Origin: Candidatus Spongiisociaceae bacterium
GTDB taxonomy: Bacteria > Actinomycetota > Acidimicrobiia > Spongiisociales > Spongiisociaceae
NCBI GenBank assembly: GCA_965262915.1
Contig: OZ253564.1
Location: 1,344,001-1,408,000, forward strand
Length of the DNA stretch: 64,000 nt
Direction of reading: 5' to 3'
The notes below the pieces were generated by a model. It ran no database searches. It saw only the letters and a list, made by a program, of their open reading frames with translations, and was not told where the DNA came from. A program made the position numbers and the translations under genes. Of this stretch, positions 1-64,000 are shown in pieces (positions within the stretch are counted from its first letter, which is position 1; each line of letters starts with the position of its first letter).

Positions 1-1285
1 ACCAGAGAGCTTCCAGTAGGCGGGCGGCGCGCTCATCGCCGATTTCGGGCCGGACCTGGCGGAGGAACTTGCTGTCGAGCATCTCTCGCGGTATCGGCTT
101 GCCTGGCCCGCCGATGGCGTTGCACATCGTGACCGACCGGCGAATAGTTCTTCCTCGGGCGCGGATCTCGACCGTGTTGATCACGTCTGCCAGGTAGCGG
201 GAGTCCCAGATGCGGGTAGAGGCCTTGTCTTCCTCGATCTCGATGGAGGCGGCCAACTCCCGTGCTGTCGGATCAACGAGCCGTTGTTCCGTGAACCACT
301 CGGGCCCCGGTTCGACATCGAGCAGCGCTATGGCGGCTGCCCATTGCACGCTGTAGATCGCTTCCCAGTAGGTTTCCGGGCTGGGTTCGAACATGTGGGG
401 CTTGAGGTAGAAGGCGGGCAGTCCCAGGGTTATACGGTCGATCTCGTCCAGGGACAGGTCATGTTCTGTGATCAGCTCTCGTAGTAGTTGGAGGGCACCG
501 TGGCACTGGCGACTAGCGGGTCATACCTTGAGCTGGAGCTGGTCGGCGGTGTAGAAGAAGGGTTGGGGCGAGGTCTCCAGCTCATCGAGCCGGTACTCGT
601 CGTCCCGGTGTTCGAGTTCGTCGGACAGCTCGCCGAAGCCGTTCATGGCGAGGAGAGCGGCCTGGATTCCCGCCTGGCACTGCCAGAGGTTGCCGAAACC
701 GATCCGGCTGATCCGTTTGGGGGCCGGGGTCGCATCAGTAGGGACTTGCGCACCGGGTAGTTCCAGCTCAGCCCGAGCGCCAGGTTGGTCGTCCCCTCGT
801 CGAGTCCCAACAGGCGGGCCGTGGCCAGCGTCAGGCACGCAGGGATGTGTCTCTGGATGTCACCGGCCCGGTTGGCGTAATGGAACCGGGCGTTTATCTC
901 GTACACGATGCAGGCTGTGGCCAGCATCTCGGCGCCGTTCGCACCCGTGCGCTGGCCTACCGCCAGCACGGTGTGGATCAGCGAGGGAGCGAAGTGCAGC
1001 CCTGGTCCGCCTTCCTCGAAGTCCATCGTCCGCGCCATCTGGGCGTTGATCCCGGCGGCCAGCTCGCAGCTGGTCCTCCCACCGTTGCCGATCACCACCG
1101 CCTCGGCCCTGGCGCCGACCTCTCGGGCGTACGCAGCCAGTTGACGCCCGATGACGGGTACGCCTCCGTACGTGGTCCCCACGGTGTCGACGAAGGCGCG
1201 GCGCATCCGATCCAGGGGCTGCTTCGGGGATATCCCCGAGGTCGGTGTCCATCGTCTCCCCGATCAGCGATCTGGTTATGCCCAC
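1..1285 (-). pseudogene. MmgE/PrpD family protein, disrupted; runs off the window start
   Basis: Pieces join into one PrpD-like protein: MGITRSLIGE...PEAA / LDRMRRAFVDTVG...GPGLHFAPSL / PKRISRIGFGNLW...LQLKV*PASRQCHGAL...GGPGKPIPREMLDSKF. Frameshifts in C-runs near 1217 and 720, in-frame TGA at 521-523. Confidence 0.8.
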
Positions 1286-1289
1286 GCCC

Positions 1290-2327
1290 TCACCCCGCCT
1301 CGATGTCTCCCGTCGGTACCCCCTCGAGGACCGAGAGGCTGGAACCCTCCGCGGTGGGGATGATCCGCCGCAAGCAGAGTCCGCTCTGCTCGTAGAGGGA
1401 GCGGAACTCCGCGGCGTTACGCTCCCTGCCTCGGGTCAGGAGCATCATCCCGACATCCTGGGCCTTGTGCGGGTCCGGCTCGTTACCAGGCCGTATCACG
1501 GCCTCGACCACCAGAACCCGTCCGCCGGGTCGTACCGCGTCCTGGCAACGTCGAAGGAGGTCGACGGCAGTGGTGTCGTCCCAGTCGTGGACTATCCGTT
1601 TCAGAACGTAGACATCGCCGCCGGGCGGAACCGACTGGAAGAAATCCCCGGCTGCCAGACTGCATCGCTCCAGCAACTCTCCGTCGAGGAGGTCGGCATC
1701 CGCGACGACTTGGGCCTGGTCGAACAGGACTCCCCGTACCCTCGGGTAGCGTTGCAGCACCGCAGCGAGCAAGCCGCCCCTACCGCCACCCACGTCGACG
1801 ACCAGACGATGGCGGCCGAAGTCGTAGGCCGCCGCCACGGCCGCGTCCTCGGGACCCGATATCTGTGCCATCGCCTTGTCGAAGGCCGCGTTGGCTTGGG
1901 GATTATCGGCCAGGTAGTCGAACAGCGGTAACCCGTGAGCCCGGTCGAAGGCCGGCTCTCCCGTCATCACGGTGTGAGGAAGTTCGCCGTAGGTAGCCCA
2001 GATGAGATCCTGCCATTCCAGGCGCAGCCGGCTGCGCAGGGAGCCCTCCACCCCGGTCTGTAGCTCGGATGCCGCCGGCGTGAGGTGGAACCGCCGGTCA
2101 CCGTCCTCGGCGAAGATTCCCCGCGCGGCGAGCATCCGGAGGACACGGTACAGCGAGTCGGCGTACGCGCCGGTGGCAATCGCTAGTTCGGTGGCTGTAC
2201 GGGGCTGCTCGCTCAGGAGATCGGCGATGCCCAACTCGGCGACCATCTGGAGGCACCTCGCCGCGGCGACGCTGCCGATGATGTCGTGGATCGTCATGTC
2301 GTTCTCGTGGGTACCGGTGTCCGGCAT
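1290..2327 (-). CDS. SAM-dependent O-methyltransferase (family 2, dimerisation domain)
   Basis: N-terminal ELGIADLL/LYRVLRMLA winged helix; VDVGGGRG, AGDFF and KRIVHDWDD motifs. Confidence 0.9.
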   Translation of the reverse strand: MPDTGTHENDMTIHDIIGSVAAARCLQMVAELGIADLLSEQPRTATELAIATGAYADSLYRVLRMLAARGIFAEDGDRRFHLTPAASELQTGVEGSLRSRLRLEWQDLIWATYGELPHTVMTGEPAFDRAHGLPLFDYLADNPQANAAFDKAMAQISGPEDAAVAAAYDFGRHRLVVDVGGGRGGLLAAVLQRYPRVRGVLFDQAQVVADADLLDGELLERCSLAAGDFFQSVPPGGDVYVLKRIVHDWDDTTAVDLLRRCQDAVRPGGRVLVVEAVIRPGNEPDPHKAQDVGMMLLTRGRERNAAEFRSLYEQSGLCLRRIIPTAEGSSLSVLEGVPTGDIEAG

Positions 2328-2598
2328 CGCACATCAGGCTAGGCCGATCCCGTTGCGGCCGGGCCATACTGCGGCCAGAATCCTTACCGATGAGTATTAG
2401 CGAACCCTGGCCGAGGAGATCGTCCGCACTGATCGGGATTGCATCCCCGACGATGCTGCGGACCTCGTGAGGTCGATGCTCGTCGACCATGTTGGCATCG
2501 CGTTCATGGGGCATCGGTTCACCGGGGAAGGCCTGATCGGATACGCCCGCGATCTGGGAGGCCAGCAGGATGCGATCCTGTTGGGTACCCGGTACTAG

Positions 2599-4344
2599 GA
2601 GGGTGCTGATTTAGTCGCCTTGTCGGGGTACGGGCGGTTCGCGTTTTGTGTTTGTTGGGGGTATTGTAAGGGTCATGCAAGGATATGAAAGCTTCGACCG
2701 TGAGTTTCTGGACACAGCGGACCTGTGGCATCTGGTTCCGGTGGGGTCTGTGTACCGGTTCTTGGCCGAGAACCGCCGCCGTCTGTTTCCCGATGAGATG
2801 TTCGCCGATCTGTTCGGCCCGCGGGGTCGCCCGTCGATACCGGGTCCGGTGATTGGGGCGGTGATGGTTCTCCAGGCGTTGGAGTGCCTCTCGGATCGGG
2901 AAGCGATCCAGCGGCTGCGTCGTGATATAGCTTGGAAAGCCGCGACTGGTCTGTCGTTGACACATGGGGGGTTCCACCCGACGGTGCTGACCTTATGGCG
3001 GGCCCGCCTGCGTGCCAGCGACAAGCCGGAGCGTATCTTCGACGCGGTGCGTCAAGTAGTCACCGAGTCCGGCGTGTTGGCGACCAGGGACCGTCGGGCC
3101 CTGGACTCGACCATTTTGCACGACGCGGTCGCTACCGGGGACACGGTGACGATGATCTCATCGCAGATAAGGCGTTGCCGCCGTCTGATTCCGCAGGCAG
3201 CCGACCTGGTGCTGGTGGCCCATGACTACGAATCGGTGACCAAACCGTCCTGCGACTGGTCTGATCCCGATGCCCGCTCGGAGTTGGTGGACGGGCTGGT
3301 CACCGACGGGCTGAGGCTGATCGAAGCAGTCGAGGACATGAAGCTGGACCCCGAACAGGCCGACGCCCTAGGGCTGTTGGGAGTTGTCACAGGCCAAGAT
3401 GTGGAACCGGACCCCGATAGGGAGGGCCGATGGCGGATAGCTCGGCGTGTGGCCCGAGACCGGACCATATCGACGGTGGATCCCGAAGCCAGGCACGGTC
3501 ACAAGACCCGGACCCGCAAACGGGACGGGTACAAGGCCCATGTCGCTACCGAACCCGAAACCGGCCTGGTCACCGCCGCGGTCCTAACAGCTGCCAACAC
3601 CCCAGACGCCGACAGCATCGCGGATCTCGTTGCCGAAGCACCCCCGGGCGCCGAAATCGTCGCGGATTCGGCGTACGCGTCCGGTGCGGCCCTCGAAACG
3701 TTCGACGATCTCGGTCACACCCCGGTGACCAAACCAATCGTACGCAAACCCCACATCAAAGACGGGTTCCACCGCGACGACTTCGCCATCGACACCGGAG
3801 CCCGCACAGTCACCTGCCCCGCCGGGCACACCACCCACATACGCCCCGGAGGTACCGCCCCCTTCTCCAAACGATGCAACGGCTGCCCCCTGCGGACACG
3901 ATGCACCACCTCGGAGCGAGGACGGACCATCACAGTCGACAAACACCACGACCGTCGCGCCGCGAACAAAACACGGTGGGCCAAAGAAGAAACCCGCAAC
4001 ACCTACCGGAACTTGCGGCCGTCCGTGGAACGGACCATCGCCTGGCTCACCCGCCACAACCCCAGACGCGTACCCTACCGAGGAACCATCCCCAACCAGC
4101 AATGGCTCACCACCACAACAGCAGCCATCAACCTACAACGCCTCATCAACCTCGGACTCACCCACACAACCACCGGCTGGGTCCTCAACCCCGCCTAGAA
4201 CCCCAAAACCCGCCCGCCACCCCCAAAGAACCCCGCCACCGCCACCAACCGACCCAAAACACCCACCCCACAAGCCCCAACCAGCCCCACCACACCCAAC
4301 ACACCAACACAGCCAACTCGCCGAACCCGATAATCAGCAGGCTC
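2599..4344 (+). mobile_element. IS1182-family insertion sequence
   Basis: Terminal IRs GAGGGTGCTGATT / GAGCCTGCTGATT (right end as reverse complement); CTAG at 2595-2598 and 4345-4348. Confidence 0.88.
2675..4198 (+). CDS. IS1182-family DDE transposase
   Basis: N-terminal GRPS...LSDREA...FHPTVLTLWRARL, DSAY, and C-terminal CPAG..C..CPLR..CT..RPSVER. TATTGT lies 7 nt before the ATG (leaderless-like). Confidence 0.88.
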   Translation: MQGYESFDREFLDTADLWHLVPVGSVYRFLAENRRRLFPDEMFADLFGPRGRPSIPGPVIGAVMVLQALECLSDREAIQRLRRDIAWKAATGLSLTHGGFHPTVLTLWRARLRASDKPERIFDAVRQVVTESGVLATRDRRALDSTILHDAVATGDTVTMISSQIRRCRRLIPQAADLVLVAHDYESVTKPSCDWSDPDARSELVDGLVTDGLRLIEAVEDMKLDPEQADALGLLGVVTGQDVEPDPDREGRWRIARRVARDRTISTVDPEARHGHKTRTRKRDGYKAHVATEPETGLVTAAVLTAANTPDADSIADLVAEAPPGAEIVADSAYASGAALETFDDLGHTPVTKPIVRKPHIKDGFHRDDFAIDTGARTVTCPAGHTTHIRPGGTAPFSKRCNGCPLRTRCTTSERGRTITVDKHHDRRAANKTRWAKEETRNTYRNLRPSVERTIAWLTRHNPRRVPYRGTIPNQQWLTTTTAAINLQRLINLGLTHTTTGWVLNPA

Positions 4345-4348
4345 CTAG

Positions 4349-5516
4349 TGTCCTGATTCCTTAGTTTCTTTGCCATATGCTGCTAGAATATGCAGGTCAG
4401 TAGCAGTCAGTAGTGGGAGCAGCGTATGGAGAAGCAGCGGGGTCGTAAAGCAGTGGTTATCGAGCTGGATGAAGAGGAACGCCAGACGCTCGAGCGGTGG
4501 ATACGGCGGCGTAGCACCGCACAAGGGTTAGCGATGCGGTCTCGTATCGTGCTGGGAGCGGCCGAAGGCCGCACCAATGTGGACATCGCAGCGGAGGTGG
4601 GCTGCAGCGGGGTTACGGTCTCGAAGTGGCGGAACCGTTTCGCCCGGCGCCGTCTCGACGGCCTCTACGACAATCCCCGCCCCGGGCCGCCCCGCCGCAT
4701 CGACGACGCCAAGGTAGAAGAAGTGGTGGTCAAGACCCTCGAGGAAACACCGAGAGACGCGACGCACTGGTCGACCCGGTCCATGGCGAGGGCCGTCGGC
4801 CTGTCCCAGTCGTCGATCCTAAGAATATGGCGGGCGTTCGGTCTCAAGCCGCACCGGACCGAGCATTTCAAGATATCTCCCGACCCCCAGTTCGTGGAAA
4901 AGGTCCGCGACCTGGCGGGTTTGTACCTGAACCCGCCCGACGCGGCGGTGGTGCTGTGTGTGGACCACAAATCCCAGATACAGGCCCTCGACCGCACCGC
5001 GCCGATCCTGCCCCTGTTGCCCGGAACCCCCCAGCGGCGCACCCACGACTACCGCCGGTACGGCACCACCAACCTCCACGCCGCGCTCGACACGGCCACC
5101 GGCCGGGTCATCACCTCCATGACACGACGCAACCGCACCCAAGAATTCCAGACGTTCCTAAACCTCATCAACCGCGAAGTCCCACCAGAACTCGACGTCC
5201 ATGTCGTGTTGGACAACGCGTCGCCCCACAAAACAGAGCCCATAGGGCGCTGGCTGCAACGCCATCCACGGTTCACGTTCCATTTCACACCCACCTACGC
5301 GTCGTGGATGAACCTCGTCGAGCGATGGTTCTCCGAACTCACCACCAAACAGATACGCCGAGGCACCCACCGATCCGTAGCCGAACTCACCGACGCCATC
5401 AACCAATGGACCCAACACTGGAACCAAAACCCCAAACCCTTCATCTGGCACAAAACCGCCGACCAAATCTTCGACAACCTCACCAACTATCTACAACGAA
5501 TCCCCGAATCAGGACA
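4349..5516 (+). mobile_element. IS630-family insertion sequence
   Basis: Perfect IR TGTCCTGATTC / GAATCAGGACA flanked by CTAG (4345-4348, 5517-5520). Confidence 0.92.
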
Positions 5517-5520
5517 CTAG
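4426..5520 (+). CDS. IS630-family transposase
   Basis: HTH N-terminus, THWSTRSMA, VLCVD.KSQIQA, VLDNASPHK, WMNLVERWF. The stop codon lies in the flanking CTAG. Confidence 0.93.
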   Translation: MEKQRGRKAVVIELDEEERQTLERWIRRRSTAQGLAMRSRIVLGAAEGRTNVDIAAEVGCSGVTVSKWRNRFARRRLDGLYDNPRPGPPRRIDDAKVEEVVVKTLEETPRDATHWSTRSMARAVGLSQSSILRIWRAFGLKPHRTEHFKISPDPQFVEKVRDLAGLYLNPPDAAVVLCVDHKSQIQALDRTAPILPLLPGTPQRRTHDYRRYGTTNLHAALDTATGRVITSMTRRNRTQEFQTFLNLINREVPPELDVHVVLDNASPHKTEPIGRWLQRHPRFTFHFTPTYASWMNLVERWFSELTTKQIRRGTHRSVAELTDAINQWTQHWNQNPKPFIWHKTADQIFDNLTNYLQRIPESGH

Positions 5521-5992
5521 GCCCCCGCGGAGGTAGCAGCGGGGGTCAACGGGCAGCTGGCCCAGAACGCCGGTATGGAGAACACCGGTCCCGGCCTTCA
5601 TGCCGGCCCGCTGGTGGTGCACACCGCTCTGGCCATGGGGCAGCGCACCGGGGCGGGCGGCGCCGACATGTTGACGGCCATCGCGCTGGGATACGACCTG
5701 AACGCCCGATTCCATCTGGCGCGCACCGCAGACGAGGATCTTCGCCATCTGAACATGGTGGGCGCGGCGGTGGCCGCCAAGCTGCTCGGACTCGACATAG
5801 GCACGACGGCGGATGCCCTCTCGATGGCCTGGGAGTTCCCGATGCGCCGGCGTCTCTACCTCAAACCCAAGGTACCGAAGCGGGTGAGCGCCTTCCCGAT
5901 GGGCCACCTCTTCACGGCCAGGGTCGGTGTTCAGGCTGCGCTCATGGCCCGCCACGGATACCCGAACCTGGTCGACGAGATCGACCAACTAG

Positions 5993-6818
5993 GGCCTGTT
6001 GACGCTTTTCGGTGCTCGCGTTTTGTGGTAGATTACAATATAATCGGTGTATGACGATTATACAAGAACAATACGAATGTATCGCTCATCTATTCCCGAC
6101 ACAGCGCGGCAACGTCAAGATATCAAACCTCGACATGCTCAACGCGATCCTCTACGTGGCGGAACACGGCTGCAAATGGCGGGGACGCCCACCGCGGTTC
6201 GGTAAGTGGTACACCATCTATAAGCGGATGAACCGCTGGGCCCGAAACCGAGTCCTAGACCGAATACTGAAGGGGTTAGCCCAAGAAGGGATCACAAACC
6301 TCAACACCGAAGTAGCCGGGATCGACTCCACAATCGTCAAGGTCCATCCCAACGGTACCGGCGCCCCAAAAAGGGGGTCCACAGTCCATCGGGAAGTCCC
6401 GCGGGGGGTGGACCACCAAGATTCACATGGTCGCCGCCGACGACCGAACCGCGATAACGTTGTCGCTGTCGCCGGGTCAAGCCCACGACGCCCCGACCGG
6501 ACGTGAACTACTCAAAGGCGTCGGCCGCCAGCCCGAAGACCGGTTCCTGGTAGCCGACCGGGCCTATGAAGGCGACGAAACACGCCAACTGGTTCCAGAT
6601 CTCGGGTTCACCCTGGTGGTTCCACCCAAGAGCAACCGCCGTAATCCCTGGGACTACAACCGCGAGTTAAACAAGAAACGCAACGAGGTAGAACGTCTGT
6701 TCCGACGGCTCAAAAGCTACCGTCGTATCTTCTCCCGCGACGACAAACTCGACGTGCTCTATATCGGGTTCATCACCTTCGTGCTCACAATCGAGGCCCT
6801 ACGTAATGTCAACAGGCC
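5993..6818 (+). mobile_element. IS5-family (IS427-like) insertion sequence
   Basis: IR GGCCTGTTGAC / GTCAACAGGCC; CTAG at 5989-5992 and 6819-6822; about 830 bp, lower GC. Confidence 0.9.
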
Positions 6819-6822
6819 CTAG
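6051..6822 (+). CDS. IS5-family transposase in two frames (orfA/orfB), junction at AAAAAGGGGG near 6368-6377
   Basis: orfA: NAILYVAEHGCKWR, IDSTIVKVH. orfB: GKSRGGWTTKIH, ADRAYEGD, RNEVERLFRRLK. TATAAT at 6039-6044. Confidence 0.8.
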
Positions 6823-6879
6823 CAGGCGTGGTTCGATTTGGGTCAACCAGGCGGCCGACAAATAGGACACGAGCCGACG

Positions 6880-7690
6880 CTACCACCGCTCGGCGGCCCG
6901 CCGGAAGCTGGCCGGGCCTAGGGGACGGCAGACCGGGGGTAGGGTGACCGTCCGGCAATCCCCGAGAGGCAGGCCCAAGGCGGTATCCTCGGGGGCAAGT
7001 GGGGATAGCCCCCCGCCCGGGACGTGGTGGCCGAAGACGGAAGGGAGCGACCGATGGGCGTCAGCGGCTGGCTCCGGATCGACCCCGATCCGGATGTTGT
7101 TGTTGATGTCGATGAGCGCTACGTCCCCGTAGTGGGGAGCGTATGTGTCGTACCACTCTTGGGCATCTTCCCAGATGTCGAAGTCGGCGCAGCTGACCGT
7201 GTTCCCCGGGTTCGGTGGCACCGATGTCGTGGTTGTGAACCCAGTTGAGGAATCTACCTCGGTCTGGGCTGCTGAAGCCGCTGTGACGTTCGTCGTAGTA
7301 GTGGCGGCAGTTCCCGCGAGGCCGGTGGCAGACGTGCTGCCAGCCCGGGTTTCGTCGCATCGTGCGAGAGTGATCCCAGCTTGGAAGAGCCGCTCGAAGT
7401 ATTCGATGTTCTCCTGGTTGTCGTAAACGTATGCCAGCCCGAGCATCATCACGTCGCCGCCCAGGAACCCGAGCTGATCTAGCGACTCGCCAGCATCTTC
7501 CTCAAGGGTGTCGAACGTTGTAAGCCACTCGTTGTACGGGCCCCCAACCGCGAAGCCCATCTGAGCGAACTGGGGGTCGTCCTTGAACCCCTATAACTGT
7601 TCATAGAGGCCGATGATCTCCAACGACACCGACGACAGATCCTTGGGGACGCATTCTTTCTCGACAGGGTTAAGCCCGACGTTCATGGCA
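6880..7690 (-). pseudogene. Remnant of a secreted protein with Thr-rich linker and Excalibur-like Ca-binding domain
   Basis: SCADFDIWEDAQEWYDTY...DVALID motif with an incomplete C-terminus; the upstream frame continues through an in-frame TAG at 7591-7593. Confidence 0.5.
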
Positions 7691-7732
7691 TCGGGGACCA
7701 TGAACGTCACCCGTGCAGCTATGGTTTCACAC

Positions 7733-8416
7733 ATGGACATAGAAGTTCGCCACGCGCCCAGTTTCGCAGTAGCGAAGTGCAGGTTGAGCGGCGGCGAGCA
7801 GCTCAAGGTCGAGTCTGGGGCCATGATGGCCCACTCGATCGGGATGGCGCTCGAGGCCAAGATGGAGGGCGGTGTGTTGAAGTCGCTCAAGCGCAGCATC
7901 TTGGGTGGCGAGTCTCTGTACGTCTCCACCTTCACCGCGCCGGACACCGGCGGCTGGGTGGATGTGGCCGCGAAGCTCCCCGGCGACCTCCGCGTCCTTG
8001 AGCTCGACGGCTCGCAGACCTGGATAATCGAGCGGGGCAACTGGCTCGCCTCGGAGGCGTCGATCGAGATCGACACCAAGTGGAGCGGGTTCGAGATGCT
8101 GGCTGGCGGCGAGGGCGGGTTCATGATCCACGCCAGCGGCGCCGGGAAGGCCATCGTGGCCTCCTACGGCGCCATCGAGACGATGTCGCTGGCCCAGGGC
8201 GAGACCGTCGTGGTCGACACCAACCACATGCTGGCCTTCTCAGACACCGTCAGTTTCGAACTGAAGCGGGCGGTGGAGGGCCGGAGCATCCAGTCGACCA
8301 AGTCCGGGGAGGGGTGGGTGTTCCACTACACCGGGCCGGGCGACATCATGGTGCAGACCCGCAACCAACAACAGCTCATCGCCTGGATCAACACCGAGAT
8401 CGGCAGCCGCGAATAG
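7733..8416 (+). CDS. AIM24/TIGR00266 family protein
   Basis: ESGAMMA, KRSILGGESLY, GGEGGF, SYGAI, SGEG...GPGDIMVQTRN. Confidence 0.9.
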   Translation: MDIEVRHAPSFAVAKCRLSGGEQLKVESGAMMAHSIGMALEAKMEGGVLKSLKRSILGGESLYVSTFTAPDTGGWVDVAAKLPGDLRVLELDGSQTWIIERGNWLASEASIEIDTKWSGFEMLAGGEGGFMIHASGAGKAIVASYGAIETMSLAQGETVVVDTNHMLAFSDTVSFELKRAVEGRSIQSTKSGEGWVFHYTGPGDIMVQTRNQQQLIAWINTEIGSRE

Positions 8417-8425
8417 ATCACTCCC

Positions 8426-8875
8426 TCAACGGAAGCTGACAACGTCATCAGCGGTGGTGCCTGTGCCGGTGCTGACGACCTGTTCGAGGATCAGGTCGGT
8501 GCTGGTGGTGGTGTCGTTGACAAGGACGATCGTCGACTCGTTGGTGTCGGGGTTGTAGGTCACCGACGACATGAACCCGATGGTCTGGCCGAAGTGACCG
8601 ACGGTGCCGTCGTGGAACACCATCACACCGAGCCCGTAGGCGCTCAACATGGCCGAGAATATGCTGGCTTGGGAGAGCTGGTACCGGGGGTCGGTGGTGC
8701 TGGCGAGGAACTCGTCGGCGCCGGCGACCTGGTTGTTGAAGAGTGCGATGAGGAATCGGTCGAGGTCCCCGACGGTAGAGATGAGGACACCGGCGCTATG
8801 GGATAGCGAGTCGACGGCGACGAACTCCTCGACGAGGGCGTTGCTGCCGTCACCCCCCACCTCGCTGGTGTCCAT
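8426..8875 (-). pseudogene. C-terminal fragment of a beta-lactamase-like serine hydrolase
   Basis: SAGVLISTVGDLDRF, YGLG and GHFGQTIGF are present; the catalytic SxxK N-terminal half is absent. Confidence 0.7.
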
Positions 8876-8918
8876 CACACCGGACCCCGGGCAACGGACC
8901 ACGGACTACCATTCCAGT

Positions 8919-9389
8919 ATGCTGCTGCCGGGCTCACCCGCACCCGAGTTCATCCTTCCCGACCACAACGCGGCAGAAGTCCGTCTGTCCGATTTCCGCG
9001 GGCGCTGGGTGGTCATCTGGTGGTACGCGAAGGCGGCAACCGAAGGTTGAAGGCGCGAAGGGGAGGGGTTCCGTGACCGAACCCCGGAATTCGAAGCCGA
9101 GGATGTGGTTCTCCTCGGAGCCTCCTATGACACCTCGGCGGAGAACCGCGCCTGGCATGAGGACATGGGATTCCGCTTCCGGCTGCTGTCCGACCCCGAT
9201 CAGACCGCGGCCGCCGCCTACGGGGCTGTCCGGCCACCGATGGATCGCTTCGCCGCCTACCCGGCCCGCGTCACCTTCGTGATCGACCCGGCCGGGCTGG
9301 TCGGACTGGTGTACGTGGTGGCGGGTAGCCAGATCGCCGGCCACGCCTCCCGGGTACTGGAGGACCTGCGCGTTCTCAAGCAGGGATGA
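8919..9389 (+). CDS. Peroxiredoxin (BCP/PrxQ-like), probable selenoprotein; Sec codon TGA 9048-9050
   Basis: GSPAPEFILPD...VVIWWYAKAATEG*RREGEGFRD...GASYD...LLSDPD...RVTFVIDPAG is one frame. The TGA occupies the peroxidatic Cys position (TxGCxxE). Confidence 0.85.
9065..9085 (+). promoter_or_regulatory. Candidate bacterial SECIS hairpin
   Basis: GGGGTTC-CGTGACC-GAACCCC stem-loop starting 14 nt after the TGA, with GT in the loop. Confidence 0.6.
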
Positions 9390-9407
9390 CGCAGCCTTCT
9401 CGTGCCC

Positions 9408-10250
9408 CTATTCACGGGAAGGGTCCAGGTACGCGGCCACTACTTGGCGTGACCTGCGGACCACGGCCTCGTCGATCATCCGGCCGTTGTGGTCGACGAT
9501 GATTCCCCGGCCCGAAGCGATTGCCGCGTCGTAGGCCTCCACCATCCGGCGTGCAGACTCCAGTTCCTCCGATGTCGGAGTGAAGGCCTCGTTGATGATC
9601 CTTACATGGGCTGGATGGATAGCCGAACGTCCCGCGAAGCCCATGTCCGCCAGCTCCCTGGTGGAACGCCTGAGCTCCTCCAGGGTGCTCATGTCCAGGT
9701 TGGTGTAGACGGGACCGATCGGGCCTTCGATACCGCCGGACGCCGATGCCCAGACCAGCATGGATCTCGACGCGAGCCAGGCCGGATGATTCGCCGGTAC
9801 GGACATCCCGAGGTCCGCCCCCAGGTCCGCTTCGCCGGCCATGAGCCGGACGACCCGATCATGAGCGGCCATCGCGGGTGCATCGAGCAGGCCCCGGCCG
9901 CTCTCGACCAGGGCCGTGATGTCCGTACCCGTTAGAGCCCCGGAATCGGCAACCGCCTCGATGAGGCGAAGATCGGCCTTGGGGACCACGACCGTGTCGA
10001 TGTCCAGTCCCGCCAGAGCTTCGAGGTCGGCGGACAGATGATCGGTATGGCTGTTGATCCGCACACCGACCCGGGCGCCCTCCTCCTTCAACCTCGGGAT
10101 CGCCCGGCGCGCTTCCTCACGGGCCAACTTCTTCGAGCCGACCGCAACCGCATCCTCCAGATCGACCAGGACGAGGTCGGCCTGTCGCTGTGCTGCCTTG
10201 ACCAGCATCTTCGGCCGGTCCGCCGGTACGTATAGGACGCTGCGGATCAT
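9408..10250 (-). CDS. HpcH/HpaI aldolase-citrate lyase beta (CitE-like) CoA ester lyase
   Basis: RSVLYVPADRP, DLEDAV, VRIN, AIHP, MIDEAV motifs. Confidence 0.9.
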   Translation of the reverse strand: MIRSVLYVPADRPKMLVKAAQRQADLVLVDLEDAVAVGSKKLAREEARRAIPRLKEEGARVGVRINSHTDHLSADLEALAGLDIDTVVVPKADLRLIEAVADSGALTGTDITALVESGRGLLDAPAMAAHDRVVRLMAGEADLGADLGMSVPANHPAWLASRSMLVWASASGGIEGPIGPVYTNLDMSTLEELRRSTRELADMGFAGRSAIHPAHVRIINEAFTPTSEELESARRMVEAYDAAIASGRGIIVDHNGRMIDEAVVRRSRQVVAAYLDPSRE

Positions 10251-10304
10251 GGCGTCGGATCGTAGCTGCGATGCAAGGACGCTCCGTTGCTTTGGAGGCG
10301 ACCG

Positions 10305-11075
10305 TTACGCCCCGGACGGGCGGAGAGCGGCGAGGAGGGGTATGGAAGCGATCTTGCGCTCGGTCAGTTCTTCCCAGCGCACCCCCGGCGTTCCGCTCCG
10401 ACCTTCACACGGGATGGCGCGCTCCGGAGTGACGATCAGGTCGAGGGCTACGTCGTGGTCGGCTAGAGGAATCAGATCCGGCTCGACGATCTGGATCTCA
10501 TGGACGGTGGTGGCCACCACCGTGGCGGGTCCGATCAGCCCGGCTTCCCATGCCAGGGCGTACTCCAGGTCGCTGAACCCGCCTCCCTTGCCCAGACGGG
10601 CGCCGGTCGTGGCCGCGGCAACGCATCCGGTGATGACCAGGTCGACCGGTTGCATGTCCTCGACCCGGATCGTGCGGGCGGACCGGCTTGCTCCCTTGAT
10701 GGAGGAAGAGGCCCGCGGGGTGCCGGCCAAGTCGTCGGGATCCAGGTAGAAGAACGGTTCGGCGCTCGCAAGCCGGGGCACGGCCATGAAAACCAGCTTT
10801 CCGTCCTCCAAGGCTTTCTGGCGCACCGGCCACTGCGGCGAGTCGGGATTCGACTTGAGCGTTCGGGCTGCCGCCCACTCGCCGGTGCTTCGCAGGCGTT
10901 CGGCGGCTGCTTCGGCCCCAACGAAATTGGGAATCCGTCCACGTGCACCGGGGAAACGGGAGGCCTTGCCTGCAATGAGGCGATCCCACACCAGCTCGCG
11001 CACGTCTGCTTTGGCAGCCAGGATTTCCGGATTACCTCCGGCGTCGTGGTCGTGACGGGGCGCGGACCGTGCCAT
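10305..11075 (-). CDS. 5-formyltetrahydrofolate cyclo-ligase family (MTHFSD-like)
   Basis: GRIPNFVGAEAAA, NPDSPQ, GARLGKGGGFSDLEY, TTVHEIQ, HDVALDLIVTP. Start approximate. Confidence 0.88.
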   Translation of the reverse strand: MARSAPRHDHDAGGNPEILAAKADVRELVWDRLIAGKASRFPGARGRIPNFVGAEAAAERLRSTGEWAAARTLKSNPDSPQWPVRQKALEDGKLVFMAVPRLASAEPFFYLDPDDLAGTPRASSSIKGASRSARTIRVEDMQPVDLVITGCVAAATTGARLGKGGGFSDLEYALAWEAGLIGPATVVATTVHEIQIVEPDLIPLADHDVALDLIVTPERAIPCEGRSGTPGVRWEELTERKIASIPLLAALRPSGA

Positions 11076-11116
11076 GGGGCCCGACCTTACCGGCGTCTGC
11101 GGTCCGCGGTCCCTGG

Positions 11117-11225
11117 AAGGGTGCTGAAAAACCCCGTACAAAGGGGTTCGCTTGCTAGCCACAACTCTCAGACCAGGTGGTTTGCCAACCAGCGAACCCC
11201 GCAAGATTCGTTTTTCAGCACCCTC
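11117..11225. mobile_element. MITE (about 109 bp) with IS1182-like ends
   Basis: IR (A/G)AGGGTGCTGAAAAAC; flanks CTGG and CTAG; internal IR GGGGTTCGCT / AGCGAACCCC. Confidence 0.7.
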
Positions 11226-11339
11226 CTAGCGGCGAGGGCTCGGTGGGTGGCTTCGTGGTTCGTGGGTCACCGGTCACGCGGCACGGTTCACGGCTCGCGG
11301 AGCGCGCTACCGTCGGGCGGCGATCTCGGATTGGAAGGG

Positions 11340-12101
11340 ATGTCGAAACTGGCCCGAGTCCTGGCAGCCGTATTGACGGCGGTGCTGGTCGTGAGCGCGT
11401 GCGGGGGATCGATGGACGCTCCGAGCGCTCGCCGGGAGTTGCTGGTATCGGCCGCCGCCTCGCTCACCGACGCGTTCGCAGAGATCGAAAGGGAGTTCGA
11501 GAGAGCGACTCCCGGAGTCGATGTGGTTCTCAACCTGGGGGGTAGTTCGCTACTGCGCGAGCAGATTCTCTCCGGTGCTCCGGTGGGGGTATTCGCATCC
11601 GCCGATCCGGACACGATGAAGCAGGTTGGCGATGCCGGCTATCTGGACGGCCCGTACCGTGTGTTCGCTCACAATCGTATGGCCATCGCCGTTCCCAGGG
11701 GTAACCCGGCCGGTGTCCGTGGCCTGGATGACCTGGGTGACGGACACCTTCTGGTGGGGCTCTGCGCCGAGATGGTGCCCTGCGGTGACTTTGCCCGGCA
11801 GGTGCTGGCGAAGGCAGGGATCCGACCGGTGGTGGACACCGAGGAACCCAACGTACGCGCTCTTCTGACCAAAGTTGCAGCGGGAGAGCTTGACCTGGCG
11901 GTGGTCTACGTCACCGATATCGCCGTATCAGACTCAGTGGAGGAGATCCCCATCGCCGATGACTACAACGTGGCGACCGACTATCCGATCGCGGTGGTGG
12001 CGGGATCGCCGGACCCGGCCGGCGCCGAAGCCTTCGTCGTCTTCGTCCTATCGGAGGAGGGCAGGCGAATAATGGCCCGTCACGGGTTCTCTCTACCGTA
12101 G
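11340..12101 (+). CDS. modA: Molybdate ABC transporter substrate-binding lipoprotein
   Basis: Lipobox VSAC, SAAASLTDAF, GGSS, FASAD, VPCG, VYVTD. Confidence 0.95.
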   Translation: MSKLARVLAAVLTAVLVVSACGGSMDAPSARRELLVSAAASLTDAFAEIEREFERATPGVDVVLNLGGSSLLREQILSGAPVGVFASADPDTMKQVGDAGYLDGPYRVFAHNRMAIAVPRGNPAGVRGLDDLGDGHLLVGLCAEMVPCGDFARQVLAKAGIRPVVDTEEPNVRALLTKVAAGELDLAVVYVTDIAVSDSVEEIPIADDYNVATDYPIAVVAGSPDPAGAEAFVVFVLSEEGRRIMARHGFSLP

Positions 12102-12107
12102 GCCGGG

Positions 12108-12950
12108 ATGAGTAATACAGATCGGAACTGGGGCAGAGAAGGCTCCTCGAGATCACCGTCCCGGCAGCCGCGGCGGTCGCCGCCGCTGTTCATTCTGATC
12201 CCGGCCGCCATCGGGCTGGCGTTGTTCGTGATCCCGGTGCTCGGACTGTTGGTCCGTGCTCCCTGGCAGGATCTCCCGGCCCTTCTGTCGGCGGAGATGG
12301 TTGCGGACACGCTGTGGCTCTCCCTGCTGTCCTCGGTGGCCGCATCCGTTGTGTCTCTCCTGCTCGGTGTGCCGCTTGCCTGGATGCTCGCCCGCTTCGA
12401 GTTTCCGGGCAGAGCCGTGGTACGGGGTGTGGTCCTGCTTCCTCTGGTCCTGCCACCGGTCGTGGGAGGAGCGGCGCTGCTGTTCGCGCTCGGACGGCGC
12501 GGGATCGTGGGTGCCCCGCTCGAGCGCGTTACCGGCCTGACCCTCCCATTCACCACCTGGGGGGTGATCGTGGCGGTGTCGTTCGTGGCGATGCCGCTGA
12601 TGGTGATAACCGTCGAGGGCGCGCTGCGCAACCTGGATCCCCGCTTCGAGCGGGCCGCCGAGACCTTGGGGGCCCGGAGGTGGACGGTGCTGCGCCGGGT
12701 CACCCTGCCGATGATCGCCCCGTCACTGGTGGCGGGGGCCGCCTTGACGTGGGCCAGGGCATTGGGTGAGTTCGGGGCGACCCTTACCTTTGCAGGGAAC
12801 CTCCAAGGCCGCACCCAGACTCTCCCGCTGGCGGTGTTCGTCGCCCTGGAGACCGACCGGGACACTGCCATTGCTCTCAGCCTGGTGATGGTGGTTCTCT
12901 CGCTGGCCGTGCTGATCTCGCTCCGTGATCATTGGTGGAGGCGGCGGTGA
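12108..12950 (+). CDS. modB: Molybdate ABC transporter permease
   Basis: LPLVLPPVVGG, AAETLGA (EAA loop), WARALGEFGAT. Confidence 0.95.
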   Translation: MSNTDRNWGREGSSRSPSRQPRRSPPLFILIPAAIGLALFVIPVLGLLVRAPWQDLPALLSAEMVADTLWLSLLSSVAASVVSLLLGVPLAWMLARFEFPGRAVVRGVVLLPLVLPPVVGGAALLFALGRRGIVGAPLERVTGLTLPFTTWGVIVAVSFVAMPLMVITVEGALRNLDPRFERAAETLGARRWTVLRRVTLPMIAPSLVAGAALTWARALGEFGATLTFAGNLQGRTQTLPLAVFVALETDRDTAIALSLVMVVLSLAVLISLRDHWWRRR

Positions 12951-14002
12951 GTACCGGCCTCGATGCCCGTGTGGTCGTGGAGCGGGAGGGTTTCGTCCTC
13001 GATGTCTCCCTGAGCATCCCGCCCGACCGGACAGTGGCGGTCCTCGGTCCGAACGGGGCGGGCAAGACCACTCTGGTGGAGGTCCTGGCGGGTCTGCTGG
13101 CGGTAGACCGAGGGTCGGTACGGTTGGGCGACCGGGTCTTGGACGACCCTGCCCACGGGGTCTTCCTCGGGCCCGCTGAGCGTCGCATCGGGGTGGTGTT
13201 CCAGGACGGGATGCTGTTTCCCCATCTCAGTGCACTGGAGAACATCGCCTTCGGGCTGCGCGCCACCGGTGTGCCCAAGTCCGAGGCCCGGAGAAGGGCG
13301 GCCGGATGGTTGGCGGCGGTGGGACTCTCCGATCTTGCCGAGCGCCGACCCGGAGCCATTTCAGGGGGGCAGGCACAACGCGTGGCCTTCGCCCGGGCGC
13401 TGGCAACCGACCCGGAGATGTTGCTGCTCGACGAGCCTTTCTCTGCGCTCGATATCACATCGAGGGTCGGGCTCCGCCGGATGCTGCGCGATCATCTGTC
13501 CGGCTACGCCGGACCCCGCCTGCTGATTACCCACGATCCCACCGAGGCTTTCCTGCTCGCCGATGAGATGGTCATCCTGGAGCGGGGATCCGTGGTCCAG
13601 ACCGGCGGAGCTGACGAGATCAGGCTCCGGCCCGCCAGCCGCTACGCCGCCGACCTGGCCGGGGTCAACCTGGTGGTCGGTACCGCCGCCGGGCGGGTTC
13701 TGACAGTGCAGGGGCACCGGCTGGCCATTGCCGAGGGGGTGGAAGGTCGGGTGATCGCCACCATCCATCCGCGGGCCATCTCGATCCACCTCGGTCCGCC
13801 CGGCGGTAGCCCCCGGAACTCCTGGAAGACGAGGATTCGCCACGTCGACCACCATGCCGACCGGGTTCGGATCCAGACCGGTCGGCCGCTACCCCTCACC
13901 GCCGAGGTGACCCCGGATGCTCAGTCTGCCCTCAGCCTCTTCCCCGGCGCTTCGGTCTGGCTGTCGATCAAAGCCACGGAGATACTGGTTGCTAGGTGCT
14001 AG
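12947..14002 (+). CDS. modC: Molybdate ABC transporter ATPase with TOBE domain
   Basis: GPNGAGKT, ISGGQAQR, LLLDEPF. GTG start overlaps the modB stop; the stop lies inside the heptamer repeat. Confidence 0.9.
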   Translation: MSTGLDARVVVEREGFVLDVSLSIPPDRTVAVLGPNGAGKTTLVEVLAGLLAVDRGSVRLGDRVLDDPAHGVFLGPAERRIGVVFQDGMLFPHLSALENIAFGLRATGVPKSEARRRAAGWLAAVGLSDLAERRPGAISGGQAQRVAFARALATDPEMLLLDEPFSALDITSRVGLRRMLRDHLSGYAGPRLLITHDPTEAFLLADEMVILERGSVVQTGGADEIRLRPASRYAADLAGVNLVVGTAAGRVLTVQGHRLAIAEGVEGRVIATIHPRAISIHLGPPGGSPRNSWKTRIRHVDHHADRVRIQTGRPLPLTAEVTPDAQSALSLFPGASVWLSIKATEILVARC

Positions 14003-14016
14003 GTGCTAGGTGCTAG
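13990..14016 (-). repeat. Tandem heptamer (TGCTAGG)x4, i.e. CTAGCAC on the minus strand
   Basis: tgctagg tgctagg tgctagg tgctag, directly visible; an inverted variant of the CTGRCAC repeat. Confidence 0.9.
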
Positions 14017-15759
14017 CCCCAATTCTTCATGGGGTTGGTGGTGGGGGTGGGTGGTTTGACACGGGAATGCCCTTCTGACCTGCGATTATGGGCGGTGAAG
14101 AAGTCGTCCATGGTCTCAGTCAGGAGGGCACCCGTATGGTGAAGGCTAACAGCAGTTTGAGGTTGAGGGTCGAGGTGGGGGGTGGCGGTCAGGTGGGTCA
14201 TGTGGGGTTGTGGCTGTTAGGCCGGTTCGCGGATCGTATGCGGGTGGGCGAGGTGCTGTCGGAAGCGTTCGGTGCTTCGGGTGTGGTTCATGATCGGGGC
14301 AGGTTGTTGGTTCATTTGATGCTGGTGTTGGCCGGGGGTGGGGAGGCTTGCACCGACATCGAGACGCTGCGTTCCCAGCGCCGATTGTTCGGCCCGGTGG
14401 CGTCGGACTCGACCCTGTACCGGACCCTCACCGGGGCTGATGAGGGATTGTTGGAGACCCTCGCCGGGGCGATGGTCACAGTCCGGGAACGGGTGTGGGC
14501 TGACTATCCGGCGGGCGAAACGGTGATCTTGGACATCGACTCGTCGGTTCATGAGGTGCATTCGGAGAACAAGCAGCACGCCGCGCCGACCTATAACCGC
14601 AAATACGGGTTCCATCCCCTCTATTGCTTTGGGGACTGGACCGGCGAACCCCTCGCTGCTCGGCTACGGCGAGGCGGCGCCGCGCCCAATCAGGTTTCGG
14701 ACCTGGTCGAGGTGCTGGACGCGGCGGTGGAGGCGCTGCCCAAACGGATGCGGGTGGGTCACTCGCCGGGTGACGACCCCGAGCGGGTGGTCTATCCGAT
14801 CCGGGTCCGGGCCGATTCCGCTGCGGGACCCGCGTTCGCTACCGAATGCCACAAACGTAACATCGGGTTCAGTTTCGTCGCTCGAAGATCCGACGGGATC
14901 GCCGAAGCCCTCAGCCACATTCCCCCAGACGACCCACGCTGGCAGCCCGCCCTTCCCCAACCCAGCCCACCCCAAAACAACAACAGAGGCAACCGGACCG
15001 AGATTGACAACCCCGACACCGCGCAGGCCGACGATCCAGAACCCCAGCGGGTTCGTGCCCATGTGATCGAACTCACCGACCACGTCAAAGCCTACAGATG
15101 GCCCAAAGGCCTCCGACTCGTCATCAGACGCGAACCCCGCCACCCCGGCGCGAAACGATCCCTGTTCGACTCCGACGGCTACCGCTACTGGGGACACTGG
15201 ACCGACCAAGCTCAGCCTGCCCCCGAATCCGACCGCGACATGCGCGCCCACGCCCGAGTCGAAACCCACATCGCCCGCGTCAAAGACCACGGCGGCAGCC
15301 GCTTCCCATTCACCAAATACGCTCCCAACCGGCTCTGGCTCCACATAGTCGCCCTCGCCGACACCCTCGTGCGCTGGTTCCAGAAACTCTCCCTACCCAA
15401 ACACCACCCCCTCACCCGAGCGAAGCCGAAAACACTGCGCCCGAACCTATGGCACATACCAGGCATCATCACCCGCCACAGCCGACAAACCACCCTCCGA
15501 ATACCGGTCACCTGGCCCACCGCCACCCTCATCGCAACCACCCACCAACAAATCCAAGCCCTCTAACCCTGAACCGAACCCCCAACACACCCCCCGAACC
15601 TCAACCCGACCACGCCCCGAACACCAACCCCACCCCCTACGAGCCCACCCCAACACACCCCACCATCCTCAGAACCGGCCAACCCGCCAACAACCACCCG
15701 AAGTACCCCACCCCAAAGCGCTCACACCCCCAAACCCGCCAACGCGTGAAGAATTGGGG
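14017..15759 (+). mobile_element. IS1380-family insertion sequence (copy 1)
   Basis: IR CCCCAATTCTTCA / TGAAGAATTGGGG; CTAG at 14013-14016 and 15760-15763. Confidence 0.92.
14136..15566 (+). CDS. IS1380-family transposase
   Basis: HDRGR, VASDSTLYR, ILDIDSS, YGFHPL, RADSA, RREPRHPGA, RAHARVE; RBS AGGAGG. Confidence 0.9.
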   Translation: MVKANSSLRLRVEVGGGGQVGHVGLWLLGRFADRMRVGEVLSEAFGASGVVHDRGRLLVHLMLVLAGGGEACTDIETLRSQRRLFGPVASDSTLYRTLTGADEGLLETLAGAMVTVRERVWADYPAGETVILDIDSSVHEVHSENKQHAAPTYNRKYGFHPLYCFGDWTGEPLAARLRRGGAAPNQVSDLVEVLDAAVEALPKRMRVGHSPGDDPERVVYPIRVRADSAAGPAFATECHKRNIGFSFVARRSDGIAEALSHIPPDDPRWQPALPQPSPPQNNNRGNRTEIDNPDTAQADDPEPQRVRAHVIELTDHVKAYRWPKGLRLVIRREPRHPGAKRSLFDSDGYRYWGHWTDQAQPAPESDRDMRAHARVETHIARVKDHGGSRFPFTKYAPNRLWLHIVALADTLVRWFQKLSLPKHHPLTRAKPKTLRPNLWHIPGIITRHSRQTTLRIPVTWPTATLIATTHQQIQAL

Positions 15760-15802
15760 CTAGTGATTAGTAGGATGTAACTCTATCTTACGTGGGTTTA
15801 AT

Positions 15803-15846
15803 CTGACACCTGACACCTGACACCTGACACCTGACACCTGACACCT
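15803..15846 (+). repeat. Tandem heptamer (CTGACAC)x6 plus CT, left part of an array interrupted by IS110
   Basis: Six perfect units; the array resumes in register at 17328. Confidence 0.95.
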
Positions 15847-15855
15847 AATGGGGGT

Positions 15856-16050
15856 CCACCACTTCTGCCGGTTTGTCTGGGAGGGTGTGGTGGTTGAGCT
15901 GGCCGGCCGGTGAGTACTGGTGGCACCCGGAACGCTGATTCCTAGTGTCAGATCGTACCCCGGCCGGTTCGCGAGGGCCGCTTGTAGCGCTCATGGGGTG
16001 GCGTGCCACAGAGCACTGATCCATTAGGTCGCCGCCAGGCGTTCTCCACA
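15856..16050 (+). ncRNA. IS110 bridge RNA (5' hairpin, target-binding loop, donor-binding loop)
   Basis: LTG TGGCACC 15921-15927, RTG GTGTCAG 15945-15951, LDG TGGGGTG 15994-16000, RDG CCATTAG 16021-16027. Each pair is separated by a short hairpin and closed by a stem. RNA ends approximate. Confidence 0.85.
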
Positions 16051-16086
16051 GCTCGGCAAGAATCGATCCGCACGAGGGAGGCGAAG

Positions 16087-17307
16087 ATGATTTTTGTGGG
16101 TAACGACTGGGCTGAGGGCCACCACGATGTGTATCTGCTGGACGAGGGTGGGACCCGGCTGGGGTTCGCCCGTATACCGGAAGGGATCCAAGGTATAGCC
16201 AGGTTCCACCAGATGGTCGCCGAGCACGCATCGGATGCGGCTGAGGTAGTGGTAGGCATCGAGACCGATCGTGGGCTGTGGGTCGGTGCGCTGGTCGCGG
16301 CGGGCTATGTGGTGTATGCGATCAACCCTAGGGCGGTGTCCCGCTACCGGGACCGTCACAGCCTGGGCGGAGCTAAATCAGACCGCGGTGATGCCAAGGT
16401 GTTAGCTGATCTGGTACGCACCGACCGTCACAACCACCGTCCCGTGGCCGGTGACAGCCCCGAATCGGAAGGTATCAAGATCGTGGCCAGAACGCATCAG
16501 AACCTGATCTGGGCGAGGGTGCGTCACACCAACCAGTTACGCAACGCCCTGCGCGAATACTATCCCGCAGCGCTGGAAACGTTCGCTGACCTGGCCCATT
16601 CCGACGCTGTGGCCGTACTGGGTCGGGCACCCACCCCCGCCCTTGGCGCCCGCCTGACACTGCCCCAGATCCGAGCTGCGCTCAAAAGGGGCGGACGGAA
16701 ACGCAACCTCGATCCGGTCGCCCGCAAAATACAGAAAGGCCTCCGAGCTGCTCACCTCGCCGCACCGGGGCCGGTTGAGGACGCCTTCGGAGCGACTGTC
16801 GGGGCACTGGTGAGCATCATTGGGGAGGCCAACCGCCAGATCAGCCAACTCGAAGCAACCCTGGAGACCCGTTTTGAGCAGCACCCGGACGCCGTGATCT
16901 ACCATTCCCAGCCAGGACTCGGTACTGTGCTCGGCGCCCGGGTGCTCGGTGAGTTCGGGGACGACCCCGACCGTTACACCGGGGCCAAGTCTCGCAGAAA
17001 CTACGCCGGAACGTCGCCCATCACAGTGGCGTCGGGCCGCAAACGTGCTGTCCTGGCCCGCCACGTCCGTAACCGGCGTCTCTACGACGCCTTGGACCAA
17101 TGGGCGTTCTGTTCCCTAACCCCAAGCCCAGGAGCCCGAGCGTTCTACGACCAGAAACGAGCAGCCGGCGACCTCCACCACCAAGCACTCCGAGCCCTAG
17201 CCAACCGACTCGTCGGCATCCTCCACGGCTGCCTCAAACACCGAACCCCCTACAACGAACACACCGCCTGGGCACACCGAACCCTCATCGACCGAGCCGC
17301 AGCTTGA
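16087..17307 (+). CDS. IS110-family DEDD recombinase
   Basis: VGNDWA, IETDRG, AINP, KSDRGDA (DEDD); GTSPITVASG with the candidate catalytic Ser; ALRALANRL. Confidence 0.95.
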   Translation: MIFVGNDWAEGHHDVYLLDEGGTRLGFARIPEGIQGIARFHQMVAEHASDAAEVVVGIETDRGLWVGALVAAGYVVYAINPRAVSRYRDRHSLGGAKSDRGDAKVLADLVRTDRHNHRPVAGDSPESEGIKIVARTHQNLIWARVRHTNQLRNALREYYPAALETFADLAHSDAVAVLGRAPTPALGARLTLPQIRAALKRGGRKRNLDPVARKIQKGLRAAHLAAPGPVEDAFGATVGALVSIIGEANRQISQLEATLETRFEQHPDAVIYHSQPGLGTVLGARVLGEFGDDPDRYTGAKSRRNYAGTSPITVASGRKRAVLARHVRNRRLYDALDQWAFCSLTPSPGARAFYDQKRAAGDLHHQALRALANRLVGILHGCLKHRTPYNEHTAWAHRTLIDRAAA

Positions 17308-17329
17308 CATTTACGCGCCTGGGGTGTCT
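17304..17329 (+). promoter_or_regulatory. -35 half of a circle-junction promoter
   Basis: TTGACA 17304-17309, a 17-nt spacer, then TCT joined to left-end AAT gives TCTAAT only after circularisation. Confidence 0.65.
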
Positions 17330-17342
17330 GACACCTGACACC
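17328..17342 (+). repeat. (CTGACAC)x2, right part of the interrupted array
   Basis: ctgacac ctgacac c. Confidence 0.9.
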
Positions 17343-17345
17343 GAC

Positions 17346-19466
17346 CTACCGGCCACCTCCGGCAGGCGGACTCAATCGACGAGCCCATGCCTGGAGGAGC
17401 CGGTCGAGGATCATGGCCAGAAGCACGATCGCCAGCCCGGCCGCGAAGCCCGACCCCACCGAGTCGCTCCGTCGCAAGCCGCGCACCGTCTCCAAGCCCA
17501 GACCCCCGCCCCCGACCAAGCCGGCGATCACCACCATGGCCAGCACCAGCATCACCGTCTGGTTGATCCCGGCGATGATGGTCGGCATGGCGAGGGGCAG
17601 TTGGATCTTGCGCAGGATCTGGCTCTGGGTGGCGCCGAAGGCACGGGCGGCCTCTGTCGCCTCCGCCGAGACCCGGCGGATTCCAAGGCTGGTCAACCGG
17701 GTGGCGGCGGGGAGCGCGTACAGGACCGAGGCGATTATGCCCGGGATCCTCCCCACGTTGAAGAGAATGATCACGGGAACCAGGATCACGAAGCTGGGGA
17801 TGGTCTGGAGGAAGTCCAGCACCGGCTTGAGCATGCGCTCGAACCGGTTGCTACGGGACGAGAGCACGCCCAGTGGGATCCCGAGGACGATCGCCAGGAT
17901 CACCGCCACTATCACCTGTGCCAGAGTGTCCATCGACAGGGTCCACATACCCAGCAGCCCGAGACCCAGGGCGCATGCTCCGGCGAGCGTAGCCAAGCCG
18001 GGGCCGCCGAACCACCATCCTGCCAGTATGACGGCGATCACCACCACCGGCCACGCCAGGGTGGAGCTGAAGAACTCCCGCAGAGGCGTCACCGCATAGA
18101 TGGTCACGAAGTCGCTGAACGGTCCGGTTCCGATCCACGTCTCGCCGATCTGGTACAGGTTCTTGCCGACCCAGTCGACCAGGCTGTCCACCGGAGCGGC
18201 GAAGGAGAATGTGACAGCCGAAGGGAACTCCGCTCCCTCACGGGTGGTGCCGAACACCACGGCAGCGAGCAGGAGTATTCCCCCCACCACCCGGCGCGGG
18301 TGGCGTTGGAGAGCCGTCTCCTCTCCGGTGCGTCTCGTCGTTCTCGCATCGGCCACCAGCGGATAGGAGACCATCCGCCCGGCTGCGCGGATGATCCGAT
18401 CAGCGCCCTCCAGAACCTCTTCGATCCGCCGGATCCACTGATTACCGAAGTAGCGGTCGGGGAAGATGCGCAGCCGTCCCTTCCCGGATCCGAGTCCGGC
18501 CGCACCGTGCATGAGCCGGTCCATGATGATGGCCAGCACCACTATGGCCAGACCGGCTTCGAGGGCGCGTCCCACGAACAGCCTCCGAAGGGATTCGAGG
18601 ACCACCTGGCCGAGTCCCCCGGCACCGATCAGCGCGGCGATCACGACGATGCTGAGCGCCATCATGATCGTCTGGTTGATACCCGTGAGGATGGTCGGCA
18701 TGGCTTGGGGTAGCTGGACCTTGCGCAGGATCTGGCCCGGGGTAGCTCCGAACATCTCGGCCGCTTCCACCGTCGAGGATTCCACCGAGCGGATTCCCAA
18801 CGTCGTCAAACGGATCACGGGCGGGAGTGCGTAGATCACCGTGGCGATGATGGCCGGAACCCGGGCGATCCCGAACAGGAGCACCACCGGGATCAGATAG
18901 ACGAAGGCCGGAAGGGTCTGCATGGCGTCGAGTAGTGGCCTCAGAGCGCGCTCCACGCGCTCCCGCCGGGCCGCCCATATCGCCAAGGGGATACCGATGG
19001 CGACCGAGATGACGACTGCTACTCCCATCAGGGCAAGGGTCTGGACGCTCTCCTCCCAGAGCCCTACCGACCCGAAGTACATGACGCCCGCCGCGGTGAG
19101 GATCCCCCCCTTGAACCCGAGGATGGACGTGGCCACCATTCCTGTGGCCATCACGATGACGAACCACGGCAGCCAGAGGAGAGCGGCTTCGACCCACCGG
19201 AGGCTGTAGTCGATCGCGTCACTGATCGGATTGAGCACCACCAGGAAGAGCCCGTGGGTTGTCTGGTTGCTGATCACCCAGCGGCGCGCCTGGTTGATCC
19301 ACTCGGCCAGCGGGATTCTCCACTCCTCCGGGAAGGGGCCTACCGTGTTCAGCGAGAGTCCCAGCGTCACCAGAGCCGCCAAGGCCACCAGAAGGAGCCC
19401 GCCGGTCCTGATCCGGCGGCGGCGGTCGAGGTCGAGCCGGGTCTCGACCGCCGCCGCGATGCTCAT
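17346..19466 (-). CDS. proW: Glycine betaine/proline-type ABC permease with two fused permease domains
   Basis: Two repeats of LD.MQT.P.FV.L.PV...F, EAA..FGAT..QIL.K.QLP.A.PTI..GINQT. Confidence 0.85.
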   Translation of the reverse strand: MSIAAAVETRLDLDRRRRIRTGGLLLVALAALVTLGLSLNTVGPFPEEWRIPLAEWINQARRWVISNQTTHGLFLVVLNPISDAIDYSLRWVEAALLWLPWFVIVMATGMVATSILGFKGGILTAAGVMYFGSVGLWEESVQTLALMGVAVVISVAIGIPLAIWAARRERVERALRPLLDAMQTLPAFVYLIPVVLLFGIARVPAIIATVIYALPPVIRLTTLGIRSVESSTVEAAEMFGATPGQILRKVQLPQAMPTILTGINQTIMMALSIVVIAALIGAGGLGQVVLESLRRLFVGRALEAGLAIVVLAIIMDRLMHGAAGLGSGKGRLRIFPDRYFGNQWIRRIEEVLEGADRIIRAAGRMVSYPLVADARTTRRTGEETALQRHPRRVVGGILLLAAVVFGTTREGAEFPSAVTFSFAAPVDSLVDWVGKNLYQIGETWIGTGPFSDFVTIYAVTPLREFFSSTLAWPVVVIAVILAGWWFGGPGLATLAGACALGLGLLGMWTLSMDTLAQVIVAVILAIVLGIPLGVLSSRSNRFERMLKPVLDFLQTIPSFVILVPVIILFNVGRIPGIIASVLYALPAATRLTSLGIRRVSAEATEAARAFGATQSQILRKIQLPLAMPTIIAGINQTVMLVLAMVVIAGLVGGGGLGLETVRGLRRSDSVGSGFAAGLAIVLLAMILDRLLQAWARRLSPPAGGGR

Positions 19467-20500
19467 CTGTCCCGACCGCCCACCAGGGCCGATACCGCTT
19501 TGCGGTCCACCTGCCCCATCAGTGTTCCGTGCTCATCCACGATCCCGATAGGTTCGGGTCCGGTCAGCAGCGAGGGCAGCACGTCTTCGAGGACGGTGTC
19601 GACGGGTACAGAGGTTCGGATCGTCTCGTTGCTCGACAGTGAGCGGAGCACGGTTCGCACTGTGACCACCTTGATCTTGGGAGCGTCCTTGGTGAACTCG
19701 CGCACGTAGTCGTCGGCGGGCGCCGACACGATCTCCTCGGGTGTTCCCAGCTGCATGAACACCCCGTCCTTCATGATGGCGATCCGGTCACCGAGCTTCA
19801 GTGCCTCTTGAAAGTCGTGGGTTATGAAAACCAGTGTCCGGTGCATCTCTGCCTGTAGGGAAAGCAACTCGTCCTGCATGTCTCGTCGGATGAGCGGGTC
19901 CAGGGCCGAGAAGGGCTCGTCGAAGAACAGGATCTCGGGTTCCACGCACAGCGCGCGGGCGAGGCCGACACGTTGTTGCATGCCACCGGACAGCTGCTGT
20001 GGATAATGGTCGCTCCACGCCTCGAGTCCTACCGACCCCAGCACCTCGAAGGCCCTCTCGTACCGCTCGGCCTTCGGTACGCCCTGTACCTCGAGACCGA
20101 ACGCCACGTTGTCGAGCACGCGCCGATGGGGGAACAGGCCGAAGTGCTGAAACACCATCGACATCCTGCGTCTGCGGAGTTCACGCAGGTCGTCGTCGTC
20201 GAGGTCACCGATCACCACTCCGTCTATGCGCACCTCTCCGTCCGTCGGTTCGACCAGGCGCGACAAGCACCGGATCAGGGTCGACTTGCCCGATCCCGAG
20301 AGGCCCATGACGACGAAGGTCTCCCCCCTACGGACGCTGAAGGATACGTCTCGGACGGCTACGACACATCCGGTCTCGTCGAGGATCTCCTGGCTGGTTC
20401 CGCCCACGTCCGCGAGCGACCGGGCCCGGCCCCGATCGTCACCGAATATCTTCCAGACGCCCCCGCACTCGATGGGTGGATTGTCTCTACGTGCTGTCAA
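19463..20500 (-). CDS. proV: Glycine betaine/proline ABC transporter ATPase
   Basis: VWKIFG, MGLSGSGKST, LSGGMQQRVGLARAL, DPLIRRDMQDEL. Confidence 0.9.
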   Translation of the reverse strand: MTARRDNPPIECGGVWKIFGDDRGRARSLADVGGTSQEILDETGCVVAVRDVSFSVRRGETFVVMGLSGSGKSTLIRCLSRLVEPTDGEVRIDGVVIGDLDDDDLRELRRRRMSMVFQHFGLFPHRRVLDNVAFGLEVQGVPKAERYERAFEVLGSVGLEAWSDHYPQQLSGGMQQRVGLARALCVEPEILFFDEPFSALDPLIRRDMQDELLSLQAEMHRTLVFITHDFQEALKLGDRIAIMKDGVFMQLGTPEEIVSAPADDYVREFTKDAPKIKVVTVRTVLRSLSSNETIRTSVPVDTVLEDVLPSLLTGPEPIGIVDEHGTLMGQVDRKAVSALVGGRDR

Positions 20501-20693
20501 GTCCGCGCCGATCCTGCCTCGCTGCCGGTAAGGCCAGAATAATCAGTTAGGACCGTAACAATCAGGTACGACCACATGAGAGTACGGCTCCACGGGACTA
20601 GACGGAGACTACCGATTACGATGAGGTCGACGCTGATGCCTCCCCGGCATTCCGCGCCACTACCGAAGAGAAGGCTCTTCAGGGAGGAAGACG

Positions 20694-21638
20694 ATGATAA
20701 GAAGGATTACCCCACCTTTGGTGGCGGTGGCACTGATTCTGGCTGCGTGTGCGGGTGATTCCGCTCAAGGTGATCTTGAAACAGTACGGCTCGCGGTTAA
20801 CCCGTGGACCGGTTCTGCCGTCAATGTCGAGGTGGCGAAACAACTACTCGAAGGTGAGTTGGGTTACACGGTGGAAACCGTAGACATCGATGAGAATGCT
20901 CAGTGGACCGCCCTCAACACCGGGGATCTCCATGCTTCCCTGGAGGTCTGGCCGTCAGGTCATGGTGGCAACATCGCGGACTACATAGACAACCCGGACG
21001 GGAACGTGGCCGGTATCGGTCTCTTGGGTCCGGTGGGGAAGATCGGATGGTTCACCCCTACTTTCGTGGTTGACCAGTATCCGGCCGCGGCGACCTGGGA
21101 GGGATTCCTTGATCCGGCGCTGGCCGGAATGTTCGCCAGCGCCGAGACGGGGGACAAGGGTCAGTTCCTGGGTGGTGATCCGAGTTGGGTTCAGTACGAC
21201 GACGACATCATCGCCAACCTGGGTTTGAACCTCGAGGTGGTGTGGGCCGGATCCGAGGAGGCGATCCTGGCGGCGATCGATGCTTCGGTGTCCCGAGGGG
21301 AGCCGGTCCTCGTGTACTTCTGGACTCCGCACTCGGCGTTCAATGCCTACGACCTGACCGAGGTCCAGCTGCCGGAGTACTCGGATGGGTGCTACGCGAC
21401 GGCGGATGCCGATGGGGTGGACTGCGCGTACCCGGCCGACGACCTGTTGAAAATCGCTTGGGAGGGGCTGGAGGAGGCTGCGCCCAACGCGTGGGCATTG
21501 CTCAGCAACATGAGCTACACCACTGCCGATCAGATCTCCATGCTGGCCGCGGTGGAGTCCGATGGTAAGAGCTTCGAGCAGGCGGCTTCGGAGTGGATCG
21601 CTGCCAACGAAGCGACCTGGAGTGCCTGGTTGCCATAG
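20694..21638 (+). CDS. proX: Glycine betaine-type ABC substrate-binding lipoprotein
   Basis: Lipobox LAAC, NPWTGS, LEVWP, YFWTPH, A..WI..N...W..WL. Confidence 0.82.
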   Translation: MIRRITPPLVAVALILAACAGDSAQGDLETVRLAVNPWTGSAVNVEVAKQLLEGELGYTVETVDIDENAQWTALNTGDLHASLEVWPSGHGGNIADYIDNPDGNVAGIGLLGPVGKIGWFTPTFVVDQYPAAATWEGFLDPALAGMFASAETGDKGQFLGGDPSWVQYDDDIIANLGLNLEVVWAGSEEAILAAIDASVSRGEPVLVYFWTPHSAFNAYDLTEVQLPEYSDGCYATADADGVDCAYPADDLLKIAWEGLEEAAPNAWALLSNMSYTTADQISMLAAVESDGKSFEQAASEWIAANEATWSAWLP

Positions 21639-21667
21639 GCCGACGGTTCAGTCACATACGTACTGGA

Positions 21668-21694
21668 AGGGCCGGGTGCGATGCACCCGGCCCT
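21668..21694. terminator. Hairpin between convergent genes
   Basis: AGGGCCGGGTGC-GAT-GCACCCGGCCCT. Confidence 0.7.
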
Positions 21695-21721
21695 CTCCTT
21701 GATCGGCTACAAATGCTTCTC

Positions 21722-22567
21722 CTAGCTTGATCCAACCTCCACGGGCACGCCGACCAGCGACCCGTATTCGGTCCAGGAGCCGTCGTAGTTCTTGACCCCT
21801 TGGTAGCCGAGAAGTTGGGTGAGCACGAACCATGTGTGGGCGGATCGCTCTCCGATACGGCAGTAGGCGATCACATCCGCACCCGGCGCTACGCCTTCGC
21901 CGTGGTAGAGCGCCTCCAGTTCGTCCCGGGACCTGAAGCTCCCGTCCTCCTGAGCAGCCTTTATCCATGGAATGTTGCGGGCCCCCGGCACGTGTCCCCC
22001 CACGTAGGGCTGTTCCTGCGGAAGATGGTCCGGCGCCAGCTTCTCGCCTGTGAACTCCTCCGGGGATCGAACGTCGACGTATGTCGCATCTCCCAACCTT
22101 CCGAGCACCTCGTTACGAAAGGCGCGCAGCTCGGGGCGATCCTCGCTGTCGATCGTCAAGTCGGTGGGCTCGTAGGTGGGGACCTCGGTCGTCTTCGGGC
22201 GTGCCTCGATGTTCCACTTGAGGCGTCCGCCGTTCAGCAGCTTGGCGTTGTCGAAACCGCGATACCGGAGCAACCAGTACCCGTAGGCGGCGAACCAGTT
22301 GTTGTTTCCTCCGTAGAGGACGACGGTGGTGTCGCGGCCGACGCCTGCTCGGGCGAGCAGGGATCCAAGGCCGTCGCGGTCCAGGTAGTCACGCCGTACC
22401 GGATGCTGGAGATCGGTGGACCAATCCCAGGCGACCGCGCCGCGTATATGGCCCCTGCCGTATGCTGAGACATCCTCGTCCACCTCGATGATCCGGATGG
22501 TCGGGTTGTTGAGATTCGCCTCGAGCCAATCGGTCGAGACGAGTGCGTCGGGGTTGAAGTAACCCAT
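21722..22567 (-). CDS. Thiosulfate sulfurtransferase (tandem rhodanese, CysA/SseA-like)
   Basis: LVSTDWL, LYGGNNNWFAAY, YCRIGERS, NYDGSWTEYG; RBS AAGGAG. Confidence 0.95.
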   Translation of the reverse strand: MGYFNPDALVSTDWLEANLNNPTIRIIEVDEDVSAYGRGHIRGAVAWDWSTDLQHPVRRDYLDRDGLGSLLARAGVGRDTTVVLYGGNNNWFAAYGYWLLRYRGFDNAKLLNGGRLKWNIEARPKTTEVPTYEPTDLTIDSEDRPELRAFRNEVLGRLGDATYVDVRSPEEFTGEKLAPDHLPQEQPYVGGHVPGARNIPWIKAAQEDGSFRSRDELEALYHGEGVAPGADVIAYCRIGERSAHTWFVLTQLLGYQGVKNYDGSWTEYGSLVGVPVEVGSS

Positions 22568-22869
22568 GTGTCTGCTCCTTCTGATCTTGAGAACCTGATC
22601 CGGGAGAGACGCTGTTGGCTCTGAAGCTCTCGGTCGGGGGCGTCTCAGGGGCGAGGACGGCGGTCTGCGCCCGGTTTCTCCAACCGAGAGCGTGTACACG
22701 TAGCCCGACACGAAGAAGGCATGACGAGGTGCGCGTCCGCGACGCCACCAGGGGCGTGACCCCGGTGCACGACTATCGACGAAACCAACCCTGCGCTCCT
22801 CGTCTCTGCTGATCGGAGCGGTCGCCGACCGGTTGGCAGTACCCGACGAGCGGGTTGCCCGGCCCGGCT

Positions 22870-22920
22870 CGCTCCGCGATCTGCCACGTTATGAGCGGTG
22901 CGGGTGGATTGTCAACAGAG
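22870..22920 (-). promoter_or_regulatory. Housekeeping-sigma-type promoter for the sulfurtransferase leader
   Basis: Minus strand TTGACA-N18-TAACGT (TANNNT). Confidence 0.5.
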
Positions 22921-22930
22921 CGGTGCGGTA

Positions 22931-23293
22931 TCAGGCGGTGGCGGGCTCCATCATCCCGAACTCGTTGCCGCCCGGTTCCCGGATCCGGACCCAGCGTCCC
23001 ACTCCGGGGATCTCCATGATGTCGGCGGTGCGGATGCCTCCGGCGTTCTCGCAGATCGCGATGGCTCCTTCGAGGTCGGCCACCTCAACCGTGTTCATCG
23101 TGTGCGGCTCCTCACCCTCCTGGGCCGGACCGATGGCTCCGTTGATGCCCGGCTCCTCTTCTCCCGTGGTGGCCAGCCAGTAGTGGAACTCCCCCCAGCG
23201 GTTGAAGCTCCAGCCGAGGGCTTCCTCGAAGAACGCCACCGATGCGGCCGGATCGGACGAGTAGAACTCGAAGTGGATGGGGCGGGCTCCCAT
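22931..23293 (-). CDS. VOC/glyoxalase family protein
   Basis: PIHFEF, FFEEALGW, PGINGAI, IPGVG...EPGGNEFGM. Confidence 0.9.
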   Translation of the reverse strand: MGARPIHFEFYSSDPAASVAFFEEALGWSFNRWGEFHYWLATTGEEEPGINGAIGPAQEGEEPHTMNTVEVADLEGAIAICENAGGIRTADIMEIPGVGRWVRIREPGGNEFGMMEPATA

Positions 23294-23535
23294 GGACTTT
23301 CCCTCCGTCGGCCATGATTTTCCCGCTCCAGGCTATACGTGCCCGCGTTCATGTGGTATGTTGATACCCAATACAACAGCGCCGATTTGACGAAGTCAGC
23401 TTGCGGGCGCTCTACAAGACCAGCTAAAGCGATCGAGCGTGTATAGGCAATATGCAGCACGGGGCCGCCGAAGCCGGCGGCCCTTCATCGTGGGCCCTTG
23501 TCGAGCACCGGCATCCTGACGCAGCGGGAGGAGCC

Positions 23536-24561
23536 GTGCTCGTACCATACCCGGGAACCACCACCCTCTTCGCCCGACTCCTCGCGGAGATGCCCGTACT
23601 GGTCGCCGACGGAGGGTTGGGTACCTCCCTGTTCAGGTTGGGGATGGCGCCCGGCGCATGCCCTGAACTGCTGAACGTCGACTGTCCCGAACTGGTCATG
23701 GAGGCGCACGGGGGTTTCCTCGAGGCCGGGAGCGACATCGTTCTCACCAACACCTTCGGAGCCAACCGGCGCCGGCTCGCGTTGCATAGGCTCGAAGACC
23801 GGGTGGCGGAACTGAATCTGGCGGCGGTCGGGCTGGTAAGACGGCTGGCCGCTCGTTTCGACCGTCCCATCGTGGTGGCCGGTAGCGTGGGACCTACGGG
23901 AGACCTGCTGGCGCCGCTCGGAAACCTCGAGCACCGGACCGCGGTGGAAGTGTTCGCCGAGCAGATCGACGCCCTGGTAAGCAGCGGCGTCGATGTGATC
24001 TGGATCGAGACCCTGTCGAGTCGGGAAGAACTGGAGGCAGCCTACGAGGCGGCCCGGCCATCGGGGATTCCGGTCGTGGTCACGATGAGCTTCGATACCC
24101 ACGGGAAGACGATGATGGGCTTCGGACCTGACGACTTCGCTGCCTGGAGCCGGGACCAGACTGTGTTCCCCGCCGCAATAGGGGCCAACTGCGGGGTGGG
24201 TGCGGGCGATGTTGTGCTCGCTGTCCGGGAGATGGCCGAGGCGCGCCCGGGAGCGGCGATCGTCGCCAAGGCCAATTGCGGCTTGCCCGCCTACACCGAG
24301 GGCCATCTCGCCTATCCCCACGGGCCCGAGACGATGCCCGACTACGTGGAGTTGGCCCTCAGAGCCGGAGCGCGGTTGATCGGGGCATGCTGTGGGAGCG
24401 GCCCGCGTCACATAGCCGCCATAAGGGAGGCGGTCGACTGCCGGCGTTCCCCACGTCGGGTGACCCGCGAGGAGATCACCCGCCGCCTCTCGATGGTTCC
24501 GCGCCCGCAACCGCGTACCTCCCGATCCCGCTCTCGCCGATCGCGCCGGAGGCGCGCCTGA
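23536..24561 (+). CDS. Homocysteine S-methyltransferase domain protein (Bmt-like betaine-homocysteine methyltransferase)
   Basis: ADGGLGTSL, LTNTFGAN, GSVGPTG, GANCGVG, GACCG; GTG start after GGGAGGAG. Confidence 0.88.
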   Translation: MLVPYPGTTTLFARLLAEMPVLVADGGLGTSLFRLGMAPGACPELLNVDCPELVMEAHGGFLEAGSDIVLTNTFGANRRRLALHRLEDRVAELNLAAVGLVRRLAARFDRPIVVAGSVGPTGDLLAPLGNLEHRTAVEVFAEQIDALVSSGVDVIWIETLSSREELEAAYEAARPSGIPVVVTMSFDTHGKTMMGFGPDDFAAWSRDQTVFPAAIGANCGVGAGDVVLAVREMAEARPGAAIVAKANCGLPAYTEGHLAYPHGPETMPDYVELALRAGARLIGACCGSGPRHIAAIREAVDCRRSPRRVTREEITRRLSMVPRPQPRTSRSRSRRSRRRRA

Positions 24562-24633
24562 CACATGGGTCCTCCGATGCCCGAGTGTTGCACAGCCGGC
24601 TACCGGCTTTTCCTGCCGGCTACCGGCAACCGT

Positions 24634-25290
24634 TCACCGGTCGGCGAGTCGGGTAAGGCTGAATCCGTCGCCGATCGGGACGAGGACCGTCTCGGTGCGG
24701 GGGTCGGCTTGCAGATGGCGGGCGAAGGCGGTCAGCGCCTCGGCGTCCGGGTCCGGTTCCGGATCGACGACGCGGCCGTTCAGGAACAGATTGTCGGCGA
24801 TGAGGACCCCGGTGGGAGTAAGGCGTCGGACCAGTTCCTCGTAGTAGAGGGTGTAGTTCCCCTTGTCGGCGTCGACGAACCCCAGATCCACCGACCTGGT
24901 CTCCGGGAGCGCCCGCAGCGTTTCTATCGCCGGGGCGATACGGAGGTCGATACGGTCCGCCACCCCTGCTCTCTTCCAGTAACGGCGGGCAACCGAGGTG
25001 AACTCATCGCTGATATCGCAGCAAAGGAGCCGGCCGCCCTCCGGAAGGGCGCGGGCCATGGCAAGGCCGGACAGTCCGGTGAAGGTGCCGACCTCCACGA
25101 CGAATCGGGCCCGGACCAGCCGCACCATGAATTCGAGAAAGGCTGCCTGCTCGATGCCCACCTGCATGGTCCGGATCCGTCCCATGGCGGCCGTCTCGCT
25201 CACCAACTCGTCGATCAAGGGGTCGGTAGGGGGGTTGTGGGCGATCATGTAGTCGTAGATCGCCTGTGGTAGGTGTGGGTTCTGGCTCAT
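24634..25290 (-). CDS. O-methyltransferase (caffeoyl-CoA OMT-like, family 3)
   Basis: VEVGTFTGLS, FVDADKGNY, ADN, PIGDG. Confidence 0.92.
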   Translation of the reverse strand: MSQNPHLPQAIYDYMIAHNPPTDPLIDELVSETAAMGRIRTMQVGIEQAAFLEFMVRLVRARFVVEVGTFTGLSGLAMARALPEGGRLLCCDISDEFTSVARRYWKRAGVADRIDLRIAPAIETLRALPETRSVDLGFVDADKGNYTLYYEELVRRLTPTGVLIADNLFLNGRVVDPEPDPDAEALTAFARHLQADPRTETVLVPIGDGFSLTRLADR

Positions 25291-25304
25291 GCTGCGAAAC
25301 CTAG

Positions 25305-25349
25305 CGGTCTGTCTGTGAAATGGCGTCAAGTTGTCTTGCAGGCAGACCA
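25305..25349. mobile_element. 45-bp CTAG-flanked mini inverted-repeat element
   Basis: CTAG-CGGTCTGTCTGTGAA...TTGCAGGCAGACCA-CTAG. Confidence 0.55.
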
Positions 25350-25353
25350 CTAG

Positions 25354-25600
25354 CCTCAATTATTAGCGGTGATTGGTGGCGGGGGTGAGTGTTTGACGCG
25401 GGGGTGCCCTTCTGACGTACGATTATGGGTGGTGAAAAGCAGTTCCATGATCGTGTCAGGAGGGCACCCGCATAGTGAAAGGTAGCGGTACGGTGAACCG
25501 TACCGGGTCAACCTCAACCACCCCCCGCACCTCCACACACCCCAAACACCAACTCTCAAGCCTCTCCAACCCATGAAGATGCTCCTATGAAGATGCTCCT
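25354..25600 (+). mobile_element. Internally deleted IS1380 derivative
   Basis: About 140 bp aligns with the IS1380 left end (TGCCCTTCTGAC, GATTATGGG, CAGGAGGGCACCCG), then a C/A-rich tail; begins after CTAG 25350-25353. Confidence 0.75.
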
Positions 25601-25745
25601 ATGGTTGTCAAATCGACGGTGGGGCCGCCTCGTGGGTGTGGAGCCACCTCTGGTAGCGGGTGGCGCGTTGGTGGTTGTGGTCGCGGCCGAGCTCGAGTGC
25701 GGAGATGCGGCCGGGATCCGGTCTCGGTGTTAGGAGAGTGGCCTC

Positions 25746-27993
25746 ATGATCGGGTTGTTGACCCGCTTCAGTACGCGAAAGCCGCTGGTAACAATCGGCG
25801 CGTGGGCGTTGCTGGTGCTGGTTTCGCTCGGTCTCATTGACCGTCTGCTGGATAGTGCGCTCACTACCGACTTCCGGCTGTCCGGTCGTTACGAATCCGA
25901 ACAGGCATCGGCCCTGCTGGAGGACAGGCTGCGAGGGCCCAAGCAGCTGACCGAGGTGGTCGTCGTTCAGTCGCCGTCCCTGACCGTTGACGACCCGGCG
26001 TTCCGGACGAAGGTCGAATCGATCCATCATGAGATCATGGCGCTGGGGTCTGAGACGGTGGGGACGGGAGTGCATTACTACCTGACCAACGATCCGCTCC
26101 TGGTATCCGTCAGCCGCCGGACCACCATCATGCTCTTCGTCTTGACCGGCACCGTGAAGGAGGCCACCGCAAACGTAGAGGATGTGGTCCACATCGTGGC
26201 GGAAGCGGACGGGGTCGACGACTTCCGGGTGCTAATCGGAGGAGACGCGAGCGTCGCTTTGGAGAACAACGAGCTGGCGACCGAAGATCTGGAGAAGGGG
26301 GAACGGTTCGGCGTTCCGGTGGCGGTGATCATTCTGCTGGTGCTCCTGGGCGCTGTCGTCGCTACCCTGCTGCCGCTGGGCTTGGCGGTGGTCTCCATAG
26401 TGCTCGCGATGGCCGCGGTGGCGGTCATCGGCCAGCAGTTCGAGTTGATCTTCTTCGTCACGATGATGGTCGTCATGATCGGTTTGGCGGTGGGCATCGA
26501 CTATTCGCTCCTGATCGTGTCCCGTTTCAAGGAGGAGATGGGGCGCGGCTTGGCGCCGGGAGACGCGGTGGAGAGGGCAGCCGCCACGGCAGGTCGAACG
26601 GTGGTCTTCAGCGGCGCAACCGTCGTGCTGGCCCTCGTCGGTCTGCTGATCACTCCCGCGTCTTTCTACCAGTCGCTTGCTCTGGGGGCCATCCTGGTGG
26701 TGATCTTCGCATTGGCGGCGACCCTCACGCTGCTTCCTGCCACTCTCGCTCTGCTCGGTCGGAAGGTGGACTTCCTGTCCATTCCGTTCCTCGCCAGGTT
26801 CTCCTTGAAGAGTCCCGATGTCTCCCGGCAGGGGTTCTGGGATGTCACCACGCGGTCGTGATGCGGCGCCCGGTCGTCAGCATCCTGCTCGTCGGTGTTC
26901 CGATGCTCGGCCTGTCGTCTTCTATCTGGACATCCGGACGGGACTCAACGACGTCAACACGTTCCCGGAAGGCGCGCAGACCAAGGAGACCTTCCTCCTC
27001 CTCGAAGAGGAGTTCTCCGTCGGAACCGTCAGCCCTGCCGGAGTCCTCAGCCCGGCGGAGATAGTCATCGACGGGGACATCGGTGATCCCCGGGTGGAGG
27101 CGGCGATCGGGCGTCTCGAGAAATCTCTCTTGGACGATCCCGGCTTTCCCGTCCCGCCCACCCGGGTGGTCAATCCCGCCGGAGACCTGGCCCTGGTGAC
27201 GCTCCCGTTCCCCGGAAAGCCGAACAGCCCGGAGGCGGCCGTCCAGATGTCCTCTCTCCGCGACCAACACATTGCCGTCGCTTTCGAAGGGGTACCGGCG
27301 GAGGTCTATGTGGGCGGCGTGACCGCGGAGGTCGCCGACTTCTACGGCATAGTCAGGGTGTACACCCCGATCGTCTTCGCCCTGGTGCTCGGCCTCAGCT
27401 TCATCATCCTGATGATGGTCTTCCGGTCGATTGTCATTCCGCTGAAAGCTATCATCATGAACCTCCTCTCCGTCGGGGCCACATACGGGCTGCTTGTGCT
27501 GGTGTTCCAGAAGGGGGTCGGCACTGACCTGTTCGGGTTCCAGCGAGCGGATGTCATCGACGCCTGGATACCCCTGTTCCTGTTCGCCGTCCTGTTCGGG
27601 CTATCCATGGACTACCACGTCTTCCTGCTCAGCCGGATACGTGAGCGCTACGACGAGAGCGGCGACAACACGGAGGCGGTGGCCTACGGGCTGCGTTCGA
27701 CCGCCGGGATCATCACCGGCGCAGCCCTCATCATGGTCGTGGTGTTCGGCGCGTTCGCGACAGGGCGGACCATCGTCAACCAGCTCGTGGGCTTCGGTCT
27801 CGCCGTAGCCGTGCTTCTGGACGCCACGCTGGTGCGGTCGGTTCTGGTCCCGGCCAGCATGGAGGTGCTGGGCAAGGCAAACTGGTATCTGCCTCCCTTC
27901 CTGAGTTGGCTTCCCGACCTGCGCATCGAGCCACCAGAAGAACATGCGGCCGTCGAGTTGGAGGGTACGAATCCGGAGAGTTACGGTCGATGA
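25746..27993 (+). pseudogene. MMPL/RND family transporter with two frameshifts (about 26855 and 26915)
   Basis: GLAVGIDYSL, TAGRTVVFSG, VMRRPVV (middle frame), FGLSMDYHVFLLSRIRE, LDATLVRSVLVPA. Sequencing error cannot be excluded. Confidence 0.8.
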
Positions 27994-28118
27994 AGATACC
28001 TACTGACTACTCCCTGGGTTGTGAAATGGCCTGTGTCGTCAATTCGGAGTCGGTAGAACCGAAAGGTTCTACTCTCGGACTCATATCTGCTGCGGAGGTT
28101 ACCGAGTGCAAGCACTAG
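27990..28118 (+). pseudogene. N-terminal stub of an MpaB-like oxygenase paralogue
   Basis: MKIPTDYSLGCEMA resembles VDIPTDYMQGYEKA of the next gene; ATGA overlap with the MMPL stop. Confidence 0.5.
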
Positions 28119-29294
28119 TAGATATACCGACTGATTACATGCAGGGTTATGAAAAGGCTCGCACGGTCATGCCCGACATCGCGGACAAATATATAGCACA
28201 CACGCTAATTGGAGATCCGCTGGCCGAAGCCATGACAGAAGACCTCGCAGACTTTGGTCCAAAAAAGTCAAGGCTCCTCATCCAGGCAGCTATGAATGAG
28301 GAAGGTGACGAGGCTCTGCGGGACGCACCAACCTCATTTCGCGAGTTCTTTAGAGAAGCGGAAACACCACCAGATTGGCTCGACTATTCCGAGTTTGCCC
28401 CGGCTGTCCGTATGTTCTACAGGAACTCGCAGGTGATCCTGGCCGCATTCGTTGCAGGCGTTCTGATAGAAGGATTTACAACGAATATAGCACAGTCCTT
28501 TTACATCACCGGGCGTGTGCGTGATCAGGGTGTCAGGCGTTTGGGTCAGAATAACCGTCACATGATGGAGATATTCCTTCCGGGTGGCTTGTACAGGTAT
28601 GGAGACGGCTGGACACTTTCGGTCCGTATCAGGATAGTTCACGCACGTTTAAGATACCTTCTGAGTAATTCGGAAGAATGGAAAACTGAAGAGCTGGGTG
28701 TTCCGATTAGTGCGGCGCATTTGAGTTACGCCGATTTCCGCTTTTTCAGCAAGGCTGCTGAAACATATGAAAACCCTGGGCGCTGAGTATAGTGACGAAG
28801 AGTACGAGAGCTTCATGGCCGTTTGGCGCTACTCCGGTCACCTGATGGGCATTCCCGAATCTATCCTGTTCCAGGATGCCGATGAAGCTCTGAAACTGTG
28901 GAGGATCGGCCTCATGTGCGAGCCTGATCCCAAAATTGAATCAATCGTGATGGCACACTCTTTGATCAACTCAGCTCCATTGATTGCCGGGATGACTACG
29001 CCAGAAGCCCGTGGTAAGTTAGCCCGGTACGTCTTCCGTCTTTCCCGTGGTCTTATCGGGAACAAAGTAGCCGAGTCACTGATGTATCCACAGTACTCCT
29101 CCATCGGAGCTATCAGTTGGTTCAAGGCGCAACAGCGGTTTAGCCACATCCTGGATAAGGTCTCTCCCGGCCGTCGCCAGGATAGCAACTTCACCAAGTT
29201 CACTTCCTTGCTCGATACTTCGTTGTTCGACGAGGAAGGAATCCGCTACACACTGCCCGACCACGTATACGCAGAAGAATCCAGCAGTTGGTAA
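28106..29294 (+). pseudogene. MpaB/Lcp-like (DUF2236) oxygenase family protein, one frameshift near 28735
   Basis: GDPLA, PPDWLD, VRIRIVHARLR, GVPIS, WRYSGHLMGIPE; lower GC than the flanks. Confidence 0.75.
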
Positions 29295-29436
29295 GAGGGT
29301 GCGCGGATAGGCGGACGCGGCCGCCCATCGGTAAACCCAACCCTCTTACCGCTCGGAAGAGCCCTGATCATCGCCGCGGACTCGTCAACCCGCGCAGTCA
29401 CTGTTCCCCCAGGTGAGCAGCTATCCGCGCACCCTC
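29295..29436. mobile_element. MITE (142 bp) with GAGGGTGC ends
   Basis: Perfect 16-bp IR GAGGGTGCGCGGATAG / CTATCCGCGCACCCTC; flanks TAA and TGA; lies between convergent genes. Confidence 0.65.
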
Positions 29437-29451
29437 TGAAGGTCGGCGGGG

Positions 29452-30468
29452 TCAGAACTCCCTGTCCACTATGAAACTCGCCAGGTCCAGCAACTCCTCG
29501 GCTGCCTGTGCCTCGACATCGGCGGCGGACAGGGCACCGGCAGCACGGTGCATGCACTCCCGGGCTGCCGAGGCGGTAGCAGCCCGCCCGCCCGCCTCCT
29601 CCACCAGCGCGGCCGCACTGTCGATGTCGGCCTCGTCCAGATGATCCCGTTCATATAGGTTGGCCAACATCTCGCCGGCCCTCGACCCCGAGCAGAGGGC
29701 CACCACTACGGGGATCGACATCTTGCGTTCCCGCAGATCGTTACCGGCGGGCTTGCCAGTGACGGCCGGATCGCCCCAGATGCCCAGCAGGTCGTCCATG
29801 GCCTGGAAACCCCGACCCAGTTCCTTCCCGAAACGACGTAGCGCCTCAATGGTGTGGACCGGGGCGCCCGCCAGGATCGCCCCCACCGCGCAGGCGTGGG
29901 CCAGGAGGGCGCCGGTCTTACGCGACACCATCTCCCAGCACCGGTCCACGTCGACCGTGTCCAGACGGCTGAAGGACATGTCCATGTATTGTCCTGCGAT
30001 CATGTCCGCCGTGGCCCGCGCCAGATCGGCCGCCGCCGCCGTGCGGGCGGGTGTCACCTCGTCCAGCAACAGTTCGAACGCCAGGACCATCAGGGCGTCG
30101 CCCACGACGATGGCATCGCCGACGCCGAAGACCTTCCACATCGTGGCCCGGTGCCGACGTTCGGCGTCGTCGTCGATGATGTCGTCGTGGACGAGCGAGA
30201 AGTTATGGATCAGTTCTACAGCCACAGCGCCGGGGAGGGCCACTTCGGCGGCGGCGCCGACCGCTTCGGCGGACAGCAGGGCCAGGGTGGGGCGCACGCC
30301 CTTGCCGGAACGGCCGCGGGGGAGCGGGACGCCCCGGGCGTCGACCCATCCGAAGTGGTAGCGGGTCGGAACCGCCAAGTCGACCGACAGCCGTTCGACG
30401 GCGGCCACCAAGGCGGGCTCCACCAAGGTACGGGCCCGCTCCAGGACATCGGGCGTACGGCGCTTCAT
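29452..30468 (-). CDS. Polyprenyl (FPP/GGPP) diphosphate synthase
   Basis: GKGVRP, HNFSLVHDDIIDDDAERRHR, GQYMD, KTGAL, FQAMDDLLGIWGD. Confidence 0.93.
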   Translation of the reverse strand: MKRRTPDVLERARTLVEPALVAAVERLSVDLAVPTRYHFGWVDARGVPLPRGRSGKGVRPTLALLSAEAVGAAAEVALPGAVAVELIHNFSLVHDDIIDDDAERRHRATMWKVFGVGDAIVVGDALMVLAFELLLDEVTPARTAAAADLARATADMIAGQYMDMSFSRLDTVDVDRCWEMVSRKTGALLAHACAVGAILAGAPVHTIEALRRFGKELGRGFQAMDDLLGIWGDPAVTGKPAGNDLRERKMSIPVVVALCSGSRAGEMLANLYERDHLDEADIDSAAALVEEAGGRAATASAARECMHRAAGALSAADVEAQAAEELLDLASFIVDREF

Positions 30469-31856
30469 GCCCGTACAGCAGCCGCGGACGACCGATGAGC
30501 TTCCGGCGTTACAGTCGGGGTCCTTGTGGCGAACTCGGCGGCGAGACGCCCCGCCTCGGTTCCGCTGCGAACCGCCCCCTCCATCGTGGCCGGCCAGCCC
30601 GTGTCGCACCAAGCGCCCGCCAGATAGACGCCGGGGAGGGCGCTTTCGCTGCCAGCGCGGAGGCGGTCTGTTCCCGGCCCGCCGTAGAAGGTTGCCGCGG
30701 TCTCCCGGGTGACTATCGACTCGGTCAGGGTGGCGTCTGCCGCGGCGGGCAGCAGGCGCGCCAACTCTGCGCTGAAGTGCGCTACCAGTTCCGGCGAACT
30801 CCGACCGATGTAGGACTCGGCCGCCGACAGGGAGATGGCCAGACACTGACGGCCGTCGTCGAGTCCGGCCGCCTCGGTGCGATCGAACACGTACTGCACG
30901 TCGCTTCCGACGGCCGCGAGGATCGGCAACTCAGTCACCGGACGGTCGTACACCAGGTGCACGTTCACGATCGGCGAGGCACCGAGGTCCTGCAACCGAT
31001 GTTGGGCGGTGACGCTGCCGGGCGGTAGCAGGGAGTCCACGACATCGTGGGGAACCGCCACCACGACGGACTCGGCCTCGATCAGGTGTCCGTCGGCCTG
31101 CACGAGCAGGCGCCCGGAGGAGCCGGTCCGCACGCCGGTCACGGCGGAGCGCGTCCTGACCTCGCCGCCGCCGGCTTCCAGGGCGCGCCGAGCAGCGTCG
31201 CCGTGCAGGGCCGAGAGCGGCACTCTGGCCCAGCCGATGTCGGAGGCGGCCGCTTCGGTCAACAGTCCGGTAACGAAGACCTTCGCGGCGAGCTTGAGGG
31301 ATGCCTCGGCGGCAGAAACGTTGACCGTCGGAAGCACGACCAGGTTCCAGAACGTCTCGATAGCTACGGCGTCCTGGCGATGGGCAGCCAGCCAGTCGCC
31401 GAAGGCCACCTCGTCCAGCGCCGGATCCGCGGGGTTCAGGCGACGCAGCGCCCACCCCGCCCGTAGTACGTTCAGTCTTTGGCCAAGGTCCAGATGGGGG
31501 TAGGTGAGCAGTGACGCGGCCAGATGAAGCGGCGCGGGACCGGCGGTGCGCCGGATGGCGCCGGACCGCCCGCCGGGGCGCAGTACGGGGATCTCCAGCC
31601 GACGCTGGAGGAACACGCCGTCCGACGAGCCGATTCGCTGCAGGAACGTCCGGTAGGCGGTACAGCAGCGTAGGAAGACGTGTTGGCCGTTGTCGAACCA
31701 GATGCCTCGCCGCCGGAACGACCAGGTGGCGCCACCCAGACGGGGGCGTCGCTCCAGCAGCGTCACCGCCGCGCCCCGGTCGGTAGCCTCCAGACCGGCG
31801 GCCAGACCGGCGAGGCCGCCGCCGACCACCACGACCTGGCGCGGGTGACCGCTCAC
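30465..31856 (-). CDS. hpnE: Hydroxysqualene dehydroxylase
   Basis: VVGGGLAG, DNGQHVFLRCCTAY, AGAWCDTGWPATMEGAVRSG; operon context. Confidence 0.93.
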   Translation of the reverse strand: MSGHPRQVVVVGGGLAGLAAGLEATDRGAAVTLLERRPRLGGATWSFRRRGIWFDNGQHVFLRCCTAYRTFLQRIGSSDGVFLQRRLEIPVLRPGGRSGAIRRTAGPAPLHLAASLLTYPHLDLGQRLNVLRAGWALRRLNPADPALDEVAFGDWLAAHRQDAVAIETFWNLVVLPTVNVSAAEASLKLAAKVFVTGLLTEAAASDIGWARVPLSALHGDAARRALEAGGGEVRTRSAVTGVRTGSSGRLLVQADGHLIEAESVVVAVPHDVVDSLLPPGSVTAQHRLQDLGASPIVNVHLVYDRPVTELPILAAVGSDVQYVFDRTEAAGLDDGRQCLAISLSAAESYIGRSSPELVAHFSAELARLLPAAADATLTESIVTRETAATFYGGPGTDRLRAGSESALPGVYLAGAWCDTGWPATMEGAVRSGTEAGRLAAEFATRTPTVTPEAHRSSAAAVRA

Positions 31857-32728
31857 GGGCGAAGTCCGGTCACGCTGCGAGCCACCACGAGGGTCTTCTC
31901 CCAGGCCGGTAGGCTGACACGTTCGGTCAGCGGCCGGGTGGGCTGGGCGATGATGCGGTTCAGCAGCCGCCGGTAGATGCCGGCCATCGCCGCCGTGCAG
32001 GCCCGGCTGCGGTGGTCGAGGTGACCGAGAAGAACCAGTCCCCGCTCGAACCAGGTCACCGCCTGTCCCGCCACGTATTGGACCAGCGGGCCGACGCACT
32101 CAGGTGGTGCCCACTCGCCGGGGAGTATCCCGAAACGGTCTCGTTCCTGCTTGGGCAGGTAGATGCGCCCCATCCGGTGGTCCTCCAAGATGTCACGCAG
32201 CATGTTGGTGAGCTGTAACGCTACGCCCAGGTCGTCAGCCAGCCGAGGGGCGTCGCTCTCACGCTCGGGGTGGCGGTGGCCCGCCTTGGTACCGAAGACA
32301 CCCAGGGACAGGCGGCCGACCGAACCAGCCACCAGGCGGCAGTATCGGACCGTGTCGCTCATGGTCATGTACGTCTCGCCCCGCACGTCCTGCTCGCAGC
32401 CCTCGACGATCTGATGGAGAGCGGCGACAGGAATCGGGTACCGGGTGGCAGCGTGGGCGACGCCCACCAGCACCGGGTCGGCGGGGTCGGCAATCTCGCC
32501 CGCCTCCAACATATCGATCTCCGAGTGGAGGACTGCCAGAGCCGCCAGCTTGCGGTCGCGACACCAGTCACCATCACCGACGTCGTCGATACGCCGGGCC
32601 ATCGCGTACAGTGCCGCCATCGCCCGGCGCTTGGGAGGTGGGAGCAGGCGGATACCGTAGGCGAAGTTGCGGGCCGCCGCCCAAGTAATCTCCTCACAAC
32701 GCAGGTATGCCGACTCCGGGGTTATCAC
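31853..32728 (-). CDS. hpnD: Presqualene diphosphate synthase
   Basis: ARNFAYGIRLLP, RRIDDVGD, YCRLVAG, LQLTNMLRDILED, GRIYLP. Confidence 0.92.
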   Translation of the reverse strand: MITPESAYLRCEEITWAAARNFAYGIRLLPPPKRRAMAALYAMARRIDDVGDGDWCRDRKLAALAVLHSEIDMLEAGEIADPADPVLVGVAHAATRYPIPVAALHQIVEGCEQDVRGETYMTMSDTVRYCRLVAGSVGRLSLGVFGTKAGHRHPERESDAPRLADDLGVALQLTNMLRDILEDHRMGRIYLPKQERDRFGILPGEWAPPECVGPLVQYVAGQAVTWFERGLVLLGHLDHRSRACTAAMAGIYRRLLNRIIAQPTRPLTERVSLPAWEKTLVVARSVTGLRP

Positions 32729-33666
32729 CGAACACCCCTCGTGCCCCGACGCGCCACTCCACCGAAGTAAAGAGGGACGAAGCGGCGCATCAACCGTAGG
32801 GCGCCAGCCTGTCGGGTACCACCCAGCACGTCGAAGCGCGCCGCCTCGATGGAGTCGAGCCCGGCGAGTCCTCCAGCTACGAATCCGGCGATGGCCAGGC
32901 GGGAGTATCCCCGCAGCGATGCAACCAGCGGTCGCCCGGCCTCGATCATCTCTCGGGTACGGTCCGCCTCATACGCCACCAGGTCCCGGAGACCCGTGCC
33001 GGCTACCAGCGCCAGCAGATCCTCGGTCGTGCATCCGAAGCGCTCCATATCATCGACCGGCATGTAGACGCGGCCCGCTATGGCGTCCTCGGCCAAGTCT
33101 TGGAGGTGCTCCAGGACCTGCAGCCCGCTGCACACGGAGTCCGAGGCCTCCAAGCGGTCGGCGGTGGCCGACTCGAAGACCGCCAGGACGAGGTGACCCA
33201 CGGGATTCGCCGACAGCGCGCAGTACTCCATCAGTTCCTGCCAGTTGGAGTAGCGGTTCTGTTGCTGATCCAGACGGTTGGCGGCCAGCAGCTGATCGAA
33301 CGGCGTGCGGGACAACCCGAAGCGGGTGACCGTCGGGGCCAGCCGACGGAAGACCGGATGGCGTGGAGTCCCGGCGAAGAGATAGTCGAGCTCAGCCTCG
33401 ACCCAGTCCAGCGCCGCCAAGCGGTCCCCGGGGTATTCGTCGCCCAGGTTGTCGGTGAGTCTGGCGTAGCCGTAGATCGCTTGCAGGTGCAGTCGCAGGT
33501 GCGCCGGCAGCGCCCGCAGCGCCACCGGAAAGTTCTCGTGAGCCGCCCGGGCCATCACGGCCTCGAGACCGACGTGCTCCTCGATCGCCTCGGCGGCCGC
33601 GGTCGGGGCATCCGGCCACGAAGCGCCCGCCGGAATCCGGTTCACTGCTCGCTGGATGAACACCAC
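32725..33666 (-). CDS. hpnC: Hydroxysqualene synthase
   Basis: HENFPVA, YGYARLTDNLGDE, YCALSANPVG, EHLQDLAED. Confidence 0.92.
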   Translation of the reverse strand: MVFIQRAVNRIPAGASWPDAPTAAAEAIEEHVGLEAVMARAAHENFPVALRALPAHLRLHLQAIYGYARLTDNLGDEYPGDRLAALDWVEAELDYLFAGTPRHPVFRRLAPTVTRFGLSRTPFDQLLAANRLDQQQNRYSNWQELMEYCALSANPVGHLVLAVFESATADRLEASDSVCSGLQVLEHLQDLAEDAIAGRVYMPVDDMERFGCTTEDLLALVAGTGLRDLVAYEADRTREMIEAGRPLVASLRGYSRLAIAGFVAGGLAGLDSIEAARFDVLGGTRQAGALRLMRRFVPLYFGGVARRGTRGVR

Positions 33667-34904
33667 ACCCCCCGCCTACCCTGGCGCCGTAGGCTGGCGC
33701 AACTGGGGTACTCTCACGAGGACGCCACGGCAGACAATAGTTGACCGATCGTTCGCTTTCTTATGTTACGGTCCACTTTCTTGTGTCGCGGTCGACTGGC
33801 GGGCGGTGAGCGCCCGATAACAGACCGGACCTGCTGCCAGGGTGGCAAACCGCCGGTGGGGTTCGTCTCAGGTCCCCCGCGACCTCGTACATCTCCTTCA
33901 TGACAGGAATCACTTCACGAAACGTGTCCGAGCGTCTTCGATGGTGTGGAGGACCGCCTCCACGCCGTGGACGGATCGCTATGAGACGCTGGCGGTGGAG
34001 GGGGTACGTTCCGATGAGGTCAAACCAAGATCGGGTTGGCGTCTGGACCGGTTCGGAGGGTTCTTCGTTGGTGGGCTCGAGAGTGTTCGACTGTTCGGCC
34101 TTCCGGTGCGTGCCGGCGTTTTCCCGGCCCGTAAATCCGCTTCTCGGCTTTTGGGCTGTGTTGGTTACCGGTCGGTGGTCTGGGTGTGGGGTGTTTCCGC
34201 CTGAAACTGGCGGGTAAGAAACCGCTGAAGGTCTTGGATCGAGGCTGGCTCGATCCCGATCCTGCTGCTCTGTGTTGCCGGTCCTGGCCGAGACGTTGCC
34301 ACTCGGTGCAGGGTGATCAACCCTGGTGGTCACAATCCCCTTTCCTTACTGGCCAGCTGTGTGGGGGCGGGGTGGCGCGACGATGGGGATTCGCTCGTCG
34401 TCGAACACGCGATTTCGTGGGGTAGGGCGTTGCTGTTGCCGGTGTGGTGGTCATATTACGAGGACGCCGGGCGGCGAAGTTCTGGGTGTTGGTGACGCCG
34501 TGAGCGACGGCGGCGTAGGACTCGGGGAGGTTGTTGCTCCGTTGGTGGTGTGGTAGGCGAGAACCCTTTCCGTTACGAGGAATCCGGCTCTTCGGTTAGC
34601 CGATCTTCTATCACTTCCCGGAGTTCATCGACAGCGCTCTTGATGTTCCCCAGGGACGGGGTGTTGAACGGATGGACCCTCCGGGGCGGCCTTCCCGTCG
34701 CTTATCAGGTTTCTTGCCTCGGGTCATGGATTCGCCCTTCCTAACCGGACTGACCGTTCGCTCGTAGCCGCGGTGGCCACGGGTCTACGAGTGAGCTACA
34801 AGCCTGACCTTTGACTCTGCTCTTAAACTGTCCTACTTATAGCTACCGCTCTGGCCCGAACTGGTATCCACGTTAGGCACTTGTAATGGTGGAGCCGCTG
34901 GGTA

Positions 34905-35360
34905 ATGCTTCGGGGTACGAAGAGCCATGAAGCTTCACCGAAGGACACAGTGGAAGCGCTACTCGAGTCGGCCAACCGGCTCACCGGTGGCGGCGTACCG
35001 CTACCCGACGCTCGCTACAGCGAACACCATGTGCGGGCCAAAGTAATCGCCGAAGCCTTGACCCACTTGGGCTCCGAAGGAGTTGTGGAGGCGGTACTCG
35101 AGACACGAGCAGGTACCAACAAAGACTTCCAACCACTCGACAACAAGGATCATCAGGTGCTGCGCAAGCTTCAGCGACAAGGCGCCGTCCCGGACAGTTT
35201 CCGGATCCGTCACGACGACAAGACCGAGGCCATCCTGCAGATAGCCGATCTACTCGCCGGGGCACGCTCCGACGGGCTCTGCGGTGTCAACCGAGAAACC
35301 TATTACAGGATCAGCCACCGAGTCCGCGCTACCCGCACCGTCTTCAGCAAGAGGCCCTGA
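34905..35360 (+). pseudogene. 5'-truncated DUF3800-like protein
   Basis: C-terminal HDDKTEAILQIADLLAGA and VLETR motifs; the N-terminal acidic motif is not seen. Confidence 0.4.
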
Positions 35361-35929
35361 ACGCGCAGAGGCCCCGGGACTACGATCCGCAGCCAATCCG
35401 GGGCGTACTTCCAGTGAGGTCCTCAAACGACACCCATCAGCCAAAACAGCGCTCGCCGTTAACTTCCGTGTGGCCTCGGAGGATAGGTCACCAGCCACTG
35501 CGATTATCGCGGTTCGGATCCAAAACCGCAACCGATTGCTGTGTGCCTTGTAACAATCCACCCGGTCAGAAGTCGAGTCCGAGGCCACCCCGCCTGCGCT
35601 GCTGGATCTCCTGCTCCTGGGCCTGCCGTTCTTGCAGGGAGGCTAGGGCGTCGTCGATGTACCGGGTACCGACCCATTCGTTGACGACTTGCAGCGCCTC
35701 GACGTGGGTGGTTCCCTCGGGGATGATCCCGAACCCTGCGACGGCTTCCGCCAGACCTCCCTGAGTCCGTCGGCGACGACGCTCAGGGAGGAGTAGGCAG
35801 GCCCGGGCGTCTCAGGACAGCCAGCGCCACATGCCAGGGTACGCCGGCCTGCCCTGGTAACGGTTGCTGCCCCTCGTCTCGGCATCCAACTAGGCCACCC
35901 CCGTATCGAGCAACGGATCCCCCTTCCGC

Positions 35930-36160
35930 TGGGGGCTCGACCGGCCGCCGACAGCGGTTACCCGCCCGATGGTCTCACCAGCGTTGGCGGCTCCGTTTGG
36001 GTGGGTGTCGGAGGGGGGAGTGGAGGCGGCAGTGGTCGGCCGGGTTGTAGATGGATAGACGCGCCGTGCAGCTGTCGGTGGTGCAGTAGCGGCCGGGGGG
36101 ATATGTGCGTGGTGGGAGCCCTTGGTGGCGGACTCTGGTCATAGGGGGTTCACGGTACCC
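35930..36160 (+). repeat. About 230-bp direct repeat, copy A (copy B at 41976-42204)
   Basis: GGGGCTCGACCGGCCGCCGACAGCGGTTACCCG...CATAGGGGGTTCACGGTACCC shared, with scattered substitutions. Confidence 0.9.
35975..36142 (-). CDS. Small Cys/His protein (55 aa), copy A
   Basis: MTRVRHQGLPPRTYPPGRYCTTDSCTARLSIYNPADHCRLH...RW; the frame is preserved in copy B. Confidence 0.55.
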   Translation of the reverse strand: MTRVRHQGLPPRTYPPGRYCTTDSCTARLSIYNPADHCRLHSPLRHPPKRSRQRW

Positions 36161-36641
36161 GGGAGCGGTCTCCGCTGACGGGTGGCGGCAGCGGAGGACC
36201 CCTCCGCTGGGGGCAGCGACTCCTGGGTTTTGGGCGGCGTAGGGCGATTCGACTAACAGCAGCAGCGAGAGCTGGTGCGGCGGGCGGTCGCTGTCTTTCG
36301 CGCCGCCCCGACCTGACGGCCCCCATGTGGGTACCGCCACTGCAGTTTGAGGTCCGCGGCTCCGAGGCATGTACGCGTCGCGGGGCCGCTGCCGTCTCTG
36401 TGCTCGGCCGCTGTCCGTTCCCGTCGCCCAGTTGAGATAGAAGGATTCAGGCGTCGCTGGGCATGTCGGAGAAACACCTGATGACCACCTCGGGATTCCG
36501 CCCGACGAACAGCGTTGCGGCTTGGTTCCGGGCTTCGACTGGTTGTGTAACCACCGGGCTGCCAGCCCATTCCGGGGAGTCTCGAAAGGTTCTATGCTTG
36601 GCCGGTGACAGCGAGAAGGTGGGGACAAGGGATGTCCGGCG

Positions 36642-37035
36642 GTGACCAAGCGGTTCCATCGCGACACCGTCGACGGCGGCGACGACTCGGTGGGCTACTA
36701 CCGGTTCACGCTCTCCGAGGCGAGGGAGGTGGGTATCGGGCTGCGTCGCTTGGACCACAACGCCGACGTGTCCATCGAGGACGACGCCGGGACGGTGCTG
36801 CACCGTGGCACCAACGCGGGCACCGCCAAGGAATGGATCCGGGCGACGTTGCTGGCCGGGACCTAACTACGTGCGCGTCGAGGCCCGCGAGGCCGGCGAC
36901 AACTCCTATGTGCTGCGCTACGGCACCAGGGACGCCGACGCCGACGAGGTGGCACGTCTCCAAGCCGAGGCCGAGGCCGAGGCCGACACCATCGTCTTCG
37001 TGAACAACGACCCCGGTGAAGTCGTGTTGTCATGA
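36642..37035 (+). pseudogene. Pre-peptidase C-terminal (PPC)-like domain remnant
   Basis: YYRFTLSEAREVGIGLR...NAD...TLLAGT / YVRVEA broken by a frameshift near 36865. Confidence 0.6.
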
Positions 37036-38408
37036 CCTCGGACTGTTTTGACGTTGTTGTGATCGGCGCTGGGCCTGCTGGGAGCGCCACCGCGATCCGT
37101 TTGCGTCAGGTCAACCCGGCGTTGAGGGTCGCTCTAGTCGACAAAGCGGTCTTCCCTCGCGACAAGGCATGCGGCGACGGGCTCGGCCCAGGCGTCGCGT
37201 CGCTGTTGAAACGTCTGGGGGCCGACATCGCTGAGATCCCTCATGCGAACGTGTTCAGGCACGCGGAGGTGCACGGCCCTGACGGCACTTCCTTCGTTGT
37301 CGAGATGCCCGAAATGTTCGGCTCAGCGGTGGGCATGGCCGCGAGACGCACCGATTTCGATCATCTGCTATTCCGGCGCGCCCGCGACGTGGGGGCTGTT
37401 GTCATCGAAGGCGTCCGGTTTGTTGGGTTCGAAGTGTCTGAGAAGGCCGCAGAGGTCAAACTCCGCGGCGTCAACGACCGACACGAGCAGACCCTGCGAT
37501 GCCATCTGGTGGTCGGCGCGGACGGCGCCAACTCGCGGGTCAGGCGCGCCGCTGGGATCGACTCACCGCCACCGCACAAAACCGGCATCGCTCTGCGGGC
37601 CTACATCAAAGTCTCGCAGGAGTGCCGCGACAGGATCGTGGTGAGCTTCGAGGACCAACTCATCCCCGGTTACGGATGGTACTTCCCGTTCGCGGACGGA
37701 ACCGCGAACGTCGGTGTCGGGATGGAGCTCAGAGACTACCGGCGGCGCCGCCCCGACCTCGCCGCGCTGCTCGACGACTATCTGACGGTGCTCAACAGTC
37801 GAGGCATCCAAGCCGACAACCCAACAGACCTCTCCACATACATCCTGCCCACCAACTCCAAACCAGCGGCTCTGGTAGGACCGCGTCTGGCTCTGGTAGG
37901 CGACGCTGCTTCGCTGGTCAACCCCTTCACCGGGGAGGGAGTGGTCTACGGGATGGCCGCCGGGATTGCGCTCGCCGAGTCCGTGGCCTGGTCGCTGGGC
38001 GACACCGCGGGGCTGCACGCCGCGCTGGGCCAGTTCAACAAGCAGTTCCGGCGTCAGTACTCTGCTCACTTCTTCTCCAACTATGTGGCGCATCGCGCCA
38101 TGAGACGGCCGCTGCTGGTACGAACGATCATTGCGGCTATCTCAGCTAGTCCCCGCCTTCAGGTCTCCTCGATCGCTCTCATGTTCGGCGACAATCGCCT
38201 CTCCGCTGGTGACATCATGCGGGTCGTCGGCTACGGCGCCGCGCATATGGCACAGACCCTGGCACGCTCCGCGAACGGCAAGCGGCAACGGTATCTGCCC
38301 GGTCATGTTGCTAAGACGGCACAGAGCACACCACCCACCCAACAACACACTGCAGCGAGAGAGACGACCCGGCCGGCTGCTTCGCGAAGAAACACCCTGG
38401 TCTCCTAA
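37032..38408 (+). CDS. Geranylgeranyl reductase family FAD-dependent oxidoreductase
   Basis: IGAGPAGS, FPRDKACGDG, GADGANS, GYGWYFP, GDAASLVNPFTGEG. Confidence 0.9.
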   Translation: MTSDCFDVVVIGAGPAGSATAIRLRQVNPALRVALVDKAVFPRDKACGDGLGPGVASLLKRLGADIAEIPHANVFRHAEVHGPDGTSFVVEMPEMFGSAVGMAARRTDFDHLLFRRARDVGAVVIEGVRFVGFEVSEKAAEVKLRGVNDRHEQTLRCHLVVGADGANSRVRRAAGIDSPPPHKTGIALRAYIKVSQECRDRIVVSFEDQLIPGYGWYFPFADGTANVGVGMELRDYRRRRPDLAALLDDYLTVLNSRGIQADNPTDLSTYILPTNSKPAALVGPRLALVGDAASLVNPFTGEGVVYGMAAGIALAESVAWSLGDTAGLHAALGQFNKQFRRQYSAHFFSNYVAHRAMRRPLLVRTIIAAISASPRLQVSSIALMFGDNRLSAGDIMRVVGYGAAHMAQTLARSANGKRQRYLPGHVAKTAQSTPPTQQHTAARETTRPAASRRNTLVS

Positions 38409-38412
38409 CTAG

Positions 38413-40181
38413 CCCCAATTCTTCACGTGTTGGGGGGTTAGGGGGGTGAGCTGGTTGGGGGTGGGTTAGCCGGCTTGGTTTTTGGGGGGTTGGCGGGTTC
38501 TGGGGGTGTTGGGGTGGGTATACGGGGGCGGTTTGAGGGTTTGAGGGGTGGGGTTAGGTGTTAGGGGCGTGGTGGGTTCAGGGTGGGGGTGGTGTGGGGG
38601 TGGGGGTTGTTCAGATGGTGTGGATGTGTTGGTGGGTGGTCGCGATGAGGGTGGCGGTGGGCCAGGTGGGCGGTATTCGGAGGGTGGTTTGTCGGCTGTG
38701 GCGTGCGATGACGCCTGGTATGTGCCATAGGTTCGGGCGCAGTGTTTTGGGTTTGGCTCGGGTGAGGGGGTGGTGTTTGGGTAGGGAGAGTTTCTGGAAC
38801 CAGCGGACCAGGGTGTCGGCGAGGGCGACTATGTGGAGCCAGAGCCGGTTAGGGGCGTATCTGGCGAATGGGAAGCGGTTGCCGCCGTGGTCTTTGACGC
38901 GGGCGATGTGGGTTTCGACTCGGGCGTGGGCGCGCATGTCGCGGTCGGATTCGGGAGCGGCTGCTTTGCTGTCGGTCCAGTGTCCCCAGTATCGGTAGTC
39001 CTCGGAGCCGAACAGGGATCGTTTCGCGCCGGGGTGGCGGGGTTCGCGTCTGATGACGAGTCGGAGGTCGTCGGGCCAGTTGTAGGCTTTGACGTGGTCG
39101 GTGAGTTCGATCACATGGGCACGAACCGGATCAGGTTCTGCGTCTTCGGTCCCGTTGTCGGAGCGGACAGCGTCGGGTCCCTCCTCCGGGTTGTCGACCC
39201 CTGCGGTGTTCGGGTTGTTGTGTTGGGCTGGTCTGGGTTGGGGAAGGGCAGGCTCCCAGCGTGGGTCGTCTACGGGGATGTGGCTGAGGGCTTCGGCGAT
39301 CCCGTCGGAGCGTTTAGCGACGAAACTGAACCCGATGTTACGTTTGTGGCATTCGGTAGCGAACGCGGGTCCCGCCGCGGAATCGGCCCGGACCCGGATC
39401 CGATAGGCCACCCGCTCGGGGTCGTCACCCGGCGAATGCCCCACCCGCATCCGGGCGGGCAGCGCCCTGATAGCCGCGTCCAGCACCTCGACCAGGTCAG
39501 AAACCTGATTAGGCGCGGCGTTGCCTCGCCGCAGCCGAACAGCGAGCGGCTCCCCCGTCCAGTCCGCGAAGCAATACATCGGATGGAACCCGTACTTGTA
39601 GTTATAGGTCGGCGCGGCGCCCGCCTTGTTCTCCGAATGCAGCTCATGAACCGACGAATCAATATCCAGCACCACCGTCTCCCCTGCCGGGTAATCAGCC
39701 CACACCCGCTCCCGGACCCTGGCCATCCCGTCGGCCAGCCTCTCCACCAACCCCCCATCCGCTCCGGTGAGGGTCCGGTACAGAGTCGAGTCCGACGCCA
39801 CCTCACCGAACAATCGGCGCTGGGAACGCAACGTCTCGATGTCAGTGCAAGCCTCCCCACCCCCGGCCAACACGAGCATCAAATGAACCAGCACCCGGCC
39901 CCGATCATGAACCACCCCCGAAGCACCGAACGCTTCCGACAAAACCTCGCCCACCCGCAGACGATCCGCGAACCGGCCCAACAACCACAACCCCACATGA
40001 CCGACCTGGCTGCCACCACCCACCTCGACCCTCAACGCCAAACTGCTGTTAGCCTTCACCATACGGGTGCCCTCCTGACTGCGACCATGGACGTTTACTT
40101 CACCGCCCATAATCGCAGGTCAGAAGGGCATTCCCGTGTCAAACCACCCACCCCCACCACCAACCCCATGAAGAATTGGGG
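38413..40181 (-). mobile_element. IS1380-family insertion sequence (copy 2, diverged isoform)
   Basis: Same IR as copy 1; CTAG at 38409-38412 and 40182-40185. Confidence 0.92.
38611..40062 (-). CDS. IS1380-family transposase
   Basis: Colinear with 14136-15566; differs mainly in the central low-complexity insert. Confidence 0.9.
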   Translation of the reverse strand: MVKANSSLALRVEVGGGSQVGHVGLWLLGRFADRLRVGEVLSEAFGASGVVHDRGRVLVHLMLVLAGGGEACTDIETLRSQRRLFGEVASDSTLYRTLTGADGGLVERLADGMARVRERVWADYPAGETVVLDIDSSVHELHSENKAGAAPTYNYKYGFHPMYCFADWTGEPLAVRLRRGNAAPNQVSDLVEVLDAAIRALPARMRVGHSPGDDPERVAYRIRVRADSAAGPAFATECHKRNIGFSFVAKRSDGIAEALSHIPVDDPRWEPALPQPRPAQHNNPNTAGVDNPEEGPDAVRSDNGTEDAEPDPVRAHVIELTDHVKAYNWPDDLRLVIRREPRHPGAKRSLFGSEDYRYWGHWTDSKAAAPESDRDMRAHARVETHIARVKDHGGNRFPFARYAPNRLWLHIVALADTLVRWFQKLSLPKHHPLTRAKPKTLRPNLWHIPGVIARHSRQTTLRIPPTWPTATLIATTHQHIHTI

Positions 40182-40282
40182 CTAGGACCTGTTCACACTT
40201 TGTAGGGTGCAGGCCTTGGTCGACGTTTTTGGGGTGTTCAGCACGCTGTTGAGTTCGCGAACATCCTTCACGTCGATCTGGG

Positions 40283-41094
40283 ATGATGTCGTCCATGTTG
40301 TTTGAAGAACCCACGGATTCGGGGCCCTCGCCCCGCTCGGTGTCGGTGGCCGCGCTGACCGATATCGGGCCTCGCGAGGCGAATGAGGACCGCATGTTCA
40401 CGGTGCTGTCGGATGATGGTGCTTGGGTGATCGCGGTGGCCGACGGGCTGGGGGGCCAACCCCGTGGTGACGAAGCGGCGTAGGCCGCCGTGGAGGGTCT
40501 GCCATAACGGATCGATGGTGAGGCCGAGATGGTCATGGCGTTTGTGGAGGCCAACGAGCGGGTGGTCGCGCTGTTCGGGCGGCGAGAGCGGAGCCGTCGG
40601 GTACCGCTCCGCAAGATTCCGATGAGCACGCTGTGTGTGGCGGCGTGGACACCCGAGGGTGGTCTGGTTATCGGGTGGATGGGCGACACGATGCCGTTGG
40701 TGGTGAAGTCCGGGCCGGGTGGCTTGGGGGATACTGCTGCGGCGTTCCCCATCGAAGCCCCTCCGGGGGTATCAACGCGTGTCTAGGACTACCGCCCAAG
40801 GACGGGGGGTACGATGCCGGGCTGGTTGAGGTCGAGGTGGTCGCCGACTTCGAGGAGCCCGACGGTGTGATCATCGCCAGTGACGGTGCCTGGGAACCAC
40901 TCGCGGACGCCTACGGTGACAACACGGGGTGGCTTTGGGACGAATCACCCGCCGGTATCGGGTCGGTGTGCCCTCCCGACGCCGACAACGCAGCGGAGGT
41001 CGCCCGCAGTGTCCTGACGAAAGCTCGTAGCGTCGGGCTCAAGGACAACGCCACCGTGGCGGTCGCCTACTGGAGACGGCCACCGGACCGCTGA
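40283..41094 (+). pseudogene. PP2C-type Ser/Thr phosphatase, disrupted
   Basis: TDIGPREANED, AVADGLGG, STL, WMGD, IASDGAW, DNATV; two stops and a frameshift. Confidence 0.85.
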
Positions 41095-41975
41095 GGACCC
41101 ACATATGACCATCCGGGTTACGAACAGGGATAGGCGCCGCAGACCCCGGTGTCGAAGCTGCTACCAGGTCCCAGGGCGACTTCGCCGGCCTCGACGACGG
41201 CCAACTCCCTGGCATCGCCTCTAAGAACCGCCCTGGGACCTGGTACTTCCGCAAGGACGTGAACGCCCTCACCGATCCGGTGTCCTACTGGGTGAACACC
41301 GACGGGACCCGGGACGTGGGAACCGAGGGCGGGATCCCTGGACCGTACGTCGGGGTGAACTGTGGGGAGGACAGGTTCGTGAACCTCCGCTAGGACTACG
41401 ACGAGGAGACGGTCGAGGTCGAGTACCGCCTCTATCCGGACACCGAGGTGATCTCCGAGACGTTGTGGACAGTCGACGAGCAGGGGAGGAACACGTACCT
41501 CAGCCCGCCCGACGAGTCCACTACGTTCCTGGAGAGGCTACACGCCGAGGGAGCGGAGGAACTCAGGATGCACGTCGAATCTGAGACCTATCGGTTCCCG
41601 ATCGACGGCTTCGAGGTGGTCTTCAGCCGGCTCAACACCGTCTGCTAGGAGCCGGCAGCCTTCCCACCCACCTCAGAGGGCCGCTACTGGAGGCAACGGA
41701 GGACCCCTCCGCTGGGGGCTCGTGTCGGTGGTGTGGTCTCGACGACGGGCGACCTAATGGTGGTCATCCAATATCGGCTCTTGCTCGTGTCGCTGTGGGT
41801 GCTGGTGGACAAAGACACGCCGGCGGCGGGTCGGGAGTGGTGGTCGATGGTGTCCCGCATCCGGGGAGCCCGCGGGTAGAGCGGCGTTGTGGGCCCGGGA
41901 ACCTCGGGCCGTTTCCCCCCACATAACGGCCCCTCCCACCTACTGGCGTACTCCCGACCTCTGAAAGGGACTCGG

Positions 41976-42204
41976 GGGGGCTCGACCGGCCGCCGACAGC
42001 GGTTACCCGCCCGATGGGCCTCACCAGCGTTGGCGGCTCCATTTGGGTGGGAGTCGGAGGGAGTGGAGGTGGCAGTGGTCGGTCGGGTTGTAGATGGATA
42101 GGCGCGCCGTGCAGCTGTCGGTGGCGCAGTGGCGGCCGGGGGGATATGTGGGTGGTGGGCGCCCTGGGGGGCGGACTCTGCTCATAGGGGGTTCACGGTA
42201 CCCG
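41976..42204 (+). repeat. About 230-bp direct repeat, copy B
   Basis: Matches 35930-36160. Confidence 0.9.
42021..42185 (-). CDS. Small Cys/His protein (54 aa), copy B
   Basis: MSRVRPPGRPPPTYPPGRHCATDSCTARLSIYNPTDHCHLH...RW (hand translation; below the ORF track cut-off). Confidence 0.55.
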   Translation of the reverse strand: MSRVRPPGRPPPTYPPGRHCATDSCTARLSIYNPTDHCHLHSLRLPPKWSRQRW

Positions 42205-42505
42205 TTTTGTTTAGCTGTGACCGAGGGCTATCGGTTCGACGTTGCATAGCTGGTTGAAGCTGTCCTGATCGGCGATAACACGGGCCGTCTCCGGCAGGTC
42301 ACCAGATGCGGCCGATACCCGCAAACGCGGGAGCTCGTCACTAGCCCGGTCTCCGCTGACCATCGTTGACCATGTTAACCGTCGCATATTCGACCGTGTT
42401 ATGCACGACTCGGACGGCCCTACCCCAAAACCGCCATCTACCTGGGGAAACGCCGCAGGCGCGGCTTTACATGATGTCTGTTATCGGACACCGGCGTCCC
42501 CGGCA

Positions 42506-43324
42506 TCAGCCTCCGGAGAAGGCGTCGCGGATTGCATCACAAAGCCACGGCTCCTGCCCGCAGAACCAACTCTTCAAAAGTAGGGAAAGAACGACTGCCA
42601 AAGCGATGAGCCCCAATGTGCCGATTACCCGCCACGACACGAACCCAGGCCACCACAGGAGAGGTGGCCGTCTCGATTCCCACTCCGGGATGACCAGGTC
42701 GACGTCGTTGTCGTGGTCACTCAACGGCGGCGTGATCCTCTCAGAGGTCTGAGAACCGGACCCGCCGGTAGGTGTGATGTAGTCGAGGAGCCGGTCTTTC
42801 ACATCCCAAGCCTTGGCAAAGAGATCCTCGACCCGCTCTACCGCCTCATCCACCTCCCCAGCAGCGATCTCAGCGACCATCTCCGCGTTGCGATACAAAC
42901 CCTGATGGGCGAGGTTCGCCGATCCGCTCAGCACGGCAGAGCGGGGAACGTCATAAGCAACCCACACTTTCAGGTGTGCTTCAGAGGCCCCACCACGCTT
43001 CTTGTACCAATTTCGGACTACCACATCCGACCGCTCCAAGAAAGCGACTGCTTCGGCACGGTCCTCCGCTTTCGCATGCTTGAAGTACTTAGGCCGGCAG
43101 TCGCCTATAAGAAGCCGCACCCTGCGGTCCCCCGTTCTACGAGCAAGCCAGGCGATCCCCGGCACGCTGCTGTACCCAACCGCGACCGTTAACGGCACCC
43201 CAGGACGATCATCCAAAACTTCTCGATACGGGTAGCTGCCGTCCGATCCATAACCCCCCACTCCTCCTACATTCGACTCGGCAGAGAGTAGACACCCCGA
43301 CAGGCCGACTCCTTCCACCCCCAA
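42506..43324 (-). CDS. Phospholipase D-like (single HxK) nuclease-type domain with C-terminal membrane helix
   Basis: VAVGY, AHLKVWV...SGSANL...GL..N.E; hydrophobic VIGTLGLIALAVVLSLLL. Start uncertain. Confidence 0.7.
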   Translation of the reverse strand: MGVEGVGLSGCLLSAESNVGGVGGYGSDGSYPYREVLDDRPGVPLTVAVGYSSVPGIAWLARRTGDRRVRLLIGDCRPKYFKHAKAEDRAEAVAFLERSDVVVRNWYKKRGGASEAHLKVWVAYDVPRSAVLSGSANLAHQGLYRNAEMVAEIAAGEVDEAVERVEDLFAKAWDVKDRLLDYITPTGGSGSQTSERITPPLSDHDNDVDLVIPEWESRRPPLLWWPGFVSWRVIGTLGLIALAVVLSLLLKSWFCGQEPWLCDAIRDAFSGG

Positions 43325-44443
43325 TAACGGAAGGGATGTCCGTTGCTCGATGCGGTTGACCTGGTCAGAATGCCGGGAGTTGGGGGTAGTCGGAACAGCG
43401 GCGGGAAGGGACGGGACGGCCTAGGCCTCGACTTTTGGTCCGAGCCGCCAGTTTCGGGCGGTAACACCCCAGAAACAGTGTTCGGAACGTTAACCAACAC
43501 AACCCAAAGGTCTAGAAGCCGTTTTGGGGGCCGGGAGATCCCGCCCACGATCTGAACACCCTACGGACGCCAGTTTGCACAACAACACCCAGACGGGGGA
43601 GGCACACCAGGGCGGGCCCCCGCCCCGGCAGGACGCGTCGAAGTTGGTGGACCTCTCCACGCTCGAAACCGAATCGTTAGCCCTGCGTAACGCCGCTGCT
43701 ATCTGAAAACCCTCAAGGAAGGCTGCCTCAGCCGTCCCCTTCGAGTACCTGCCTGCACCCTGCCGTCAGCTGACCCATCGGGCAGCCTCGTGCGTAGGCA
43801 ACGGCCCCCGCCGTTTGGAAGTCCCCGATACTGAGCATCCCCTGCGCCGGCGGTTCATCCTCGGCCGGGTCGGTTCCACCACGCCGGCGAGGACCTCGAC
43901 GGAGATGACCAGTAGCGCTGGCTGTCCTAAGACGCCCGAACCGGCCTGACTGCCCCATGAGCCCCTCCAGCGGAGGGGTCGTCATAGCCAACAGCCAGCT
44001 AACTTGGCTGTAGCAGCGGCAGCCGAGTGGTGAAGTCCCACGGCTAATACCACGTTGCGGCGGGGGAGCACCCCGATATCGGCCTCCGAACACCCGCCAA
44101 CCCGGCGCCGAAACGAAAGGCATTACCCCGAGTCAAGTCCGGTCACGGAGGGTCGGATGACCGAGCGACACATCGAGGACTCGCAGCAGCCACCGACGCC
44201 CTGAACGCAGCCCCCCGGCGGCGCTATGAGGCCCTCTCCGCCGCGCTCGACGCCGGGCGGCCCCAGCAGGACGTGGCGGCTGTGGCCGGTATGTCCCCGC
44301 CTGCGCCGTCCCCGATGATCCGCCAGGAGATCGACGGGCAGTCGTAGGGTGGTCTTGATGGAGGCTCTGGCCGTGGTGGAGGTGACACGACCGGCACGCT
44401 CCGGCGAACTGCGCCGTAGCCAAGCGCCAGGCCAATGCTGGCG

Positions 44444-44752
44444 TCAGTGCGCCGGAGCCAGGTTGACCGTGATCGTCATGTCGAGGGCTGCTGCGGCCTT
44501 GTGGAGGGTCGTGAGCGTGGCGCTCGTGCCGCCGGCCTCGAGGCGGGCAACCGCCGCCTGGCTTGTCGACATGCGAGCGGCAAGGTCGCGCTGTGTCAGC
44601 CCCGCGGCTTCTCGCGCGTCGCGGACCTTCTCCCCCACCGCCAGAGCCAAGCGAGCCGCGGCGAGGGCCTCGTCGAACTCGGCGCGCTCGTTGGCGCTCA
44701 TCGTGTTGAGCCGTCTGTCTCGCAACTCTTCAATCGTTGGGCGCGCCATCAC
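44444..44752 (-). CDS. XRE-HTH antitoxin (HigA-like)
   Basis: REAAGLTQRDLAARMSTSQAAVARLEAG; overlaps the toxin stop. Confidence 0.88.
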   Translation of the reverse strand: MMARPTIEELRDRRLNTMSANERAEFDEALAAARLALAVGEKVRDAREAAGLTQRDLAARMSTSQAAVARLEAGGTSATLTTLHKAAAALDMTITVNLAPAH

Positions 44753-45087
44753 TCCTCCTCGGGTGTGTGTCCTTCAGCAAGGCACCGTCTCATCGCCCGG
44801 CGAGCGCGCCGGACTTCGGCCCGCTCGTTCTGCCTCTGCTTGCGGAACGTCGTCAACAGAACGATCCGCCGGTCGTCCGCGAAGTAGAACGTGACCCGCC
44901 GCGCGACACGGCCGAGGTCGACCCGAAGCTCGAAGAACCCGCCGCCGAGCGCACGCGAGGCCGGGAACCGCAGACGGCTGCCGTCCTCGGCGAGTCGTTC
45001 GACGGCCGCCACCACCTTCGCGAATTCTCTCACGGAGAGCGATTCGATCCATTGCTCGACTTCCGGTTCGACCTCCACCAACCACAT
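44749..45087 (-). CDS. RelE/ParE-superfamily toxin (Gp49/HigB-like)
   Basis: EVEQWIESL, LRFPASRALGGGFFELR, RIVLLTTFRK; toxin-first order. Confidence 0.88.
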   Translation of the reverse strand: MWLVEVEPEVEQWIESLSVREFAKVVAAVERLAEDGSRLRFPASRALGGGFFELRVDLGRVARRVTFYFADDRRIVLLTTFRKQRQNERAEVRRARRAMRRCLAEGHTPEEE

Positions 45088-45259
45088 GACATCAACAATG
45101 ATATCAAACGCCTCGCCAGATCTGTCAAGATGATCTACGCGACAGACCGCGACGACACGAGTACGGGCGGAACCCCGGAACAGTGCCCCACTACCCCACC
45201 AAACGCGCAGGGCCTCTCATTTCCGAAGAGCCGAGAAACGTCAAGCGGTGCGGTTCAAC

Positions 45260-45400
45260 TCACCCACCGACCTGGACGCTGTCGCCGCAGCCCTCAACAG
45301 TCGACCCCGCAAAGCCCTCAACTGGAAGACCCCCGCCGAGACCCTTAACGAACACCTACACTCCCTCAAACAAGGCAGTGTTGCAACGACCCCTTGAACC
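45260..45400 (+). mobile_element. IS30-family 3' remnant
   Basis: DLDAVAAALNSRPRKALNWKTPAE...VATTP*. Confidence 0.75.
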
Positions 45401-45720
45401 TGGTCAATTCACCTCGAGGGCCACCGCCCAGTTGCGCCGGGCATATGGCATCGCACAGTCGGTGGGACGGACCGGGGTGTGCTGGGACAACGCCGCCGCC
45501 GAATCGTTTCTCGGCACCCTCAAGAAAGAACTCGTCAACCGAAACAACTACCGCACCCGCCACCAGGCCCGCCTATCAATCCGGTACTGGATCGAAGCCT
45601 GGTACAACCCCCGCCGGCTTCACTCCACCATCGGACAACAGCCACCAAACGAATGGGAGGACAACTACTACCATCACACGGCCGTATAAACCAAGTGTCC
45701 AGCACATGGGGGGAACTCCA
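45401..45720 (+). mobile_element. IS3-family 3' remnant
   Basis: GQFTS, SVGRTGVCWDNAAAESF..LKKE, YNPRRLHSTIG; end GTGTCC...GGGGGAACTCCA. Confidence 0.85.
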
Positions 45721-45850
45721 CTCCGTCAGCCGCCAACGACTCAATCGCCGACCGATGAACCCCCGCCGCATCCAAATCAGAAAACCCCTCAGACACAGCG
45801 CCGGCAGCACCCACCCGCAACACCGAACCCATCACAACAACCACCGTAGC
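45721..45850 (-). pseudogene. N-terminal remnant of an S-layer homology (SLH) domain protein
   Basis: GFSDLDAAGVHRSAIESLAADG, cut by the IS3 end. Confidence 0.55.
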
Positions 45851-46439
45851 CACTAGTCTCACACGGCAGCGAGAAACCGAAGTAGGCGCTGCCTTCAACA
45901 CGGTGCTGGCTTTCTGAGTATTCTCAATTGAGCATGACCCCCCAATGGCGAGAATCCCAAGATGCACGGTGAACAATCGAAGCAGGGCGCCGCTGACCCT
46001 GTGATTGTTTAGCACCCAAGACCTCCTACTAATAAGGTCGATACCTGCGAAAGGCTACACCGTCTTTAGTTTCCATGAAAGGACTGCGCTGACCTCTTCT
46101 TACGATCCATCTATACAGGTACGGCGATACAAATGACCCAATATATAAGTATCTAATAGAGGGTGAATCCCTACCACGCCGACGGTTCAGATCTACTCTA
46201 TGATGTGGGGACCGGGACCCTGCCTTTTGGCTATCATCGCTAGCCTACGTTGATCTTCCGGTTGGAGCGATAGATCTGTTCGTACTCGATGTGGTTGTTT
46301 CGGTTCCTCCCGGATGGAGACATCAAGGATACACGCAAATCAACCCTGTTGGGTATGTTCCGGTCTGTATCGGTCGGGAGAGGTGATACATTGTGGTGCA
46401 ACGCCACTACGACACATAGCTCATTCCCGTAACAGTGGG

Positions 46440-46745
46440 GTCGCCCGCAGCCTCAGCGACGGCGACGGGCGGGTATTCCCGTCCCCGGCCACCGGTCGGG
46501 CGCTGACCAACGAGGCGTTCCCGAAACTGATGCGAGAACTCGACATCAACGGCACCGCCCACGGCATGCGAACCGCGTTCCGGTCCTGGGCCGCTGAACA
46601 CGGCGTAAGCCGCGAGGTCGCCGAGGCATGCTTGGCCCACGTCGTCAAGGGCGTCGAGGGCGCCTACCAGCGCTCGGACCTGCTCGCGGCCCGTGCCGAG
46701 GTCATGCAGCGATGGGCCCGCTATGTCAGCGGGAAGGGTGCATGA
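46440..46745 (+). pseudogene. Tyrosine integrase (P4-like) C-terminal fragment
   Basis: VFPS, HGMRTAFRSW, EACLAH, AYQRSDLL..R..MQRW. Confidence 0.85.
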
Positions 46746-46779
46746 CAACGCATCGGCTCGGCCACGCCGCGGTCAAACT

Positions 46780-46950
46780 TCACCGTCCCGCCGTGGTGAC
46801 GGCGGGACTGAGCCCGCGGTCGACCAAGTCCTGATCGCGCCAGTCGTAGATCGTCTGGCTCGACACACCGAGCTTCTCGACGATTTCAGCCATCGGTCTC
46901 CCAGCCTCGACCAGATCCAAGACCTTGCGCCAGAACTCAGCCGGATGCCT
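46780..46950 (-). mobile_element. IS3 orfA fragment
   Basis: PAEFWRKVLDLVEAGR...LGVSSQTIYDWRDQD. Confidence 0.7.
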
Positions 46951-47167
46951 CATCGGCACCAGCTCGTTGTGCTCCGGAGGCTGGGCCGCACACTCGGACG
47001 CGAACTCAGACGCCACGGACTACAACGTCGGCACAGCCGCACTGGCAAAGAATGGGTCGGTATCAGACTACGCCGCGACCCACCTCACCTAACCGGCAGA
47101 GCCCGTGACCGTTTGGTGACCGATTCCCACCAGTGCGAAATAGCCTCTGACTAGGGGATTGTGACTG

Positions 47168-47798
47168 TGAATCGCCCTGAGTTTCCCGGAGACTGATGGT
47201 TGCTCGGCATGGACCCGCAGCGCCCCATAGGTACCGCGTGACTGTTGGTGGATCTGGTGGATGAGATCAGTTAGCCAGGCGTGGGGGATGGAGCGGGCCG
47301 AAGGCGGCCGTGTCCTCCAGGCGTAGAACCCGGACTCTGACACCTCGAGCACCCGGCACGCCACCCGGGTGGGTAGTCCCTCGGTTTTCATGGTCTGGAT
47401 CGCTTCGAACCGTCTTTCGGGGGCACCACCTGGGCTTTCAGCAGTTCGTTGGCCCGCTTGGTGACGGCCAGTTCTGTCTCCAACTCGATGATCCGACGCC
47501 GGGCCGCCCGCAGTTCCTCCTGCTCCACAGAAGTGAGACCGGGTTCGAGGCCACGGTCAACAGCGTCCTGGCGTCGCCAGTCCTAGATCGTCTGATCCGA
47601 CACACCAAGATCGGCAGACAAGGACACCACCGACCTGCCAGCCGCTAACAGATCCAGGACTTTGCGGCGGAACTCGGGTGGATATCGATACGGCGCCAAG
47701 ACCCCTCCTTTTGCGGGTCAGGACACCACCAATCCAAATATCCCGACTCCACGAAAGTGGGTAACCATCAGAGCGTCCACCGAAGTGGGTCAACCTCA
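47168..47798 (-). mobile_element. Deleted IS3-family element(s)
   Basis: YPPEFRRKVLDLL (orfA), ACRVLEVSESGFYAWR...GTYGALRVHAE (orfB); TG-starting ends TGAGGTTGACCC and TGAATCGCCC. Confidence 0.8.
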
Positions 47799-47896
47799 CT
47801 ATTGTCCCAGATCAGAGGCACTTTCCGCATCTATCCACCCCCAACACCCCAACATCTATCGGTAGATTCAGGTTCACCATTAGCATCCGCGCCATC

Positions 47897-49114
47897 ATGA
47901 AGACGGTGGATATGGCCATCATCGGCGCCGGTCCCGCAGGCGCGGCCACTGCGATACGCGCCGCCCGCCAGGGTGTCGACACAGTTGTGTTCGACCGGGC
48001 GCCCTATGGCAGGGACAAGGCTTGTGGCGACGGCCTCACGCCGAGGGCGGTGGGCGCCCTGGCCGAGCTGGGGATCGATCTCGGCGAGGCCCACATGATC
48101 GAAGGGCTCCGGATGATCGCCGGCTCCACCGAGCGCGTGCTGCCTTGGCCCGAGACGAGCCGGTTCCCGGCTCACGGGGCCGTCTGGCCTCGTCGCGACC
48201 TTGACGCGGCTCTGATCGATGCGGCGGCGGAGGCGGGCGCCGAGATCATCTGGAGCACCGAGGCGCTCCCGGTATTCGACGGCGAGCAGGTGGTGGGTGT
48301 TGAGGCCGGAGGCGAAAGCTGGTCCGCGGGCATGGTGGTGGCGGCCGGCGGGGCGCCGGGAAAGGTGGCCAGGATGCTGGGCGCAACCCGGGTCGCCGAG
48401 GAGCCCTACGGAGTCGCCATCCGCAGCTACGTTGCTTCGCCTCGTCATGCCGAGAGGTACCTGGAGGCCTGCCTCACCATGCGGGACGCAAGCGGCAATC
48501 CGGTTCCCGGATACGGGTGGATATTCCCCGCAGGTGACGGCACGGTCAATATCGGAGTGGGCGCCCTCTCGACCATGAAGCGGTTCAAGCGCCTCAACCT
48601 CAACTCCCTGCTCGACCTCTACCACGCCCGGGTGAGGAAATCGTGGGGGGTCGGTTCCTATTTGGAGCGGCCCAGAGCCTGGCGCCTACCAATGAGTACC
48701 GCCCGGCGTCACGGTCCCGGATGGGTGGCGGTGGGGGACGCGGCCGGGCTGATCAACCCCATGAACGGTGAGGGCATCGATTACGGCCTCGAGTCGGGAA
48801 TGATCGCCGCCGACCTGTTCGTACGGGATCCGGCCTCCACTCCCGGACTCTACGACCAGATGATCGGCGAACGTTTCGATGCCTTCCTTCGTACCGGCCG
48901 GCGCTTCTCGTTCCTGATCGGCCACCCGGCGATTCTCAGAGCCGGGTTGTACCTGGCTGTGCGGACCCAGGCAACCGCCGGCATCATCTTGCGGGTCATG
49001 GGAAACCTCGTGGACTCGGAATCGCCAGGAGCGGCGGGGAAGGTACTCGCCGCCGCCGACCGGACTCTCGCGGTGGCCGATCCCGTGCTGAGAAGAACCC
49101 GAGCCCGGGGATAG
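47897..49114 (+). CDS. Geranylgeranyl reductase family protein (MenJ-like)
   Basis: IGAGPAG, RDKACGDGLTPRAV, PGYGWIFP, GDAAGLINPMNGEGIDYGLESG. Confidence 0.92.
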   Translation: MKTVDMAIIGAGPAGAATAIRAARQGVDTVVFDRAPYGRDKACGDGLTPRAVGALAELGIDLGEAHMIEGLRMIAGSTERVLPWPETSRFPAHGAVWPRRDLDAALIDAAAEAGAEIIWSTEALPVFDGEQVVGVEAGGESWSAGMVVAAGGAPGKVARMLGATRVAEEPYGVAIRSYVASPRHAERYLEACLTMRDASGNPVPGYGWIFPAGDGTVNIGVGALSTMKRFKRLNLNSLLDLYHARVRKSWGVGSYLERPRAWRLPMSTARRHGPGWVAVGDAAGLINPMNGEGIDYGLESGMIAADLFVRDPASTPGLYDQMIGERFDAFLRTGRRFSFLIGHPAILRAGLYLAVRTQATAGIILRVMGNLVDSESPGAAGKVLAAADRTLAVADPVLRRTRARG

Positions 49115-49199
49115 CCGACCCCGCCCTGATCACCGGCCCCTCGCGACGGGCCACTGGTAGAGTCCGGTAGGGTTCCGGCGAACAGCGAGAGGGCGAGAG

Positions 49200-50387
49200 A
49201 TGGCAGGAATCACCTTCGATGCGGTAGGCAAGATATACGGCGGCGAGACACGGGCGATAGCCGATGTGTCGATAGACGTGGCCGATGGCGAGTTCGTGGT
49301 GCTGGTCGGCCCGTCCGGATGTGGCAAATCGACTCTCCTGCGCATGGTGGCTGGGCTCGAGGAGATAACCGAGGGCACCATCTTCATCGGTGACCGGGTG
49401 GTCAACGATGTGGCCCCCAAAGACCGCGACATCGCCATGGTCTTCCAGAACTACGCCCTCTACCCCCACATGACGGTGCGCGACAACATGGCGTTCGGGC
49501 TGAAGCTGCGCAACACGCCCAAGAAGGAGGTCACAGCCCGCGTAGCCGAAGCAGCCCGGATCCTGGAGATCACCGATTTCCTCAACCGCAAGCCGAGAGC
49601 CCTCTCCGGCGGTCAGCGGCAGCGGGTCGCCATGGGAAGGGCGATCGTCCGGGAGCCGGCCGCCTTCCTGATGGATGAGCCTCTTTCCAACCTCGACGCC
49701 AAGTTGCGAGTCCAGATGCGTTCGGAGTTGGGCTTGTTGCACGCCCGGCTCGGTACCACCACCCTGTACGTCACCCATGATCAGGTGGAGGCCATGACTA
49801 TGGGGGACCGGGTAGCGGTTCTCAAGGCCATCAGCGATGTCGAGTCCAACCTGCAGCAGATCGCGGCGCCCCGCGATCTGTACGACAACCCGGTCAACCT
49901 GTTCGTAGCCGGGTTCATCGGTTCCCCGGCGATGAACTTCGTCTACACCACGGTGAACGCCCGTGGCACCGCCACCTCGCTCGATTTCGGGGGCCACAGC
50001 CTGCCCGTGGATGGCGCTTCCCTTCCGAGGGGAGTCGCTGACAGCGCCGGGAGGGAGATCGTGCTCGGTATCCGGCCGGAGGCGTTCGAGATACGGTCCG
50101 CGGCCGGCGCCGACGGAAGCTCGATGGTGGTGGATATCACCCTGGTGGAGCAGCTCGGCTCGGAGGCCTACGTCCACTTCACGGTGCCGGTGCCGCCGGT
50201 GGTCACCGCTGACATCGAGGCCCTGCTGGCGGACGAGGGCGCCGACAGCAAGTCGCTGGGTGACGAGACCAAGTTCACCGCGAGGATCAATCCCGATCAC
50301 GCTCCGAGGGTCGGCGCCCGTTCCGAGTTGGTGGTCGACACCTCGAAGCTCCACTTCTTCGACCGGGAGACGGGCGACGCTCTATAG
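49200..50387 (+). CDS. Carbohydrate ABC transporter ATPase (MsiK/UgpC-like), orphan
   Basis: [41 protein letters not shown]. Confidence 0.95.
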
Positions 50388-50648
50388 GGGGTGGTCAAGA
50401 CCTCCCGTTTGGGACCAACCACTGTCCACCGTTTTGGACCACCACCAGTGTCCTGAGGCGGGATACCAGGGCCGGCAACTTGGGGAGCATGGATCTCCTT
50501 GATGAACGCGCGATCTCTGGGGCCGTGGGACTTGTTCACCTCTCGCTACCTAATAAGTGCGCGAAACTTCTGCGTGCCGCTAGACGGCCTCGCTAGTCTT
50601 GGTATGTCCCGCTGCCAGACGGGCGGCGGCGGAAGGGAGGGAAAGAAA

Positions 50649-51974
50649 ATGGCGCAAATGACTCTTGACGGGTATTTCAAAATCTCAGAGCGTGGATCCT
50701 CGGTAGGAACCGAGGTCCGAGCCGGTGTCACCACATTCCTTGTGATGATGTACATCCTGTTCGTCAATGCCGGAATCCTCGGTGATGCGGGGCTTGACCG
50801 TGCTGCAGTGGCAGCTGGTACGGCGTTGGTAGCGGGGATCCTGACGATTGCCATGGGGGTCTTCTCCAACTATCCGATAGCAATGGCTGCCGGCCTCGGC
50901 CTCAACGCCGCGGTGGCGTATGGCCTGACGGCCCAGGGTCTCTCGATAGAAGGCGCCATGGGGGTCATCCTGTGGGAAGGCATCATCATCACCGTCCTCG
51001 TGGTCTTGGGCTTGCGCGAAGCGGTCATGGAGGCGATACCGGCCAGCCTCAAGTACTCGATAGGTGTCGGCATCGGGCTTTTCATCCTGTTCATCGGGTT
51101 GGTGAACGGTGGCTTGGTAAGAAGCGGCGCGGGCACGATCGTCGAGTTCGTGTTCCCCGACACGTTGGCTCATGGGGCGACCCTGATCGGGTTGCTGATC
51201 GCTGTGGCGCTGCTGGCGAGGAAGGTCAAGGGAGCGATGATCATTACGATCGTCCTCACCACTATCGTGGCCTTGCTGCTCGGAGTCGCCGAATGGCCTA
51301 GCGACGTTGCGGCGTCCGTCAGCCTCGAAACGTTCGGCAGGGTTCACATGGGCAACGTGTGGGTCGAGCTTGGCGCGCTTGGAGCCATCCTGACGATCTT
51401 CACCTTCATGCTGACCGACTTCTTCGACACGATGGGCACGGCCACCGCCATCGTCGAGCAGGCTGAGTTGACCGACGACGAGGGCCGCATCCCGAATCTC
51501 CGTAACCTGTTGCTGGTCGACTCGATCGGTGCGGCGGTCGGTGGTCTGTTCGGGGTCAGCTCGAACACCAGCTATATCGAGAGTTCGGCAGGAGTCTCCG
51601 AAGGAGGCAAGACGGGGCTCACGTCGGTCGTGACCGGTGTGCTGTTCCTGATCGCCATAGTCCTTTCGCCCCTGGCCGCGCTGGTACCCAATCAGGCGAC
51701 AGCGCCGGTATTGATCCTTATCGGTTTCCTGATGGTCGGTCTGCTGAGGCACATCGACTTCACGGATCTCGAAGAGGGTTTCCCGGCCTTGCTGGCCGTC
51801 GTCCTCATGCCCTTGACCTTCTCTATCACCGTCGGTATCGCGGCCGGGTTCGTGGTACACACGCTGATCAAGATCGTGAAGGGTAAGGCAAGCCAGATCC
51901 ACGTCTTGATGTGGATCGTCTCGATCGCCAGCCTGATCTACTTCGGTCAGCAGTGGCTGAGCATGTTCCTGTAA
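50649..51974 (+). CDS. NCS2/AzgA-type purine permease
   Basis: TEVRAGVTTF, AAGLGLNA, DFFDTMGT, YIESSAGVSEGGKTGL. Confidence 0.93.
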   Translation: MAQMTLDGYFKISERGSSVGTEVRAGVTTFLVMMYILFVNAGILGDAGLDRAAVAAGTALVAGILTIAMGVFSNYPIAMAAGLGLNAAVAYGLTAQGLSIEGAMGVILWEGIIITVLVVLGLREAVMEAIPASLKYSIGVGIGLFILFIGLVNGGLVRSGAGTIVEFVFPDTLAHGATLIGLLIAVALLARKVKGAMIITIVLTTIVALLLGVAEWPSDVAASVSLETFGRVHMGNVWVELGALGAILTIFTFMLTDFFDTMGTATAIVEQAELTDDEGRIPNLRNLLLVDSIGAAVGGLFGVSSNTSYIESSAGVSEGGKTGLTSVVTGVLFLIAIVLSPLAALVPNQATAPVLILIGFLMVGLLRHIDFTDLEEGFPALLAVVLMPLTFSITVGIAAGFVVHTLIKIVKGKASQIHVLMWIVSIASLIYFGQQWLSMFL

Positions 51975-51992
51975 GCAACGCGTATCCAGTTA

Positions 51993-52028
51993 CGAGAGGG
52001 CGCCTACAGGCGCCCTCTCGCTTATTCT
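51993..52028 (+). terminator. Intrinsic terminator-like hairpin
   Basis: CGAGAGGGCGCC-TACA-GGCGCCCTCTCG followed by CTTATTCT. Confidence 0.75.
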
Positions 52029-52108
52029 GGGGGGTCTTCTTATCGCGACGGCATTGCCCCTGGGTCCGGTGGTCGAGCGGACATCACAACCGAGGAGGAT
52101 CTGAGGGT

Positions 52109-53110
52109 ATGGAGGATTTCGTCCGGGGTCTGCCGAAAGCGGAACTGCATCTCCATATCGAGGGAACTCTCGAACCGGAGTTGATGTTCGAGTTGGCGCA
52201 CCGCAACGATGTGCCCCTGCCGTACGGTTCGGTGGATGAGGTCAGGGCCGCCTACGAGTTCGAAGACCTCCAATCCTTCCTCGACATCTATTACCGGGCC
52301 GCCGCGGTGCTCCGGACCGAAGATGACTTCGCGGACCTGATGTCGGCCTATCTGACCCGGGCGGCTGCCGACGGGGTGCGCCACGCCGAGATCTTCTTCG
52401 ATCCCCAGACACATACCGAGCGGGGGATCGATGTCGGTACGGTGGTCCGCGGATTGGTTCGAGCCCAGGAAGACGCCGCTCCGGGTATCACCTCCACCCT
52501 GATCCTGTGCTTCCTGCGCCATCTGCCGTCCGAAACGGCCGTCGAGGTCTTCGAGGAGGCCCGGCCGTTTCTTGACCATATCCAGGGCGTGGGGCTCGAT
52601 TCCGGCGAGGCGGGCAATCCGCCCGAACTCTTCGCCGAGCCCTACCGGTTGGCTGTTGCGGCGGGTTTGCGGCCGGTGGCCCATGCCGGCGAGGAGGGTC
52701 CGGCGGAGTACGTCAGGGCGGCCCTCGATATCCTGAGCGCCGAGCGGATCGACCACGGGGTGAGAGCCGGCGACGACCCGGAATTGGTCGAGCGACTGGC
52801 CCGGGAGCGGATTCCCGTGACCATGTGTCCCCTCTCGAACCAGAGACTCAAGGTGTTTCCCGACCTCCGCGACCACAACTTGGCGGAGATGATGGACGCC
52901 GGCGTCCTGGTGACCGTCAACTCCGACGACCCCGCCTACTTCGGTGGCTACGTGGGCGATAACTACCTGGCCATCGCCGAGGCCCTGAACCTCGACCGCG
53001 ACCAACTCGTCCAGCTTGCTCGCAACTCGATAGAGGCCTCCTTCCTGCCCGAAGACCGCAAAGCCGTCCTCCAAGACGAGATCACCGGCTACATAGCCTC
53101 CCGCTCCTGA
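52109..53110 (+). CDS. Adenosine/adenine deaminase family protein
   Basis: PKAELHLHIEGTLEP, LQSFLDIYY, HAGEEG, RIDHG, NSDDPAYF. Confidence 0.95.
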   Translation: MEDFVRGLPKAELHLHIEGTLEPELMFELAHRNDVPLPYGSVDEVRAAYEFEDLQSFLDIYYRAAAVLRTEDDFADLMSAYLTRAAADGVRHAEIFFDPQTHTERGIDVGTVVRGLVRAQEDAAPGITSTLILCFLRHLPSETAVEVFEEARPFLDHIQGVGLDSGEAGNPPELFAEPYRLAVAAGLRPVAHAGEEGPAEYVRAALDILSAERIDHGVRAGDDPELVERLARERIPVTMCPLSNQRLKVFPDLRDHNLAEMMDAGVLVTVNSDDPAYFGGYVGDNYLAIAEALNLDRDQLVQLARNSIEASFLPEDRKAVLQDEITGYIASRS

Positions 53111-53188
53111 GGGCCTGCTGCCCGGTCCATCCGTCGCTGTCGCACCCCACCATTATCGTGATGGCGACCAACGGAAGGAGGCGGATCG

Positions 53189-53248
53189 ATGGCCGCTCGC
53201 AGCGGGATAGAGTGGACCGAGGCGACTTGGAACCCGACCACCGGATGA
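53189..53248 (+). pseudogene. 19-codon stub of a DUF5131 (phage Gp37/Gp68) family gene
   Basis: MAARSGIEWTEATWNPTTG* after a strong RBS (GGAAGGAGG). Confidence 0.7.
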
Positions 53249-53443
53249 GGATTCCATGGCCATGCAACACGGGGCGGGTGAACCGGTACTGACCGCCGGG
53301 GAGACCGGATACCGAATCTCCCGGACGCCGTTCGCCTACCGGATGTCATCCCGCGTGCCCGCGCGGGGTCGGCGTCCCCTCCCCGGATAACCGGGCGGAA
53401 CGAGCGGACTCGGTGCTGTCGCACCGGGCAGGTATGGTCTGTC

Positions 53444-53473
53444 TTGGCACAATGCCTGAGGGAGGGCCATAAT
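53444..53473 (+). promoter_or_regulatory. Promoter for rplY-pth
   Basis: TTGGCA-N18-CATAAT. Confidence 0.5.
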
Positions 53474-53517
53474 CTGGCGGTCTCTTCCATCCTTTTGCTC
53501 ATCCCCGAGGAGTCGTC

Positions 53518-54177
53518 ATGTCGGAGGTAATACTGCGAGCCGAGACTGGCCGCGCAACCGGTACGAGGCCGTCGCGCCGGCTGAGGCGTCAGGGCATGGT
53601 GCCCGCCACCCTTTACGGGCATGGCGCCGAAGTCGTTTCGATCGCCGTCGATGCTCGAGAACTTCGTAACGTCCTGGCTACCGACGCCGGGATAAATGCG
53701 GTGATCCGTCTGGGGTTGGGCGAGGAGGTCCACACTTCGCTGGCGCGCCAACTCCAGCGACACCCGACCAGAGGGGACATCATCCACCTCGACTTCGTGA
53801 GGATCGCGCTCACCGACAGCGTGGACGCCGTGGTCTTGATCGAGTTGACGGGCGACCCCATCGGGGTGCTGGCGGATGGTGGGATCATCGAGACGGTCTC
53901 CAATACGGTGAACGTGCACACGTTGGTGACCTCCATACCGGAGTCGATCCAAGTGGACATCTCCGGGCTGCGGGTCGGCGACTCGGTCAGGGTGTCGGAT
54001 CTCCCGGCCTTCGGCGGCCTCGAGTACCTCGACGATCCTGACCAGCCGATAGTCATAATCAGCCTTCCCGCCGCGGCGCTGGTGGAGGCCGAAGAACTTT
54101 CGGAGGAGGACTCCGAGTACGACGGGGCGGCTAGCGATGCCGAGCGGGCGTTGGGAGCGGTAGGCGCGGAGACCTAG
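53518..54177 (+). CDS. rplY: 50S ribosomal protein L25/Ctc
   Basis: SRRLRRQGMVPATLYG, QRHP...IHLDF, acidic tail; upstream of pth. Confidence 0.95.
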   Translation: MSEVILRAETGRATGTRPSRRLRRQGMVPATLYGHGAEVVSIAVDARELRNVLATDAGINAVIRLGLGEEVHTSLARQLQRHPTRGDIIHLDFVRIALTDSVDAVVLIELTGDPIGVLADGGIIETVSNTVNVHTLVTSIPESIQVDISGLRVGDSVRVSDLPAFGGLEYLDDPDQPIVIISLPAAALVEAEELSEEDSEYDGAASDAERALGAVGAET

Positions 54178-54226
54178 GCGTCCGCAGACGGAGTTCCGGC
54201 AAGAGTACCGGGCAACGGGGATCGTC

Positions 54227-54808
54227 ATGAAGGTGATCGTGGGGCTTCACAACCCTGAACCCGCCTACGCGGGCACACGCCACAACGTGGGCGCCGAAGT
54301 GGTGGAGGCGTTGTTGCGGGGTCGGGGAGTGCGTCTGCGGCGCGGCCCCCGCCGGGTTCGCTGCCGCTTGGCGAAGGTCGTCATCGACTCGACGGCGGCC
54401 ACTCTGGCCCTTCCGCGGACATCCATGAACGTCTGCGGGCCTGCGGTGCGGGCCGTCATGGACTACCACAAGGCCAACCCGTCCGACCTGCTGGTCATAC
54501 ATGACGACATCGACCTGCCGTTCGGCAGGCTGCGCCTCCACGAGGGTCGGGGCCATGGAGGTCACAACGGAGTGAGGTCGGTGATCGCGGCTGTGGGCAC
54601 GCGCGGCTTCTGGCGTCTCAAACTGGGCGTCGGACGCCCGCCGGGAAGAATGGACCCTGCCACCTTCGTACTGCGTCGCTTCGCGAAGCCGGAGCGACCG
54701 GAGATCGACCTGATGGTGGGTGACGCCGCCGAGGTGGTGGAGGTCTTCGTGACCGATCCCGACCGCGCCGCCGCCCTGGCCGGTGGACGCCGCCCACCAG
54801 ATTCCTAG
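54227..54808 (+). CDS. pth: Peptidyl-tRNA hydrolase
   Basis: IVGLHNP, TRHNVG, HDDIDLPFG, GGHNG, LGVGRP. Confidence 0.96.
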   Translation: MKVIVGLHNPEPAYAGTRHNVGAEVVEALLRGRGVRLRRGPRRVRCRLAKVVIDSTAATLALPRTSMNVCGPAVRAVMDYHKANPSDLLVIHDDIDLPFGRLRLHEGRGHGGHNGVRSVIAAVGTRGFWRLKLGVGRPPGRMDPATFVLRRFAKPERPEIDLMVGDAAEVVEVFVTDPDRAAALAGGRRPPDS

Positions 54809-54906
54809 GAGGATGCTCAAGAACCCCCCGTCGGCCCGACGGCCGATGGCAAATTACCAGGTCGGCGGACGACGGGCTAACCGCTGTCACCGTTCTTGAG
54901 ATCCTC
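54809..54906. mobile_element. MITE (98 bp)
   Basis: IR GAGGATGCTCAAGAAC / GTTCTTGAG-ATCCTC; flanks CTAG (contains the pth stop) and CTGG. Confidence 0.65.
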
Positions 54907-55024
54907 CTGGCGGTCCGTCCGTGAGCCGGTGCCGCGCCATGCGTCGGTGCCGCGCCCTTCCGCTTCGCAGGCGGACGCTAACTTCGGGTGTCCGACCGGA
55001 TGTAGAGGATGACGGGATAGGGGC

Positions 55025-56521
55025 ATGCGACGAGCAGTTGGAGCCATCGACCAGGGGACGACCAGCACACGGTTCATGATCTTCGACCACGGGGGCGCCG
55101 TGGTGGCCTCCGCGCAACGGGAGTTCAGACAGATCCTGCCCCGGCCGGGATGGGTCGAGCACGATCCGAACGAGATCCGGGAGACCGTGGAGGCCGTGAT
55201 AGCAGAGGCCCTGTCGGCGGCGGGCATGACCGCTCGGAACCTGGCGGCCGTGGGGATCACCAACCAGCGGGAGACCACGGTCGTGTGGGACCGTACCACC
55301 GGTGCGCCCCTGGCCAACGCCATCGTCTGGCAGGACACCAGGACCGGCGGCATCTGCGAGACGCTGGCGGAGGGATACGGCATCGACCGCTTCCGGGACC
55401 TCACCGGCCTTCCTCTCGCCACCTACTTCAGCGGTCCGAAGGCAACATGGCTGCTTGCCAATGTCGAGGGCCTGGAGGACCTGGCAGCCGCCGGGCGGGC
55501 GGTGGTCGGTACCGTCGACTCGTGGATCGTATGGAATCTCACCGGCGGGACCGGCGGCGGGCAGCACGTCACCGATGTCACCAACGCTTCCCGTACGCTG
55601 CTCATGGACCTCGACACGCTCGCATGGAGCGACGACCTGCTGGAGGCGATGGGGGTTCCCCGCTCCATGATGGCCCGGATCCTTCCCTCGATCGGCCGCA
55701 TCGGGATCGGGACCGGTGTGCTGGCCGGGGTTCCCATCTCGGCGATCCTGGGGGATCAGCAGGCCGCCCTTTTCGGTCAGGCGTGTTACGAGCCCGGCGA
55801 CGCCAAGAACACCTACGGGACGGGCTGTTTCATGCTCATGAACACCGGGGCCCGCAAGGTACCGTCGCGCAACGGCCTGCTGACCACGGTCGCCTACCGG
55901 ATCGCGGGCGGGGATCCGGTCTACGCCCTGGAAGGATCGGTGGCCGTCACCGGCGCTGTGGTCCAGTGGCTGCGCGACAACCTGGGGTTGATCTCGACTC
56001 CGGACGAGGTCGAGTCCCTGGCGGCTTCGGTGGAGGACAACGGGGATGTCTACTTCGTGCCTGCTTTCTCGGGTCTCTTCGCGCCCCACTGGAGGTCGGA
56101 CGCCCGGGGGGTCATCACGGGGCTCACCCGATTCGCCCGCAGCGGTCACATCGCCCGGGCGGCGCTCGAGGCCACGGCCTACCAGACCCGGGAGGTGCTC
56201 GAGGCGATGCGGGCCGATTCGGGGGTCTCCCTCACAGAGTTGAAGGTCGACGGGGGGATGGTGGTCAACGAGTTGCTGATGCAGTTCCAGTCCGACATCC
56301 TCGACGTTCCGGTGATCCGTCCTCGTGTGAGCGAGACGACCGCTCTGGGCGCCGCGTACGGCGCCGGTCTGGCCGAGGGGTACTGGGACGGTCTCGATGC
56401 CCTCCGGGACAACTGGCAGGAGGCACGCCGGTGGGCGCCTGCCATGCCGGCCGGGGCTCGGGAGGCGCTCTATGCCAGGTGGCAGGAAGCGGTCGAACGT
56501 TCCCTGGGTTGGATCGGGTAG
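55025..56521 (+). CDS. glpK: Glycerol kinase
   Basis: [44 protein letters not shown]. Confidence 0.97.
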
Positions 56522-56579
56522 GCCAATCGGCCCTATTCGGGCGCGGACGGGTGTAGTGTGCCGGACTGGAGGAGTTCCC

Positions 56580-57146
56580 ATTTCGATACCTGACCGGCTT
56601 GCTCTATTCCGGGTTCTCTGCGTCCCGGTGATCATCGGCTTGGTGCTGGCCACCGAGCGGACCGACGCCGAGCACCTGTTCGGTTTCGCGGTGGTGCTCG
56701 TGATCTGTGCCGGTCTGAGTGACTTCTTCGACGGGTACATCGCCCGCAAGCAGGGGATCAGCTCCATAGTGGGGGCGTTCTGGGACACGACCGCCGACAA
56801 AATCCTGGTCAGCGGGGTGCTCATCGCCCTGGTCTCCGTGGACCGGGCTTCGGTCTGGGTCACGTTCATCATCATGACCCGCGAGTTCGTCGTGATGGCG
56901 GTCCGCAGCGTCGTCGCCATCGACGGGAAGGTAGTCCCGGCGTCGCTGGCCGGTAAGGCCAAGGCCACGTTCCAGTTCGTCGCCTTGGGTCTGGCCATGC
57001 TGCGGCTGCCCGACCAATGGGGCCCCTTCTACCTGGACGAGTACTGGATGTGGTTGACCGCCGCGGTGACGATCTCCTCGGGCTGGGACTACATCGCCCG
57101 TTTCCGCGATACGGTCCGCCAGGTGGGGCGACCGGCAGACGCATGA
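56580..57146 (+). CDS. pgsA: CDP-diacylglycerol--glycerol-3-phosphate phosphatidyltransferase (start uncertain, possibly ATT)
   Basis: SDFFDGYIARK...GAFWDTTADK, REF, GKAKA..Q, SGWDY. Confidence 0.85.
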   Translation: MSIPDRLALFRVLCVPVIIGLVLATERTDAEHLFGFAVVLVICAGLSDFFDGYIARKQGISSIVGAFWDTTADKILVSGVLIALVSVDRASVWVTFIIMTREFVVMAVRSVVAIDGKVVPASLAGKAKATFQFVALGLAMLRLPDQWGPFYLDEYWMWLTAAVTISSGWDYIARFRDTVRQVGRPADA

Positions 57147-58114
57147 CCGTCCTCGTAACCGGCGGCACGGGTGTGGTCGGAACGCCGGTGGTGCGGTATC
57201 TAGTCGAGGCGGGGCGGGAGGTGCGGGGCCTGGCCCGGTCCGACGCCTCGGCGTTGTTGCTGGCCGGGATGGGGGCGACTCCGGTCGCCGGGGACATCTG
57301 CGATCCTGAATCCCTGGCGAGGGCGCTGGCCGGGTGCGAGGTCGTCTACCACATCGCCGGGCGGGTGTCGTTCTGTCCGCGGGACCCGGACCGTCTCTAC
57401 GAGGTCAACGTCGAAGGCACCCGCAACGTGGTGCGTGCCGCCCGCCGGGCCGGCGTGCGCAGGCTGGTCCACACCTCCTCCGTGGTTGCCCTCGGGGAGG
57501 AGCCGGGAACGGTTGGCCGCGAGACCACCAGCCACCGGGGCTACTACCTCAGCCACTACGGCCGATCCAAACACCAGGGCGAGACGGCCGCCCTCGCGGG
57601 CGGGGGAGACATGGAGGTGGTGGTGGTCAATCCCTCCTCTGTCCAGGGCGCCGGCCGGGTCACCGGTACCGGTGGTCTGCTGCTGCAGGCGGTCAACGGC
57701 CGGTTCAAGTTCATGGTCGACACGCCGATCTCGATCGTGGACACCGACGATTGCGCCCGGGGTCACCTGGCGGCCGAGCAACGGGGAGTCCCCGGCGAGC
57801 GCTACGTTCTCAGCGGGTTCACCATCGCCATCCGCCGGTTGGCAGCACTCATGGGCGACCTGACGGGGCACCAATACCGGATGCGGTTCATCCCTCGCGG
57901 TGTGCTGGCGCCGGTGAGCCCGTTCGCCGACCTGCTCGGACGGACGGTGCGCTCCGTTCCGCTCTGTCGGGAGACCGTCCTGCTGATGCGCTTCGGCGCC
58001 AGTTACGACGGCTCGCGGGCCACCCGGGAACTCGGTCTGGAATACCGCTCGGCCCGGGAGACCTTCGCTCGGGCGCTCGAGTCTTTCCGGGCCGCCGGCT
58101 TCACCGACGTCTGA
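57143..58114 (+). CDS. NAD-dependent epimerase/dehydratase (HpnA/dihydroflavonol reductase-like)
   Basis: VTGGTGVVG, VNVEGTRNV, HTSS, YGRSK, VNPSSVQG, GERYVL. Confidence 0.9.
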   Translation: MTVLVTGGTGVVGTPVVRYLVEAGREVRGLARSDASALLLAGMGATPVAGDICDPESLARALAGCEVVYHIAGRVSFCPRDPDRLYEVNVEGTRNVVRAARRAGVRRLVHTSSVVALGEEPGTVGRETTSHRGYYLSHYGRSKHQGETAALAGGGDMEVVVVNPSSVQGAGRVTGTGGLLLQAVNGRFKFMVDTPISIVDTDDCARGHLAAEQRGVPGERYVLSGFTIAIRRLAALMGDLTGHQYRMRFIPRGVLAPVSPFADLLGRTVRSVPLCRETVLLMRFGASYDGSRATRELGLEYRSARETFARALESFRAAGFTDV

Positions 58115-58276
58115 GGCCGCCTGCCCCGCGTATCCCCGACCACCAGCGAGACTCCACGGGGATCAGTGGCCGGCAGCGACCCGGACGGCTCCAGGTTCTT
58201 CGTGCCTATGTCCGGTGGGTTGTCAAGAGCGTGGAGCGTGGACAGCCGCCGATGCTTCCCTTCCATATACAGTTAT

Positions 58277-58311
58277 CAGTTAGGGATATCGAGTAACGAT
58301 ATCCCTAACTG
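58277..58311. repeat. Perfect 15-bp inverted repeat heading the heptamer array
   Basis: CAGTTAGGGATATCG-AGTAA-CGATATCCCTAACTG. Confidence 0.9.
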
Positions 58312-58528
58312 GCACCTGGCACCTGGCACCTGGCACCTGGCACCTGGACCTGGCACCTGGCACCTGGCACCTGGCACCTGATCCCTGATCCCTGGCACCT
58401 GATCCCTGGCACCTGACCCCTGGCACCTGGCACCTGGCACCTGGCACCTGGCACCTGGCACCTGGCACCTGGCACCTGGCACCTGACCCCTGGCACCTGG
58501 CACCTGGCACCTGGCACCTGGCACCTGA
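58309..58528 (+). repeat. Tandem heptamer array (CTGGCAC), about 31 units, with CTGATCC/CTGACCC variants
   Basis: Directly visible; ends about 5 nt before the mfd ATG. Confidence 0.97.
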
Positions 58529-58533
58529 CTACG

Positions 58534-61500
58534 ATGACCACCCTCGTGCGTGCACCGCTCTCAACCCTCCTCGATCGCTGGCGTCCCGACCACCTTCCCC
58601 GGTCTCCCGCAAGACTGGTGGTGCCCGCCGCTGCCCGGGCCATCACCATCGGGGGTATCGCCAGGCGAACCACCGGGCCGTTGCTCGTCGTGGTCCCCTC
58701 CGAGAGGGATGCCGAGGCACTGGCCGCCGACCTGCGCCTGTTCGTCGACGATGTGCTGCTGTTCCCGTCCTGGGAGACGCTCCCGTTCGAACATGTGTCG
58801 CCCAACATGGCGACGATGGCCCGCCGGGCCGAGGTCCGCCACCGGATGGCCGAGGCGCCCGACGGCCTGCTGGTGGTGACCTCCGTGAGGGCGGCCATCC
58901 AGCGCGCCAGCGCGTCCTCCACCCGACCCGTGGTCGTGCGGACCGGCACCGAGTACCCGTTCGAGGATCTGGTGCGCCGCCTCGACGAGGCCGGCTACTC
59001 GCGCACGGATCGGGTCGAGTCACGCGGCGAGTTCGCCGTGCGCGGCGGCATCGTCGATGCCTTCCCGGCCCAGGCCGACGATGCGTTCCGGGTCGAGTAC
59101 TGGGGCGACCACGTCGACGACATCCGGGTGTTCTCGATCGGGTCCCAGCGTTCGGTCAGGCCGGTGGACCGCCTGGTCGCCTACCCGGCTCGCGAGTTCC
59201 GTCCCGATCCTCAGGTCCGGGCTGCCGCCCGGGCTCTCGTATCGGCCGAGCCGTGGGCGTCCTCCATCTGGGATCGGATCGCCCAGGGAGTCAGGTTCGC
59301 GGGGATGGAGTCGTGGCTTCCGTGGTTGACCGAGCCCCGCAACTTCCTCGACGATCTGCCGGATGCGGGCACGCTGGTCCTACTCGATCCGGTACGGGCC
59401 CGATCCAGGGCCAACGATCTCACGGGCGAGGAGCAGGATCTGGCCGAGGCGCTGGCCGAGACCTGGGGTGATCGGTATCCCGACCACGGGCGTAGCCCCG
59501 CCCTGTTCCTCGACCTGGTCTCCTCCCTCCCGAGCCGCCTCATGGAGTGTCCGCCTCTTCCCACCCGACCGGAGGACAGGAGGATCGAGGTGGGCGCGCT
59601 GGATGCCACTCCGGGCGATCCGGAGGCGGTGGCCGCCGGCCTGTCGCGCTTGATGGCCCGCGGTATGGATGTGGTGCTCGCCATGGACGGCGCTCCGGCC
59701 GCTGCCCGGGTGGCGAGGATCCTGAGCGACCATGGGCTCGATCTACCCGTCGTGGAGCGGTTCGGCAAGGGTGCCCGGACCGGGGTCCTCGCCGATGGTT
59801 TGCACACCGGCGTGGTCCTCCCGGCGCTGAGGATCGCGGTCCTGGGGGAGCGGGAGATCGTCGGGCGCCGGAGGACCCATCGCCGTCCGGGCCCGAGACG
59901 GACCGCTTCCGGACCTGCCTACCGGGACCTGACAGCGGGTGACTACGTCGTGCACAGCCATCACGGTATCGGGCGTTTCGACGGCCTCGTCAGCCGCACC
60001 ATCGCCGGCGTCGAGCGGGACTACCTGGTCATCGCCTACGCCAAGGGTGACAAGCTATACGTTCCCACCGACCAGCTGACCGCGGTGCGCAAGTACACAG
60101 GTGGGGAGTCGCCCAGGGTGAGCCGGATGGGCGGCGGCGACTGGGCGGCGACCCGCAACCGGGTACGCCGGGAAGCCTCCGTCCTCGCCGACCACGTGGT
60201 AGCGGTCCACCGGGCCAGAGCCACCGCAGAGGGACACGCCTTCGCGCCGGACACCCCCTGGCAGCGGGAGCTCGAGGACGCCTTTCCCTACGAGGAGACC
60301 CGCGACCAGATACGGGCTATCCATGATGTCAAGGAGGACATGGAGTCCGCCGCCCCGATGGACCGGCTCGTGTTCGGCGATGTCGGGTTCGGAAAGACGG
60401 AGGTGGCGCTGCGGGCTGCCTTCAAGGCCATGACCGACGGGTTCCAGGTGGCGATGCTGTGCCCGACCACCCTGCTGGTTCAGCAACACTTCCAGACCTT
60501 CTTGGAGCGGTTCGATCCCTTCCCGGTGAGGGTGGAGATGCTCAGCCGGTTCCTCACTCCGTCCCAGGCCCGCAGGGTGATTACCGGCCTCGGGACCGGC
60601 GAGGTGGATGTGGTCATCGGCACGCACGGGCTGCTCGCAGACAGGGTCGTATTCCACAAGCTGGGTCTGCTCGTGGTGGACGAGGAGCATCGTTTCGGGG
60701 TCAAGGCCAAGGACCGCATCAAGGCCATGAAGGTGGGGGTGGATGTCCTGACCCTCACCGCCACGCCGATCCCCCGGACGCTGGAGATGGCCCTCACCGG
60801 TATCCGGGAGGTCAGCCACATCCTGACCCCGCCCGAGGACCGCCACCCGATCCTCACCTATGTGGGGCCGGACGATCCACGGGTCACGTCGGCGGCGATC
60901 CGCAGGGAACTGCTGCGGGAGGGACAGGTCTTCTACGTCCACAACCGGGTCCGGTCGATCGAGCACGCGGTGGCGAGGCTGCGCGAGTTGGTACCCGACG
61001 CGCGGTACGGAGTGGCCCATGGCCGCATGAACGAGGGACGGCTGGAACAGACCATGCTGGACTTCTGGGACCACCGCTATGACGTGCTCGTCGCCACAAC
61101 CATCATCGAATCCGGTCTCGACCTGCCCCAGGTCAACACGTTGATCGTCGAGCGGGCCGACCAACTCGGGCTTGCCCAGCTCTACCAGCTGCGGGGCCGG
61201 GTGGGCCGTTCCGGGCGCCGGGCCTACGCCTACCTGTTCCACCCCGAGGCGCCGTCCCTGTCCGAGACCGCCTCCCGGCGCCTGGAGGCGGTTGGGGAGT
61301 TCACCGAGCTGGGATCGGGCCTGCAACTCGCCATGCGCGACCTGGAGATCCGGGGCGCCGGGTCGGTGCTGGGCGAGGTGCAGTCGGGGCACATCGCCGC
61401 GGTGGGTTTCGACCTGTACGTGGAGTTGGTCTCGGAGGCCGTGGCCGAACGGATGGGTACCGAGTTGCCGGTCGACAGACCCAAGCAGGTGCGGATCGAC

Positions 61501-61959
61501 CTCCCCGTCGACGCCCACCTGCCTGAGGACTATGTGAGGGACCAGCACGCCCGTCTCGAGGCCTATCGCCGGCTCGCCGAGGCGGGTACCCAGGCGGAAG
61601 TGGAGGACGTGGCGGCCGAATGGCGGGACCGGTACGGGCCGATGCCCCCGGAGGCGGAGCGTCTGATCGAGACGGCCCGCCTCCGGGCCGAGGCCATACG
61701 TGTCGGGATCGAGGAGATCGTGAAGTTGCGCGGCGAGATCAGGCTGGGGCTGGTCAACCTGACCCAATCGCAGGAGATCCGGTTGCAGCGCCTGATCCCG
61801 AGGGCCATCGTGCGGGCTGCCGAAGCCAGGATGTTCATTCCCGCGCCTCCCGGCCGCAATCTCGTCGGTCACCTGCTTGACTTCCTGACCGCCATGTGGC
61901 CCCCCTCCGATCCTCGCGTTGCTTCCTCACACGGTGCGCAGGAGGGCCGTACCCCGTGA
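58534..61959 (+). CDS. mfd: Transcription-repair coupling factor
   Basis: FPSWETLPF, FAVRGGIVD, HHGIGRF, GDVGFGKTEVA, DEEH, TATPIPRT, QLRGRVGRS, DLEIRGAG. Confidence 0.97.
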   Translation: MTTLVRAPLSTLLDRWRPDHLPRSPARLVVPAAARAITIGGIARRTTGPLLVVVPSERDAEALAADLRLFVDDVLLFPSWETLPFEHVSPNMATMARRAEVRHRMAEAPDGLLVVTSVRAAIQRASASSTRPVVVRTGTEYPFEDLVRRLDEAGYSRTDRVESRGEFAVRGGIVDAFPAQADDAFRVEYWGDHVDDIRVFSIGSQRSVRPVDRLVAYPAREFRPDPQVRAAARALVSAEPWASSIWDRIAQGVRFAGMESWLPWLTEPRNFLDDLPDAGTLVLLDPVRARSRANDLTGEEQDLAEALAETWGDRYPDHGRSPALFLDLVSSLPSRLMECPPLPTRPEDRRIEVGALDATPGDPEAVAAGLSRLMARGMDVVLAMDGAPAAARVARILSDHGLDLPVVERFGKGARTGVLADGLHTGVVLPALRIAVLGEREIVGRRRTHRRPGPRRTASGPAYRDLTAGDYVVHSHHGIGRFDGLVSRTIAGVERDYLVIAYAKGDKLYVPTDQLTAVRKYTGGESPRVSRMGGGDWAATRNRVRREASVLADHVVAVHRARATAEGHAFAPDTPWQRELEDAFPYEETRDQIRAIHDVKEDMESAAPMDRLVFGDVGFGKTEVALRAAFKAMTDGFQVAMLCPTTLLVQQHFQTFLERFDPFPVRVEMLSRFLTPSQARRVITGLGTGEVDVVIGTHGLLADRVVFHKLGLLVVDEEHRFGVKAKDRIKAMKVGVDVLTLTATPIPRTLEMALTGIREVSHILTPPEDRHPILTYVGPDDPRVTSAAIRRELLREGQVFYVHNRVRSIEHAVARLRELVPDARYGVAHGRMNEGRLEQTMLDFWDHRYDVLVATTIIESGLDLPQVNTLIVERADQLGLAQLYQLRGRVGRSGRRAYAYLFHPEAPSLSETASRRLEAVGEFTELGSGLQLAMRDLEIRGAGSVLGEVQSGHIAAVGFDLYVELVSEAVAERMGTELPVDRPKQVRIDLPVDAHLPEDYVRDQHARLEAYRRLAEAGTQAEVEDVAAEWRDRYGPMPPEAERLIETARLRAEAIRVGIEEIVKLRGEIRLGLVNLTQSQEIRLQRLIPRAIVRAAEARMFIPAPPGRNLVGHLLDFLTAMWPPSDPRVASSHGAQEGRTP

Positions 61960-62054
61960 TCGGAAAGGAATAGGCCGTGGCTGTTCTCCCCGGTAGCATC
62001 GACGATCGGACGCCGGATACCCGAAACCGGTACAACCATTCGGAAGGAGGCCCG

Positions 62055-62999
62055 TTGCGCAGCTTCCACGCGCGCCAGAGCTCTTTTGTACGCCACCTGA
62101 TCTTCGTACCGGTACTGGTCCTGGCCCTGCTTGTGGCTGCGTGCGGGACGTCGGCCGGAGTGGCCACGGTCGATGGCGAGGCGATCACCTTCGATGAGGT
62201 GGCGGCGCTGCTTCCCCCCGAGGGGGATACCGTGGACCCGACGCTCTTTGCCCGTTCCCTGATGCTGGTGATCGCCGGCCGGGTGATGATGGCCGAGGCC
62301 GAGAGGCAGTTCGGCTTCACGGCCACCGATGACGAGATAGAGGCGAAGGTAGGGGAGTTGGTGCTCCTCAGCGGCCAGACCGAGGAGGAGATCCTCACCA
62401 CGCACAACCTGACCACCGCCTCGCTGCGGGCCATCGGCGCCCAGCAACTGATGGCGGACAAGATCATCGCCGAGCTGGTGACTTCGGAGCCCGAACCGAC
62501 CGAGGAGGAGCTCAGGGCGCGATACGAAACGCTACTGCCGAGCGCCACCGAGGTGTGCAGCTCCCACATCCTCCTCAAGAGTCCCGAGGAGGCGGAGGCG
62601 GCCCTCGAGCGGGCTTTGGCCGGTGAGGACTTCGGCGTATTGGCCATGGAACTGTCGGTGGGCCCGAGCGGACCCGACGGGGGCGATCTCGGGTGCTCGC
62701 CTCCCGACCGCTACGTCGGGGAGTTCGCCGCCGCCACGCTGGACGCCGAAGTGGGTATCCCCTACGGACCGGTCGCCACCCAATTCGGATGGCATGTGAT
62801 CCTCGTAGCTTCACGGACCGTCCCGAGCTTCGAGGACGTGCGGGCGTTGCTGGTGGAGGAGATCCGGTCGGCAGGCGGCGCCGGGCTCTGGAGCGACTGG
62901 ATGGTGGGGATCCTCAAATCCGCCGATGTGACGGTGGAACCGGAGTACGGCACATGGACGACCGACCCGGCGCCGGACGTAATCCCACCCAGCCCCTGA
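62055..62999 (+). CDS. PrsA/SurA-like peptidyl-prolyl isomerase lipoprotein
   Basis: Lipobox [25 protein letters not shown]; TTG start after GGAAGGAGG. Confidence 0.9.
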
Positions 63000-64000
63000 G
63001 CAGCCCTCTGATCGTGGTCGGGCTGGGGCCGGGAACCCTGGCCCGGACCCCGGCCCATGTCGTCGAGGTGCTGGTGGATCCCACCAACCTGGTGATCCTT
63101 CGTACCGAGCGGCATCCGGCCGCCGCGCAGCTGGCCGCTCGCCGGGAGGTCGTGACCTGCGACGACCTCTACGAAGCGGCCGAAACCTTCGAGGAGGTGT
63201 ACGAGGCCATTGTCGACCGGGTACTCGAGGCTGCGGAGAGAGGTCCGGTCGTCTACGCGGTTCCGGGAAGCCCGCTGTACGGGGAGCGTTCGGTGGCAGG
63301 ACTTCGGGCCCGCTGCCGGGCACGGGGTCGCCCGATCCGGGTTTGGCCGGCGCCTTCGTTCCTCGACGAGGTGTTCGCCAGCCTGGAGATTGATCCCACC
63401 GAGCGGGGCTTCACGGTGCTCGACGGGAGGGACCTTCCCGATCCGCTCATGCTCCACCTGCCGACCGTCATATTCCAGGTCGACACCCCACTGGTACTCG
63501 ACGACGTGGTGGGACGGCTGGGGCGCACCCTCCGTTCCGATACGCCGGTCACGGTGCTGTCCGACCTGGGAACTTCCCGGGCAACGGTGTCCACCTACCC
63601 GATAGGTGCCATACCTCCTGAAGTGGCCGGGCTGCGCACCACCCTCTTCCTCGACCCGCCTGACACCGGCGTGGTGGGGGCGATCAGAGCCATGCGGCGT
63701 CTGCGGAAGGAGTGTCCCTGGGACCGCCGCCAGACCCACGAGTCCCTGACGCCGTACGCGGTGGAGGAGACCTTCGAGTTGCTGGAGGCGATCAGCCACC
63801 TCCCTGCCGGCTCCCCGGCGGTGGAGGAACCGGACTACGTGGCCTATGCCGATGTGGAGGAGGAACTCGGAGATGTGCTGCTCCAGGTGATCTTCCACTC
63901 CAATCTGGCGTCGGAGGTGGGAGCCTTCGGCATCGAGGATGTGGCCGAGACGCTGCTCCGCAAGCTGATCCACCGTCACCCTCACGTGTTCGGCGACCTC
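62996..64000 (+). CDS. mazG: Tetrapyrrole methylase-like/MazG nucleoside triphosphate pyrophosphohydrolase (YabN-like), partial
   Basis: [64 protein letters not shown]. Confidence 0.92.

What the first reader, a model, noticed from the sequence alone, without database searches (positions are those of the whole stretch)
15845..17329. IS110 bridge-RNA system programmed against a tandem heptamer repeat
Seen: the element lies in register inside (CTGACAC)n with CT on both sides. Its 240-bp left non-coding end has a 5' hairpin (CCACCAC/GTGGTGG). The target loop is CCGGCCGG..GTAC [TGGCACC] GGAA/TTCC hairpin [GTGTCAG] GTAC..CCGGCCGG. The donor loop is [TGGGGTG] GTGC/GCAC hairpin [CCATTAG]. GTGTCAG is the exact reverse complement of CTGACAC (core plus right target), and TGGCACC matches the left target TGACACC with one wobble. 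TGGGGTG equals the element right end (CTGGGGTGT|CT), and CCATTAG is the reverse complement of CT|AATGG at the left end. Known: this LTG-RTG-LDG-RDG layout is that of the IS621 bridge RNA. Inference: a natural RNA-guided recombinase whose target is a periodic repeat, offering a site every 7 bp; a compact candidate programmable tool.
Basis: partly seen in the sequence, partly recalled or inferred. Interest (0 to 1): 0.92.

Follow-up and report, generated by a model that had tools for sequence, protein, structure and literature searches.

The report
Bridge-RNA insertion sequence targeting heptamer repeats
This is a mobile element of the IS110 family whose own guide RNA is written to match the 7-base tandem repeat it sits in. 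It is a real but ordinary member of a known RNA-guided system, with an unusual natural target.

Summary
Window 15847-17327 is a 1,481-bp IS110-family element inserted in register in a (CTGACAC)n array, with the core CT on both sides.

**Protein.** The 406-aa protein meets the IS110 models and keeps D7, E59, D99, D102 and S316-G317. Its predicted fold matches the IS621 and ISCro4 bridge recombinases.

**RNA.** The 240-nt left end has the bridge-RNA layout: a 5' hairpin, a target loop and a donor loop.

**Decisive evidence.** The genome holds 11 full copies with about five target classes, and 80 relatives were fetched.
- The loop guides change together with the flanks: z = 18.5 on the left and 17.1 on the right, with 0 of 2000 permutations as high.
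- The stems carry compensatory changes.
- All 7 copies with heptamer-type guides lie at heptamer-type sequence. The 4 copies with other guides do not.

**The arrays.** They are an independent feature restricted to one genus: 64 arrays and about 300 candidate sites, almost all empty.

**Verdict.** This is a new member of a known kind, and annotation models already name the protein "RNA-guided transposase". It is larger than IS621, so it is no more compact. The periodic target and the mutually complementary guides are the only new points.

The parts
15803..15846 (+). Left part of the target array, (CTGACAC) x6 plus CT. The last 8 bases, TGACAC+CT, are the left target plus core.
   Evidence: TRF finds period 7, 6.3 copies and 100% matches. 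Sequence read.
15845..15846 (+). Left copy of the core dinucleotide CT.
   Evidence: CT is the only sequence shared by both junctions.
15847..17327 (+). IS110-family insertion sequence, 1,481 bp. It runs from left end AATGGGGG to right end TGGGGTGT.
   Evidence: There are 11 full-length copies in the genome with the same ends and different flanks.
15856..16041 (+). Predicted bridge RNA, about 185 nt. The start and end are inferred, not mapped.
   Evidence: The structure is supported by covariation in 63 distinct left ends. The start is inferred from the junction promoter geometry.
15856..15893 (+). 5' stem-loop (CCACCAC ... GTGGTGG).
   Evidence: Helix 2: 4 of 6 pairs carry changes on both sides, and 93% of cells are paired.
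15898..15972 (+). Target-binding loop module: an outer stem (15898-15917 with 15955-15972) around an internal loop and the hairpin GGAA/TTCC (15929-15942).
   Evidence: Helices 3 and 4: 10 of 17 and 3 of 4 pairs carry changes on both sides, with 96.8% and 98.8% of cells paired.
15921..15927 (+). Left target guide, TGGCACC. It reads TGACAC+C of the flank with one G:T wobble.
   Evidence: Guide positions -8..-2 match the left flank in 66-98% of 64 distinct pairs, against 25-56% in permutations (98% at the invariant core C)..
15945..15951 (+). Right target guide, GTGTCAG, the reverse complement of CT+GACAC.
   Evidence: Guide positions -7..-1 match in 66-100% of 62 distinct pairs, against 32-60% in permutations outside the core. 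Paralogues switch to GTGCCAG or GTGCTAG together with their flank.
15979..16041 (+). Donor-binding loop module: outer stem CGCTTG/CAGGCG, short stem GCG/CGC, an internal loop, and the hairpin GTGC/GCAC (16003-16016).
   Evidence: The hairpin is invariant in 63 of 63 sequences. The outer stem is 82% paired, with 3 of 5 pairs changed on both sides. The short stem is weak at 69%.
15994..16002 (+). Left donor guide, TGGGGTGGC. It matches the right end TGGGGTGTC except at the base next to the core.
   Evidence: Across the family the guide GGGATG goes with right end GGGATGT, and GGGGTG goes with GGGGTGT, with a few G:T exceptions.
16021..16027 (+). Right donor guide, CCATTAG, the reverse complement of CT+AATGG (core plus left end).
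   Evidence: The core-CC relative whose donor loop the anchors captured (L059) has CCATTGG with CCAATGG.
16087..17307 (+). Recombinase gene, 406 aa. It has a DEDD RuvC-like domain, a long helical region and a Tnp domain with S316-G317.
   Evidence: PF01548 at 2.3e-33 and PF02371 at 7.7e-09. NF033542 at 181.7 bits, cut-off 140. Invariant D7, E59, D99, D102, S316, G317 in 26 of 26 sequences. Fold matches IS621 and ISCro4.
17304..17309 (+). TTGACA, the -35 half of a promoter that is complete only when the right end is joined to the left end. It overlaps the stop codon at 17305-17307.
   Evidence: At the junction the geometry is TTGACA, 17 nt, then TCTAAT. The -35 lies 18 or 19 nt from the right end in 74 of 74 family members with a mapped right end.
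17320..17327 (+). Right end TGGGGTGT, the left donor arm.
17328..17342 (+). Right copy of the core CT plus the right target GACAC and the rest of the array (CTGACAC x2.1).

Best explanation
Window 15847-17327 is an IS110-family insertion sequence of the IS110 subgroup, in which the guide RNA is encoded in the left end upstream of the recombinase gene.

**Proposed cycle (inferred from IS621)**
1. The element leaves its site as a circle.
2. Joining the right end to the left end places the conserved TTGACA of the right end 17 nt from TCTAAT (T + core CT + AAT). This drives transcription of a bridge RNA of about 185 nt.
3. The DEDD/Ser recombinase binds this RNA.
4. The donor loop pairs with the joined ends: TGGGGTG with the right end, and CCATTAG with CT+AATGG.
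5. The target loop pairs with a chromosomal site: TGGCACC with the bottom strand of TGRCAC+C, and GUGUCAG with the top strand of CT+GACAC.
6. Strand exchange at the core CT inserts the element.

**What is particular here**
- The site specified is one period of a CTGRCAC tandem heptamer, so each array offers a site every 7 bp.
- The guide bases at the polymorphic R position (G in the left guide, U in the right guide) could pair with either repeat variant by wobble.

**Shown here:** the anatomy, protein family membership, RNA structure covariation, guide/flank and guide/end covariation, and the distribution of copies and arrays.

**Inferred from IS621 work:** transcription, circle formation, RNA binding and catalysis.
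For: **Protein**
- PF01548 at 2.3e-33 and PF02371 at 7.7e-09.
- NCBIfam equivalog NF033542 "IS110 family RNA-guided transposase" at 181.7 bits, cut-off 140.
- D7, E59, D99, D102, S316 and G317 are invariant in 26 of 26 aligned relatives.
- The AlphaFold model has pLDDT 84.9. Its 10 best PDB matches are all chains of IS621 or ISCro4 bridge recombinase complexes, with E about 1e-10 and target TM 0.66-0.71.

**Element**
- 11 full copies at 84-100% identity share the same ends and the CT core but have different flanks.

**Guides**
- Within this one genome the guides change with the flanks:

| Right guide | Right flank |
|---|---|
| GTGTCAG | CTGACAC |
| GTGCCAG | CTGGCAC |
| GTGCTAG | CTAGCAC |
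| TGATAG | CTATCA |

| Left guide | Left flank |
|---|---|
| AGGCTCCT | AGGCTCCT |
| ATGCTCCT | ATGCTCCT |

- Family-wide, 76 of 81 anchor rows were kept, giving 64 distinct left pairs and 62 distinct right pairs.
- Matches at the 9 non-core positions were 362 against a permuted mean of 174.8 (z = 18.5), and 324 against 182.3 (z = 17.1). No permutation of 2000 reached these values.

**RNA structure**
- 91.5% of cells are paired, against 84.6% in shuffles.
- 212 cells are changed on both sides, against 68.6 in shuffles (0 of 500 as high) and 24-59 when the partners are slid.

**Target**
- 7 of 7 copies with heptamer-type guides have heptamer units at one or both junctions. 0 of the 4 other copies do.

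**Promoter half**
- The -35 lies 18-19 nt from the right end in 74 of 74 members.

**Published mechanism**
- PMC11208160 and PMC11208158 (passages read).
Against: - There is no evidence of RNA, of a circle junction or of an empty site.
- The single-sequence fold is no more stable than shuffles (z = -0.71).
- The left guide is imperfect. It has one G:T wobble, and its last base is C where the core has T.
- In this clade that last guide position matches the core T no better than chance (0.45 against 0.41). In IS621 both core bases are reported to be read by all four guides.
- The donor guide has a G/T mismatch next to the core.
- The junction -10 (TCTAAT) lacks the A at position 2.
- 4 of 11 copies (L002, L003, L004, L011) have a frameshifted gene.
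- 3 copies (L003, L010, L011) carry a donor guide, CTGCTAG, that does not match their own left end.
- A few relatives sit at flanks that fit their own right guide poorly: L029 matches 4 of 11 positions, and L095 and L096 match 4 of 11.
- The two target guides of this copy are complementary to each other, so the RNA alone is predicted to close the loop.
Confidence: 0.88

Rival explanations
1. The architecture is that of a bridge-RNA element, but this copy or subfamily is an inactive relic that no longer moves. The guide/flank matches would then record past insertions only.
For: - Copies differ by 1-16%.
- 4 of 11 copies have frameshifted genes, and of the four copies sharing the GTGTCAG guide only the window copy is intact.
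- Several truncated remnants exist.
- No RNA or circle evidence could be obtained.
Against: - The window copy has an intact 406-aa frame with all invariant catalytic residues, intact ends and guides that match its site.
- L006 and L007 are 99% identical yet lie at different loci, as are L008-L010. This argues for fairly recent movement in sister subfamilies.
Confidence: 0.2
2. The choice of heptamer arrays is made mainly by the protein, or by an unusual DNA structure of the repeat. The RNA complementarity would be secondary.
For: - 6 of 7 heptamer-site copies lie within two units of the right edge of their array rather than at random registers.
- A structure-plus-sequence rule has been proposed for another IS110 element (abstract of 10.64898/2026.03.19.712850, seen in the listing).
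Against: - Single-base differences in the right guide (U, C, or CU) track single-base differences in the right flank among close paralogues.
- Family-wide covariation covers unrelated, non-repeat targets.
- Reprogramming experiments on IS621 show that the RNA determines the target (PMC11208160).
Confidence: 0.05
3. The heptamer arrays are a product of the element, as footprints or duplications made by recombination, rather than a pre-existing target.
For: - This genome has both the heptamer-guided copies and far more array sequence than its relatives: 205 pattern hits against 4, 5 and 8.
- Tandem duplications next to IS110 elements have been reported, but with units of 50 bp or more (10.64898/2026.08.14.744561, passages).
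Against: - By the exact-unit rule, 61 of 64 arrays of 3 or more units have no copy within 30 bp.
- Arrays occur in three same-genus genomes in which none of the 7 recognised target loops has a heptamer guide.
- The genome carries many other heptamer unit types that do not match the guides.
- Exchange at a 2-nt core does not create 7-bp units.
Confidence: 0.04
4. The resemblance to a bridge RNA is a chance pattern in a GC-rich 5' untranslated region.
For: The single-sequence fold is not more stable than shuffles. No Rfam family matches the left end at E up to 10.
Against: - Structure covariation.
- Guide/flank covariation, with 0 of 2000 permutations as high.
- Conserved architecture in 63 distinct left ends from several actinobacterial genera.
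Confidence: 0.01

Closest known systems
IS621 of Escherichia coli (bridge recombinase plus bridge RNA; PDB 8wt6, 8wt9)
   Same: - DEDD RuvC-like domain, coiled coil, and a Tnp domain with a catalytic Ser-Gly.
- CT core.
- RNA encoded in the left end, with a 5' stem-loop, a target loop (left and right guides) and a donor loop (left and right guides).
- A promoter split between the right and left ends.
- Possible handshake dinucleotides AU (after the right target guide) and GU (after the right donor guide). These are the same letters as IS621 A81/U82 and G166/U167 (passages). This last point is inference only.
   Different: - About 18-20% sequence identity in the structural alignment, and only E = 1.3e-7 by sequence.
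- 406 aa against 326 aa.
- The right target guide reads 7 bases (5 plus the core), against the 4-base guide stated for IS621.
- The left guide reads 6 bases plus the first core base only.
- The natural target is a tandem heptamer. By recollection (no call checked this), the natural IS621 target is a REP element.
ISCro4 / IS622 bridge recombinases (PDB 9t56)
   Same: Best structural match of the model (E = 9.5e-11). Same kind of system.
   Different: These are engineered for genome editing in human cells (abstract of 10.1101/2025.05.14.653916, listing). The present element is uncharacterised and comes from an uncultured-type actinobacterial genome.
ISPpu9 / ISPpu10 of Pseudomonas putida (IS110 elements inserting into repeated extragenic sequences)
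   Same: IS110 elements whose natural targets are multi-copy intergenic repeats, which gives many equivalent sites that avoid genes (abstracts of PMC12288879 and 10.64898/2026.03.19.712850, listing).
   Different: Their targets are dispersed palindromic units, one site per unit. Here the target is a head-to-tail microsatellite, with a site in every period and mutually complementary guides.
Actinobacterial IS110-family elements in Rhodococcus, Mycobacterium, Nocardia and Gordonia
   Same: - 60-75% protein identity.
- The same ends (CT|AATGGG ... GGGRTRT|CT).
- The same left-end RNA architecture, and guides that fit their flanks.
- They are annotated "IS110 family transposase" on plasmids.
   Different: Their guides and targets differ. 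None of the 80 fetched loci sits in a heptamer array.
IS1111-subgroup elements with seekRNA (recalled from Siddiquee et al. 2024; not read here)
   Same: Same transposase family and the same RNA-guided logic.
   Different: In that subgroup the RNA is encoded downstream of the transposase gene. Here it is upstream, in the left end.

Membership tests
IS110 family / bridge recombinase system (IS621 type) | N-terminal RuvC-like DEDD domain | tested here: met
   PF01548 covers residues 4-160 at 2.3e-33. D7, E59, D99 and D102 are invariant in 26 of 26 sequences. In the one direct alignment to IS621, D99 and D102 fall on an IS621 D..D pair that I read as D102 and D105 by motif, not by residue count. 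That alignment starts at query residue 44 and leaves E59 opposite a different residue, so the D7 and E59 correspondence to IS621 D11 and E60 rests on domain position and motif order.
IS110 family / bridge recombinase system (IS621 type) | C-terminal Tnp domain with a catalytic serine followed by glycine | tested here: met
   PF02371 at 7.7e-09. S316-G317 are invariant and align with the IS621 ESG motif. The loop 309-327 has low confidence in the model, and the S241 loop is disordered in two IS621 protomers.
IS110 family / bridge recombinase system (IS621 type) | Overall fold like the solved bridge recombinases | tested here: met
   The top 10 Foldseek PDB hits are all IS621 or ISCro4 chains, with E from 9.5e-11 to 1.7e-9 and target TM 0.66-0.71.
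IS110 family / bridge recombinase system (IS621 type) | A short core (CT) present once in the target and at both junctions after insertion, with no long target duplication | tested here: met
   CT is the only shared sequence at both junctions in 10 of 11 copies. L011 is anomalous.
IS110 family / bridge recombinase system (IS621 type) | A long non-coding end encoding a structured RNA with two internal loops | tested here: met
   The left end is 240 nt. Compensatory changes occur in the 5' hairpin, the target-loop stem and hairpin, and the donor-loop outer stem. The short donor-loop stem is weak at 69% paired.
IS110 family / bridge recombinase system (IS621 type) | Target-loop guides complementary to the flanks and covarying with them | tested here: met
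   z = 18.5 and 17.1, with 0 of 2000 permutations as high. One difference: the guide base opposite the second core base does not covary in this clade.
IS110 family / bridge recombinase system (IS621 type) | Donor-loop guides complementary to the element's own ends | tested here: met
   In the window copy 7 of 7 (right donor guide) and 8 of 9 (left donor guide) bases match. Across the family the G/A position of the right end and the core-CC variant change together with the guide. Three paralogues have a non-matching right donor guide.
IS110 family / bridge recombinase system (IS621 type) | [quoted passage not shown] | tested here: inconclusive
   By sequence only. The junction gives TTGACA, 17 nt, TCTAAT. 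The -35 lies at a fixed 18-19 nt from the end in 74 of 74 members. No promoter-like site is found in the integrated state. Transcription itself was not tested.
IS110 family / bridge recombinase system (IS621 type) | Circular intermediate, RNA bound by the recombinase, and RNA-dependent recombination | not testable with these tools
Rfam RNA families | A match of the left end to a curated covariance model | tested here: not met
   No hit in 15847-16086 at E up to 10. The only hit over threshold is Ms_AS-4, antisense inside the gene.

The most novel reading that the evidence does not exclude
This lineage was retargeted by one or two point changes in the right guide onto a genus-specific heptamer microsatellite. 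The natural series GAGCUAG, GUGCUAG, GUGCCAG, GUGUCAG is still present among relatives and paralogues.

The guide bases at the polymorphic repeat position (G in the left guide, U in the right guide) would let one RNA read both the CTGACAC and the CTGGCAC units by wobble.

Because the target is a direct repeat, the two guides are complementary to each other, so the target loop can close on itself. This would be a built-in brake or switch that is absent from elements with non-repeat targets.

A bolder form, which I rate much lower, is that the element and the arrays expanded together in this genome because each favours the other.
Probability: 0.25. Interest if true: 0.55.

Novelty: new member of a known kind. 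Interest (0 to 1): 0.36.

Why it matters
For the field of bridge recombinases this locus adds no new mechanism. It offers three things.

- **A natural retargeting series.** Eleven paralogues in one genome have about five target specificities. Their guides differ by one to a few bases and match their flanks. This independently confirms the published guide code in a distant actinobacterial clade.
- **A natural periodic target.** It raises testable questions. How is the register chosen inside an array? Is a G:T or U:G wobble tolerated at a polymorphic repeat position? Does complementarity between the two target guides lower or regulate activity?
- **A note for genome annotation.** In this lineage, heptamer microsatellites are landing pads for mobile DNA.

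As a tool it has no evident advantage over IS621 or ISCro4. It is larger, and its natural target is repetitive.

Tried and rejected
**Searches and tests that led nowhere**
- Rfam search of 15600-17500 at E up to 10 found no family on the left end.
- The single-sequence fold of the left end has z = -0.71, so it is uninformative on its own.
- The promoter and terminator scan of the integrated locus found 0 sites.
- I asked whether other IS110 subfamilies of this genome also use heptamers. One nine-copy subfamily was examined. Its flanks show no heptamers and its left boundary was not reached. I did not pursue this.
- I asked whether same-genus genomes hold a heptamer-guided copy. Of 24 left-end matches in 4 of the 5 genomes searched, 7 had a recognisable target loop, and none of those had a heptamer guide. 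The assemblies are fragmented, so absence is not shown.

**Literature**
- Among the 15 listed papers holding two or more of IS110, heptanucleotide, heptamer repeat, tandem heptamer, microsatellite or STRR, none held IS110.
- 23 papers hold both "bridge RNA" and "tandem repeat". I read the relevant passages in two of them, and both mean tandem copies of the element or cargo, not microsatellite targets.
- So I found no description of an IS110 element targeting a microsatellite in these searches. The element or its target may be listed there.

**Unexplained and left aside**
- The donor-loop variant CTGCTAG in L003, L010 and L011.
- The altered right end of L011.

**Rows dropped**
- the partial copies L012-L023 were excluded beforehand.
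- 12 loci gave no anchor match, mostly because the left end was cut or diverged: L032, L045, L050, L063, L064, L065, L085, L086, L092, L093, L094, L099.
- 5 of 81 anchor rows were dropped as misplaced or duplicate: a second hit in L003, a second hit in L011 (which is L010), and L047, L060 and L073.
- In one search the anchor regex mis-placed the donor loop in 9 rows (L061, L068, L078, L081, L091, L095-L098). I read those rows by eye only.

**No support / no verdict**
- The look-up of sequencing runs listed 24 runs. 20 hold part of the stretch, and 2 are on record as RNA, each with a share of 0.07. None was laid, so they say nothing about expression or habitat.
Full report
**Observation.**
- Tandem Repeats Finder gives (CTGACAC) x6.3 at 15803-15846 and x2.1 at 17328-17342, both with 100% matches.
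- Between them lies a 1,481-bp element, 15847-17327. It begins AATGGGGG and ends TGGGGTGT, and CT precedes and follows it.
- Taking out the element and one CT leaves eight heptamer units in register.
- An ATG-initiated frame of 406 codons runs from 16087 to 17307. This leaves a 240-nt non-coding left end.

**The protein.**
- It matches Pfam DEDD_Tnp_IS110 (2.3e-33) and Transposase_20 (7.7e-09).
- It matches the NCBIfam equivalog NF033542, "IS110 family RNA-guided transposase", at 181.7 bits against a cut-off of 140.
- In an alignment with 25 relatives of 61-83% identity, D7, E59, D99, D102, S316 and G317 are invariant. In a wider set of 66 distinct intact proteins, E59, D99, D102, S316 and G317 are invariant.
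- These fit, by domain position and motif order, the IS621 residues D11, E60, D102, D105 and S241-G242 described in PMC11208158 (passages). The one direct sequence alignment to IS621 supports the D99/D102 pair and the Ser-Gly motif. It does not cover D7 and does not place E59 on the IS621 glutamate.
- An AlphaFold model built on that alignment has mean pLDDT 84.9 and pTM 0.73. The loop carrying S316 has low confidence.
- Its ten best matches among solved structures are all chains of the ISCro4 and IS621 bridge recombinase complexes, with E from 9.5e-11 to 1.7e-9 and target TM-scores of 0.66-0.71. TIGR-Tas and Nop5-type proteins follow.
- Sequence alone finds IS621 only weakly (E = 1.3e-7).

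**Copies in the same genome.** The window's genome is one contig of 5.05 Mb with 64% G+C. It holds 23 matches to the element, 11 of them full-length at 84-100% identity. All 11 share the same ends, and 10 of 11 have a clean CT on both sides. Their flanks fall into classes, and the two strings of the target loop change with them.

| Copies | Flanks | Left guide | Right guide | Fit |
|---|---|---|---|---|
| L001-L004 | GACAC-CT ... CT-GACAC | (T/C)GGCACC | GTGTCAG | right 7 of 7 |
| L005 | right CTAGCAC | - | GTGCTAG | matches |
| L006, L007 | right CTGGCAC | - | GTGCCAG | matches |
| L008-L010 | AAGGCTC-CT ... CT-ATCA | AGGCTCCT | TGATAG | matches |
| L011 | left ATGCTC-CT, right CT-ATGGT | ATGCTCCT | AACATAG | right 6 of 7 |

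- L003 differs from L001 by C instead of T at the seventh base of the left flank, and its guide carries the same change.
- Counting units with at most one mismatch, all 7 copies with heptamer-type guides have heptamer units at one junction (L002, L003) or at both (L001, L004-L007). None of the 4 other copies has any.
- Two remnants also lie at heptamers: the split copy L017 + L013, and the right-end fragment L016.

**Relatives elsewhere.**
- A scan of one genome per species found 242 stretches encoding relatives, and the best 80 loci were kept.
- The nearest, at 79-83% protein identity, are in metagenome-assembled genomes labelled Acidimicrobiia or Candidatus Spongiisociaceae.
- Others, at 60-75%, are in Rhodococcus, Mycobacterium, Nocardia, Gordonia and uncultured Actinomycetota.
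- Their left and right ends show the same architecture.
- I extracted guides and flanks with sequence anchors. 12 loci gave no anchors, the partial copies L012-L023 were left out, and 5 of 81 rows were dropped as misplaced or duplicate. This left 64 distinct left pairs and 62 distinct right pairs.
- The left guide equals the top strand of the left flank at positions -8 to -2 in 66-98% of pairs. Permuted values are 25-56%, and 98% at the invariant core C.
- The right guide equals the reverse complement of the right flank at positions -7 to -1 in 66-100% of pairs. Permuted values are 32-60% outside the core.
- Summed over the nine non-core positions, the matches are 362 against 174.8 (sd 10.1) and 324 against 182.3 (sd 8.3). 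No permutation of 2000 reached the observed values.
- The sense of pairing is the one published for IS621: the left guide pairs with the bottom strand, and the right guide with the top strand (PMC11208160).
- Two differences from IS621 appear. The right guide reads about seven bases instead of the four stated there. The last base of the left guide, opposite the core T, matches no better than chance (0.45 against 0.41).
- Not every insertion fits. L029, L095 and L096 match only 4 of 11 positions on the right. This could reflect guidance in trans by a sister copy, or off-target events.

**The RNA structure.**
- 63 distinct left ends were aligned.
- RNAalifold recovers the 5' hairpin, the long stem closing the target loop, the hairpin inside it and the hairpin of the donor loop. 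15 of the 33 predicted pairs keep pairing through changes on both sides.
- I also tested a structure that I named, which adds the outer stems of the donor loop. 91.5% of cells pair, against 84.6% in shuffles.
- 212 cells are changed on both sides, against 68.6 in shuffles (0 of 500 as high) and 24-59 when the partners are slid by 1-3 columns.
- The short 3-bp stem next to the donor loop is weak, at 69% paired.
- The fold of the single sequence is not more stable than shuffles (z = -0.71), so the support comes from comparison rather than from energy.
- No Rfam family matches the left end.

**Donor side and promoter.**
- In the window copy, CCATTAG is the exact reverse complement of CT+AATGG.
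- TGGGGTGGC equals the right end TGGGGTGTC except at the base next to the core. That is the donor position reported as mismatch-tolerant in IS621.
- Across the family the A/G position of the right end (GGGATGT or GGGGTGT) mostly goes with the same base in the guide. L059, the core-CC relative whose donor loop the anchors captured, has CCATTGG with CCAATGG.
- The right end carries TTGACA at 17304-17309, overlapping the stop codon. Joined to the left end through one CT, it lies 17 nt from TCTAAT.
- The distance from this hexamer to the right end is 18 or 19 nt in 74 of 74 family members with a mapped end.
- In the integrated state the corresponding upstream hexamers match TTGACA at 0-2 of 6 positions. 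The scan finds no promoter-like site in 15600-17500.
- This fits the published model, in which the circle reconstitutes the promoter of the bridge RNA. It is sequence evidence only.
- The dinucleotides that follow the right target guide (AU) and the right donor guide (GU) are the same letters as the IS621 handshake guides. They would pair with the bases before the core of the donor (GT) and of the target (AC). This is an inference from the passages.

**The target.**
- The genome holds 97 perfect period-7 arrays of at least three units. 37 are of the CTGGCAC type and 15 of the CTGACAC type, and many other unit types occur.
- With R at the fourth position there are 64 arrays of three or more units and 299 copies of the 13-base site TGRCAC-CT-GRCAC. 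Only a handful are occupied.
- The arrays are composite and intergenic, and they often abut other repeated sequences.
- A second array lies in the window at 58309-58524, directly upstream of a 1,141-codon frame.
- The three-unit pattern occurs 205 times in this genome. It occurs 4, 5 and 8 times in three of seven other genomes of the same genus, and not at all in the 23 genomes searched from other genera. The pattern read backwards gives zero everywhere.
- In five same-genus genomes searched with the left end, seven target loops were recognised, and none has a heptamer guide.
- The arrays are therefore older and wider than the heptamer-guided copies, and they are the target rather than a product.
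- The right guides of relatives and paralogues form a one-step series: GAGCTAG in a same-genus relative, then GTGCTAG (L005), GTGCCAG (L006/L007) and GTGTCAG (L001-L004). The left guide GGCACC is shared by all of them.

**Consequences of a periodic target (inference).**
- The left and right targets are the same repeat, so the left guide (UGGCAC) and the right guide (GUGUCA) are complementary to each other.
- Forbidding these bases to pair costs 10.8-13.5 kcal/mol in L001, L004, L005 and L006. These are the four highest values among 57 distinct target loops (middle of the list about 5 kcal/mol). L003 costs 8.1. The RNA alone would thus tend to close the loop.
- At the polymorphic fourth base of the repeat, the window copy carries G in the left guide and U in the right guide. 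Either could pair with both variants by wobble. Six of the seven left junctions in fact use the G:T wobble.
- Six of the seven copies lie within two units of the right edge of their array. This is a post-hoc observation on few cases.

**State of the copies.**
- The gene is intact in 7 of 11 copies: L001 and L005-L010.
- L002, L003 and L004 share a one-base difference near codon 328 that shifts the frame. L003 has a further indel, and L011 is also broken.
- Differences between copies are clustered, which suggests exchange between copies.
- Within the GTGTCAG subfamily, the window copy is the only one with an intact gene.

**What could not be done.**
- A search of public runs listed 24 runs.
- There is thus no evidence on transcription, on circle junctions or on empty sites.
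- The notes of earlier readers were closed, and supplementary files of papers are closed.

**Comparison and verdict.**
- Every family-defining feature that sequence can test is met. The element is a member of the IS110 family of bridge-RNA-guided insertion sequences.
- It works, as far as can be inferred, like IS621. It differs in guide lengths, in protein size (406 aa against 326) and in its natural target.
- In my literature searches I found no description of an IS110 element aimed at a microsatellite, with the limits stated under Tried and rejected.
- The finding is real and neatly documented, but it is a new member of a known kind.

Noticed in passing
whole genome G000; in the window 58309-58524: The genome is rich in composite heptamer microsatellites. 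It holds 97 perfect arrays of 3 or more units with many unit types (CTGGCAC, CTGACAC, CCGACAC, CCGGCAA, CTGACCA and others). The second array in the window ends 9 bases before the ATG of a 1,141-codon frame (58534-61959). It is preceded by an inverted repeat, TTAGGGATATCG / CGATATCCCTAA, at 58280-58308.
   Followed up: partly
window 16908-16989, minus strand: There is an Rfam hit to Ms_AS-4 (RF02464) at 89 bits against a threshold of 50. It lies antisense inside the most conserved part of the recombinase gene. It probably reflects nucleotide conservation of IS110 genes among actinobacteria, although an antisense RNA is possible.
   Followed up: no
window 14088-15566, plus strand: A 492-codon frame matches DDE_Tnp_1_4 (2.1e-45). 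This is a second, unrelated transposase gene ending about 240 bp upstream of the heptamer array.
   Followed up: no
L011 = G000:C1:290128-291609 (minus): The right end is abnormal. TGT is missing, and six bases identical to the left target (ATGCTC) precede the core, so ATGCTCCT flanks the element on both sides. The homologous site in a relative (L027) has a normal right end.
   Followed up: partly
L003, L010, L011 (left ends; alignment): Three copies carry CTGCTAG instead of CCATTAG in the donor loop, and GAGGGGG instead of CATGGGG on the other side, although their left ends still begin AATGG. L009 has only the second change. The meaning is unknown.
   Followed up: no
L008, L009, L010 = G000:C1:4420451-4421935, 3638544-3640028, 287302-288786: These copies lie directly beside another IS110-family gene (PF01548 hits at 4419881-4420315, 3640164-3640598 and 288913-289350). 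L008 and L009 have identical flanks on both sides. This subfamily seems to be aimed at the end of another insertion sequence and to travel with it.
   Followed up: partly
whole genome G000: There are 51 matches to the IS110 DEDD domain, an unusually heavy load of this family. They include one subfamily of at least nine near-identical copies that is not associated with heptamers.
   Followed up: partly
window 17323-17335: The right junction forms a 13-base palindrome, GGTGTC-T-GACACC. The end of the element is the reverse complement of the repeat unit that follows it.
   Followed up: no
L001-L007 junctions: Six of seven heptamer-site copies have only 1-2 repeat units on their right side but up to 25 on the left. 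L003 is the reverse, with 0 on the left and 4 on the right. Insertions seem to sit at the edges of arrays.
   Followed up: partly
G000:C1:1659790-1659943: An empty array of 22 units is made of 9 CTGGCAC units followed by 13 CTGACAC units. This is the pattern expected if two arrays of different type were joined, or if each type grew separately.
   Followed up: no
alignment of L001-L004: Differences between these 95-98% identical copies are clustered in short blocks (for example positions 669-693, 793-814 and 880-891). This suggests exchange of segments between copies.
   Followed up: no

What the first reader, a model, noticed from the sequence alone, without database searches (positions are those of the whole stretch)
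15920..15951. Target guides can read both CTGACAC and CTGGCAC by wobble
Seen: the left guide carries G at the variable position (TGGCACC: perfect for the G-type repeat, G:T wobble for the A-type). The right guide carries U (GUGUCAG: perfect for the A-type, U:G wobble for the G-type). Inference: the guide pair covers the whole CTGRCAC family, so the array at 58309-58528 is a predicted unoccupied target. Cross-array recombination could also expand, contract or rearrange arrays.
Basis: inference. Interest (0 to 1): 0.75.

Follow-up and report, generated by a model that had tools for sequence, protein, structure and literature searches.

The report
IS110 bridge-RNA guides reading heptamer repeats
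The flagged 32 bases are the target-reading loop of the guide RNA of a jumping gene (IS110 family) that inserts into 7-base tandem repeats; its left guide tolerates the A/G repeat variants, but its right guide appears to tell them apart.

Summary
TGGCACC (15921-15927) and GTGTCAG (15945-15951) lie in the 5' leader of an intact IS110-family element (15847-17327). The element sits in a CTGACAC array and is bounded by the CT core. The two motifs are the left (LTG) and right (RTG) target guides of its bridge RNA.

The genome holds 11 full copies, and their guides co-vary with their flanks.

Guide G at position -4 lies opposite an A-type left flank (rG.dT wobble) in 6 of 7 heptamer-reading copies. 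Across 31 insertions in the genus, -4 is not Watson-Crick in 15. The wild-type IS621 complex has a G.T pair at the same position.

The RTG half is not supported:
- The RTG varies (GUGUCAG, GUGCCAG, GUGCUAG) and matches its right flank perfectly in 7 of 7 copies.
- All 4 U-type copies sit at A-type right halves, although only 93 of 328 free sites are A-type (p about 0.006).
- No wobble was seen at RTG +2 in 26 insertions.

The array at 58309-58528 has 19 perfect sites for the C-type sister lineage. For this copy it is not a supported target.

This is an ordinary member of a known system with an unusual microsatellite target.

The parts
15803..15846 (+). Left flank: CTGACAC x6 plus the CT core copy (15845-15846). 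LT -6..-1 is TGACAC.
15847..17327 (+). IS110-family insertion sequence, 1481 bp, copy 1 of 11 full copies in the genome
15856..15893 (+). 5' stem-loop of the bridge RNA (alignment A1 columns 10-47)
15902..15968 (+). Target-binding loop: outer stem 15902-15917 / 15955-15968, internal loop carrying the guides, inner hairpin 15929-15942
   Evidence: consensus structure; one search shows variation confined to the guide columns
15921..15928 (+). Left target guide UGGCAC plus core positions CC. Position -4 is G15923. [quoted passage not shown]
   Evidence: strand rule from PMC11208160
15945..15951 (+). Right target guide GUGUC plus AG (core complement). Position +2 is U15948. [quoted passage not shown]
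15952..15953 (+). Candidate handshake guide of the target loop (AU). The A can pair with donor position 7 (T17327) and not with target position 7 (C).
   Evidence: Read against the rule in PMC11208158; inference
15994..16002 (+). Left donor guide UGGGGUGGC, sense to the right-end sequence TGGGGTGT-CT
   Evidence: Read; inference
16021..16029 (+). Right donor guide CCAUUAG (complement of CT-AATGG at the left end) plus candidate handshake GU (complement of target AC)
   Evidence: Read; inference
16087..17307 (+). Recombinase gene, 406 aa, intact
17304..17309 (+). TTGACA in the right end. In a circle junction it would lie 17 nt upstream of TCTAAT (T17327 + CT core + AAT 15847-15849).
   Evidence: Counted; inference, not tested
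17328..17342 (+). Right flank: CT core plus GACAC, CTGACAC x2.1
58309..58528 (+). Unoccupied CTGGCAC-type array: 19 perfect sites for the C-type RTG lineage and 0 A-type right halves

Best explanation
[quoted passage not shown] The element inserted at a CT core between two units of a CTGACAC microsatellite.

[quoted passage not shown] A second loop reads the element's own joined ends.

The left guide keeps G at position -4 in every heptamer-reading copy. It accepts both GACAC (rG.dT) and GGCAC (G-C) left halves, because -4 is a soft position of this interface. The right guide is read strictly. Three sister lineages differ there by one or two bases (U, C, CUAG), and each is found only at the repeat variant it matches by Watson-Crick pairing.

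Hence this copy is expected to insert at X|A junctions of CTGRCAC arrays. Pure G-type arrays, such as 58309-58528, are targets of the C-type lineage.

Shown: the anatomy, the guide-flank co-variation, and the natural pairing profile. Inferred: the strictness of the right guide (small sample), action of each copy's own RNA in cis, the junction promoter, and the handshake pairs.
For: Family membership:
- Pfam DEDD_Tnp_IS110 scores 115.6 bits and Transposase_20 scores 36.3 bits.
- NCBIfam NF033542, 'IS110 family RNA-guided transposase', scores 181.7 bits against a cut-off of 140.
- The only PDB sequence match is the IS621 transposase, E 1.3e-7.

Copies and co-variation:
- The genome holds 11 full copies at 84-100% identity, each bounded by CT.
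- Copies 1-4 have RTG GTGTCAG and right flank CTGACAC.
- Copies 6 and 7 have GTGCCAG and CTGGCAC.
- Copy 5 has GTGCTAG and CTAGCAC.
- Copies 8-10 and 11 have unrelated guides that match unrelated flanks.
- Relatives in 5 further genus genomes behave the same way.
- In alignment A1 (23 distinct leaders) the scaffold is conserved and variation sits in the guide columns. The consensus fold leaves the guides in an internal loop.

LTG position -4:
- It is wobble in 6 of 7 heptamer-reading copies.
- Over 31 insertions it is 16 Watson-Crick, 11 wobble and 4 mismatch. Positions -5, -3, -2 and -1 are Watson-Crick in 29-30 of 31.

RTG positions +1..+4:
- They are Watson-Crick in 22-25 of 26 insertions. 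At +2 the figure is 25 of 26, with 0 wobble.
- Free sites are 93 right-A against 235 right-G. P(4 of 4 at right-A without discrimination) is 0.0065 by sites and 0.021 by arrays. The permutation p for 7 of 7 concordance is 0.0095.

Literature:
- The strand rule and low mismatch tolerance come from passages and section 8 of PMC11208160.
- The IS621 wild-type complex has a non-canonical G53:tT11* pair in LTG-LT. By the residue ranges given, that is -4 (passages of PMC11208158).
- In ISPpu10 the LTG is tolerant distally, and the RTG is stringent except for one G.T wobble (section 8 of bioRxiv 10.64898/2026.03.19.712850).
Against: - The sample is small: 4 U-type insertions from one lineage, 3 of which now have broken reading frames.
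- Site availability at the time of insertion is unknown, and arrays may have expanded since.
- A reduced but non-zero rU.dG activity cannot be excluded. ISPpu10 tolerates one RTG wobble, though an rG.dT one.
- Four true mismatches at LTG -4 suggest the position may simply not be read. In that case 'wobble' may be incidental.
- The free RNA of heptamer readers is predicted to pair LTG with RTG. That could affect activity in ways not assessed here.
- No RNA, circle junction or transposition was observed.
- No Rfam family matched the leader.
Confidence: 0.7

Rival explanations
1. One reading: both guides use wobble, so this copy's bridge RNA inserts efficiently into A-type and G-type arrays alike, and 58309-58528 is its unoccupied target.
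For: - The chemistry allows it. G and U are the two RNA bases that can read both members of an R/Y pair.
- LTG wobble is demonstrably used.
- One RTG wobble is tolerated in ISPpu10.
- With only four U-type insertions, a moderate preference cannot be told apart from exclusion.
Against: - 0 of 4 U-type copies lie at G-type right halves, although these are 72% of free sites.
- Dedicated C-type and CUAG-type RTG lineages exist, and each matches its flank.
- There is 0 wobble at RTG +2 in 26 insertions.
- The ISPpu10 RTG was stringent at nearly every position in saturation mutagenesis.
Confidence: 0.2
2. The G and U are kept because they face each other in an intramolecular helix that closes the target loop (G15923.U15948). 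On this reading they tune self-inhibition of the RNA rather than target breadth.
For: The target loop of copy 1 folds with LTG UGGCAC paired to RTG GUGUCA, including this G.U pair. Its energy is -36.2 kcal/mol, against -27 for relatives with non-tandem targets. The full leader fold shows the same helix.
Against: - Self-complementarity follows automatically from a tandem-repeat target, so it needs no selection.
- Copies 6 and 7 have a perfect G-C at that pair and have also transposed.
- The consensus fold of the family leaves the guides unpaired.
- In solved IS621 complexes the loop is held open by protein (passages of PMC11208158).
Confidence: 0.08
3. LTG position -4 is not read at all in this IS group, so the G is a frozen ancestral base. 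On this reading the apparent wobble contributes nothing to recognition.
For: - -4 is not Watson-Crick in 15 of 31 insertions, including 4 true mismatches (rC.dA and rG.dA) from other guide families.
- All heptamer lineages share the same G, whatever their target type.
- The ISPpu10 LTG has positions that tolerate every substitution.
Against: - Wobbles (11) outnumber true mismatches (4) at -4.
- Some mismatched cases sit in copies with otherwise poor or chimeric flanks, such as L026 and L064.
- IS621 forms an ordered non-canonical G.T pair at this position.
Confidence: 0.3

Closest known systems
IS621 (E. coli) bridge recombinase and bridge RNA (Durrant et al. 2024, PMC11208160; Hiraizumi et al. 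2024, PMC11208158)
   Same: - DEDD plus Tnp recombinase.
- 5' leader with a stem-loop, a target-binding loop and a donor-binding loop.
- LTG pairs with the bottom strand and RTG with the top strand.
- CT core.
- Two-base candidates for handshake guides 3' of RTG and RDG.
- A -35 box in the right end.
- A natural rG.dT pair at LTG position -4.
   Different: - The protein is only distantly related: the PDB match has E 1.3e-7 over the C-terminal domain only, and the protein is 406 aa against 328 in the solved chain.
- The target is a 7-bp microsatellite, not a REP element, so LTG and RTG are mutually complementary.
- The second core position of the LTG is mismatched in 17 of 31 insertions. IS621 prefers pairing to both core bases.
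- The RTG here reads the core plus 5 nt.
ISPpu10 (Pseudomonas putida), bioRxiv 10.64898/2026.03.19.712850
   Same: It is an IS110 element that targets a repeated genomic sequence. It has a natural wobble in the LTG-LT duplex. Its interfaces are asymmetric: the LTG is tolerant away from the core, and the RTG is stringent.
   Different: ISPpu10 also uses a target-encoded stem-loop, and no such feature was looked for here. Its tolerated RTG wobble is rG.dT at position 3, whereas the case at issue here is rU.dG at +2. Its evidence is experimental, and the evidence here is comparative only.
IS1111-type elements with seekRNA (Siddiquee et al. 2024, PMC11187229; search listing and abstract only)
   Same: RNA-guided DEDD transposases of the same superfamily, with sequence-specific targets.
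   Different: As I recall, and not from the abstract, the IS1111 guide RNA lies 3' of the gene. The abstract says this group has subterminal inverted repeats. Here the non-coding region is the 240-nt 5' leader. No inverted-repeat search of the ends was run.

Membership tests
IS110 family (IS110 subgroup) RNA-guided insertion sequence | N-terminal DEDD (RuvC-like) transposase domain | tested here: met
   PF01548: 115.6 bits, cut-off 29, residues 4-160
IS110 family (IS110 subgroup) RNA-guided insertion sequence | C-terminal Tnp domain (Transposase_20) | tested here: met
   PF02371: 36.3 bits, cut-off 21.3, residues 274-354. IS621 chain 8wt6_A matches residues 269-390, E 1.3e-7.
IS110 family (IS110 subgroup) RNA-guided insertion sequence | Curated whole-protein model | tested here: met
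   NF033542 transpos_IS110: 181.7 bits, cut-off 140
IS110 family (IS110 subgroup) RNA-guided insertion sequence | Insertion at a conserved CT core that is present at both junctions | tested here: met
   All 11 full copies have CT before AATG(G/T)GGG. 10 of 11 have CT directly after the ...GGGGTGT right end. Copy 11 has an aberrant right junction.
IS110 family (IS110 subgroup) RNA-guided insertion sequence | Long non-coding leader 5' of the recombinase gene | tested here: met
   The 240-nt leader is 15847-16086, and the ATG is at 16087.
Bridge RNA | Internal loop whose 5' side is sense to the left target and whose 3' side is antisense to the right target, co-varying with the flanks | tested here: met
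   Searches cover 31 insertions and at least 6 guide families.
Bridge RNA | Second loop complementary to the element's own ends (LDG/RDG) | tested here: met
   Read. UGGGGUG is sense to the right-end TGGGGTG. CCAUUAG is antisense to CT-AATGG. Four of the 23 aligned leaders carry an RDG allele (CUGCUAG) that does not match their own left end.
Bridge RNA | Handshake guides that pair with the non-cognate DNA after strand exchange | tested here: inconclusive
   GU after the RDG is complementary to the target AC, and C at target position 7 is invariant. The A after the RTG is complementary to donor T7. This was read by eye only, and the second base does not pair.
Bridge RNA | Promoter rebuilt at the circle junction | tested here: inconclusive
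   TTGACA at 17304-17309 would lie 17 nt upstream of TCTAAT across the junction. This was counted. No scan of a joined sequence was made and no RNA data were available.
Bridge RNA | Match to a curated RNA family | tested here: not met
   An Rfam 15 scan of 15000-18000 at E up to 1 gave no hit in the leader. Whether Rfam holds a bridge-RNA model that would cover this group was not checked.
Bridge RNA | RNA-dependent recombination activity, circular intermediate | not testable with these tools

The most novel reading that the evidence does not exclude
Three things may hold together.
1. LTG position -4 may be a structurally conserved blind spot of IS110 synaptic complexes. The evidence is a G.T pair in E. 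coli IS621 and non-Watson-Crick pairing in 15 of 31 insertions in this Acidimicrobiia-like group.
2. Single-base RTG switches (U, C, CUAG) may have split one IS into lineages that partition the alleles of a lineage-specific heptanucleotide microsatellite family.
3. That microsatellite family may have expanded together with the IS in this one genome (205 three-unit hits against 0-8 in 28 family genomes). If so, the arrays and the IS would co-evolve, possibly with the IS contributing to array turnover.
Probability: 0.2. Interest if true: 0.6.

Novelty: new member of a known kind. Interest (0 to 1): 0.35.

Why it matters
Bridge recombinases are being developed as genome editors, so the rules of guide-target tolerance matter for off-target prediction. 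This genome offers a natural allelic series. One scaffold carries three right-guide alleles and one left guide, and they are spread over repeat variants that differ by single bases.

The series suggests that the right guide discriminates A from G two bases from the core. The left guide ignores the same difference four bases from the core, which is the position where IS621 carries a natural G.T pair. That agrees with recent mutagenesis of ISPpu10 and extends it to a distant lineage and to a microsatellite target.

It does not reveal a new mechanism.

Tried and rejected
- **Rfam scan of 15000-18000.** There was no hit in the leader. The only family above its gathering score was Ms_AS-4, antisense inside the recombinase gene.
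- **Single-sequence fold of the leader.** The z-score was -0.71, so it was not informative on its own. It pairs LTG with RTG, which the family consensus does not.
- **Compensatory changes.** Only 2 of 66 predicted pairs show double changes, because the copies are close relatives. The loop architecture therefore rests on conservation and on guide-flank co-variation, not on stem co-variation.
- **More heptamer-reading copies elsewhere.**
  - Exact-pattern scans of metagenome contigs and genome contigs with the loop sequence found nothing.
  - A looser LTG-scaffold pattern found 2 places in one genome record titled as a Candidatus Spongiisociaceae MAG. It found none in metagenomes.
  - A pattern search of 29 family genomes found the GGCACC loop only in G000 (7 places) and G006 (2 places, with a different RTG).
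No population evidence on polymorphic insertions, empty sites or circle junctions was obtained.
- **Considered and rejected: arrays as parts of one composite repeat.** The 22-nt centre between divergent arrays has only 5 copies.
- **Considered and rejected: a flank-derived promoter in the A-type array.** Counting, no -35-like hexamer lies 16-18 nt upstream of CCTAAT.
- **Mis-parsed right ends.** Two rows of the table (L011, and L077 from G006) have right ends mis-placed by my pattern, and they supply most RTG 'mismatches'. They were left in the counts as printed.
- **Literature searches.** 'Bridge RNA' + IS110 + wobble returned 3 papers. IS110 + tandem repeat / insertion site / heptanucleotide returned nothing on microsatellite targets. 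These two searches are the only basis for saying I found no report of a heptamer-microsatellite IS110 target.
- **Supplements.** Supplementary files of the papers were not opened. The per-position mismatch tables of PMC11208160 may bear on wobble tolerance.
- **First hand-in.** The report was sent again with that field added and nothing else changed.

Full report
**Observation**

TGGCACC lies at 15921-15927 and GTGTCAG at 15945-15951, 17 nt apart. The combined pattern occurs once in the window and in none of 100 shuffles. A CTGACAC array (6.3 units, 15803-15846) lies to the left. A short CTGACAC run (17328-17342) lies 1.48 kb to the right. A CTGGCAC-type array of 31 units lies at 58309-58527.

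**What the element is**

The stretch between the two CTGACAC runs (15847-17327) is an IS110-family insertion sequence.
- It encodes a 406-aa protein (16087-17307).
- Pfam gives DEDD_Tnp_IS110 at 115.6 bits and Transposase_20 at 36.3 bits.
- NCBIfam NF033542, 'IS110 family RNA-guided transposase', gives 181.7 bits against a cut-off of 140.
- The only sequence match among solved structures is the IS621 transposase, E 1.3e-7.

The window's genome is a single 5.06-Mb contig. It holds 11 full-length copies at 84-100% identity, plus remnants. All 11 begin AATG(G/T)GGG directly after a CT. Ten of the 11 end ...GGGGTGT directly before a CT. This is the CT core arrangement described for IS621 (PMC11208160, passages and section 8). 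The reading frame is intact in copies 1, 5, 6, 7, 8, 9 and 10 and broken in copies 2, 3, 4 and 11.

**Anatomy of the leader**

I aligned 23 distinct leaders from this genome and five others of the genus (A1). The scaffold is nearly invariant. Variation is concentrated in two short blocks, columns 72-82 and 98-103, with smaller variation in the second loop.

The consensus fold gives the following:
- a 5' stem-loop at 15856-15893;
- an internal loop closed by an outer stem (15902-15917 / 15955-15968) and an inner hairpin (15929-15942), with the two variable blocks unpaired on either side;
- a second loop of the same design.

This is the layout of the IS621 bridge RNA. The stems show little compensatory change, with 2 of 66 pairs doubly changed, because the copies are close relatives.

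By direct reading:
- The second loop carries UGGGGUG, sense to the right-end TGGGGTG, at 15994-16000.
- It also carries CCAUUAG, antisense to CT-AATGG at the left end, at 16021-16027. The second loop therefore reads the joined ends.
- The GU that follows the right donor guide is complementary to the AC left of the target core.
- The A that follows the right target guide is complementary to the T left of the donor core. This fits the handshake rule of PMC11208158.
- TTGACA at 17304-17309 would lie 17 nt upstream of TCTAAT in a circle junction.

These last points are inferences from reading, not tests.

**Guides co-vary with flanks**

| Copies | Left flank | LTG | RTG | Right flank |
|---|---|---|---|---|
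| 1-4 (lineage A, 95-98% alike) | ..GACAC-CT | (U/C)GGCAC | GUGUCAG | CTGACAC |
| 6, 7 (lineage G, 99% alike, 91% to copy 1) | see below | UGGCAC | GUGCCAG | CTGGCAC |
| 5 | ..GACAC-CT | UGGCAC | GUGCUAG | CTAGCAC |
| 8-10 | AGGCTC-CT | AGGCUC | CUGAUAG | CTATCA |
| 11 | ATGCTC-CT | AUGCUC | AACAUAG | CTATGG |

- Copies from G001, G003, G006 and G007 carry further guide pairs that match their own flanks.
- The LTG is sense to the left flank and the RTG is antisense to the right flank. This is the strand rule of PMC11208160.

**The left guide and the A/G position**

All seven heptamer-reading copies keep G at LTG -4 (15923 in copy 1).
- The left flank has A there in copies 1, 2, 3, 4, 5 and 7. 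That gives rG.dT on the bottom strand.
- It has G in copy 6 and in the remnant at L017.

So the same guide has served both repeat types.

Over 31 insertions of the wider group, -4 is Watson-Crick in 16, wobble in 11 and a true mismatch in 4. The wobbles are rG.dT in the heptamer readers and in L030 (G006), and rU.dG in a CCACUCUCC guide family. Positions -5, -3, -2 and -1 are Watson-Crick in 29-30 of 31. These insertions are not independent, but at least three guide families contribute non-standard pairs at -4.

The IS621 wild-type complex has a non-canonical pair G53:tT11*. With LTG A50-U58 pairing to tT14-tA6, and tA6/tG7 being the core complement, G53 is also at -4 (PMC11208158 passages). 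A preprint on ISPpu10 reports a natural U.G wobble in LTG-LT and tolerance of LTG positions away from the core.

The left-guide half of the finding is therefore right, but it has precedent. It may reflect a generally soft position rather than wobble as such.

**The right guide and the A/G position**

Here the data go the other way. The RTG base facing the variable position (+2) is U in lineage A, C in lineage G, and part of CUAG in copy 5. It is Watson-Crick paired to the right flank in 7 of 7 copies.

The genome has 328 unoccupied G[AG]CAC-CT-G[AG]CAC sites. Of these, 93 have an A-type right half and 235 a G-type right half. By arrays the counts are 33 and 54.
- If U read both types equally, all four lineage-A insertions landing at A-type right halves has probability 0.0065 by sites, or 0.021 by arrays.
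- Full concordance of 7 of 7 has permutation probability 0.0095.

Two insertions show the preference at close range.
- Copy 7 (C-type) sits at an A|G junction in a mixed array.
- Copy 4 (U-type) sits at an A|A site in an array that also has G-type units.

In the wider set, RTG +2 is Watson-Crick in 25 of 26 insertions with no wobble. The one exception comes from one of the two rows whose right end my pattern mis-placed, L011 or L077.

Saturation mutagenesis of ISPpu10 found the RTG stringent at nearly every position. The one tolerated change made an rG.dT wobble. IS621 screens reported low mismatch tolerance overall.

The sample is small, three of the four lineage-A copies are now defective, and past site availability is unknown. 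A weak rU.dG activity is therefore not excluded. Even so, the evidence favours discrimination by the right guide.

The 7 of 7 concordance also suggests that each copy is inserted by its own RNA. The donor ends of the lineages are nearly identical, so a sister lineage's RNA could otherwise act on them. This is an inference.

**The G-type array in the window**

The stretch 58309-58528 contains 19 perfect TGGCAC-CT-GGCAC sites and no A-type right half. It is a predicted free target for lineage G, whose copies 6 and 7 have intact genes. Copy 6 does occupy a 22-unit G-type array elsewhere. For the copy in this window, the array would require rU.dG at +2, for which I found no natural example.

**Self-complementary guides**

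Because the target is a tandem repeat, the LTG and RTG of the heptamer readers are complementary to each other. In isolation, the target loop of copy 1 folds shut at -36.2 kcal/mol. G15923 pairs with U15948 in that fold. The loops of relatives with non-repeat targets fold at -27 kcal/mol. This is a direct consequence of the target type. Lineage G has a perfect helix there and has still transposed. I therefore rate the idea that G and U are kept for this helix as unlikely.

**Array rearrangement**

I found no evidence that the guides drive array-to-array recombination. A legend in the IS622 preprint states that TBL-TBL tetramers are destabilised. The half-match preprint documents donor-side half-match events and does not mention target-target recombination (abstract and passages). 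One copy in G001 (L027) has flanks that belong to two different guide families. That is compatible with recombination between IS copies.

**Context**

Three-unit CTGRCAC runs number 205 in this genome. They number 4, 8 and 5 in three genus relatives and 0 in the other 25 family genomes. Heptamer-reading loops were found only in this genome. The one public record outside it that holds the GGCACC guide scaffold is titled as a Candidatus Spongiisociaceae MAG, class Acidimicrobiia.

**Limits**

Paper supplements were not opened.

**Verdict**

This is a standard IS110 bridge-RNA system with an unusual microsatellite target and an informative natural series of guide alleles.

Noticed in passing
Alignment A1 columns 146-148 and 178-181 (window 15992-15994 and 16022-16025); copies at L003, L009, L010, L011, L044, L039: The donor-binding loop has alleles. 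The right donor guide is CCAUUAG in most copies. It is CUGCUAG in copies 3, 10 and 11 and in L044, and CGGUUAG in L039. The left ends of these copies still begin AATGGGGG, so the variant guide no longer matches its own end. The left donor guide also has a CAU/GAG alternative. The same 3-nt changes recur in separate lineages, which suggests exchange between copies.
   Followed up: partly
G000:C1:290128-291612 (copy 11, locus L011): The right junction is aberrant. The usual ...GGGGTGT-CT is replaced by ...GGGG-ATGCTC-CT, so ATGCTCCT stands at both junctions of this copy. Its reading frame is also broken (stop after 344 aa).
   Followed up: no
window 16908-16989, minus strand: Rfam Ms_AS-4 (Actinobacteria sRNA) matches at 89 bits, antisense inside the recombinase gene. 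It probably reflects conservation of the IS110 gene in the family's seed rather than a separate RNA.
   Followed up: no
whole genome G000 versus 28 family genomes: CTNNCAC heptamer arrays form 89 clusters in this genome. In perfect runs the unit counts are CTGGCAC 280, CTGACAC 119, CTAGCAC 17 and CTAACAC 17. They are rare or absent in relatives (205 three-unit hits against 0-8). Many arrays occur as divergent pairs, a minus-strand array followed by a plus-strand array 50-300 bp away.
   Followed up: partly
G000:C1:131668, 739292, 744066, 2089971, 2093311: A conserved 22-nt centre (TACTTGATGATCGTCAACAGCA-like) lies between divergent heptamer arrays at 5 places. Two of them are next to IS copies 4 and 7. 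A separate repeat of about 75 nt lies, in opposite orientations, next to the left flanks of copies 3 and 5.
   Followed up: partly
G000:C1:4420451-4421935 and 3638544-3640028 (copies 8 and 9): The printed flanks of these two copies are identical over 90 nt on the left and nearly so (about 2 differences in 90 nt) on the right. They therefore sit in a larger duplicated unit and may not be independent insertions. Copy 10 and a G003 copy (L025) share a related left flank.
   Followed up: no
window 13990-14016 and 14030-15760: A TGCTAGG x3.9 array (the reverse complement of the CTAGCAC type) lies 1.8 kb upstream in inverted orientation. Between it and the IS lies a long C/A-rich low-complexity tract (CCCCAACC-like) with a 492-aa open frame (14088-15566).
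   Followed up: no
L027 (G001:C180): This copy's left flank fits the AUGCUC guide family and its right flank fits the CUGAUAG family. Its own guides match neither fully. It looks like a product of recombination between two IS copies.
   Followed up: no
window 58262-58308: A palindrome (TTAGGGATATCG..CGATATCCCTAA) lies directly upstream of the G-type array.
   Followed up: no
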